Shown here piece after piece: positions 1 to 64,000 of a stretch of 64,000 nt of DNA. How positions within the stretch are numbered: position 1 is the stretch's first letter; every line of letters starts with the position of its first letter. Origin of the DNA: Octopus vulgaris (taxonomy: Eukaryota); assembly GCA_951406725.2 (NCBI GenBank), contig OX597823.1, positions 2,542,001 to 2,606,000 of the forward strand, read 5' to 3'. The notes beneath the pieces are model-generated. The model made no database searches, had not been told where the DNA came from, and was given only the letters and a program-made list of their open reading frames with translations. Position numbers and translations under genes: made by a program.

Positions 1-1
1 G

Positions 2-289
2 GATGTGGTGTGGATGGTTACCAACCCAGTCTTCAATGAATTGGACCTTCCATTTTTGTGCATTGATGGAAGGGCTGACACCTTGTGCATTGAGTAGAAA
101 TGTGGAAGTTAGTGTAGTGGCTGGTTTTGACTGTTGCAGGGGGCTTGGATTTTTTGTGTGTGTTAGTGGCAGCAATGTGGGGAATTGGTGCACTGGGGTA
201 ATAGCATAGGATGGTGTTGAGTGATGGCTAGAATATTTTTGTGTATCTCTTTTGCCATGTTCAACATGGCTAAAAAAGAATTTTCCTGC
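2..289 (-). CDS. LINE A1 ORF2 N-terminus (start of APE endonuclease), partial, no AUG
   Basis: Manual translation: the frame is open from a TAA at 290-292 to the window edge, contains no ATG, and is homologous to the A3 ORF2 start. Confidence 0.8.
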
Positions 290-1395
290 TTAGGGAGAAG
301 TTTTTGGCTGGAGGTGTGGTTGCACTGTTGAATGGGGTTGTAGTTTCCACTTTTGTTGTTGTTGTTTTTGTGTCTTCCTGAAAAGACTGGACCAACATTA
401 CTGCAGCATGGTGTGTTTCTATTTTTATTTTTATTCAGGTTTGTGTGTTGGCTTGAAGCCCCGTTTCTGTTTGTGCGTCGGGTCCCTGGAAGATGAGTGA
501 AGGGACAGTCACTCAGCAGACATGTTCTCTCACGTTGGGAATACCGGCAGATTTTGGGACTACGAGTCGTGTGTGTTTTGAATTTCGATTTACTATTTGG
601 TGGTGTTGATGTAATTGTGGGATGCGTGCTTTGGCCTTGGCCGGTAGTGCGTCTAGTGCCGGGTAGATGCGTGAAGATGCAGTCACTATTTGTGCAGAGT
701 CTCTGGCGCAGTGAATAGCGGCATATTTTGGGGTTTCTTGTTTGTGCCGTGGGGGGCGCATTCTGCTTCCTATGTTTCTTTAAGTTTTTGTTACTGCAGT
801 AGTATTGAGGTGGTGATGTGGGGAAAGAGAGCAGTGGTTTCTTATTTGTTTTTTTGTTGGTATTTTTGGTGATAGAAGACGATGGTGGCAGCGGTGGTGA
901 TGATGATGATGATAATTGTGGTGGTTGCCGTGAGAGCGGTGAAAAGATACTGGCATTTAGTGAATCATCTAGTATGCTAGAGTTGAGGAGTGGCTGTTGT
1001 TGTTCTTGTTGCTGTGGCTGTTGTTGTTGTTGTTGTGCTTGACCGATGTTAGGGTCAGCCATTGTGCTCGGAACCAGGAGTAGTTCATTCTGTTGTTGTT
1101 GTTGTTGTTGTGGCTGCTGATTTTCTAGCTGTTGCTGTTCTTGAACAGTGAAAATATAAAGAAGCTTTTCAAAATGGCCTTTTGTCAGTTTGAAAGATAC
1201 TTCGATATGTTTCAGTTTGCTACGAATCTGTTTGACGGATCGTGTGTTGATCACTTGTGATGTTTTTTCGGCAATCTCATTCAAACACAAAACATTTAAA
1301 TTTTCTGTTTGGGAAAGAGAGAACCAAGTGTTTATTAAAACATCAATTTCATTATCAGACCAATTTCGTCTGTTGCAGGCCTGCAAGCTAGTCAT
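163..1395 (-). CDS. LINE ORF1 (410 aa): Myb/SANT-like N-terminus, Q-rich linker, two CCCH zinc fingers
   Basis: RNWSDNEIDVLINTW...IA...RSVKQIRSKLK resembles a trihelix/Myb-SANT domain. CRYSLRQRLCTNSDCIFTH and CRYSQRERTCLLSDCPFTH are CCCH motifs. Lies directly upstream of ORF2. Confidence 0.8.
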   Translation of the reverse strand: MTSLQACNRRNWSDNEIDVLINTWFSLSQTENLNVLCLNEIAEKTSQVINTRSVKQIRSKLKHIEVSFKLTKGHFEKLLYIFTVQEQQQLENQQPQQQQQQQNELLLVPSTMADPNIGQAQQQQQQPQQQEQQQPLLNSSILDDSLNASIFSPLSRQPPQLSSSSSPPLPPSSSITKNTNKKTNKKPLLSFPTSPPQYYCSNKNLKKHRKQNAPPTAQTRNPKICRYSLRQRLCTNSDCIFTHLPGTRRTTGQGQSTHPTITSTPPNSKSKFKTHTTRSPKICRYSQRERTCLLSDCPFTHLPGTRRTNRNGASSQHTNLNKNKNRNTPCCSNVGPVFSGRHKNNNNKSGNYNPIQQCNHTSSQKLLPKQENSFLAMLNMAKEIHKNILAITQHHPMLLPQCTNSPHCCH

Positions 1396-1737
1396 GTTTG
1401 TTTTTCTTTTGATTTTTGATATATATATATATTCTTTCTTGGGAGTTAAAGAAGTGTATCAATATATAAATGTTCTCTCTTAAGGGTGTGAGTTATTGAT
1501 TATTTGGTTGTTTGAGGATATTAAAAGAAAAACAAGTGTATATAACAATTTGTAGTTAAATAAAAACGTACTTACGGGTTTGTAGGCAAACACGTGGTTA
1601 CAAATATATATATATCTAAGGTCAGTTAAGTTTTGAAGCTGTGTAGCTTGCTACTGACTTGGGAGAGAAACAAATAGACGTCCATCCAGTTCAACAGAGG
1701 CACTACATATATATGTATATATATATATGTATATATA

Positions 1738-2480
1738 AAAACTTAGATAAAACTTAGATATGTTTCGACCAGAGATTGGTCCAGGCCATGTCTAACTTAA
1801 TAGCACCACCTGATAGGATTATTCGAATCCTGTTTAAGTCAAGTTTTGTTCAAGTAGTGAGTTCTTGTTGGGTGAGTTGTATCCAGTTTTGTTCAAGTAG
1901 TGTGTTCTTGTTGGGTGAGTTGTATACAATTATGGGTGGCTTATCTGGTATTCTTTGAAGGAATCTATCCAGACTCTGTTTGAAGTTGATGGGATCCTTT
2001 TCCTCTTTGATCTCCCTCGGGACAATGTTAAATAGGGCAGGGCCTGTTGAGAAAAAGAAATTATGTTGCAGTGTACATGTATGTTGTGATCTTGAGTTTG
2101 GCAGGGGACGTATAGCCCGTGGTCCAAGTCTTGGATGAACCTTGAAGCTAATGTTTAGGTCGTTTGGGCAAAGTTGGCGGTATATTTTCCACATCGTACA
2201 ATGATGTACCGCTCACGGCGTCGCTGGAGGGAGTAAAGTTTCAAGGCTTTAAGGCGATCCCAATAATCGAGAGCAGCCATGCCTTCAATTTGGTTAGTGA
2301 GAGCCCTCTGGGGTGACTCAATTCTGGAGATGTTTTGTCTTGTGTGAGGAGACTACAGTGGGCAGCAGTATTCAAGGTGTGGCTGTACAAAGGAGGAAAA
2401 AAGTGGTATGATGACACCTTGTTCTCTGGACCGGAAAGTTCTTAAGATCCAGGAACTCATCCTACGGGCTATATCGACCT
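1738..2480 (-). mobile_element. LINE family A, 5'-truncated 3' fragment (A2)
   Basis: Nearly identical to 32660-33405 ([24 protein letters not shown]). Ends in a (TATCTAAGTT) tail, has (TA)n on both sides, and contains a stop and a frameshift. Confidence 0.92.
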
Positions 2481-2487
2481 TATATAC

Positions 2488-2563
<76 letters not shown>

Positions 2564-2796
2564 CCGGGGGGGGAGTGTTTGTCTATCTGTCTCTGTTTAT
2601 CTCCACCTCTCATCGATTGATAACTGAAGCTGATGTGTTTACATCCCTGTCACGTAGCGGTTCGCCAAAAGAATCTGCTGGAATAAGTACTATGCTTACC
2701 AAGAATAAGTCTTGGCGTCGATTTGTTCGCCTATGTGCGGTGCCTCAGCATGGCCGTAGTCAAGTTACTGAGAAAAGTAAAAGAATAAAAGAATAT

Positions 2797-2864
<68 letters not shown>

Positions 2865-4571
2865 TTGTATTTCTGTCTGTGTGTTTGTCCCCCACCTTCA
2901 CTTCAGAACCGGTGTTGGTGTTTCTACCTCCCCGTAAATTAGCGGTTCGGCTAAACAGATCGAGAGAATAAGAACTAGGCCTACAGAGAATAAGTTCTGG
3001 CTTCTATTTCTTCGTCTAAAAGCAGTGCTCCTGCATGGCCGCAGTCCGTGATTGTAATAACTGAAACACATAAAAAGATTACACACACACACACACACAC
3101 ACAATGGCGTCATTGTTACTGAAATCTTTATATTGATAAACATGTAAGGAATGTGTGCATGCACACACCCACATGCAATGGCTTCGTTGTTACGGAGATC
3201 TTTATATTGATAAATCTAATGATCTCGTTGCATTTGCAAACATTATAGCTTTCACTAATCAGGAAGGCTAAACTCTGGAGCTTGACGTTCTGATTGGACC
3301 AAGTGGTGTCCTGGTTGTGCATCAATCATCAGGTTTAAATTTTATTCATGCTTTATTATTTTTGTTTGTTTGTTACTTTGGTCTAAGTGTTTTTCAAATC
3401 TGGGCTTCGTTTCCGGCCTAGGGTTATACAATTTCTGCATATTTTCTTTATGAAACTTTACTGCTTTTATTCTTTCCTTTTTTCTTTTTTCTCTTTCGTT
3501 TTGCTCTCTTCTGTTTTCTATTTTTTTCTTTTTAAGTCTCTTATTCTCTTTGTTTTTTGTCTTTTTGTTTTTTTTTGTTTTTACCTGACACACACTTAAC
3601 CGGTTGAATGGAACTTCTCACAGCATCTTCCGTTTCACTTTCCGTACCAACTTTCATTCCTGCAATTTATACTATTTCCAGATTAACGTTCTGCTAGAAA
3701 ACAAAGACGAATTCTCAGAAATTCATTGTCTTCAGCTCCCTATCTTCTCAGATTCTCACACATAAACTGCACTGAACTTTATATATTTTTCATTGGCTTT
3801 CGTAATTTTATTCACAGTTCTTATTCACATGAAACCTCTTATGATTCTACCAATAAATATTTATGAAAACCCCTTTTTCGTAACGGATGGTTTCGGTCAG
3901 CTAAATGTCGTAATCTCTCCGTTTTGTAATCAAATAGAGGAGATTCAATTCAAGGGAGACATGTTTAAGTTACAAATATTCTTCACTTGCAAATTGTTGC
4001 ATGGAATCCCTTCTCGATGACGCGTACCCTAAAACGCATGGATTAAATCAACTCTTCCGTCTTCTTCACTAAGCCTTTCACATAACTAAATCTTTCTTGG
4101 TGGAATTTGAATATTTAAACTGAATATAGGACTAGATATTCATATGAGACGCTTGATAGCTTTCCTCTTTGTAGACAGCGTTGTATAATTAACGAGCGGA
4201 GAATAACTCGGACAATACTCCATTCCGTGTGTCCTCCTCTCGTAATAGAAGCGTCGGGTGGCTGTCATGATACACGGATAGTCTTGGACATTCAAACCAT
4301 GCTGGTTCTCGTGTTTCGCGAGCTCTGACAGAAACAGAATCCTTGCAGTGAGGAAGAAAAGGAGGCAGAGAGATGTGAATCGGCACAAAGAAGGGAATTA
4401 GTAATTTATCGATAATGAAACAGCGAAAGGCATAAGTGGCCTGAGAGATGAGATTCGGACAAGAATGTAGAGAAAAGGAAAGACTACACAAGAAATTCTG
4501 TTGCATGCCAATCCGATGCCAATGTTTGCTAATAGTAATGGTGCAGTGGAACATAACATATATAGCAGGGT

Positions 4572-4691
4572 CACTAGCATAGCTGGCGTAGGGCGGTAGG
4601 TGTGGTCCGCCAGGGCGGCACTTTTAAAGGGGTCTGGATGCGGCAAACGTAGGGGCCACCCCGGGCGGCACACATTCTAGTTCCGTTAGTG
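4572..4691. mobile_element. 120-bp hAT-type MITE (also 16755-16874, 30763-30882, 44009-44128; truncated at 24169-24282)
   Basis: GC-rich island with imperfect TIRs CACTAGCATAGCTGG / CTAG(C/T)TCCGTTAGTG. Flanked by AGCAGGGT and AGCACGGT, a 7/8 match for an 8-bp TSD. Confidence 0.7.
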
Positions 4692-5142
4692 AGCACGGTG
4701 TATACATTTCATTTATATAATAGTAATGGAAGCACTTTAGTGTAGAAAGTAATCCGTGCTCCGTGTGGCAGAACTGATCCTAATAAAGCGGTAATTACGA
4801 AAGATCTGTATTTCTAGGAACAATGGAGGCAGTTCTGAGAAACTGGCTCCGAAATATCGTTTGCCGTGTGTTGGGAGAAACTGTTGGAAAGTTTCGACTC
4901 ACTCGCATAGGAAATAATTTATGTGAGAGAAGCGCAACTATTTGTATAGACATAAAAATCAATAATAATTTATAAGCTAGGCAAAGAATGCCTACAGAAA
5001 TAAACACACATGGGGAGCGCCCTGTATCGAGCCTCTTTATGTTGAAGCATCTGCAGACGTATGACAAGTGGTGAAACATCATTTCACTATGGCAATATGA
5101 AATGGAAATATTTATCGACCTCCTACACACACACAGAAGTAA

Positions 5143-7322
5143 GACTCATGCTCTCAGGAACGACTCATTGCAAACAAACACAGGTGGAGTCACCTGCTCT
5201 ACCTCACCAATGCACTAGTCATGGAAAAAGTTGTACTCAGACCAACTAGGGAGAATAACATTTTGGATCTCTGCTTCACAAACAATATAGACATCATTCA
5301 TGATGTGAAAGTAACGCCGACATTAGTCTCGGATCACAACATAATAGAGCTTTCTATGTTTGGGCCGAAAGTAGCCAGAGGCATACAGCCAAAAGGAAGC
5401 ACCCGAAATCTCTCCAATCGGAACTTCCACAAAGTAGACTGGAAACCGATCCAAAAAGAGATCCGCAGACAGGACTGTCCGAAATATCTCTCCACACCAG
5501 ACATTGGCATGAAACTAGAATATTTCATGTCTGTTATGCAAGCCATATGCCAGAAATATGTTCCAGAGCACAAGGCCACAACAAATTGGAACAAGATTCC
5601 AAAGGAGAGGAAGATTCTCATGATATGACGGACGAAGGTTGCAAATCGCCTCAACCAACATGCCAAAAGTAGTGAAAGGTCCCGCCTAAAAACAACACTG
5701 ATGTAGATTGGATAAAGATTGCAACAATTTTATGAGAGGGAGAGAGTAGACAAAGAAGCCTGGGTTAGTAAAAACATTAGTAAAAACAGAGCTTTCTTGC
5801 AAATGGCAGACTGCCAAGCAAGCTGAAGGAGGGAATAATATGCCCAATCAATAAAGGAAGCAGAGCAGATGCCAAAACCATAGGCATATCTCTCTGACTT
5901 CACACATCAGCAAAGTCAAGGAACAGATCGTCAGAGGGAAACCAATTGCATACCTTGAAGAAAATGATTTGTTGAGTGATACCCAGCATGACTTTCGAAC
6001 AGGTAGGAGCTGCCTGACCCAGCTCTTACAACATTATGACTTGGTGTTGAGGCAGTTACTCAACAACTCAAATGTGGACGTAACATACCTTGATGTCGCA
6101 AAAGCTGTTGATTAGGGTATGATATGCAACAAACTGCGATTTCTCGGCGTAGCAGGAAAACTTGTTGTGTGGTTACATGACTTTCTGAAAGATAGAAGTC
6201 AGGAAGTAGTGGCCAATAGCGCCTCCTCAACGAAAACACAAATAGTGAGCGGTGTTCCACAGGGCACTGTCTTGGCACCGCTGCTTTTCATAGTGGCCCT
6301 CTTAGATATGCCCTCAACTGCCCGGATAGCTACCCTTGCAAGGTACGCAGACGATACGAATGTCTCGTAGAAAATACAGAAGCCCAGCAATGTTGCACAC
6401 CTGCAGCAGGAGATGACCTCAATTTACAGATGGGCTGAGGATAATAATATGCAGTTAAATGCTGAAAAATTCCAAGCCCTGCGCCACCAGCATCCAAAAC
6501 TGAATATGAAACTTACAGGGTACACTGGTCCACAGGGAATTTTAATCCCAGAGCCTAAGTCAATGAAGGACCTGGGTATCGACATGCGTGATGATACCGC
6601 TTTTCAAGTGCACATTACCAGGATGGTGACAAAGTGCAGACGACAAACTCGATGGATCCTGAGAATATTCAGAACGAGCGAGAAGGAAACCACGATGGTC
6701 CTCTGGAGGACATTCTTCTCCAGCTGCATGGATTCCTGCTTCCAGCTATGGTCACCCAACAGTGTAAAATTAACAGCGGACCTTGAAGCAATCCAGCGAA
6801 GCTTCACAAAGAAGATCGTCTCATTGCAACAGCTCAGCTAATTGGAAAGGCTGCAACAGCTAAGACTCTACTCCCTGAAGCTAAGGCGGGAGAGGTATGC
6901 AGTAATATATACATCTGGAAGATCCTGGAAGGAATTGTGCCAAATTTTGACATTGGAAGCTACATCAATGCAAGGAACGGGTCGACACCGCACACTGCCA
7001 AATATCCCAGCAATGCCATCGAGCTTCAGGACCAGTTACTGCAACAACCTGTGTTTCGGGGGCCCACATCTTGTTTAATATTCTCCCAAAGAACCTGAGG
7101 AATCTGCACAAAGTAGATGTAGGCGTTTTTCAATCAAAGCTGGACGTCTTCCTGTCGAGAGTCCCAAATGAACGTACCTCAAGGCAAGAGGTGCAAATAA
7201 GGGTAGCTATATCAAACTCCATTCTAAACCAAGTGGCATATATTAGAGGAGGATCTCAGTAATCAGTGTAGCAAAACAGCGGTGCTCCAACATGGCCACA
7301 GCAATGAGCTGAAATTATAAAA
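5143..7322 (+). pseudogene. Decayed 5'-truncated LINE D (sister of family B), EN-RT relic
   Basis: LDLCFTNN, SDH, VPQGTVL and YADD are split by stops and frameshifts. Has a ~375-bp internal deletion near 5785 relative to copy 2. Confidence 0.92.
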
Positions 7323-7327
7323 ATGTA

Positions 7328-7381
<54 letters not shown>

Positions 7382-7382
7382 A

Positions 7383-7722
7383 AAGCGCATGGCTCAGTGG
7401 TTAGAGCGTCGAGCTTACGATCGTGAGGTTGTGAGCTTGAATCTCGGACCGGGCTGCGTGTTGTGTTCTTGAGCAAGGCACTTTATTTCACGTTGCTCCA
7501 GTTCACTCAGCTGTAGAAATGAGTTGCGACGTCACTGGTGCCAAGCTGTATCGACCTTTGTCTTTCCCTTGGATAACATTGGTGGCGTGGAGAGGGGAGG
7601 CTGGTATGCATGGGCGACTGCTGGTCTTCCGTAAACAACCTTGCCCGGACTTGTGTCTAGGAGGGCAACAGTCTAGGTGCAATCCCATGGTCATTCATGA
7701 ACGAAGGGGGTCTTTACCCCTT
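7383..7722 (+). mobile_element. tRNA-derived SINE (copies at ~19916-20215 and ~26555-26895)
   Basis: A-box TGGCTCAGTGG and B-box-like GCTCGAATCC (in copies 2 and 3), followed by a non-tRNA body. Embedded in (TA)n. Confidence 0.75.
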
Positions 7723-7723
7723 T

Positions 7724-7809
<86 letters not shown>

Positions 7810-7857
7810 GTATATACATATATATATATATGTATATACATATATATATGTATATAC

Positions 7858-7909
<52 letters not shown>

Positions 7910-7910
7910 G

Positions 7911-7970
<60 letters not shown>

Positions 7971-8467
7971 AGGTTAATCCAAACGAGAAAACCGAAAAAG
8001 ACAACAACACAAAGAGGTGGAACAATTAAAGTTATATATATATATATATGTATATACATACATACATATATATATGTATATATATATATACATATGTGAT
8101 AAAAAAAACAAGACGGTTTGCATGATTCGACGAATTAATAGGCGAAAACTCATAAAAAACGTAGAAATTGTTACCTTATAGACGTGTACTTGGATATTTT
8201 GGTTAAAAACCGCAATATATTCTGCTACAAGTCAAGTTTGTACACTTGAGTTCAACAACGCACGCCAGATTTTCCTCTTTCGAAATTAGCACGTGGTGAA
8301 ATCTTCAAAATTTATTTCCAGTCGACTCTAACAGCAAAAAAGAACCGTTTTTCTTTTCTTTCATTGAAAAACCTATTCGTATACCTTCTATAAGATAAAT
8401 ACCCTTATTACATTAATTAATTTACCCGTAAATAAACGTAAGGTCTGTTTACATTCTGTAAAAATCA

Positions 8468-8790
8468 ATCTATCATTAATATACATATATATATATCGTC
8501 AATTCTATCGTTAATATATACATATATATATATATCGTTTATTTCTATCGTTAATTCTGTAATTCTATCGTAATAATCTATCGTTAATAAATATATATAT
8601 ATATATCGTAAATTCTATCGTTGATTCTGTAATTCTATCGTAGTAATCTATCGTTAATATATATATATATATATATCGTTAATTCTATCGTTAATTCTGT
8701 AATTCTATCGTAATAATCTATCGTTAATATACATATATATATCGTTTATTTCTATCGTTAATTCTGTAATTCTATCGTAATAATCTATCG

Positions 8791-8832
<42 letters not shown>

Positions 8833-9060
8833 ATCGTTGATTCTGTAATTCTATCGTAATAATCTATCGTTAATATATATATATATATATATCGTTAATT
8901 CTATCGTTAATTCTGTAATTCTATCGTAATAATCTATCGCTAATATACATATATATCGTAAATTCTATCGTTGATTCTGTAATTCTATCGTAGTAATCTA
9001 TCGTTAATATATATATATATATCGTTAATTCTCTCGTTAATTCTGTTTACATTCTGTTAA
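8468..9060 (+). repeat. Minisatellite in the LINE B 5' UTR
   Basis: About 8-9 units of TCTATCGTTAATTCTGTAATTCTATCGTAATAATCTATCGTTAAT(AT)n. Followed by 27-bp CT-rich repeats at ~9140-9215. Confidence 0.9.
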
Positions 9061-9423
9061 TTCCTTCTCTCTCTGTCTCTTCAGTTCTCTCCCTCACGCC
9101 TCTCCTTGTCTCTTCATTACTCTCTTCTTTCTTACTCTCCTCTTTCAGCTCTCAATCTCTCCTCTCTTCTTTCAGCTCTCAATCTCTCCTCTCTTCTTTC
9201 AGCTCTCAATCTCTCTTTAAGTACAGAGACGCTTTCTCTCTCTCCCTTCAGCTCTCAGTCTCTCCTCTTCCTCTTCTCTCTTACTCTCTTCTTTCGGCTC
9301 CCAATCTCTCCTTAAGTACATAGACGCTCTCTTTCTCTATTTCTTCCCTACACCCTATTGCACTATTAGATCAATATAAATTAATATAATCAGATAGATA
9401 GATAGATAGATAAAATATCAAGA

Positions 9424-10314
9424 ATGTCCAGGACTTGGAAAAGTGACGAACTGGCTTTGTTCCTGAGAGGATGGCAATGCACTGACGGAGAAAATCCAAA
9501 TAACATAATCACGGCTGCGCTGAAGAGCAGCGGATACAAAAGGACGTCAGCCCAAATAGAGCGAAAGAAGCAAGAATTTATACGCTCCTACGCACTTGTC
9601 AGATCGCACATTAACACGCTGGATGCCATCTTCGACAGCGAAAAACGCGAACAAAGTAAAGATGGCAAGGATGGAGACGCGGGCGCTGATGAAAAAGGTC
9701 ACCCCCACCTGGTAGACGCCCAGGAAGAAAACTCCAGTGAGAAACCTGCCCGGGAGGTAAACCCAAGTGCGGGTGCTCCTACCGGCACCAAAAGCCATGG
9801 ACATGGAGATGAAAGAACCAAAAAAGGAGGAAAAACTAAAACTAAAAATCAGGCAAAACCAAAAAACGAAACAGCCAAGGATAGAAGCAAACCTAACTAT
9901 CCGTATGCCAAAAAGGATGGAAACAAGCAGCGCACACGGGTATGTAGGTTCTACCTGAGAGGTGCCTGCCGGCATGGAGAGGATGGTGCAGGCTGCCGTT
10001 TTGCACATCCGGGACCCTGCCGCAGAAACCAACCACCGAAAGGAAAAGGGATGGACCACGCACCACCTGCCCCAAAACGGAGGTACGCAGATGTGGTGCG
10101 GGCCACAGACCGCCAACGTGTTGTTGAAAGGGCAGCTGCTGAACAAGAATCTTTTTTGTGCATGGCACAAAAGATTGTACAGCAGCTAACCTGGCTCCAT
10201 CAAACTCAAGCTCACAGATGGAACTACCCACAGTTCACAAGACCGCCACAGCAGATGGACCCAGGGTGGACACCACCGGCAACACCATACACCTCACCTC
10301 GATGCTCCTACTGA
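9424..10314 (+). CDS. LINE B ORF1 (296 aa): Myb/SANT-like N-terminus, basic linker, CCCH finger
   Basis: RTWKSDELALFLRGW...GYKRTSAQIERK; VCRFYLRGACRHGEDGAGCRFAH. ATG start; overlaps ORF2. Confidence 0.85.
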   Translation: MSRTWKSDELALFLRGWQCTDGENPNNIITAALKSSGYKRTSAQIERKKQEFIRSYALVRSHINTLDAIFDSEKREQSKDGKDGDAGADEKGHPHLVDAQEENSSEKPAREVNPSAGAPTGTKSHGHGDERTKKGGKTKTKNQAKPKNETAKDRSKPNYPYAKKDGNKQRTRVCRFYLRGACRHGEDGAGCRFAHPGPCRRNQPPKGKGMDHAPPAPKRRYADVVRATDRQRVVERAAAEQESFLCMAQKIVQQLTWLHQTQAHRWNYPQFTRPPQQMDPGWTPPATPYTSPRCSY

Positions 10315-13262
10315 ACATCAGAGGACTACTAACACACAGTAACAGGACAAAAGTCCCGTTCTTGAGAGACTTTGTTGCATGCAATCAAGCCTTATGCATA
10401 GCACTTACGGAAACACACCTGAAACCGGACATAGCCGATGCGGAATTACACATACCACAGTATGTTGTACTACGGACCGACAGAAAAGAAAGGAGTCATG
10501 GAGGAGTTGCTATGTACATCCGTGAGGACCTCACACCCCAGGTCCTTTTGTCATACTCAAACTCGGTGTGTGACACACTAATTGTACATGTAAGGCAACT
10601 TGGTGTAGTTGTGTGTGCTACATATCGCCCTCCAGATGCCCCAGGCCATGTAGGCAAGTTTGAGGACTGCCTTATAAAAATAGAAGAAGTTCTAGTCACA
10701 CTAGAACAGCACATAAGTGTACTTCTCATGGGAGACTTCAACCTACCCAATGTCAGATGGCCCGAGGGCTTTTCTCTCCCAGGAATGACACGATGTGAAC
10801 GGGGACAGGCGAGGTCCCTCCTGAACCTCATCAACACCCTGTACATGGAGCAAGTAATACTCCAACCAACCAGGGCAAGTAACACACTGGATCTCTGCTT
10901 CACAAATAATATGGATCTCATCCATAATGTGAAAGTGACACCGACACTACTCTCGGATCACAATATGGTAGAGCTGACCATGTACGGGCCAAAGGAAAGC
11001 ATGGACATGCAGCCTACAAGAAACTCTCAGAATCTTTCCAGCTTGAACTTCAATAAGGCAAACTGGAAACAAATTGAGAAAGAGATCCTCAAACAAAACT
11101 GGCCTGAATGTCTCTCCTCGCCGGACATCGACATGAAACTTCAACAATTCATGTCTGTAATGCAAGCCATATGCTACAAGTGTGTCCCAGAGAGAAAGGC
11201 CACTGTACACAAGAACAAAATCCCCAGAGAGAGGAAAATTTTAATGAGACGGCGTACAAAAATTTCAAATCGCCTAAACAAACAAATTGAAAGCAGTGAA
11301 AAGTCCCGCCTGAAAATAAAACTATTGGAAATTGAGAAATGTCTGCAACTCTCCCATGAAAAGGAAAGAGCAGACAAAGAAGCCTGGGCTATAGACAACA
11401 TAAAAACAAACCCCAGAGCTTTCTACAGGTATGCCAAAGAAACAGCTACGGTGCACTGTAGGATAGGGCCACTCCTTGAAAAGGATGGCACACTCACAGG
11501 AAAACCAATGAGGGTAAGTGAAATACTGAATGAGCAATTCAAGAGTGTTTTCACTCCACCCCTTGGGCATTTCCAAATCAGCAATCCAACTGACTTCTTT
11601 ACCACTGCAGGTATAAAATCAGAGGCGGCGACGATAAATTACATCGATATAAAGGAAGACGATGTAATAAAGGCTATAGATGAAATGAAAACAGACTCAG
11701 CTATTGGCCCCGATGGATTCCCGGCAATCCAACTAAAAGTATGTAAGAGAGTCCTAGCAAGCCCACTGCAGTTCCTCTTTCAGAGCTTCCTTGCAGCTGG
11801 CAAACTTCCAAGAAAACTGAAGGAAGGTAAAATATGCCCTATTCATAAAGGAGGTAGCAGAGCGGAGGCCAAGAACTACAGACCTATCTCTCTCACCTCA
11901 CACATCAGCAAGGTCATGGAACGAATAGTCAGAAGGAAACTAATCACCTTCCTTGAAGAAAATGACTTGCTGCCTGACACCCAACATGGTTTCCGACCAG
12001 GAAGAAGCTGCTTAACTCAGCTCCTACAACACTATGACTGGGTGCTGAAACAACTGCTCAACCACTCAAATGTGGAAGTCATATATCTCGACTTTGCAAA
12101 GGCCTTTGATAATTTCGATCATGGAATGATATGTCACAAACTGCGTGATCTTGGCATAGTTGGAAAATTGGGAGAATGGCTTCATGACTTTCTGAAGAAT
12201 AGAAGTCAGGTGGTAACAGCCAATGGGGCCACTTCCATTAACACGCAAATAATGAGCGGTGTTCCGCAGGGCACTGTTTTGGGACCACTACTGTTCATAA
12301 TGGCCCTCACAGACATGCCCTCAGCCACGCAGAGAGCTACGATCACAAGTTATGCAGATGATACAAAAGTTTCACAGGCAATACAGAACCCTGAGGACAC
12401 TAAGCACCTGCAATGTGAGCTGGACGGAATATACAAGTGGGCTGAAAAGAATAGCATGCAGTTCAATGCTGAAAAGTTTCAAGCTTTATACTATCAGCAT
12501 GCAAAACTGAATGCAATACCCAATGAATACACTGGACCCGGAGGGATTGCAATCCCAGAGGCACAATCAGTGCGTGACCTGGGTATTCACATGAGTGATG
12601 ACGCGACCTTTCATGTACATGTTGCTAAACTGGCAATGAAATGTAGACGGCTGGCTGGATGGATTCTTAGAACCTTCAGAACAAGAGAACAAGAAACCAT
12701 GATGGTCCTCTGGAAGACACTTGTCCTAAGCCACTTTGACTATTGCTCTCAGCTATGGTCACCATCCAGTGTCAAGATGATCACAGAACTTGAGGCGATC
12801 AAACGAAGCTACACGAAGAAGATAGCCTCTGTGCAGCATATGAGCTACAGGGAAAGACTCAAGAGATTAAAGCTCTATTCGCTGGAGCGTAGGCGAGAAA
12901 GATATGCCACAATATATATCTGGAAGATCCTGGAAGGACTTGTCCCAAACTTTGGCATCGAGAGTCACACAAATGCCAGAACCGGGCGCCATTGCGTAGT
13001 ACCAAGGACTCCAAATTTGCCATCAAGATGTAGGACAAGATATTGTGATAGCCTGGGCTTCAGAGGCCCACAGCTCTTCAATATCCTCCCAAAGAACCTC
13101 AGGGACCTGCATGGTGTAGATGCGGATGTCTTTAAAGTAGGACTGGACCTCTTCCTGTCAGGTGTCCCGGATGAACCAACTTCACGGCAGGAGGTGCAGA
13201 TGAGGGCAGCTGCATCGAACTCTCTCATGCATCAGATGGCGTTTGCTAAAAAGCATCCGTGA
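10158..13262 (+). CDS. LINE B ORF2: APE endonuclease plus reverse transcriptase, uninterrupted
   Basis: NIRGL, LTETHL, GDFN, LDL and SDH (endonuclease); YRPISL, QHGF, GVPQG and YADD (RT). The true start is uncertain: the track starts at GTG, and the frame opens at 10143. Confidence 0.96.
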   Translation: MHGTKDCTAANLAPSNSSSQMELPTVHKTATADGPRVDTTGNTIHLTSMLLLNIRGLLTHSNRTKVPFLRDFVACNQALCIALTETHLKPDIADAELHIPQYVVLRTDRKERSHGGVAMYIREDLTPQVLLSYSNSVCDTLIVHVRQLGVVVCATYRPPDAPGHVGKFEDCLIKIEEVLVTLEQHISVLLMGDFNLPNVRWPEGFSLPGMTRCERGQARSLLNLINTLYMEQVILQPTRASNTLDLCFTNNMDLIHNVKVTPTLLSDHNMVELTMYGPKESMDMQPTRNSQNLSSLNFNKANWKQIEKEILKQNWPECLSSPDIDMKLQQFMSVMQAICYKCVPERKATVHKNKIPRERKILMRRRTKISNRLNKQIESSEKSRLKIKLLEIEKCLQLSHEKERADKEAWAIDNIKTNPRAFYRYAKETATVHCRIGPLLEKDGTLTGKPMRVSEILNEQFKSVFTPPLGHFQISNPTDFFTTAGIKSEAATINYIDIKEDDVIKAIDEMKTDSAIGPDGFPAIQLKVCKRVLASPLQFLFQSFLAAGKLPRKLKEGKICPIHKGGSRAEAKNYRPISLTSHISKVMERIVRRKLITFLEENDLLPDTQHGFRPGRSCLTQLLQHYDWVLKQLLNHSNVEVIYLDFAKAFDNFDHGMICHKLRDLGIVGKLGEWLHDFLKNRSQVVTANGATSINTQIMSGVPQGTVLGPLLFIMALTDMPSATQRATITSYADDTKVSQAIQNPEDTKHLQCELDGIYKWAEKNSMQFNAEKFQALYYQHAKLNAIPNEYTGPGGIAIPEAQSVRDLGIHMSDDATFHVHVAKLAMKCRRLAGWILRTFRTREQETMMVLWKTLVLSHFDYCSQLWSPSSVKMITELEAIKRSYTKKIASVQHMSYRERLKRLKLYSLERRRERYATIYIWKILEGLVPNFGIESHTNARTGRHCVVPRTPNLPSRCRTRYCDSLGFRGPQLFNILPKNLRDLHGVDADVFKVGLDLFLSGVPDEPTSRQEVQMRAAASNSLMHQMAFAKKHP

Positions 13263-13370
13263 GGTAAAATCGTGTAGCAAACAATATGGCGGTGCCCCAG
13301 CATGGCCACAGCTCATTAGCTGAAACTGGAAGAATCAAAATCAAATCATATATATATATATATTTATATA

Positions 13371-13423
<53 letters not shown>

Positions 13424-13433
13424 ATATAGAAGG

Positions 13434-13483
13434 AGCTTCTACAGGACTAGTACTGTTTCATTCAGAGAAATCTTCAGGAAGCT
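13434..13483 (-). ncRNA. Type I hammerhead ribozyme motif
   Basis: AGCTTC-CTGAAGA-TTTCTCTGAAT-GAAA-CAG-tactagtc-CTG-TA-GAAGCT. Stem I is 6 bp, the core is canonical, stem III is ACAG/CTGT, the cleavage triplet is GUA, and stem II is weak. Confidence 0.7.
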
Positions 13484-13872
13484 ATTTAACAAGAATTGTA
13501 TTAGCATTTATACATTTAGGCAGGTTTAAAGGAGTGGTGGTGGGGGACTTTTGGGGGTAGGCATAGCGCAAAATGTCATACTTGGGGGAGTGGTCAAGGA
13601 GTCAGTGGTAAGTTAGATGAAAGAATAGATAAATAAAAAAATAAAAAAATAAAAAATAAAAAAATAAAATAAAAAAATAAAATAAAAAAATAAAAAAATA
13701 AAAAATATAAAAAATATATATAAAAAAAATATATATATAAAATATATATATAAAAAAATATATATATAAAAAAAGGGGGGATAGAGTTATAGGTAAATAA
13801 GGAGATTCTCACTTATACCTATACACACATGTATACGTATCTACACACACACACATACATACACATATATAT

Positions 13873-13925
<53 letters not shown>

Positions 13926-14152
13926 CCTACACATACACACATACATACATACAAATATACATATACATATATATATATATACAATCCAATACAGGCCCAT
14001 TCCCTAATTTTAATTTTATTATCTTCATTATTATCTTCAAAAGTAATAAATGAAGATAATAAAATTAAAATTAGGAATGGGCCTGTATTGGATTGTATAT
14101 ATATATATATGTATATGTATATTTGTATGTATGTATGTGTGTATGTGTAGGT

Positions 14153-14188
<36 letters not shown>

Positions 14189-14564
14189 ATATATGTGTAT
14201 GTATGTGTGTGTGTGTAGATACGTATACATGTGTGTATAGGTATAAGTGAGAATCTCCTTATTTACCTATAACTCTATCCCCCCTTTTTATATATATATT
14301 TTTATATATATATTTTATATATATATTTTTTTTATATATATTTTTTATATTTTTATTTTTTTATTTTTATTTTATTTTTTTATTTTATTTTTTTATTTTT
14401 ATTTTTTTATTTTTTTATTTATCTATTCTTTCATCTAACTTACCACTGACTCCTTGACCACTCCCCAAGTATGACATTTTGCTATGCCTACCCCCAAAAG
14501 TCCCCCACCACCACTCCTTTAAACCTGCCTAAATGTATAAATGCTAATACAATTCTTGTTAAAT

Positions 14565-14614
14565 AGCTTCCTGAAGATTTCTCTTGAATGAAACAGTACT
14601 AGTCCTGTAAAGCT
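14565..14614 (+). ncRNA. Hammerhead motif, second arm (1-nt indels in stem I and loop II)
   Basis: AGCTTC-CTGAAGA-TTTCTCTTGAAT-GAAA-CAG...CTG-TA-AAGCT. Confidence 0.6.
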
Positions 14615-14697
14615 CCTTCTATATAATAAATTAATCTTACTCTGCTATGTATTGAGTACCTTACTTACTGTGGTTAACCCCGAATCAACCCGGGACC

Positions 14698-32635
<17,938 letters not shown>

Positions 32636-32656
32636 TTATATATACAAATATATATA

Positions 32657-35600
32657 TAAACTTAGACTTAGATAAACTTAGATATGTTTCGACCAAAGAT
32701 TGGTCCAGGCCATGTCTAACTTAATAGCACCACCTGATAGGATTATTCGAATCCTGTTTAAGTCAAGTTTTGTTCAAGTAGTGAGTTCTTATTGGGTGAG
32801 TTGTATCCAGTTTTGTTCAAGTAGTGAGTTCTTGTTGGGTGAGTTGTATCCAATTATGGGTGGCTTATCTGGTATTTTTTGAATGAATCTATCCAGACTC
32901 TGTTTAAAGTTGATGGGATCCTTTTCCTCTTTGATCTCTCTCGGGACAATGTTAAATAGGGCAGGGCCTGTTGAGAAAAAGAAATTATGTTGCAGTGTAC
33001 ATGTATGTTGTGATCTTGAATTGGGCAGGGGACGTATAGCCCGTGGTCCAAGTCTTGGATGAACCTTGAAGCTAATGTTTAGGTCGTTTGGGCAAAGTTG
33101 GCGGTATATTTTCCACATCGTACACATGATGTACCGCTCACGGCGACGCTGGAGGGAGTAAAGTTTCAAGGCTTTAAGGCGATCCCAATAATCGAAAGCA
33201 GCCATGCCTTCAATGCGTTTAGTGAGTGCCCTCTGGGGTGACTCAATTCTGGAGATGTTTTGTCTTGTGTGAGGAGACCACAGTGGGCAGCAGTATTCAA
33301 GGTGTGGCCGTACAAAGGAGGAAAAATGTGGTATGATGACACCTTGTTCTCTGGACCGGAAAGTTCTTAAGATCCAGGAACTCATCCTACGAGCTATATC
33401 GACCTTCTTGTTGATGTGTGCACTCCAACTGAGATCGTCATCAACAATTACACCCAGGTCTCTGATATTGTTAGAGGCTGTGAGCGGTTCCCCTGAAGGA
33501 AGAGAGTATGGCTGTTTTAGTGAGGAGTTTCTTCCAAAATGCATCAGCTCAAATTTTCCCTCGTTCAGTTGCATTTTGTTTCTGTCTGCCCATTGACTCA
33601 CAGCATATAGATCAGACTGGAGTTGAGTTCGGTCTGCTTCTTCATTGACGATTTGCTGGAGCTTGGTGTCATCAGCAAATATTTTCACTTTGCCGTAATG
33701 TACGACACTGGAAAGGTCGTTTATGTAGATTATGAAGAGTAGCGGACCCAAGACAGTCCCCTGGGGGACACTGCTGGTGACTTTTGCTGGGCTTGAGTGG
33801 ACTCCATCAACTACAACATGTTGTGTTCTATTCGCCAGGAAATACTTGATCCAGTGTAGAACTTTTCCACGGATTCCAACATTTGCCAATTTTGAGAGTA
33901 GGATATTATGGTCTACCCTGTCGAACGCTTTACTGAAGTCAAGATATATGACATCAGAGTTCGAACCTGTTCCCAAGGCTTTGAGTCCATCTCCAATGTG
34001 GTGTAAGATCTGTGTTAGACAGTCCCTGCCACAGCGAAAGCCATGCTGATTTGCATTTAGGAGTTTCTGGGTCTCCAGGAAGTCAGCCAACCTTGATCTT
34101 AACACTCTTTCAAACACTTTGATGATGTGGGAGGTGAGTGAGATTGGGCGATAGTTGAGTGCGAGGAATATGTTTCCCTGTTTGAAAACCGGGATGACTG
34201 ACTGGGATAGAAACTGTTTTGGTATATAACCTGCATCTAACGAATTTCTCCAGAGGTTGGTCAGAGGGACTGCAAGTTGGTGTCTACATTCCTTCAGGAG
34301 ACTAGCGGGGAATCTATCAGGGCCTACAGCAGAGTAGTATTTGACCTCATTTATTGCTGCTACGATGTCAGTGGGAGTGAAGATTATGTCTGAGATTTTA
34401 TGTTGGGAGTCAACTTCGTTCGCTTCTCTTACGTCAATATCAGTGGGAACACTAAAGACAGAGCAGTATTGTTTCTGCAGTATTTCTGCCATTTCTTTAG
34501 CATCGTGTTGGGGAATGCCGTTAGCATCAATTAATGGCCCAATGGGTGAGACAGTGGTTCTATGCTTATTTGCATAGGAATAGAACACTTTTGGGTTCTG
34601 TTTGATGTTTTTGATTACCCACTGTTCCTCCGCAGCTCTTTGGTTTTCAATGGAGGTTTTCATGTCGTTCTGCAGATGAAGTTTTTCCAGCTCTAGCCTT
34701 TTCATTGTTGTTGAACGTGGATGTTGTTTGTGGGAATATTTTAATTGGTTGATTTTTTTGTTAAGTCTTTTGATGCGCCTGATGAGTGTTTTCTTATTTT
34801 TAGGGAGCCGATTTCTGTTTGTGTTAGTAGATTTCGTGGGAGCGTGTTTAGAGCATGTATATGTGACAATGTTTTCAAAGTGCTGCCATGCGGTCTCAAT
34901 ATGGGTGGAATTGAGAGTAAAAGACCAGTCGATGAAAGACAGATCCTTTCTGATTGCTCCCCAGTCTGCTTTGTGGAAGTTTATGTTATCAAATGAGTGC
35001 CATGGAGTGGGATTGGCTGGTTTGGTTTTTATATGTCGGGAATTGAAATTGCAGAGTACCATGTCGTGATCTGAGAGGAGAGTTTTTTCAACTGAAATAC
35101 TGTGAACAAAGCTAGAGTGATTGGTCAATACCAGATCCAAGATCGTTTTATTCTGTCTCGTTGGTTCGAGCACAAGCTGAGTCAGGAAGTATTCATCCAT
35201 TAGATTAAAGAGCAGTTCCGCTGCTGCTCTATCTGATGTAGAGCACTTGCCTAACTTTAGAGTATTTGTGGGCCAGTTCACATGAGGGAGGTTAAAATCA
35301 CCCATCACTAGTATGTTTCCGGAGTGGTACTTCCGAAGGAAGGACTTGACTTTGCTAAGGCACTCTTCAAAGCACTTTAAAGGTGCTTGGGGAGGCCTGT
35401 AAAGACCAACAATGACTATGTCCTTGGCCTTGCTGAATAGTGATACCGATTCACAATAGCCATTGGAAAATATGTCCTTGGCATCAAGTGAGAAGGAGTC
35501 ATGGATAAAGATGGCTGTCCCTCCTTTATTTCGGTTTGTACGATCCGCACGAACAATGGTGAAATCTTTTATTTTCACCTCGGCGTCTATATGGGTGTTG

Positions 35601-35858
35601 TTCAGGTGAGTCTCGGTAAGGATAAAGAAAGGGAAGCAATGTGTCGTTTCGGCAAGCCAACTCTCTATATATGGGATCTTCCATTTTTGGGCAATAATTG
35701 ATGGGTTGATGCCACGTACATTTAATAGGAATGTCGAGGTAAGTGAAGTTTGATGTTTGCATTGTTCTAAGTTGTTCAGTGGTAACAATGTGGGTAGTTC
35801 TTGTATGGAGCTGTGTGTGTATGATTTTCTTGTTGGTAGTGGGTGTGTGGTCACATAT
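32657..35858 (-). mobile_element. LINE family A copy A3, truncated in the ORF1/ORF2 overlap
   Basis: Complete ORF2, an ORF1 remnant ...YPHCYH* (stop at 35776-35778), and the same 3' tail as A2. Confidence 0.93.
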
Positions 35859-35875
35859 ATTATGGTTACAGTCAA
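32789..35875 (-). CDS. LINE A3 ORF2: APE endonuclease plus RT, uninterrupted
   Basis: NVRG, LTETHL, GDFN, SDH, NYRPISL, VPQG, FADD. The first few codons come from flanking DNA, and the first real Met is inside the endonuclease. Confidence 0.93.
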   Translation of the reverse strand: MTVTIIYVTTHPLPTRKSYTHSSIQELPTLLPLNNLEQCKHQTSLTSTFLLNVRGINPSIIAQKWKIPYIESWLAETTHCFPFFILTETHLNNTHIDAEVKIKDFTIVRADRTNRNKGGTAIFIHDSFSLDAKDIFSNGYCESVSLFSKAKDIVIVGLYRPPQAPLKCFEECLSKVKSFLRKYHSGNILVMGDFNLPHVNWPTNTLKLGKCSTSDRAAAELLFNLMDEYFLTQLVLEPTRQNKTILDLVLTNHSSFVHSISVEKTLLSDHDMVLCNFNSRHIKTKPANPTPWHSFDNINFHKADWGAIRKDLSFIDWSFTLNSTHIETAWQHFENIVTYTCSKHAPTKSTNTNRNRLPKNKKTLIRRIKRLNKKINQLKYSHKQHPRSTTMKRLELEKLHLQNDMKTSIENQRAAEEQWVIKNIKQNPKVFYSYANKHRTTVSPIGPLIDANGIPQHDAKEMAEILQKQYCSVFSVPTDIDVREANEVDSQHKISDIIFTPTDIVAAINEVKYYSAVGPDRFPASLLKECRHQLAVPLTNLWRNSLDAGYIPKQFLSQSVIPVFKQGNIFLALNYRPISLTSHIIKVFERVLRSRLADFLETQKLLNANQHGFRCGRDCLTQILHHIGDGLKALGTGSNSDVIYLDFSKAFDRVDHNILLSKLANVGIRGKVLHWIKYFLANRTQHVVVDGVHSSPAKVTSSVPQGTVLGPLLFIIYINDLSSVVHYGKVKIFADDTKLQQIVNEEADRTQLQSDLYAVSQWADRNKMQLNEGKFELMHFGRNSSLKQPYSLPSGEPLTASNNIRDLGVIVDDDLSWSAHINKKVDIARRMSSWILRTFRSREQGVIIPHFSSFVRPHLEYCCPLWSPHTRQNISRIESPQRALTKRIEGMAAFDYWDRLKALKLYSLQRRRERYIMCTMWKIYRQLCPNDLNISFKVHPRLGPRAIRPLPNSRSQHTCTLQHNFFFSTGPALFNIVPREIKEEKDPINFKQSLDRFIQKIPDKPPIIGYNSPNKNSLLEQNWIQLTQ

Positions 35876-37009
35876 TCTTCAGGTTAATTGAAATATTTTA
35901 ATAATAATCAGAAATATTATTAAACTAGAAACTTAAAACTTAACAATTGTGATTATATCAAAATCAATTATAATGTTAAATATTAATTTTAATTTATAAG
36001 GTAGGAAACCCACCTATAATTTAATATCGGTAATAGTCTATATCTAATTACATAAATAGTTTTAAAAAATAACTATTATATATAAATTATCAATGAAAAT
36101 ATATAAATGTATATAAATATTATAATTAAGATCTAAAATAATCTCTTGTTATTTATGTTCAAATGAGTTTAAGGAAATTTTATTTTTTAAGCATGATAAT
36201 TTAGTGAATATCTGGGATGAGCGCAAAATAAAATGCAGACGCAAGTTACTTTACTTATATAATAAATTTCTTGATAAATAATCAATATTTATTAGCCTTA
36301 ATTAGCTCCTTATTTGTTGATTTATGTAATAGTATTCTAAATATAGCAGGTGATTTGTAGTACTTATTCTATTAGTTTATTTTTGTTATTTAGGTTCTGC
36401 TTTTAATTATAGTTAGATTATATATAATTGTTTATTTTATTACTAAATATTTTATTACTAAATATATTTTTTAATAAGTATTTAATGGTTTATTGAATAT
36501 AGAGTTTGGTAAGTTACAATTTTATTTATCTTTTAATAAAGTTAAGTTTATATATTTTGTTATATTTCTGTTATAATTTTGTTAAATTATAATTTTGTTA
36601 TATCAATCTATTTGTATGTAATCTCTTTATATTTGAAATAGATTTATTTAGTTGTTTATTTAATCTATTTTATTTAATATAGAAGTATAGATTAGTAAGA
36701 TTAAATGTTTAGATTAAACTTAACGTTTACCTCTATTTTTGAATTGTAGTATGAATATAGACATTTATATACGTATTTATTATATGATATATGTGTTTGG
36801 GTGTGTATGTATATAAATTTATTTATGTGTGTGTGTGGGGGTGAGTGTATATAGGTGTATGTGTATATATTGAGTATTGTATGTATGTACACGTATGTAT
36901 GTGTGTGCATATGAGTATGTGTGTATATGCGTGTATATATGTGTGTATATATGTATATGTATGTGTGTGTGTATGTATGTGTATATATATATGTATATAT
37001 GTATGTATA

Positions 37010-37094
<85 letters not shown>

Positions 37095-37879
37095 GTATGT
37101 ATATTTATGTATATATGTATACGTATGTATAGTTATACTGCAAATTTTGATAAGTATTTTAGAGATTTTGGTTATGATCACTAATTTCAGCTTATAATTA
37201 TAAGAGCATGGGGAAAGACTTTATAGTACGATGAGGGGTTACTATAGAAAATTTTTTTTTATATATTTATTAATCATATTAGATTTTTAGAATATATTTA
37301 ATAATTAGTGGTTTTTAATCATTTAAATTATTTAATTTATTTTGTATTAAGTATTAATTATCATAGTTATTTTATTCAGAAATCTTATAGTATAGAGTGA
37401 TTTTATTCTTTATTTGTGACTTCATTCTATTTACACTAATAAACCATTAATCTTCATTGATAAAGCGTATTTGTTCCTCACGATTAATGAATTCTTCAAC
37501 AATTTAATCTTTCTTTGCTAATAACGTAATTCCACGAGTATTCTTATAAACGCTGTAAAGACGTTTTCCGATTCAAAATTTTAGTTCATTACAAAACCTC
37601 GCTAAGATAAGTATTTATTTATATTTAAGATCTTTAAATTGTAAATTTTAATATTTTATTAGTCTTTGGTGTAACAATATTTTCCTTATGTAAATATCGT
37701 TGTTTATGTAATGATCTAATTATCGTAATTTTCTATATTATTAGATATTAAATTTAAGTTTATTCGTAAGATACTACTTAGCGATAGATTTATGTTTGAT
37801 AGCAAATATACGAAGTGTCTAAAGTTAGGCTTTTGTATATACATATGTTAATTGTAGTTTTAAATTTCTTATGATTAAA

Positions 37880-37951
37880 ATTAGATAAACTTTCATAAAC
37901 TTAGATATGTTTCGACTAAAGATTGGTCCAGGCCATGTCTAATTAAATAGC
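37880..37951 (-). mobile_element. ~70-bp 3' tip of LINE family A
   Basis: AAACTTAGATATGTTTCGACTAAAGATTGGTCCAGGCCATGTCTAA matches 1751-1796. Confidence 0.85.
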
Positions 37952-38438
37952 GTAAGTTAGTTATTGTCTTTTAAAATGGATATTCGCTAGTTATTCCCAT
38001 TGATAATTATATTTATAGTATTTATAGTATTTTTTCGATACTACATAACTACGAATTGATTATTTCTATAAGTATTTTACATAAGATTTCTGAATGTTCG
38101 TTTAAGTTTGTATGTTTGTATTTTTGAAGTTAGTTATTTCATTTTTAAATATGAAAAATTAACTTATTAGGTTTTTATTATATGTGCATATATATTTATT
38201 TATAGAGATTATTTTAGATCTTAATTATAATATTTATATACATTTATATATTTTCATTCATAATTTATATATAATAGTTTTTTTTTTTTTTTAGGAATTA
38301 CGGAGATGTACTCGCATAGCAAGTAATTTGATCTGAGATCGTGTGCTGAAACGAAAACAATTGCAGCGTGGAAGGTGTTTATAAGCCATTTAAGAAACAC
38401 ACAAAAGCCGTTCGATTCACTTAAACATTTAAGTTTAA

Positions 38439-38488
38439 TTTGTCAAAATATTTTCGTCGCTAAAATCCGCGACCTGTTCACTGACAAA
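38439..38488 (-). ncRNA. Same hammerhead-like motif in the inverted pseudo-LTR
   Basis: Exact reverse complement of 40916-40965. Confidence 0.6.
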
Positions 38489-40030
38489 GTCCGTGCTGCA
38501 TCTAAGAAAGTAACAGTTAGTTCGTCATATATATGTACGTATGTATGTGTGTATGTATGCATACATGTGTGTATGTATGTACGTATGCATGTACGTACAT
38601 ACGCCTGTGTATGCATGTATGTATGTATGTATGTATGTATGTATGTATGTATGTATATATGTATGTGTGTGTATATGCACGCACATACACTCTATAAAAC
38701 ATAAAGCTATAAACCTGTAGCGATGGATGGATGTAGAGTGACCACTCATCACAAAGCTATCAAATTTCAACTTCCTACGGCCGAAGCTAGAAAGTGATTT
38801 ACGACGCTTACTCCCAAAACTATACCCTAAAATCTATTATCAGATCTCCCTCTAAACACCCCAATAAACGATTACCCGTCCTAGATACTGAGCTATGGAT
38901 GGAAGATGCTATGGTTAATGGTACCATTAAACCCTGTATACTCCACTTACACTATCAGAAACCGATGGCTAATCCACTAGTAATCCGTAGTGACTCAGCT
39001 ATGTCGGATACTGCCAAACTCAACATCCTAGTGGCAGACTTCGTTAGAATAATGAGGAATGTATCACCACTATGCCAACCACAAGAACGACAACAACACA
39101 TCCAGCACTACATATTCCGAATGCAACGCTCCGGATACACACAAGACGATAGAGTCAGGGTGTACAAAGGAGCGAAAGCTAGATTCGAACGCATTCTAAG
39201 GAACGACGAAAACGGTATATGCCCCCTGTACCGCAACAAGTTCTGGAATAGGTTAGAGAGGGACACCAACAAAAAGATGAGAAACGTTACTTGGTACGAT
39301 AAAAGGAGATTTCACGGAGTGATGTTCGTTGACGCCACACCTAAGAACGAGCTAAGTAAGGCATTCAAGAAATCCTGCGCACTACGGGCCTAAAAGTTAA
39401 AGTTGTAGAAAAGACAGGTAGGACTATCAAATCGGCATTATGCAGATCATATCCATTTGATAGAATCACCCGTCAAAGTAATTGTGCAGTATATTCGACA
39501 AATCCACATGTAAATTGTAAAACCAAGGGCACTGTATACCAGATTAAGTGCCAGGAGGGAGCTTGCGCGACTAACCCAGTCATACATAAGTGAGACTTCT
39601 AGAAGCATCAATGATAGGTTCAAAGAACACCTGGACAACTACATTGAAAGGAAGCCAAACTCCATCTTCTACCAACATGCTGTAGACTGCCACAAGGGAT
39701 CCTTAGGGAAGCTTATGTTGAACATCCTATCAACACATCCCACCGATGCAATGTTGAGACAGGTCACAGAAGCTGTTTGTATACAAGAATACAAACCTAC
39801 TCTCAACCGAAAGTCCGAATGGAGTAACATCCAGATCCCATTCAGAAGGACTATTCTATAACCACCCCTCTCTCTCTCTCCCTTTTACCTGTAGTCCTTA
39901 CATACAGGTTGCAATGCGTATGTGCAGTTATATACAACGGTATGAGCGGACGTTGTTTGATACGTACAGTTGCACTTAGGCGTTGTATCCATTCACGGTT
40001 AGACGATGATGAGAGGAACAAACACACACC

Positions 40031-40083
<53 letters not shown>

Positions 40084-40915
40084 GTGTGCGTCTATACAAA
40101 CATATATGTGAATATGCATACAACCTTCAGCAAAGTAACAGTCATGTACACAACTTGGACGGACATATGCCAGTACACGGACATACGTTCACATACACAT
40201 ACACATGTACACACTCTCACAGACACGTCTGCCCATTCTCCTAGACACTCACATACATACGTAGCACATGAATACAAACATACATACATACCTACGTATG
40301 GGCATACACACGTACATACGCACGTACATGTACGCACACACATACATGGGCACATGCATACGAGCGCGTATACATACATACGCACATGCGTACGTATGTA
40401 CATACACACATACATACACACATACATACATACATACATACATACATACATACATACATACATACATACGCACATACATACATACATACGCACAATAGTA
40501 AAACAATAGTTCTGTGATATAGAGATAAAGATCTGATAATAGATTTTAGGGTATAGTTTTGGGAGTAAGCGTCGTAAATCACTTTCTAGCTTCGGCCGTA
40601 GGAAGTTGAAATTTGATAGCTTTGTGATGAGTGGTCACTCTACATCCATCCATCGCTACAGGTTTATAGCTTTATGTTTTATAGAGTGTATGTGCGTGCA
40701 TATACACACACATACATATATACATACATACATACATACATACATACATACATACATACATACATACATACATACATACATACATACATGCATATACAGG
40801 CGTATGTACGTACATGCATACGTACATACATACACACATGTATGCATACATACACACATACATACGTACATATATATGATGAACTAACTGTTACTTTCTT
40901 AGATGCAGCACGGAC

Positions 40916-40965
40916 TTTGTCAGTGAACAGGTCGCGGATTTTAGCGACGAAAATATTTTGACAAA
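40916..40965 (+). ncRNA. Minimal hammerhead-like motif with variant core
   Basis: TTTGTCA-GTGAACA-G-GTCGC-ggatttta-GCGAC-GAAA-ATAT-TT-TGACAAA. Stem I is 7 bp, stem II is 5 bp, and the helix III region is palindromic. Confidence 0.6.
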
Positions 40966-41781
40966 TTAAACTTAAATGTTGAAGTGAATCGAACGGCTTT
41001 TGTGTGTTTCTTAAATGGCTTATAAACACCTTCCACGCTGCAATAGTTTTTTTTAAAAACTATTTATGTAATTAGATATAGACAATTACCGATATTAAAT
41101 TATAGGTGGGTTTCCTACCTTATAAATTAAAATTAATATTTAACATTATAATTGATTTTGATATAATCATAATTGTTAAGTTTAAAGTTTCTAGTTTAAT
41201 AATAGAGTTTATTATAAGTAAAATTATTATATTATTTATATCTTAAAAATATTGTTTAAATATTTCTGATTATTTTTAAAATATTTCAATTAACCTGAAG
41301 ATTGAGTGTAACCATAATTCGAATTATTAATTGAATTTAAATTATTGTTATTCTAATTGGTACAGCCATGAAAGGATCGTAGTGTTTTACTCTTTATCTT
41401 TTATTAAACTTTTAATAATTTGCAATAAAAAAATAAAATAGTAATAATAAAAAAAGAAAATTAATTAATTAATTAATTAATAAAATAATATATAAATATA
41501 AAAATATACATACATACATATATATATATATATTTGTATATATATATATAAAATTTATAAGTTTAAATTATTTAAATAATTTTTTATTTTTAACTTTTAT
41601 ATTTTAAAAAAAATTTTATGTATTGGCTTATGTTCTTCACTGTTTGATTTGCCTAATAGTGGTTCTATCTCTAATTTAATATGATATATATATATATATA
41701 TGCATATGTATATATAATATATAAATGTATATACATATATGTATGTATGTATGTATGTATGTACGTACGTATGTATGTATG

Positions 41782-41815
<34 letters not shown>

Positions 41816-41983
41816 TGTATGTATGTATGTATCGGTGCAGGTATGGCTGCGTGGTAAGAAGCTTTATTCTCAAACTCATGGTTGCGGTGTTCAGTCCCAC
41901 TACAAGGAACCATGGGCATATGTCATCTAAAATAACTTCAGGCGATCCAACACTGTGAATGGGTCTATTATGAGAAGCTCGTC

Positions 41984-42029
<46 letters not shown>

Positions 42030-42031
<2 letters not shown>

Positions 42032-44598
42032 CCGGGGGGGGGGGAGTGTCTGTCTATCTGTCTCTGTTTAGCTCCACCTCTAATCGATTGATAACTGAAG
42101 CTGATGTATGTATATATATGTAACGGTGTAACCGAGAATAAGACTTGGCGTCGATTTGTTCGCCTATGTGCGGTGCCTCAGCATGGCCGTAGTCAAGTTA
42201 CTGAGAAAAGTAAAAGAATAAAAGAATATATTCACACACACACAGACACACACACAGACAAACACCCCCCCCCACACACACATATATATATATATATATG
42301 TATATATTTGTATTTCTGTCTGTGTGTTTGCCCCCACCTTCACTTCAGAACCGGTGTTGCTGTTTCTACTTCCCCGTAACTTAGCGGTTCGGCTAAACAG
42401 ATCGAGAGAATAAGAACTAGGCCTACAGAGAATAAGTTCTGGGGTCTATTTCTTCGTCTAAAAGCAGTGCTCCTGCATGGCTGCAGTCCGTGATTGTAAT
42501 AACTAAAACACATAAAAGATTACACACACACACACACACACACATACAATGGCGTCATTGTTACTGAAATCTTTATATTGATAAACAGGTAAGGAATGTG
42601 TGCATACACCCACCCACATACAATGGCTTCGTTGTTACGGAGATCTTTATATTGATAAATATAAAGATCTCGTTACATTTGCAAACATTATAGCTTTCAC
42701 TAAGCAGGAAGGCTAAACTCTAGAGCTTGACGTTCTGATTGGACCAAGTGGTGTCCTGGTTGTGCATCAAGCATCAGGTTTAAATTTTATTCATGCTTTA
42801 TTATTTTTGTTTGTTTGTTACTTTGGTCTACGTGTTTTTCAAATCTGGGCTTCGTTTCCGGCCTAGGGTTATACAATTTCTGCATATTTTCTTTATGAAA
42901 CTTTACTGCTTTTATTCGTTCCTTTTTTGTTTTTTCTTTTTCGTTTTGCTCTCTTCTGTTTTCTATTTTTTATTTTTAAGTCTCTTATTTTCATTGTTTT
43001 TGTTTTTGTTTCGTTTTTAACCTCACACACACTTAACCGGTTGAATGGAACTTCTCACAGCATCTTCCGTTTCACTTTCCGTACGAACTTTCATTCCTGC
43101 AATTTATACTATTTCCAGATTAACGTTCTGCTAGAAAACAAAGACGAATTCTCAGAAATTCATTGTCTTCAGCTCCCTATCTTCTCAGATTCTCACACAT
43201 AAACTGCACTGAACTTTATATATTTTTCATTGGCTTTCGTAATTTTATTCACAGTTCTTATTCACATGAAACCTTTTATGATTCTACCAATAAATATTTA
43301 TGAAAACCCCTTTTTCGTAACGGATGGTTTCGGTCAGCTAAATGTCGTAATCTCTCCGTTTTGTAATCAAATAGAGGAGATTCAATTCAAGGGAGACATG
43401 TTTTAGTTTCAAATATTCTTCACTTGCAAATTGTTGCATGGAATCCCTTCTCGATGACGCGTACCCTAAAACGCATGGATTAATTCAACTCTTCCGTCTT
43501 CTTCACTGAGCCTTTCACATAACTAAATCTTTCTTGGTGGAATTTGAATATTTAAACTGAATATAGGACTAGATATTCATATGAGACGCTTGATAGCTTT
43601 CCTCTTTGTAGACAGCGTTGTATAATTAACGAGCGCAGAATAACTCGGGCAATACTCCATTCCGTGTGTCCTCCTCTCGTAATAGAAGTGTCGGGTGGCT
43701 GTCATGATACACGGATAGTCTTGGACATTCAAACCATGCTGGTTCTTGTGTTTCACGAGCTCTGACAGAAACAGAATCCTTGCAGTGAGGAAGAAAAGGA
43801 GGCAGAGAGATGAGAATCGGCACAAAGAAGGGAATTAGTAATTTATCGATAATGAAACAGCGAAAGGCATAAGTGGCCTGAGAGATGAGATTCGAACAAG
43901 AATGTAGAGAAAAGGAAAGACTACACAAGAAATTCTGTTGCATGCCAATCCGATGCCAATGTTTGCTAATAGTAATGGTGCAGTGGAACATAACATATAT
44001 AGCAGGGTCACTAGCATAGCTGGCGTGGGGCGGTTGGTGTGGTCCGCCAGGGCGGCACTTTTAAAGGAAACTGTATGCGGCAAACGTAGGGGCCACCCCG
44101 TGCGGCACACATTCTAGTTCCGTTAGTGAGCACGGTGTATACGTTTCTTTTATATAATAGTAATGGAAGCACTTGAGTTTAGAAAGTAATCCGTGCTCCG
44201 TGTGGCAGAACTGATCCTAATAAAGCGGTAATTACGAAAGGTCTGTATTTCTAGGAACAATGGAGGCAGTTCTGAGAAACTGGCTCCGAAAAATCGTTTG
44301 CCGTGTGTTGGGAGAAACTGTTGAAAAGTTTCGACTCACTCGCATAGGAAAGAATTTATGTGAGAGAAGCGCAACTATTTGTATAGACATAAAGATCAAT
44401 AATAATTTATAAGCTAGGCAAAGAATGCCTACAGAAATAAACACACATGGGGAGCGCCCTGTATTGAGCCTCTTTATGTCGAAGCATCTGCAGACGTATG
44501 ACAAGTGGTGAAACATCATTTCACTATGGCAATATGAAATGGAAATATTTATCGACTTCCTACACACACAGTAGTAAGATCATGCTCTCAGGAACGAC
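42030..44598 (+). repeat. Composite repeat unit, copy 5 (ends at the start of LINE D)
   Basis: Core and MITE are colinear with the other copies. Followed by a repeat of 41918-42130 at 44598-44840. Confidence 0.9.
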
Positions 44599-44661
44599 TA
44601 TGTCATCTAACATAGCTTCAGGCGATCCAAAACTGTGAATTGGTCTATTATGAGAAGCCCG

Positions 44662-44747
<86 letters not shown>

Positions 44748-44984
44748 GCGGATGGTGCCTGTCTATCTGCCTCTGTTTATCTCCACCTCTCATCGATTGA
44801 TAACTGAAGCTGAGGTACGTATATATATGTAACGGTGTATTTTGAGCCGATAAAGTTTTTAGTTGAAGTCGACAGTCACCAATTGTAACAGCGTATTTTG
44901 AATTTTGGTGTGGTCACCTATATTATTGATGATGAAATGTTGGAGTCACCAATTGTAACGTCAGAATTTGTATTTTTTATATTT

Positions 44985-45695
44985 TATTTAGTTTCAGCTC
45001 ACAAGCGGTGGCCATGCTGGAGCACCGCCATTTGGTGTTGCTACATGATTTTACTTCACGAATGCTTTTTAGCAAATGCCTTCTAGTGCTTGAGAGAGTT
45101 TGATGCAGCTGCCCTCATCTGCACCTCCTGCCGTGAAGTTGGTTCATCTGGGAAACCTGACAAGAAGAGATCCAGTTTTATTTTAAAGACATCTGCATCC
45201 ACCCCATGCAGGTCTCTTATGTTCTTTGGGAGGATATTGAAGAGCTGTGGGCCTCGGAAGCCCAGGCTGTCACAGTATCTTGTCCTACATCTTGATGGCA
45301 AATTTGGAGTCCTAGGCACTATGCAGTGGCGCCCAGTTCTAGCATTTGTGTAACTCTCGATGCCAAAGTTTGGAACAAGTCCTTCTACAATCTTCCAGAT
45401 GTATTTTATGGCATATCTTTCTCGCCTACGCTCTAAGGAATAGAGTCTCAATATCTTGAGTCTTTCCCAATAGCTAATATGCTGCACAGAGGCTATCTTC
45501 TTCGTGTAGCTTCGTTGGGTCGCCTCAAGTTCTGTGATTAACTTGACACTGGATGGTGACCATAGCGAGAGCAATAGTCAAAGTGGCTTAGGACAAGTGT
45601 CCTTCAGAGGACTATCATGGTTTCCTGGTCTCTTGTTCTAATGGTTCTAAGAATCCTTCCGGTCAGTCGCCTACATTTCATTGCCAATTTAGCAA
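44985..45695 (-). mobile_element. LINE family B-like 3' fragment
   Basis: YSLERRRERY...GFRGPQLFNILP...DEPTSRQEVQMRAAASNSL, close to the end of B ORF2; 3' stem-loop present. Confidence 0.92.
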
Positions 45696-46363
45696 TGTAT
45701 GGTAAACTTTACTATGAAATTTTGGTGGAAGCAGTGGTAACGATAATAATTTGTGGTTATAATTGTTTACTGTAGGATGTGAAAGATGCACAATGTATAA
45801 AGTTTTAAGAAGGTATTTATTTACCGTTACGTTACAAATACCTTGCCTCAACGGACAGGTTGTGATACATCCAAAAGCATGCGAAGTAAAGTTTGTGTTT
45901 GTGTCCTCATCATTGTTTAGTAGTAATTGCTGAGACAGAATGATGTTGTAAGAGAACAGAATTAGAGCTAGAGAGAAGTGTTGGTTGTTGTCTGACAGTA
46001 AACTTCCTCTCTCCCTCTGATCAAGGTTGGTCAGCCAGACCCCCCCGTTGAGTCGTCACCGACTGTGACTGACTGATTTTTGCTTGGGATGTGCTTACTT
46101 ATATAAAGATCCAGAAGGATTGAGAACAATAGATTTAGTTGGTGGTCTTGTTATCTCTATTCTAGCTTTTTGTGAAGCAGAGGAGGCCAGAAAGGGTCAA
46201 GTGGTGAAAACATTATTTCGGCCTAGGTAAAGGCATTTGGAAAATGTAAAACTGCTGCCAGAGAAAAACCATTGTTCCACCATGGGAAAAGTTCTGTAGT
46301 AGTGTTATTTTAAATTTGGCTATGGTGGATCGAATCCACTTCATGCATGCAGGATTCACTACA
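45696..46363 (-). mobile_element. Possible solo LTR
   Basis: TGTA...TACA ends, with a minus-strand TATATAA (~46100) and AATAAA (~45820). No TSD found. Confidence 0.3.
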
Positions 46364-47516
46364 TATATATATAGTTTATATTTAGCTTTAATAACTACTG
46401 CTCAAATATGAGATTTAGTTTTAGGCAATCACCAATATAGTTGATTATTTTAAAATTCTCCTACAAAAATAAAATCCAGTCCCATAAGACGCCCTTCCTG
46501 CGATAAATGGTATTTCTCCTTTATTCCTAACATGGTCAATTTCCGAAAAAGAAAAAAAAAAGGGGAGGGGGAAACTATCGTCATAACGTCGTAAAAAAAA
46601 AATCAGTTCATATTTTCAAGGGAATGAATTGCGAAGGTAATGATTTCAAGGGGAGTAACTACGTAATATAGAATTGGAAGGGAGTTAACTCTAGCATGAG
46701 TTGTTCATAGCACTTTGTAGAATTTTGTCGGGGGAAATGCAAGATGCCTCTCTTCGAAAATCTGGATGCAAATTTCATATCTGGTTTCAGAATTTGCAAT
46801 ATACGTATTTCCAAATTATATTTAATATGACATGTAGGTATTAAAAGTTGCAAATATATGATAAAAGCTACAACAGTCATTTCCCCTGTTTTAGAGAAAG
46901 CTCTAGACTTTTTTTCCACCTACATTTCGATAGCAATGAAATCTAATGCAAAAAGATACGTGTAGCTGGATACATTCTCCTCCTGGGGGCACGAAAATAC
47001 TGCCCGACAATAAAATAACTGATGTCGCTTTGGTAGGACAACCACTTGACAATGGACGCTTGAATACAATCCATTTAGAAGGAATTTTAAATTTCTCTCT
47101 ACTTCTTCAGGAATATCTTTGATTGTCGAAGATCACAAAATTTATCAAATGGATTCCAAAGTGACATTTACAAAATCCTATTTAATCAACCGCAAATATA
47201 TCATTTCAACTAAAATGTATCGCATTAATTGATGTGTTTTCTGTTTCGAATAGGAAAAAAAATACAAACATGAAGAAATGAATGTAAATTCTTCCTATCC
47301 CCAAAAGACGCAAACTAAAATTTTCTTGTGAAGAGAATTTATTGTAGAAAATTTGCAACCACATTCGAAGCAGAAGAAATCGATCTGTAAACAAGTGTCC
47401 CAGACACTAGACAAATAATCAACATTATAACGAGCTGTTTCAGGTAGAGTTTTGATAAATAGAACACAAAACGTATTGTAAGGCAAAATTAATGTTTTAT
47501 TACTGATTCATCATAT

Positions 47517-47607
47517 AAGGCAAATAGATATGTGTAAGGCAAATAGATATGTGTAAGGCAAATAGATATGTGTAAAGCAAATAGACATGTGTAAGGCAAA
47601 TAGACAT
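47517..47607. repeat. 19-bp minisatellite, about 5 copies
   Basis: (AAGGCAAATAGATATGTGT)n. Confidence 0.9.
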
Positions 47608-47649
47608 GGAGTATAGCCCAGATACTTAACTGCTGAAAATATATTTATT

Positions 47650-47960
47650 TTGGCACAAGGTCAGTAATTTCGGGGGAATGGTGGTAATTCGATTACATCG
47701 ACCCCAGTGATCAACTGATATTTATTTCATCGACCCCGAAAGGATTACAAGGTAAAGTCAACCTCAGCAGAATTTAAACTCAGAATGTGCAATCGGAAGA
47801 AATGCCTCTAAGCATTTTCTCCGGTGTGCTAACGATTCTGCCAGCTCGTAATTAAGATATAATGATTTCAAACTTTGACACAAGGTGAGCAGTTTTGAGT
47901 GAGGCGGGCGAGTCGATTACATCGACCCCCACAGTTCAAATGCTACTTATTTAGTCGACC
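47650..47960 (+). mobile_element. Octopus-type SINE fragments (same family at ~51425-51805, 51885-52070, 60015-60140 on minus, 61790-61975, 63290-63510)
   Basis: Recurring GATTACATCGACCCCAG...CGACCCCGAAAGGATGAAAGGCAAAGTCGACCTCGGCGGAATTTGAACTCAGAA. Confidence 0.75.
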
Positions 47961-49223
47961 TTGATTACTATTGAAAATATAGCGAAATTTCATAAACACC
48001 TACAAAACAAATTCGTTTAATTGCATACCCAGTTAATTGCACAGAAATTTCAAGTGGAAATAACTATGTCATAAGATACGTTAGTTTATAATGATCCTAA
48101 AAGATACGTTGGTAGATATAAGATACGTTAGTTTATAATGATATCATAAGATACGTTAGTATATATTAGTCTTAAAAGATACGTTGGTATATAATGGTGT
48201 TGAAAGATATGTTAGTAGATAGTGGTCTACATTTTTTGATATCTTAAGCAGATTTTTATATTTAATTAAAAAGAACAGTCTTTTATTTTATACACCCAAA
48301 CACACAATGGGTTCAGTTAGGACAAAGACTTTGCTAAATATTGAATTTATTCAAATATTCTTTAATGGGTTTCAATCATTGGATTACAGTTACATTTTGG
48401 TTACGTTTTCGTGGATTACAGTCGATTAGGATGATCTCGACCTTTCCTATATTTATTATAGTATCGACTTTGGAGCACAACAAAAGTTGAAGTCAGCTTG
48501 GTGTAAACTAAAGCAGCAAATATGGATAGAAAACAAGAATGTAACTGAAGAATTTCGCTATGCCCTGGGAGAGAAGGAAAGTGACATTTCATACAACAAA
48601 GAGTGTCGGCTTCATTGGAGTAGGGTTGTCGTCATGGAAATATATTTCGAATCGAATGCAAATTGCTAATTAAAATATACCCGGTGCACAGTCTGTCTTT
48701 ATGGCTAGAATCCCTCTTCCCCTTCAGTTTTTAAAACTCAAATTAATTCAGATGAAACCAATCTGGTTAATTCAAACAGAATTGGAAAATCGAACTTCAA
48801 CTGGAGAAAAGCACAAAACCACAACATTAACTGAAGATTGCCGAAGATTATAAAAGAGAGAAACAGGAAAATATCTGTGGATTAAGTAGAGTTTGAAAGC
48901 ATCTCCTAATTATCAAATACAATAAATTTGCTGATTATTTAACTGCTAAATCAGAGATATTCAATAAATGTTGTGCATCAATAAATATCTGCTGAAAATG
49001 CAACAAGTTATACACTAACAAAATGACTGTATCAACATAATGCTATTTGCCAAGGATACGCCCATGCACACCTTCTTTTCTATCAGCAACGGAACTCTTC
49101 CTTCTTGAGCTCTACTTTCTCTTTTTATGCCACCTAAAGGAAATGTCTGTCATGTCATTATATTTTTAAATAATTACGTATATAGGCAGTTAAGGTAAAT
49201 ACCAATTATACACACACACACGA

Positions 49224-49780
49224 ATGTATGTATGTATGTATGTATGTATGTATGTATGTATGTATGTATGTATGTATGTATGTATGTATGTATGTATGTA
49301 TGTATGTATGTATGTATGTATGTATGTATGTATGTGTGTATGTATGTGTGTATGTATGTTTTTATGTATGTATGTTTGTATGTATGTATGTATGTTTTTA
49401 TGTATGTATGTATGTATGTATGTATGTATGTTTGTATGTATGTATGTATGTATGTTTTTATATATGTATGTATGTATGTTTTTATATATGTATGTATGTA
49501 TGTATGTTTGTATGTATGTATGTATGTATGTTTTATATATGTATGTATGTTTGTATGTATGTGTGTATGTATGTATGTATGTATGTATGTATGTATGTAT
49601 GTATGTATGTATGTATGTATGTATGTATGTATGTATGTTTTTATGTATGTATGTATGTATGTATGTTTTTATATATGTATGTATGTATGTATGTTTGTAT
49701 GTATGTATGTATGTTTGTATGTATGTATGTATGTATGTTTTTATGTATGTATGTATGTATGTATGTATACATACATGCAT
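49224..49780. repeat. (TATG)n microsatellite with variant units
   Basis: Seen directly in the sequence. Confidence 0.95.
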
Positions 49781-49822
49781 ACGTACATGCAACCATGCAC
49801 ACACACACATAGACGTATATAA

Positions 49823-49862
<40 letters not shown>

Positions 49863-50190
49863 ATGTGACTATATTTTTTGTTCCTGACATTGATTTTGAG
49901 GTGGAGTTAGGAATCCTAACGTCCGTTTGTCGCATCGCCTACAAAGACCAATTAAATGCCAGACTGACAATAAAATACTCAATGTGATGTGATTCACTAA
50001 ACTCCGAACGTTGTGCTCCATCATGTCCACGACCAAACTCCGAAATCTGCGAGAGAAGTAAGAGAACACATTATTGTTATTATTATTATTGCTGTTGTTG
50101 TTGTTGTTATTATTATTTGTTATTATTATTATTATTATTATTTGTTATTATTATTATCGTTATATATTTGCAATATATATATAGATATGA

Positions 50191-50221
<31 letters not shown>

Positions 50222-50288
50222 TGTATGTATGTATGTATGTATGTACACAACCACACACACACACACACACACACAGAGGCACATACAT

Positions 50289-50403
50289 TCAAATAGCGAT
50301 AGAGTTAGGAATTGAGGGAGGATACAAGACGTCGTAAAGCCGACCACGGGTTGTATTTTTGTCACTGATTTCTTTAGTAATTCTTTCCAGATTCGATTGG
50401 AAC
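50289..50403 (-). CDS. Lipoxygenase, terminal coding exon
   Basis: Acceptor ttttag, phase 2. Reads FQSNLERITKEISDKNTTRGRLYDVLYPPSIPNSIAI*; NSIAI ends in the Ile that serves as the iron ligand in lipoxygenases. Confidence 0.92.
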
Positions 50404-51803
50404 CTAAAATAGAAGAAAAGAAACAATGAGAAAGAAAGAAAATTAGAAAGACATAAACAAATACACCTCATAACAACAATTACTGCAACATAAATTAAAC
50501 TTGGTTTATAGACAATCCTTTTATATTTGATAAGATTTCAGTTTGACTCTGTTTTATTGTCTCATTTCAGTGAATTTGTAGAAAATCTTTCATCAATAAT
50601 GAACGAAGCTCTGCAAGTGTTTATATTTCTTGCTGTATTTTCGCATCGACTTTGACTTGTATATTTGACCACAACCTTTTATATGTTACTTCATATTAGC
50701 ACATTACCACACAACCTATTATCGCCTAATAATAGATATTCTACCAAAACTACATATTGTCACACTTTACCACATATCACCTTAATCCTACGGTGATACT
50801 CATTATTACAGACACAGGGTGGGTGGTGCACAAGTAGGTATACAGTTATGAAAAAAAAAGAAAACATGTACAAAATTCATTAATTTTTATCAAAACAATT
50901 AAAAGTTACGATAAATGTATTATTATGATTAATGACACTGAGAATATTAAAAATGAGGCTAACTTTTATTATTAATTTTTTTTAATAAAAATAAATGAGT
51001 ATTGTAAGAGTTTTCTTTTTTCCCGGCTGTATACCTACTTTTGAGCTTTCCTGTAAAACAAAACGTATCGCATTTTGTTATTGATAATACCTAGAAGAAG
51101 GTGCTTCTTTTCCCCTCACCAAAGTGAATGGATCTTTGGCCAAGAGGAACTGATGTCATCACACTGTGTCTCCAACGATTATCAGATGTTTCCACACTGA
51201 ACCGTAACACCCTCCTCTTTGTGATTCAGTAGAGGCGGCCAAATCTTTGCTCTTCATCTCCTCCTGGCTTCTAGCTTAACATCTCTCTCTTGCTCCTTAA
51301 TCAGCAAGCGGATATTTATTTTCCAGCATTATCACTCAGTATCACAAATTATCACATTGCCCTATATTATCGTATCACACAATCACATTAATCCAATCAG
51401 ATACCACCTAATATTGGCTTCCAATTTTTGGCACAAGGCCAGCAATTTCAGGGGAGGATGTAAGTCAGTTACATCAACCCCAGTGTTTCACTACTAATTC
51501 TGCCGACGCCCGAAAGGATGAAAAGCGAAATCAACCTCGACGGAATTTCAACTCAGAACCGGCGAAATACCTATTTCTTTATTACCCACAAGGGGCTAAA
51601 CACAGAGGGGACAAACAAGGACAGACATAGGTATTAAGTCGATTACATCGACCCCAGTGCGTAACTGGTACTTAATTTATCGACCCCGAAAGGATGAAAG
51701 GCAAAGTCGACCTCGGCGGAATTTGAACTCAGAACGTAACGCAGACGAAATACCGCTAAGCATTTCGTCCGGCGTGCTAACGATTCTGTCAGTTCGCCAC
51801 CTT

Positions 51804-51854
<51 letters not shown>

Positions 51855-52176
51855 CCTTTCCACTGGAAGCACACGGCCTCAAATTAGGGGTTAGGGTATA
51901 AGTCGATTACATCAACTCCATTGCTTGACTGGTACTTATTATATCAACCCCGAAAGGATGAAAAGCAAAGTCGACTTCGGTTGAATTTGAACTCAGAACG
52001 TAAGGACGGACGAAATGCAGCTAAGCACTTCGCCTGGCATGCTAATGATTCTGCCAGCTCGTCGCCTTCAGATACTCCCTAATATTGCAAATTATCACAT
52101 GCATATTCATACATTATCACTTTACTGTACATGATCACATATCACATACTTCACATAATCAGATATGAATACTTAC

Positions 52177-52340
52177 TCGGCGACGCATTGAAGTCCCTCT
52201 TCATGCCAGATATATTTTACATCGAAATTTCCCAGAGGATTGGTTCCTCTTTTGCTCAGGACGCTTGTGATTTTCAAAGCACCGAGAATTGTTTTTACCT
52301 CAGGCAGGGCATCTACGATATCCTTCTCGGTTCTGGGTGC
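52177..52340 (-). CDS. Lipoxygenase exon (164 nt)
   Basis: cag / gtaagt boundaries; APRTEKDIVDALPEVKTILGALKITSVLSKRGTNPLGNF...; phases match neighbouring exons. Confidence 0.9.
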
Positions 52341-52490
52341 CTGATACACGAAACAATGAAACAAATAAAAAAAGGAAATTAACCTATCAATTCATTCGTT
52401 ATTGAATAGTTTTCTGGGAAATAATATTATTAGCTTTCAAGTTTTGAGTTTGATATCGACTGAAGGGACACATTGTAAAATAAGTCTATA

Positions 52491-52568
<78 letters not shown>

Positions 52569-52939
52569 GAATTAAATTAAACACAATCGGTGAAAATTTA
52601 CACAACAAATGGAACAAGTGACAAAAACCCCTCATCAGGTGTCTATCTACAGATCCTGCAGATTTCAGTACCTTAGAACAGACCCACTAGTTTCTTCAAC
52701 TATTTATCAGTGATGGTTGACAAGAATTGATGATAAATGAGAAATGTGACGGACACTCTGATGGAAATATAATCTTGGGTCTTAGTAACTGGAAAAGCGA
52801 GAACAAAACATTAGTCTTTTACAATATATATACATATTAATACTGCAAGATAACAGAACACATGAGCAACGATGAACAAAGGAGATATAGCAATGAGGTA
52901 CAGAAAGTGACGGTGTGGCCACAAGGAAAATAAGGGACC

Positions 52940-53570
52940 CGCTTGTGTGAAAATAGGGGAGGAAGTCTGGGTTAAACCACCGAAGGCGCGTTGTACGTCT
53001 CAATGGAGCAGAGGAACGGTGACGGTGGTCAATTCCAGAAACAACGTCTGCGTGGATGGAATGCCACGACATGTCTTGGACCTTCGCAGGATTGTCGCTT
53101 CGTCAGACGACGATTGTGGAGAGGGGGGGAACGAGGTGCCTAGCCTGAGAAGATCTCGACGCGCAAGGTTGGATGGTGGACTACAATATGGAGTAGAGAG
53201 ATTGTGATCTTTAAGATCAGAGTGGCGTGTGGGATGAAGTCAGCAGCTGGGGAGCTGACCAGAAGAGGAAGGGGCAGGAGTGATGCGCGCGCAGGCAGGG
53301 CAGCATTGGGCCTTTTCGATTAGGGTAGCCGAGTGAGTCGGACGTGTGAGCTCATTGTTAAGGTAGGGGAAAAGCAGCTGCTATTTCTAGTGTTCGGGTC
53401 GGGCCGCGTGGAAGGGTGCATTACCACTGGGGAGGTCTCCGTCGACGAAGAGAAGGTAGGTGTCCTTATTTCAAATCTCCCGCATACGCCACAGGTTTCT
53501 CTGGGAGAGGCAGACTGGACAGAGAAAAAGGAAGAGATGGATGCTGGGAACAGGTGACAGTGTGCAACGG
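52940..53570 (+). mobile_element. Gypsy-like LTR retrotransposon relic (integrase C-terminus, possible LTR start)
   Basis: GEEVWVKPPKARCTSQWSRGTVTVVNSRNNVCVDGMPRHVLDLRRI resembles an integrase tail, and GC-richer DNA follows. The end point is approximate. Confidence 0.55.
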
Positions 53571-54213
53571 AAAAGGTGACAGAGAAGAGAGAGAAAGAGA
53601 GAGAACAGAGGAAGGAAGAGAAAAGAACGAGGCAACAATAATTTAAAACAGGATTACGATATATCTGTGTTCGTGTATATGTTTCTGGGTGTGTGCGCAC
53701 CCGCTCGTGCTCACGTATGCTCAACTATTAAGGTCGTCTGGACACCTCCCAGTGTAGACGCGCACATTTAACTTTGGACTGCATCCAGAATCAAACCATT
53801 CACCGAATGGAGGAGACTTCACAAACCAATACTTCTCAAACTCTTTCCTTCCCAATACATTCTGTTGCTGCTGTTGCTGCTGCTGCTGCTGCTACTACTA
53901 CTACTACTACTACTCCCCCCCGCAGTCTTTGTTCCGCTTCATCACCTCCATTTGAATCCATACTATTCTCACACAAACTCACTGTCCAGTCGTTCGTTTC
54001 GCCACGATAGCATCTTTCCTACTTTATCATACCACATTATCACATGTTATCGCATATTAACAGATATTCTCCTAATATCACATATTATTGTACATTGTTA
54101 TAGATTAACACATTATTACTCGTTATTACACATTATCATATATTATCACATATTTTTTTTATTATTTATTATCACATATCAACCCATATTAACACTATTA
54201 ATGTTATCAACAA

Positions 54214-54253
<40 letters not shown>

Positions 54254-54257
54254 TTAC

Positions 54258-54440
54258 TTTGTCTTTTAATAGCGGTGTCCTCAGCATCGATGGATAGTTT
54301 GCAGGGTGACCATATTCGTCATATTGTAGGAAATTGACAGCAGCATGTGACACACTGCAGGTGAAGATGATTACGGACACAATCCATTTCAAGTCCTCCT
54401 TTGAAGACACGTGACCCTTACCATCTTTCATTGGTAAGCC
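54258..54440 (-). CDS. Lipoxygenase exon (183 nt) with iron-ligand motif
   Basis: ag / gtaagt boundaries; IIFTCSVSHAAVNFLQYDEYGHPANYPSMLR contains HAAVN. Confidence 0.95.
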
Positions 54441-55009
54441 CTTTAACAGACAATAGAAGATATTTTATATACAACCATTGTATTTAACTATTTAATGATA
54501 TTAGGAAAAGTCTACATAATCGTTCGATCTGCTAAAATTAACAGCCTAATCTATTCAAATCACACATTGCCGCAGTGTTTCTCAAAACTCTTTGACTTCA
54601 GAATAAACTTCGTATAAAAAAAAAAGGAATACTGATCCATTTCGCTTTGATTTTCTTTTTAAGTTGTAGATTTTCAAGAAATAGAAATTTTTGTTTTGTT
54701 AATCATACAAATTTATGAAATTTAACTAAATTCTGAGTAATAAGTTCTTCAAGACATTCATTAATTGTATAGATTTTGTAAAGCATTGTATGATATTTTT
54801 TAAAATGTGCAAACCAAAAATTGAAGATCTTAGCCACATTCTTTTCTTTTCTACCCCAGGCACAAGGCCCACTTAGCCACATCATTGCCAGTTGTGAAAG
54901 TATGTCTTCTTGTTACTTTCTCCCTTTAAAAGAATTTATTCAATTTATTTCAACTTTTACTTAAGAACAATCGAAACCGACAACAGAGTTTAATGAAAGT
55001 GTAAATATT

Positions 55010-55220
55010 TTCTTTATTCTCTTTACTCTTTTATTTGTTTAAGTCATTTGACTGTGGCCATGCTGGAGCACCGCCTTTAGTCGAGCTAATCGACCCAATG
55101 ACTTATTCTTTGTAAGCCTAGTACTTATTCTATCGTTCTCTTTGCCGAACCACTAAGTTACGGGGACGTAAACACACCAACATCGGTTGTCAAGCAATGT
55201 TGGAGGGACAAACATAGACA
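55010..55220 (-). mobile_element. SINE 3' part sharing the LINE B/D tail
   Basis: Minus strand reads GGCGGTGCTCCAGCATGGCCACAGTCAAATGACT. Similar to 2575-2795 and 2880-3075. Confidence 0.7.
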
Positions 55221-55221
55221 C

Positions 55222-55280
<59 letters not shown>

Positions 55281-55283
55281 TAT

Positions 55284-57171
55284 CAGAACAGTCCTGATAT
55301 ATTTTGTCATGTCTGTGGTTCATTTACCACCAAAGCCCAGCAACGTGCCATCACAAGTGAAATCAAGAAGATCTACCAGTTATAATTTGGCTGCTCTCTT
55401 GGAGAACAAGATAAGAGTTGGGCCCCGCACATCATCAGCTCAGCTTGTTCAAATGGACTAAGGGATTGGCTAAATAAGAGGAAGAGAGCAATGCCATTTG
55501 CAATACCTATGATATGGAGAGAGCCAAAGGATCATTTCATGGACTGTTATTTCTGCAACGTTAATGTATGTGGGTTTACTGTAAAGACCAAGCATAAGAT
55601 TGTGTATCCCAACTTGGAATCAGCAAGAACACCAGCAAGATGAAGATCTTCTTATTCCAATACCACCAGAAAATGGCCTTCAGATGTTTGACGAAGGCGT
55701 ATTTCCTGAAGAAAAAACTACTGCTGTGGAAGAGACCGAAGTGGATGCAGATTTCATGAGTGAAAATGAAGACGTACCACAGAAATGTTCTCAAGGAGAG
55801 TTAAATGATTTAGTTAGAGACTTGCCATTGTTGAAGGATAAAGTTGAACTTGGCTACAAGAAAAGTGTCTGCTTAAGAAAGATGTTTGTATTACTCATTT
55901 CAGGGTCTGACTTCATGCTTCTCTGTTGATGTTTCAGTAATAACAATGATGAGTTATTTCGCTGTTTGTTCCAAGAGCATGTTCCAGCCGAATGGCGCTT
56001 ATTCATTGATTCATCTAAGAGAAGCCTCAAGGCAGTACTACTACACACTGGCAATAAGAAACCATCCATTCCCATAGGACATTCAGTGCACGTGAAGGAG
56101 TGTTATGAAAACATGCAAGTACTCCTCAATGCCATAGAGTATACAAACTACAGCTGGAAAATATGTGGAGACTTGAAGGTGATTGGAATGTTGATGGGAA
56201 TGCAATTTGGGTTCACCAAATATTGTTGCTTTTTATGCCTATGGGACAGTCGTGAAACTAACAAGCACTATGTGCAATCAGAGTGACCTTTGCGAAAATC
56301 ATATGAGCAGGAAGTCTCTAGCGTCCCGAGCAAGCCATTTTAAACCCAGAAAATGTTCTTCTCCCTCTTCACATAAAGCTTCGCCTCATGAAACAATTCA
56401 TGAAGACACTTACCAGAAAAAGCTCAAAAGGTTTTGAATATGTGAAGGTTAAATTTCCAAAAATCCCCGAGGCAAAACTGAAGGAGGGCATATTCATAGG
56501 TCCACAGATAAAAGAACTCCTGAATGACAACCACTTCCTCACAGCACTGGATGAGATTAAGCTTAAAGCCTGGGAATCTTTCAAATGGCTCTGTGAAAAT
56601 TTCCCAGGCAACAAGAGATCTCTAGAGTTTAGAAATGGAGTGAAATGTCTTCTAGACTCCAACACTGCAATGGACTGTCGGATGTCCATTTCCTTGATTC
56701 TGGACTTTTTTGCAGGGAACTTTGGAGCAGTGTTTGATGAGCTGGGGAACGCTTTCCTCAAGATATTGCATCGATGGAACAACGATATCAAGGATTTTGG
56801 AATTCAGGAATGTTAGCTGACTACTGTTGGATGTTATACAGGGATGAACCAGAGACAAAACAACATAGAAAGTCCAAATCCCAAAGATTTTAAGTTGTTA
56901 TGCATTTGAGTGTATTCTAAATTATTTTTACACAATAATTTTAATTTTGTACAATAAAAATCCATGAAATCATCGTATCTTGTATTCAATATACTTTATA
57001 TAGACATGCTTTACGTATCCTCTAAGTTGAAAGAGCAGGCATCATTAACATGAAAATGTGACCTGACAGAGGAAATCGGACTTCAGATTCGTAACCAGCA
57101 TCAAACTTTAACCCAGAAAAGTTAATCAGCAACTCTGATGATTAAAAAAAGTTTCATTTTGTTGACCAGTG
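55284..57171 (+). mobile_element. Decayed DNA transposon, Chapaev3-like (CMC), in a lipoxygenase intron
   Basis: PDIFCHVCG, QDKSWAPH, WREPKDH..DCYFC, WRLFIDSS..SLKAVLLH, ICGDLKV, CFLCLWDSR, KEGIFIGPQI, with stops and frameshifts. Right end is ...TTGTTGACCAGTG. Family assignment is from recalled motifs. Confidence 0.75.
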
Positions 57172-57679
57172 TATTCTAGATAGTTGCTTGGCTAATCAGA
57201 AACAGCAGTCAAATCTCCTTCTAATCGCACTCTTACGCTTCAATCTTAATGAATCTCTCCACCAATTTTGTCCTATTCTTCTTTATAATTTGATTCATAT
57301 CCAAAATGTTTTATAGAGATTCTAATTCGCACCAACACCAACAACAAGTAGTTGACGACTATATTGTGTAATCCACTCCTAAGATAATTAAAAGTTAAGG
57401 TGGCCTCCATAGGATTTGAATTCAGATCTTTAAGGACCAAAAATAAAAAATAAAAACACCAAGGTATATTTTCTGTTATTCTAATGATTTTACAATCCAC
57501 TGTAAAAAGAAAAGCAAAAAACAAAAGAAAAAGTATTTAAAAAATGAAACTAAAGAGCCATTACGGGACTAAGCAACGTCAGCAGCAGCAACAGCAGCAA
57601 CAGCAGCAGCAACAGCAGCAACAGCAGCAGCAACAGCAACAAGGGTTTTACTTTGTATAGAATTATGAACAGGAAATAC

Positions 57680-57762
57680 CTTCAATCCACCTCTGCTTGG
57701 CACGGACATATTTTCTACCCATTCCTGCAACTCTCCGTCCCCATCAACATCTTCATCCTTTT
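57680..57762 (-). CDS. Lipoxygenase exon (83 nt; not in the ORF track)
   Basis: tttcag / gtattt boundaries; (E)KDEDVDGDGELQEWVENMSVPSRGGLK matches the lipoxygenase D.ELQ.W motif; phase 1 to phase 0 fits. Confidence 0.9.
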
Positions 57763-57921
57763 CTGAAATTATATATAAATGGGGAATACGATTGTTAGTC
57801 GCAGTCAGTTGCAGGAGAGAACTGACACGTTCCTCTCAACTCCTCAGGTGTATGAAGCAGTTGGCCTCCTACACAAATTTCTCAGTCAATTCCCGATTCT
57901 TTCCACACATTTTCGGTAGTG

Positions 57922-57954
<33 letters not shown>

Positions 57955-57959
57955 TCACA

Positions 57960-57995
<36 letters not shown>

Positions 57996-59022
57996 CTATA
58001 ATGAATTAAAAGCAGCACTAGTGTCGTGAACATTATCGACCGCACATACTCAATGGATGTGTTTTGCTTGTTCACTGGTACGCTCTGACATAGCGCTGTG
58101 GGGACGACTCCCTCTTAACACTGAGTGAAAACCACTGAAAGTCATAGACAGGCGAGACAACTCGTCCCCCGATCGCATTCAGGAGCGATGGCTACTGATA
58201 TTTCGCCATTTCTGTAGTTTATCAATATAACGGACCCGAATTGAACCAGAGACAAGGAATATGAGTGGACAGATGAAAGAAAGAAGCACTCAACACGGCT
58301 GGTTGGAGTTGTATGTATTTTATAACATTTACACTCAGCTCTACATCACTTACAATTTGTGATTGTAGAACACGTGCACATCCTGAGATGTTCAGAGACA
58401 GAGTAGGGGAATTTTTAAAAGATTTAGAAAACTTCGAGGTGAGATTGTTTAAGCTTCCGTTGGCCTGTCACCTTAGAAAAAATTGGTGAAAGCAATGTTT
58501 TCGTCATAGACGTCAACGAATCTTTGGACCGTGTCTGGTATGCAGAATCCTCTCGCCTAAGATTTCCACCAGTCTCTCATCTCTTGGATCGGTAGTTTTC
58601 TATCAGATCACATTAATGTGAGGGACGAAACCGGATATGGACGGGGACGGCTTTGACTTGTCTGGGTGAGTAACCGTACCGTTTAAGTAACTTGACCGTG
58701 TGCTGGACCTGATTCTGTGACTGCACACCCGTTAGAGATTGAAGAATTTGGGAGAAGCGAATGAGATGTTGGGAGTTGATAATAAGGTATGATGAGGCAA
58801 ATACCAAGAGAGAGGAAACAGTAAAATTAAAGAGAGCAGAAGAACTGAGGATGGAGTGTGTGTGTGTAGGGGGGTGAGTAGATGGAGAGAGAGAGAGAGA
58901 AAAAAAAGAAAGTGAGAGAGAGAGCTGTTCAGGAGCTTAGAGATTTCAGAGATAACAGAGTGAATTCGAGAGAGTTAAGTAAGGAGAAAAGAGGACAAAA
59001 GAAACAAAGGAATCGAGTTGTA

Positions 59023-59057
<35 letters not shown>

Positions 59058-59184
59058 TGGCAACGAGCTATTGTAACTAAATTTCTGGTATTTCTTTTGT
59101 CCAATACTGTGTTGACTCCTCCTCTCCCATCCATTTCTATTTATATCTTATAAATAAGATGAATGAATAAACGAATATAATTAC

Positions 59185-59290
59185 CATAGTGGAGATCTAT
59201 ATAGCTGGACACGTACTTATATACACAGTCGTACAATAAAAGCGAATCATCTCTGAAATAGTATTTGGGCAAAACTTTCGGATCGTCAAC
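59185..59290 (-). CDS. Lipoxygenase exon (106 nt)
   Basis: tttcag / gtaatt boundaries; VDDPKVLPKYYFRDDSLLLYDCVYKYVSSYIDLHY matches the LP.Y.YRDD motif. Confidence 0.92.
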
Positions 59291-59857
59291 CTGAAATATG
59301 AGAGCAAAGAGTGATATCTTCATAGATAAAACGTGCCAGACAAATGTTTTCTTTTTATGCTTCATTAACCTTGCTGAGGAATTGTTTATTAATAATGAAA
59401 CCTCATGCCAAGTTGCCTAAGAGATTGACTGCGTCTTGCTTTCACGTAGAACGAAATCCTTTATGAATATGTATTTGTGTATTCATTGAGTTTGCAAGCG
59501 TTGAGTGTATGGAATAACGTTTCATGTACCCCAGGATAGATGTGCATATGATATATAACTTACGTATTACAACCCAGAAATATATGTATGAGAAATATAT
59601 ATGTAAATGAGGCCTTAAAGACGTTTGAAGATCCACAAAATCAGAACCTAACTGCAGCTCTTGGTGGTCCAAATCGGATGCGCAATCTGTGTGGCTGTCT
59701 TTTTGAAAACATTGTCTGGCTTAAAAGGCAACATCAGATACCATGATGGATCTAAGGTGTCCATACAGAAGGTGGCCAGACTCTGCATAATGAGTCAGAA
59801 AACCATCATGTATATACATATTTATAAATACACACACACACACACACGCGCACACAC

Positions 59858-59892
<35 letters not shown>

Positions 59893-60232
59893 CTTGTGTT
59901 GTATGTTTGTATGTATGTATGTATGTATATATAAATACATATATGCATACACACACACATACACATATGTATATGTATAGTCTGAGTATCCTGTCATGTT
60001 GCCGGATAATTTTCACAATAGACTTTGCCTTTCATCCTTTCGGGGTCGATAAATTAAGCACCAGTGAAACACTGGGGTCGATATAATCGACTAGTCTCCT
60101 CCCCAAAATTTCAGACCATGTGTCTATAGTAGAACGGATTATTTTGGGAAGATTGATTTAATTGAAGCTAATGAAACAATTGCAAGCTAAACAATAAACG
60201 GCGTTTGATAACTTTTTTCTTTGATGTTCTTT

Positions 60233-60287
<55 letters not shown>

Positions 60288-60940
60288 TTATCTTTTAAAT
60301 ACCTTTTTAAATCAATGTTGACCTAATGAAGCTCCTTACTCATGTGCATACACCCACACACTCAGCGTGAGCGATATACTTTTATTGAGAGTGAGAAAGT
60401 TTATCATGAGAAAATGAAAGATGAATTTCGAAATTTTTAAAATTAAGTGAAAAATTTCAAATTTGGTATATTGTACTTTTTCACGACGAATCCAAGTTCG
60501 TGATTCGTTTATTCCTGAAAGATCTTAGTAAAGTGTTACAGAGGTTTAAAGTTTCATAATTTTAATCTAATGGGAAAACAGAATTTGGAAGCTAAGCATT
60601 TTTTGTGTGATAAATTGTGTATCACAAAATGAAAGTGAGCATTAGAAGACCAGGTTTTAAACAGAATGAAGGTTATGTGTGAGAATTAATACATATACGA
60701 GTAAGAGTGAGTATCGAAGAGCATGGTAAATACAGATAGATTGATGGAGATAGAGACTGGGAGAATTGTCGATCTAAAAGTCGAGTTATTTCTCATAGAA
60801 AATTACATTTTTTAATTATTATTAACGGACAGCATTGTCTTTGGGATGCAGATTTTGAAAATGAAATTAATTTTTCTCGAAGATGCACTGTTTCAGAGCC
60901 TTCTAGGGCTAAACACACATACACTTGCATTGTATTTTTT

Positions 60941-60972
<32 letters not shown>

Positions 60973-61531
60973 GTGTGTATAGATATTTCTATATAAGAAG
61001 TTTGTAATTTAATCTGTCTCGCTGCAAAGGATAATAGAAAGGAAAGTTCAATAGTCTGCAAGTGAAGTCAGCGCACGCTTCTCCAAAGACGTGTTTTACT
61101 GGCAACAACAAGTCCAATTTAAAAATACTAGGATCATTTGAAGAGTACAGTTCTTTGATTCACTCCGACCATTTTGAAGCGGGAGCAACAATGAACAGCA
61201 TAAATTATACCCAGAGAAAATAGTAATCATCGGAATTCTCTTGATTAGATATGTGCATGGCAGGGGTTAACTTGACGTTAAACAACAACTCAGGTGTGTT
61301 TGATCTGCCAGAGAGATGTAAGAAACGTGCATAGCGAAAAATGCAAGAAACGTACAAAGTGAAAAATGTAAGAAATGTTTCACGTACGTTATACAATGTA
61401 GTCTTAGATTATTCTAAGTAGAATGAATAATTAGAGAGAGAATACTTCGAAGAATGATCGTGAATCTGTCGCCTCAATGAAGATTTACCTAGGGTTAAAC
61501 CAAAATAATAAGCAACAAAAGAATTACTTAC

Positions 61532-61592
61532 TTTTCGGTTTGCAAAATCATTAGCAGGAATTCCATCTCGATAAAAGTCCCATTCTTGTAGT
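61532..61592 (-). CDS. Lipoxygenase exon (61 nt); upstream exons presumably beyond the window
   Basis: tttcag / gtaagt boundaries; LQEWDFYRDGIPANDFANRK joins in frame to VDDPKVLP. Confidence 0.8.
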
Positions 61593-61991
61593 CTGAAAAC
61601 AGTATATATGCATGTGTATATGTAAATATTATAACAGTATGTTATAAAAATATTTTTGATATTCCTGAAAATTATTCTTCCAAGCACTTGAAAGACTGTT
61701 GAAAAGTAGTGGATACCTACCAGGTATAAAACCGAACCTGAATCAAACAATAATAATAATAATAATCTTTTCTACTGAACGCAGAATGTCTGGAATTTTG
61801 GGAGAGGGGTCTAAGCGATTACATCGACCCCGGTGTTTCAATGGTACTTAATTTATCCACCCTGAAAGGTGAAAAGCTAAATTGACTTCGGTGGAATTTC
61901 AACTCAGAATGTAAAGACGGACGAAATTCTGCTAAGCATATCACCCGGCATGCTAACGATTCTGCCAGCTCGCTGCATTAATAAGAAGAAA

Positions 61992-62096
<105 letters not shown>

Positions 62097-62121
62097 GAAG
62101 AAGAAGAAGAAGAAGAAGAAG

Positions 62122-62890
62122 ACACAACAAAAGCTATAAACCAAATGAAATCGAAACTAAAACTAGCACAACAACGGACCATGATAAGACGATGGCAAGA
62201 AAAGCCCCTTCATGGAAAGTACTGGACTAAACTAAATGCAAAAGAAATAGACAAAGAAAAATCCCAGCAATGGTTGAGAAGCTCAGGACTCAAAGCAGAG
62301 ACAGAGGGATTTTTAATTGCAGCACAAGACCAAAGCCTCCCCACCAGAAATTACCAAAAACATGTAATGAAAAGAAACATAACAAGTAACTGCAGAATGT
62401 GTGGAGATGGACAAGAAACAATAAATCATATTATCTCTGGCTGCCCAGTCCTGGCTAAGAAGGAATATATTCACAGACACGACAGAGTTGGGACCTACAT
62501 ACACTGGAAGCTATGCCAACATTATGGAATAACAACAGAAAAAAGATGGTATAGGCACACTCCAGAAAAGGTCACAGAAAACGAGAAAGCAACCATACTC
62601 TGGGATATGCCAATACACACAGATAGAGAAATTAAGACCAATAGGCCAGATATAGTTGTTACAGATCATGAAGAAAAAAATGCTTTCTAATTGATGTATC
62701 AATACCAGCAGATGACGACGTGTCTCTAAAAGAAATGGAGAAACTTTCAAAATACAAGGACCTGGAAATAGAGGTAACCCGAATGTGGAATCTAAAAACA
62801 GAAGCAATTCCTATCATAGTAGGCGCATTAGGTATGATAAAAAATATTCAAAAAAAATTAAAAAATAAATAATAATAATAATTATGATGG

Positions 62891-62933
<43 letters not shown>

Positions 62934-63080
62934 ATGTTATTGCAGAGTAAGAGCAATACTCAAGACAGAGCTGAATGTGAGAAACAGGATCGAAGCGATC
63001 AATGCTTTAGCCAAACCAGTCGTGCCTTACAGTTTCAATATTGTTACCTGGTCAATTACTAAAATATGTAATCTTGACAG
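62122..63080 (+). mobile_element. Dong/R4-like RLE non-LTR retrotransposon fragments
   Basis: ETEGFLIAAQDQ, a CCHC finger (CRMC...HIISGC), RHD, NRPDIVV..LIDVSIP..KY and PIIVGALG. A second RT-region piece at ~62930-63080. Adjacent to (AAT)n. Confidence 0.85.
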
Positions 63081-64000
63081 AAGTCAAACAAAGAATAATG
63101 ACAATAATAATAATAATGATGATAATAATAATGATAATAATGATAATAATAATAGTAATAATATAGGGTTGAGGTAACTCCTCCAGAAGATACAGAAGCA
63201 TAAAAAGAAGAGTGTCATTGTTATGAAGTGAATGATATTTCGACATCTCGTTTGTTTTGCACAGGTTCAAAAAAATAAACTTGTCAATCTACTTCCTTTA
63301 TTGCCCACAATGGCCTAAGCACAGAGGAGACAAACAAGGACAGACAAATGAGTTTCGAGTCCAGTGCTCAACTGGTACTTAATTTATCGACCCCGAAAGG
63401 ATGAAAGGCAAAGTCGACCTCGGCGGAATTTGAACTCAGAACGTAATAGCAGACATAATACCACTAAGCATTTCGTCCGGCGTGCTAACGTTTCTGCCAG
63501 CTCGCCGCTTTTATTTGAGTTTATCTTGGCTTTATATAGTCTCTGATAAATTTATCTTTTCGGATATAGATGGAGCTCTATTGGATGATAAGTGTATCAC
63601 TTCAGGTCTGGAGGTTGAAATCGAATAAAAGAAATCATTTTAAAAACATAGTCCACAAACTTTTACCTCTCCAAAAGACAAAGGTAAAATCTTCTTAGTC
63701 GTAATCAAATAACATCAAGAAAAATTAACTCCGGGCTAGAAGTCTGCTGACCAACCAAGCTGTCCATCTACATACATCTTTTTGTGAACCCTAAAGAACA
63801 AGGTAAGAAAATTTTTATAAATCTTTTAAATAGAGCTCAAATAATATCAACAAATAAAGGAATTTGCTGACCAACTAACCTTTCCGCCTACTGTCTTTTC
63901 TGAACTCTAGATAATCAAATTTCTAAGCTTAAAACTTCATGACCTAAAGCTGATATGCTTAAATAAACACACCGAATCACAAAATTTTACATGTTGGACA

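Follow-up and report, generated by a model that had tools for sequence, protein, structure and literature searches.

TRE5-A and TRE3-A are retrotransposons of the L1 group. In Dictyostelium, these APE-type non-LTR elements are stated to need a -1 frameshift for ORF2 (PMC5911963). They differ from the element described here in their amoebozoan host, their targeting of tRNA genes and their ORF1, and the accessible text of that source gives neither a slip site nor a test. Recoding of ORF2 has also been proposed, from sequence alone, for groups 1-3 of the Paramecium non-LTR elements (PMC5405496). These differ in forming a separate clade and in the events proposed (a +1 shift, reinitiation or read-through). 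Translation of ORF2 from a single LINE RNA has been described as unclear (PMC3708506), and the usual model is reinitiation, as for SART1 and L1 (PMC3708506, PMC5972666).

Family B, a LINE of Octopus vulgaris, has features in common with Gag-Pol -1 frameshift systems, including a -1 overlap with an in-phase X XXY YYZ heptamer at its start, and a structural gene placed before the polymerase. The same heptamer types occur among its relatives. Unlike Gag-Pol systems, family B is a non-LTR element without a protease, its heptamer ends in G, it carries in-frame AUGs, and no 3' stem-loop or pseudoknot was detected. It likely works like the Gag-Pol -1 frameshift, yet it fails the canonical test of a 3' stimulator.

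The window (the whole stretch of DNA analysed, 64,000 nucleotides of a 2.8 Gb genome) contains an intact, full-length copy of family B at positions 9053-13348, on the forward strand. The family is young, as 40 of 40 scored genome matches have 95-100% identity, and the full ORF2 frame of 1,039 codons is present in 9 of 30 fetched copies. A degenerate pattern for the junction of the two reading frames has 999 exact matches in the genome, and its reversed control has none. The pyrimidine-rich 5' UTR (9053-9423) has an approximate start, placed where 8 of 29 other copies cease aligning (9053-9061); the rest of the 29 are mostly 5'-truncated. The 3' tail (13287-13348, forward strand) consists of two hairpins, GAAAC, short tandem repeats and (TA)n. 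Two adjacent 3' hairpins ahead of the terminal repeats are found in most members of the clade (L112, L113, L118, L125, L245, L251, L261), with differing stem sequences, and these are probably the element recognised by the reverse transcriptase. Most copies are flanked by (TA)n (13349-13420 in the window; also L003-L030 and L245-L261), which suggests insertion into TA microsatellites. Also present in the window is a 5'-truncated fragment of a second family, D, in four places (5122-7314, 17332-19864, 24271-26502 and 31332-32630). Within 270 kb there are at least nine occurrences that are 96-100% identical, which points to a local array, tandem or segmental.

Elements of the CR1 clade typically end in a 3' stem-loop and short tandem repeats, and their copies are 5'-truncated. 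The 3' end of family B has hairpins and short tandem repeats, and many copies are 5'-truncated. Its ORF2 encodes both an APE endonuclease and a reverse transcriptase, as a CR1-clade LINE requires, with CR1-type motifs recognised by eye (PMC4120745, PMC13343379, PMC3708506). When the reverse transcriptase motifs were compared, by eye only, with the CR1, Nimb, Rex1 and Ingi entries of the RTclass1 set (available as a supplement of PMC3708506), CR1 fitted best. Family B is thus likely a member of the CR1 clade. The tree of relatives used below was built from APE domains and holds no named references.

ORF1 (9424-10314, forward strand; 296 aa, with its stop codon at 10312-10314) has a Myb/SANT-like N terminus, a CCCH zinc finger and a C-terminal amphipathic helix. 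The Pfam matches are weak and below cut-off (zf-CCCH, E 0.004; Myb_DNA-bind_4, E 0.075). This combination matches none of the described CR1 types I-IV, listed as RRM/CCHC, L1-type, PHD and esterase in the accessible survey text, and would fall in the unclassified type V of PMC4120745; ORF1 type is variable and does not define the clade. A search for ORF1 homologues returned three matches, all named Octopus proteins, and a protein atlas search gave no usable match. Two annotated Octopus gene models (P0001 and P0002) contain pieces of the family B ORF1; these apparently chimeric models are likely mis-joined exons. The ORF2 frame (10143-13262, forward strand; 1,039 codons) encodes APE at about 10305-10973 and the reverse transcriptase at about 11841-12587, with Pfam matches to RVT_1 (E 9e-30) and Exo_endo_phos_2 (E 3e-11).

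The two frames overlap by 172 nt, with ORF2 in the -1 frame. The last ORF2-frame stop (TGA, 10140-10142) is followed after 9 nt by the heptamer U UUU UUG (10152-10158), which lies in phase with ORF1 codons TCT TTT TTG (S-F-L) and is the predicted -1 shift site; both features are on the forward strand and stand exactly where the preliminary description had placed them. Two canonical features of a -1 site are therefore found in family B, the overlap open from the shift site and the in-phase X XXY YYZ heptamer, with Z = G. The open -1 frame is uninformative for family B taken alone, since 41% of synonymous recodings also stay open. Heptamers that end in G are usually weak slip sites, and the U UUU UUG form occurs in just 2 of 37 representatives with a -1 overlap. 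In a set of 57 copies (59 fetched, 56 of which span the junction, plus the window copy), the TGA is retained in 55 and is TAA in one. The TCT-U6-G context is exact in 40 of the 57; one U is lost in 15, one is gained in one, and the preceding C is altered in one.

The U run (10152-10157) is often one U short, both among the 57 aligned copies and in 13 of the first 100 copies listed. Loss of one U breaks ORF1. Two A6 runs were used for comparison, one of which has a similar loss rate (7/42) and the other not (1/42). The shortening may reflect either a mutation hotspot or assembly error.

We consider that family B probably uses -1 ribosomal frameshifting at U UUU UUG to produce an ORF1-ORF2 fusion, and assign this reading a probability of roughly 0.7. 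Our confidence is higher for the clade than for family B itself. Most ribosomes would finish ORF1 at 10312, yielding the RNA-binding protein of 296 aa, C-terminal helix included. A minority would slip back one base at the heptamer and read on V-H-G-T-K. They would then pass through a Ser/Thr-rich stretch of the -1 frame without stops (10159-10301, forward strand), a predicted linker between the ORF1 domains and the endonuclease. The predicted fusion is about 1,279 aa (245 + 1,034) and would comprise SANT, CCCH, linker, endonuclease and reverse transcriptase. The putative C-terminal helix of ORF1 (10153-10200, forward strand; a pattern found by eye in 18 of 18 relatives inspected) begins with Phe-Leu, so a shift at its first turn would leave SANT and CCCH in the fusion and remove the helix. 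Rare shifting would set a low ratio of enzyme to ORF1 protein, as in Gag-Pol systems.

Distant relatives provide the main support for this reading. An alignment of the endonuclease retrieved the best 80 of 206 metagenome loci and six genome-contig loci. Together with four families of the octopus genome these gave 90 sequences, which form 60 clusters at 70% APE identity. Fifteen clusters lack a callable ORF1. Among the 45 others, the -1 layout is found in 37, and the remaining eight have ORF2 in the +1 frame (six) or in the same frame (two). For the 37 clusters with a -1 overlap, we generated a null by recoding each ORF1 synonymously according to its codon usage. The overlap contains an in-phase X XXY YYZ heptamer in 28, compared with 9.0 expected (P 3e-14), and the overlaps exceed the null in length (combined P 1e-17), both P values being overstated because they assume independence and the clusters are kin. 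If the frame is required to stay open, 11.1 heptamers are expected. The triplets GGA, GGU, GUU and UCC are also allowed as XXX in slip heptamers. With a relaxed set that admits them, and of which G GAU UUU was confirmed as a member, the counts are 34 observed and 14.5 expected; three of the 37 have no heptamer of any kind.

The heptamers are concentrated where the open -1 frame begins, at a median of 13.5 nt past the stop in overlaps with a median length of 172 nt. Within the first 60 nt of the overlaps, 27 of 704 positions hold in-phase heptamers, compared with 51 of 10,424 upstream, where stops in the -1 frame occur at 0.097 per codon. In 23 of the 37, family A1 included, the ORF2 frame lacks an AUG upstream of about codon 5 of the endonuclease, the start of which was estimated from a profile. 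The heptamer is conserved beyond what the peptide requires and occurs more often than chance would give. Because unlike peptides lie over the same type of signal, the pattern points to ribosome slippage rather than protein conservation alone.

Other layouts were observed among the relatives. In a related branch, two loci (L146:560-600 and L152:1130-1165) have ORF2 in the +1 frame and no AUG; ORF1 of L152 terminates CCC UAG, resembling a +1 shift at a stop codon. Two loci (L129:1495-1520 and L179:2970-2995) have G GGG GAA where others have a canonical heptamer, possibly a non-canonical shift site. An esterase-type locus (L165) has U UUA AAC directly before a stop. Another locus (L173:482-600) encodes a 2A-like peptide, GDIEPNPGP, ahead of the endonuclease; such a peptide is known in CR1-group LINEs (PMC3708506). 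CR1-type LINEs were also found on contigs filed in bacterial genome bins (L189-L193), which are likely eukaryotic contamination. No relatives were found among 14 candidates on viral contigs.

The octopus families belong to a 20-row clade in the APE tree (support 99/96). This clade represents about 8-9 independent lineages, with B and D sharing 64% of synonymous positions. Its 17 callable junctions comprise 14 x-Phe-Leu, two G GAU UUU and one A AAA AAC. Thirteen of the 14 x-Phe-Leu junctions are coded U UUU UUR and one G UUU UUA, whereas none of the 51 Phe-Leu pairs in the ORF2s of the same clade is coded U UUU UUR. In the octopus genome, the heptamer of family A1 (U UUU UUA, 271-277 on the reverse strand of the window, a comparison site) lies 12 nt past its stop, and the first AUG in the ORF2 frame of this family comes deep within the endonuclease. 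Family A2 has U UUU UUA just 3 nt past its stop, and family D has U UUU UUA or UUG 9 nt past its stop. We obtained no tblastn match between the ORF1s of families A and B, which are barely alignable, as had been observed previously. Every B-lineage subfamily sampled has the heptamer; one pattern search selected for it, and the other copy searches did not.

The preliminary description proposed that the S-F-L peptide shared by these ORF1s may reflect an RNA signal. The restriction of its codons to U UUU UUR across divergent families supports this, but Phe-Leu also opens the conserved helix, and the peptide is probably retained for both reasons. Were the helix start the whole explanation, ORF2 could be translated by AUG-independent reinitiation after the ORF1 stop across the clade, as in L1. 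L1 tolerates replacement of the ORF2 AUG by sense codons (PMC1965478), and in 7 of 15 placeable clade members the ORF1 stop lies 2-11 nt before the first APE Asn. This proximity may be a by-product of Leu-Asn codons. Reinitiation of this kind leaves unexplained the codon restriction (13/14 vs. 0/51), the different heptamers under different peptides and the 50-118 stop-free codons upstream, and we regard it as very unlikely.

Family B itself has two ORF2-frame AUGs ahead of the endonuclease, and no others. The first (10218-10220, forward strand) and the second (10302-10304, forward strand, at the first endonuclease strand) are both present in 57 of 57 close copies. The second lies 10 nt upstream of the ORF1 stop. 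The caution raised earlier, that in-frame AUGs make reinitiation possible, holds for the B lineage, in which 10 of 12 representatives have an in-frame AUG 10-94 nt upstream of the ORF1 stop; the remaining two representatives are decayed. The main way of making family B ORF2 could then be termination-reinitiation or internal initiation at 10302 or 10218, with the G-ending heptamer as a weakened, inherited relic or minor route. SART1 is an established case of reinitiation and L1 a proposed one (PMC5972666), and family B resembles both in having a bicistronic LINE RNA and an AUG near the ORF1 stop (PMC5972666, PMC3708506). Unlike them, it has no overlapping UAAUG, its frames overlap by 172 nt in -1, and the AUG is not conserved and is absent in many relatives.

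Several observations make initiation at these AUGs unlikely as the main route. The AUG at 10302 has a weak context, ACCTCGATGC, and aligns with Ile, Val or Thr codons of sister families; in B2, B3, D and E the residue is Ile or Val. Position 10218 is GUG in subfamily B2. The distance from AUG to ORF1 stop is 10 nt in B and 46-94 nt in the sister subfamilies, and A1 has no AUG. The AUGs of the lineage move among three positions that track ORF1 codons (Gly-Trp, Arg-Trp and Arg-Cys), whereas the heptamer is retained in every subfamily sampled and its end merely alternates between UUG and UUA, both Leu. No UGGGA tethering motif occurs within 10220-10314, but SART1 itself does not use this motif (PMC5972666). 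The AUGs may provide family B with a second route to ORF2 in addition to the frameshift.

The U run allows two further explanations at the level of RNA. RNA polymerase slippage on the run could add one U and fuse the frames in the RNA. The run is unstable, with the frequent U5 forms noted above and U7 in 16 of 808 copies. If the enzyme prefers its own RNA, however, fused U7 RNA should be copied, and U7 accounts for only 2%. Slippage by the polymerase does not need the codon phase, and misfits G GGA AAC, G GAU UUU and U UUA AAC in relatives; we consider it highly improbable. Alternatively, splicing could take out the overlap, the U run serving as a polypyrimidine tract, and A1 has U6-AG, which resembles a 3' splice site. 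No AG follows the run in B, D or A2, and splicing requires neither a fixed phase nor an open -1 frame, so its probability is close to negligible. Contigs of four sequencing runs (three guessed to be RNA) that cover the stretch have no GT-AG among 14 joints and no U-run indel at a 10% share; as rare variants are lost in contigs, these results are not evidence in either direction.

The canonical position of a stimulatory structure is 5-9 nt 3' of the heptamer. The preliminary description instead proposed a hairpin in which the U run folds onto a downstream AAAAGA, as a layout shared by families A and B with different inner stems. The hairpin does fold in family B (10152-10161 pairs with 10165-10174; 10 pairs, -8.6 kcal/mol), and the inner stem of family A is indeed different (A1 fold, z -4.3). 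The family B hairpin has z -3.1 in a 25-nt window fitted to it, -1.2 over 40 nt and -0.9 over 61 nt. Its 10 pairs form the inner part of an interrupted, lineage-restricted stem-loop of 21 pairs that contains the heptamer (10134-10187, forward strand). The hairpin is not a signal common to the families: A2, the UUA form of D (where it falls to about -3 kcal/mol) and most relatives have it weakly or not at all; related families keep the heptamer and most of them lack the hairpin. Since part of its stem is the heptamer, the hairpin cannot lie downstream of a ribosome positioned at the slip site, and must presumably be open while the ribosome occupies that site.

Covariation gives the hairpin no support. 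In 18 B-lineage sequences, 98.9% of cells in the 21-pair stem are paired, none of the 21 pairs has changed on both sides, and the score for covariation is the same as the mean after shuffling. There is also no added synonymous constraint in the stem, where B and D are identical at 9 of 16 sites, compared with 112 of 176 in the endonuclease. As synonymous sites in the stem are unremarkable, the 85% local identity of B and D follows the peptide. We therefore rejected the hairpin as a shared stimulator, being weak or absent in relatives, burying the slip site and showing no compensatory change. The earlier proposal is thus partly supported, in that the relatives favour the slip site and not the hairpin.

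Searches for other stimulators were negative. Downstream windows of 34 elements have a mean z of about 0 (family B, +1.2 and +0.5), which indicates no local 3' stem, and a crude scan found no excess of H-type pseudoknots. In family B the slip region pairs with the 3' tail no better than shuffles or foreign tails do. Nor was such pairing seen in B2, B4, E, D, A1 or A2; L125 and perhaps L118 were the only ones to score among the 13 elements scanned. The 3' stimulatory structure of a canonical -1 signal is thus absent from these results. The predicted shift would be inefficient, or would rely on something that these scans miss.

Frameshifting of the -1 type in CR1 LINEs is not reported in the literature searched, older subscription papers lying beyond the search. 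Early descriptions of CR1-like elements from turtle, chicken and Anopheles may have speculated on it. The word "frameshift" is absent from the main text of two CR1 surveys (PMC4120745 and PMC13343379). A broader proposal, which we hold tentatively and rate a little below even odds, is that two-ORF CR1 LINEs across animals may make a Gag-Pol-like fusion via bare heptamers without a local stimulator, whatever the ORF1 type (CCCH, PHD or esterase). In the clade of family B the shift would swap the ORF1 helix for the enzyme, and the CCCH fingers could be a trans-activator.

If frameshifting occurs as predicted, the ORF2 product of these elements would be a fusion protein, and the annotation of CR1 elements would change, as would the constructs of CR1 proteins used in assays or in tools for gene insertion. 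It would also be unusual for a slip site to have no detectable stimulator. The retroviral strategy would then reach a major group of LINEs.
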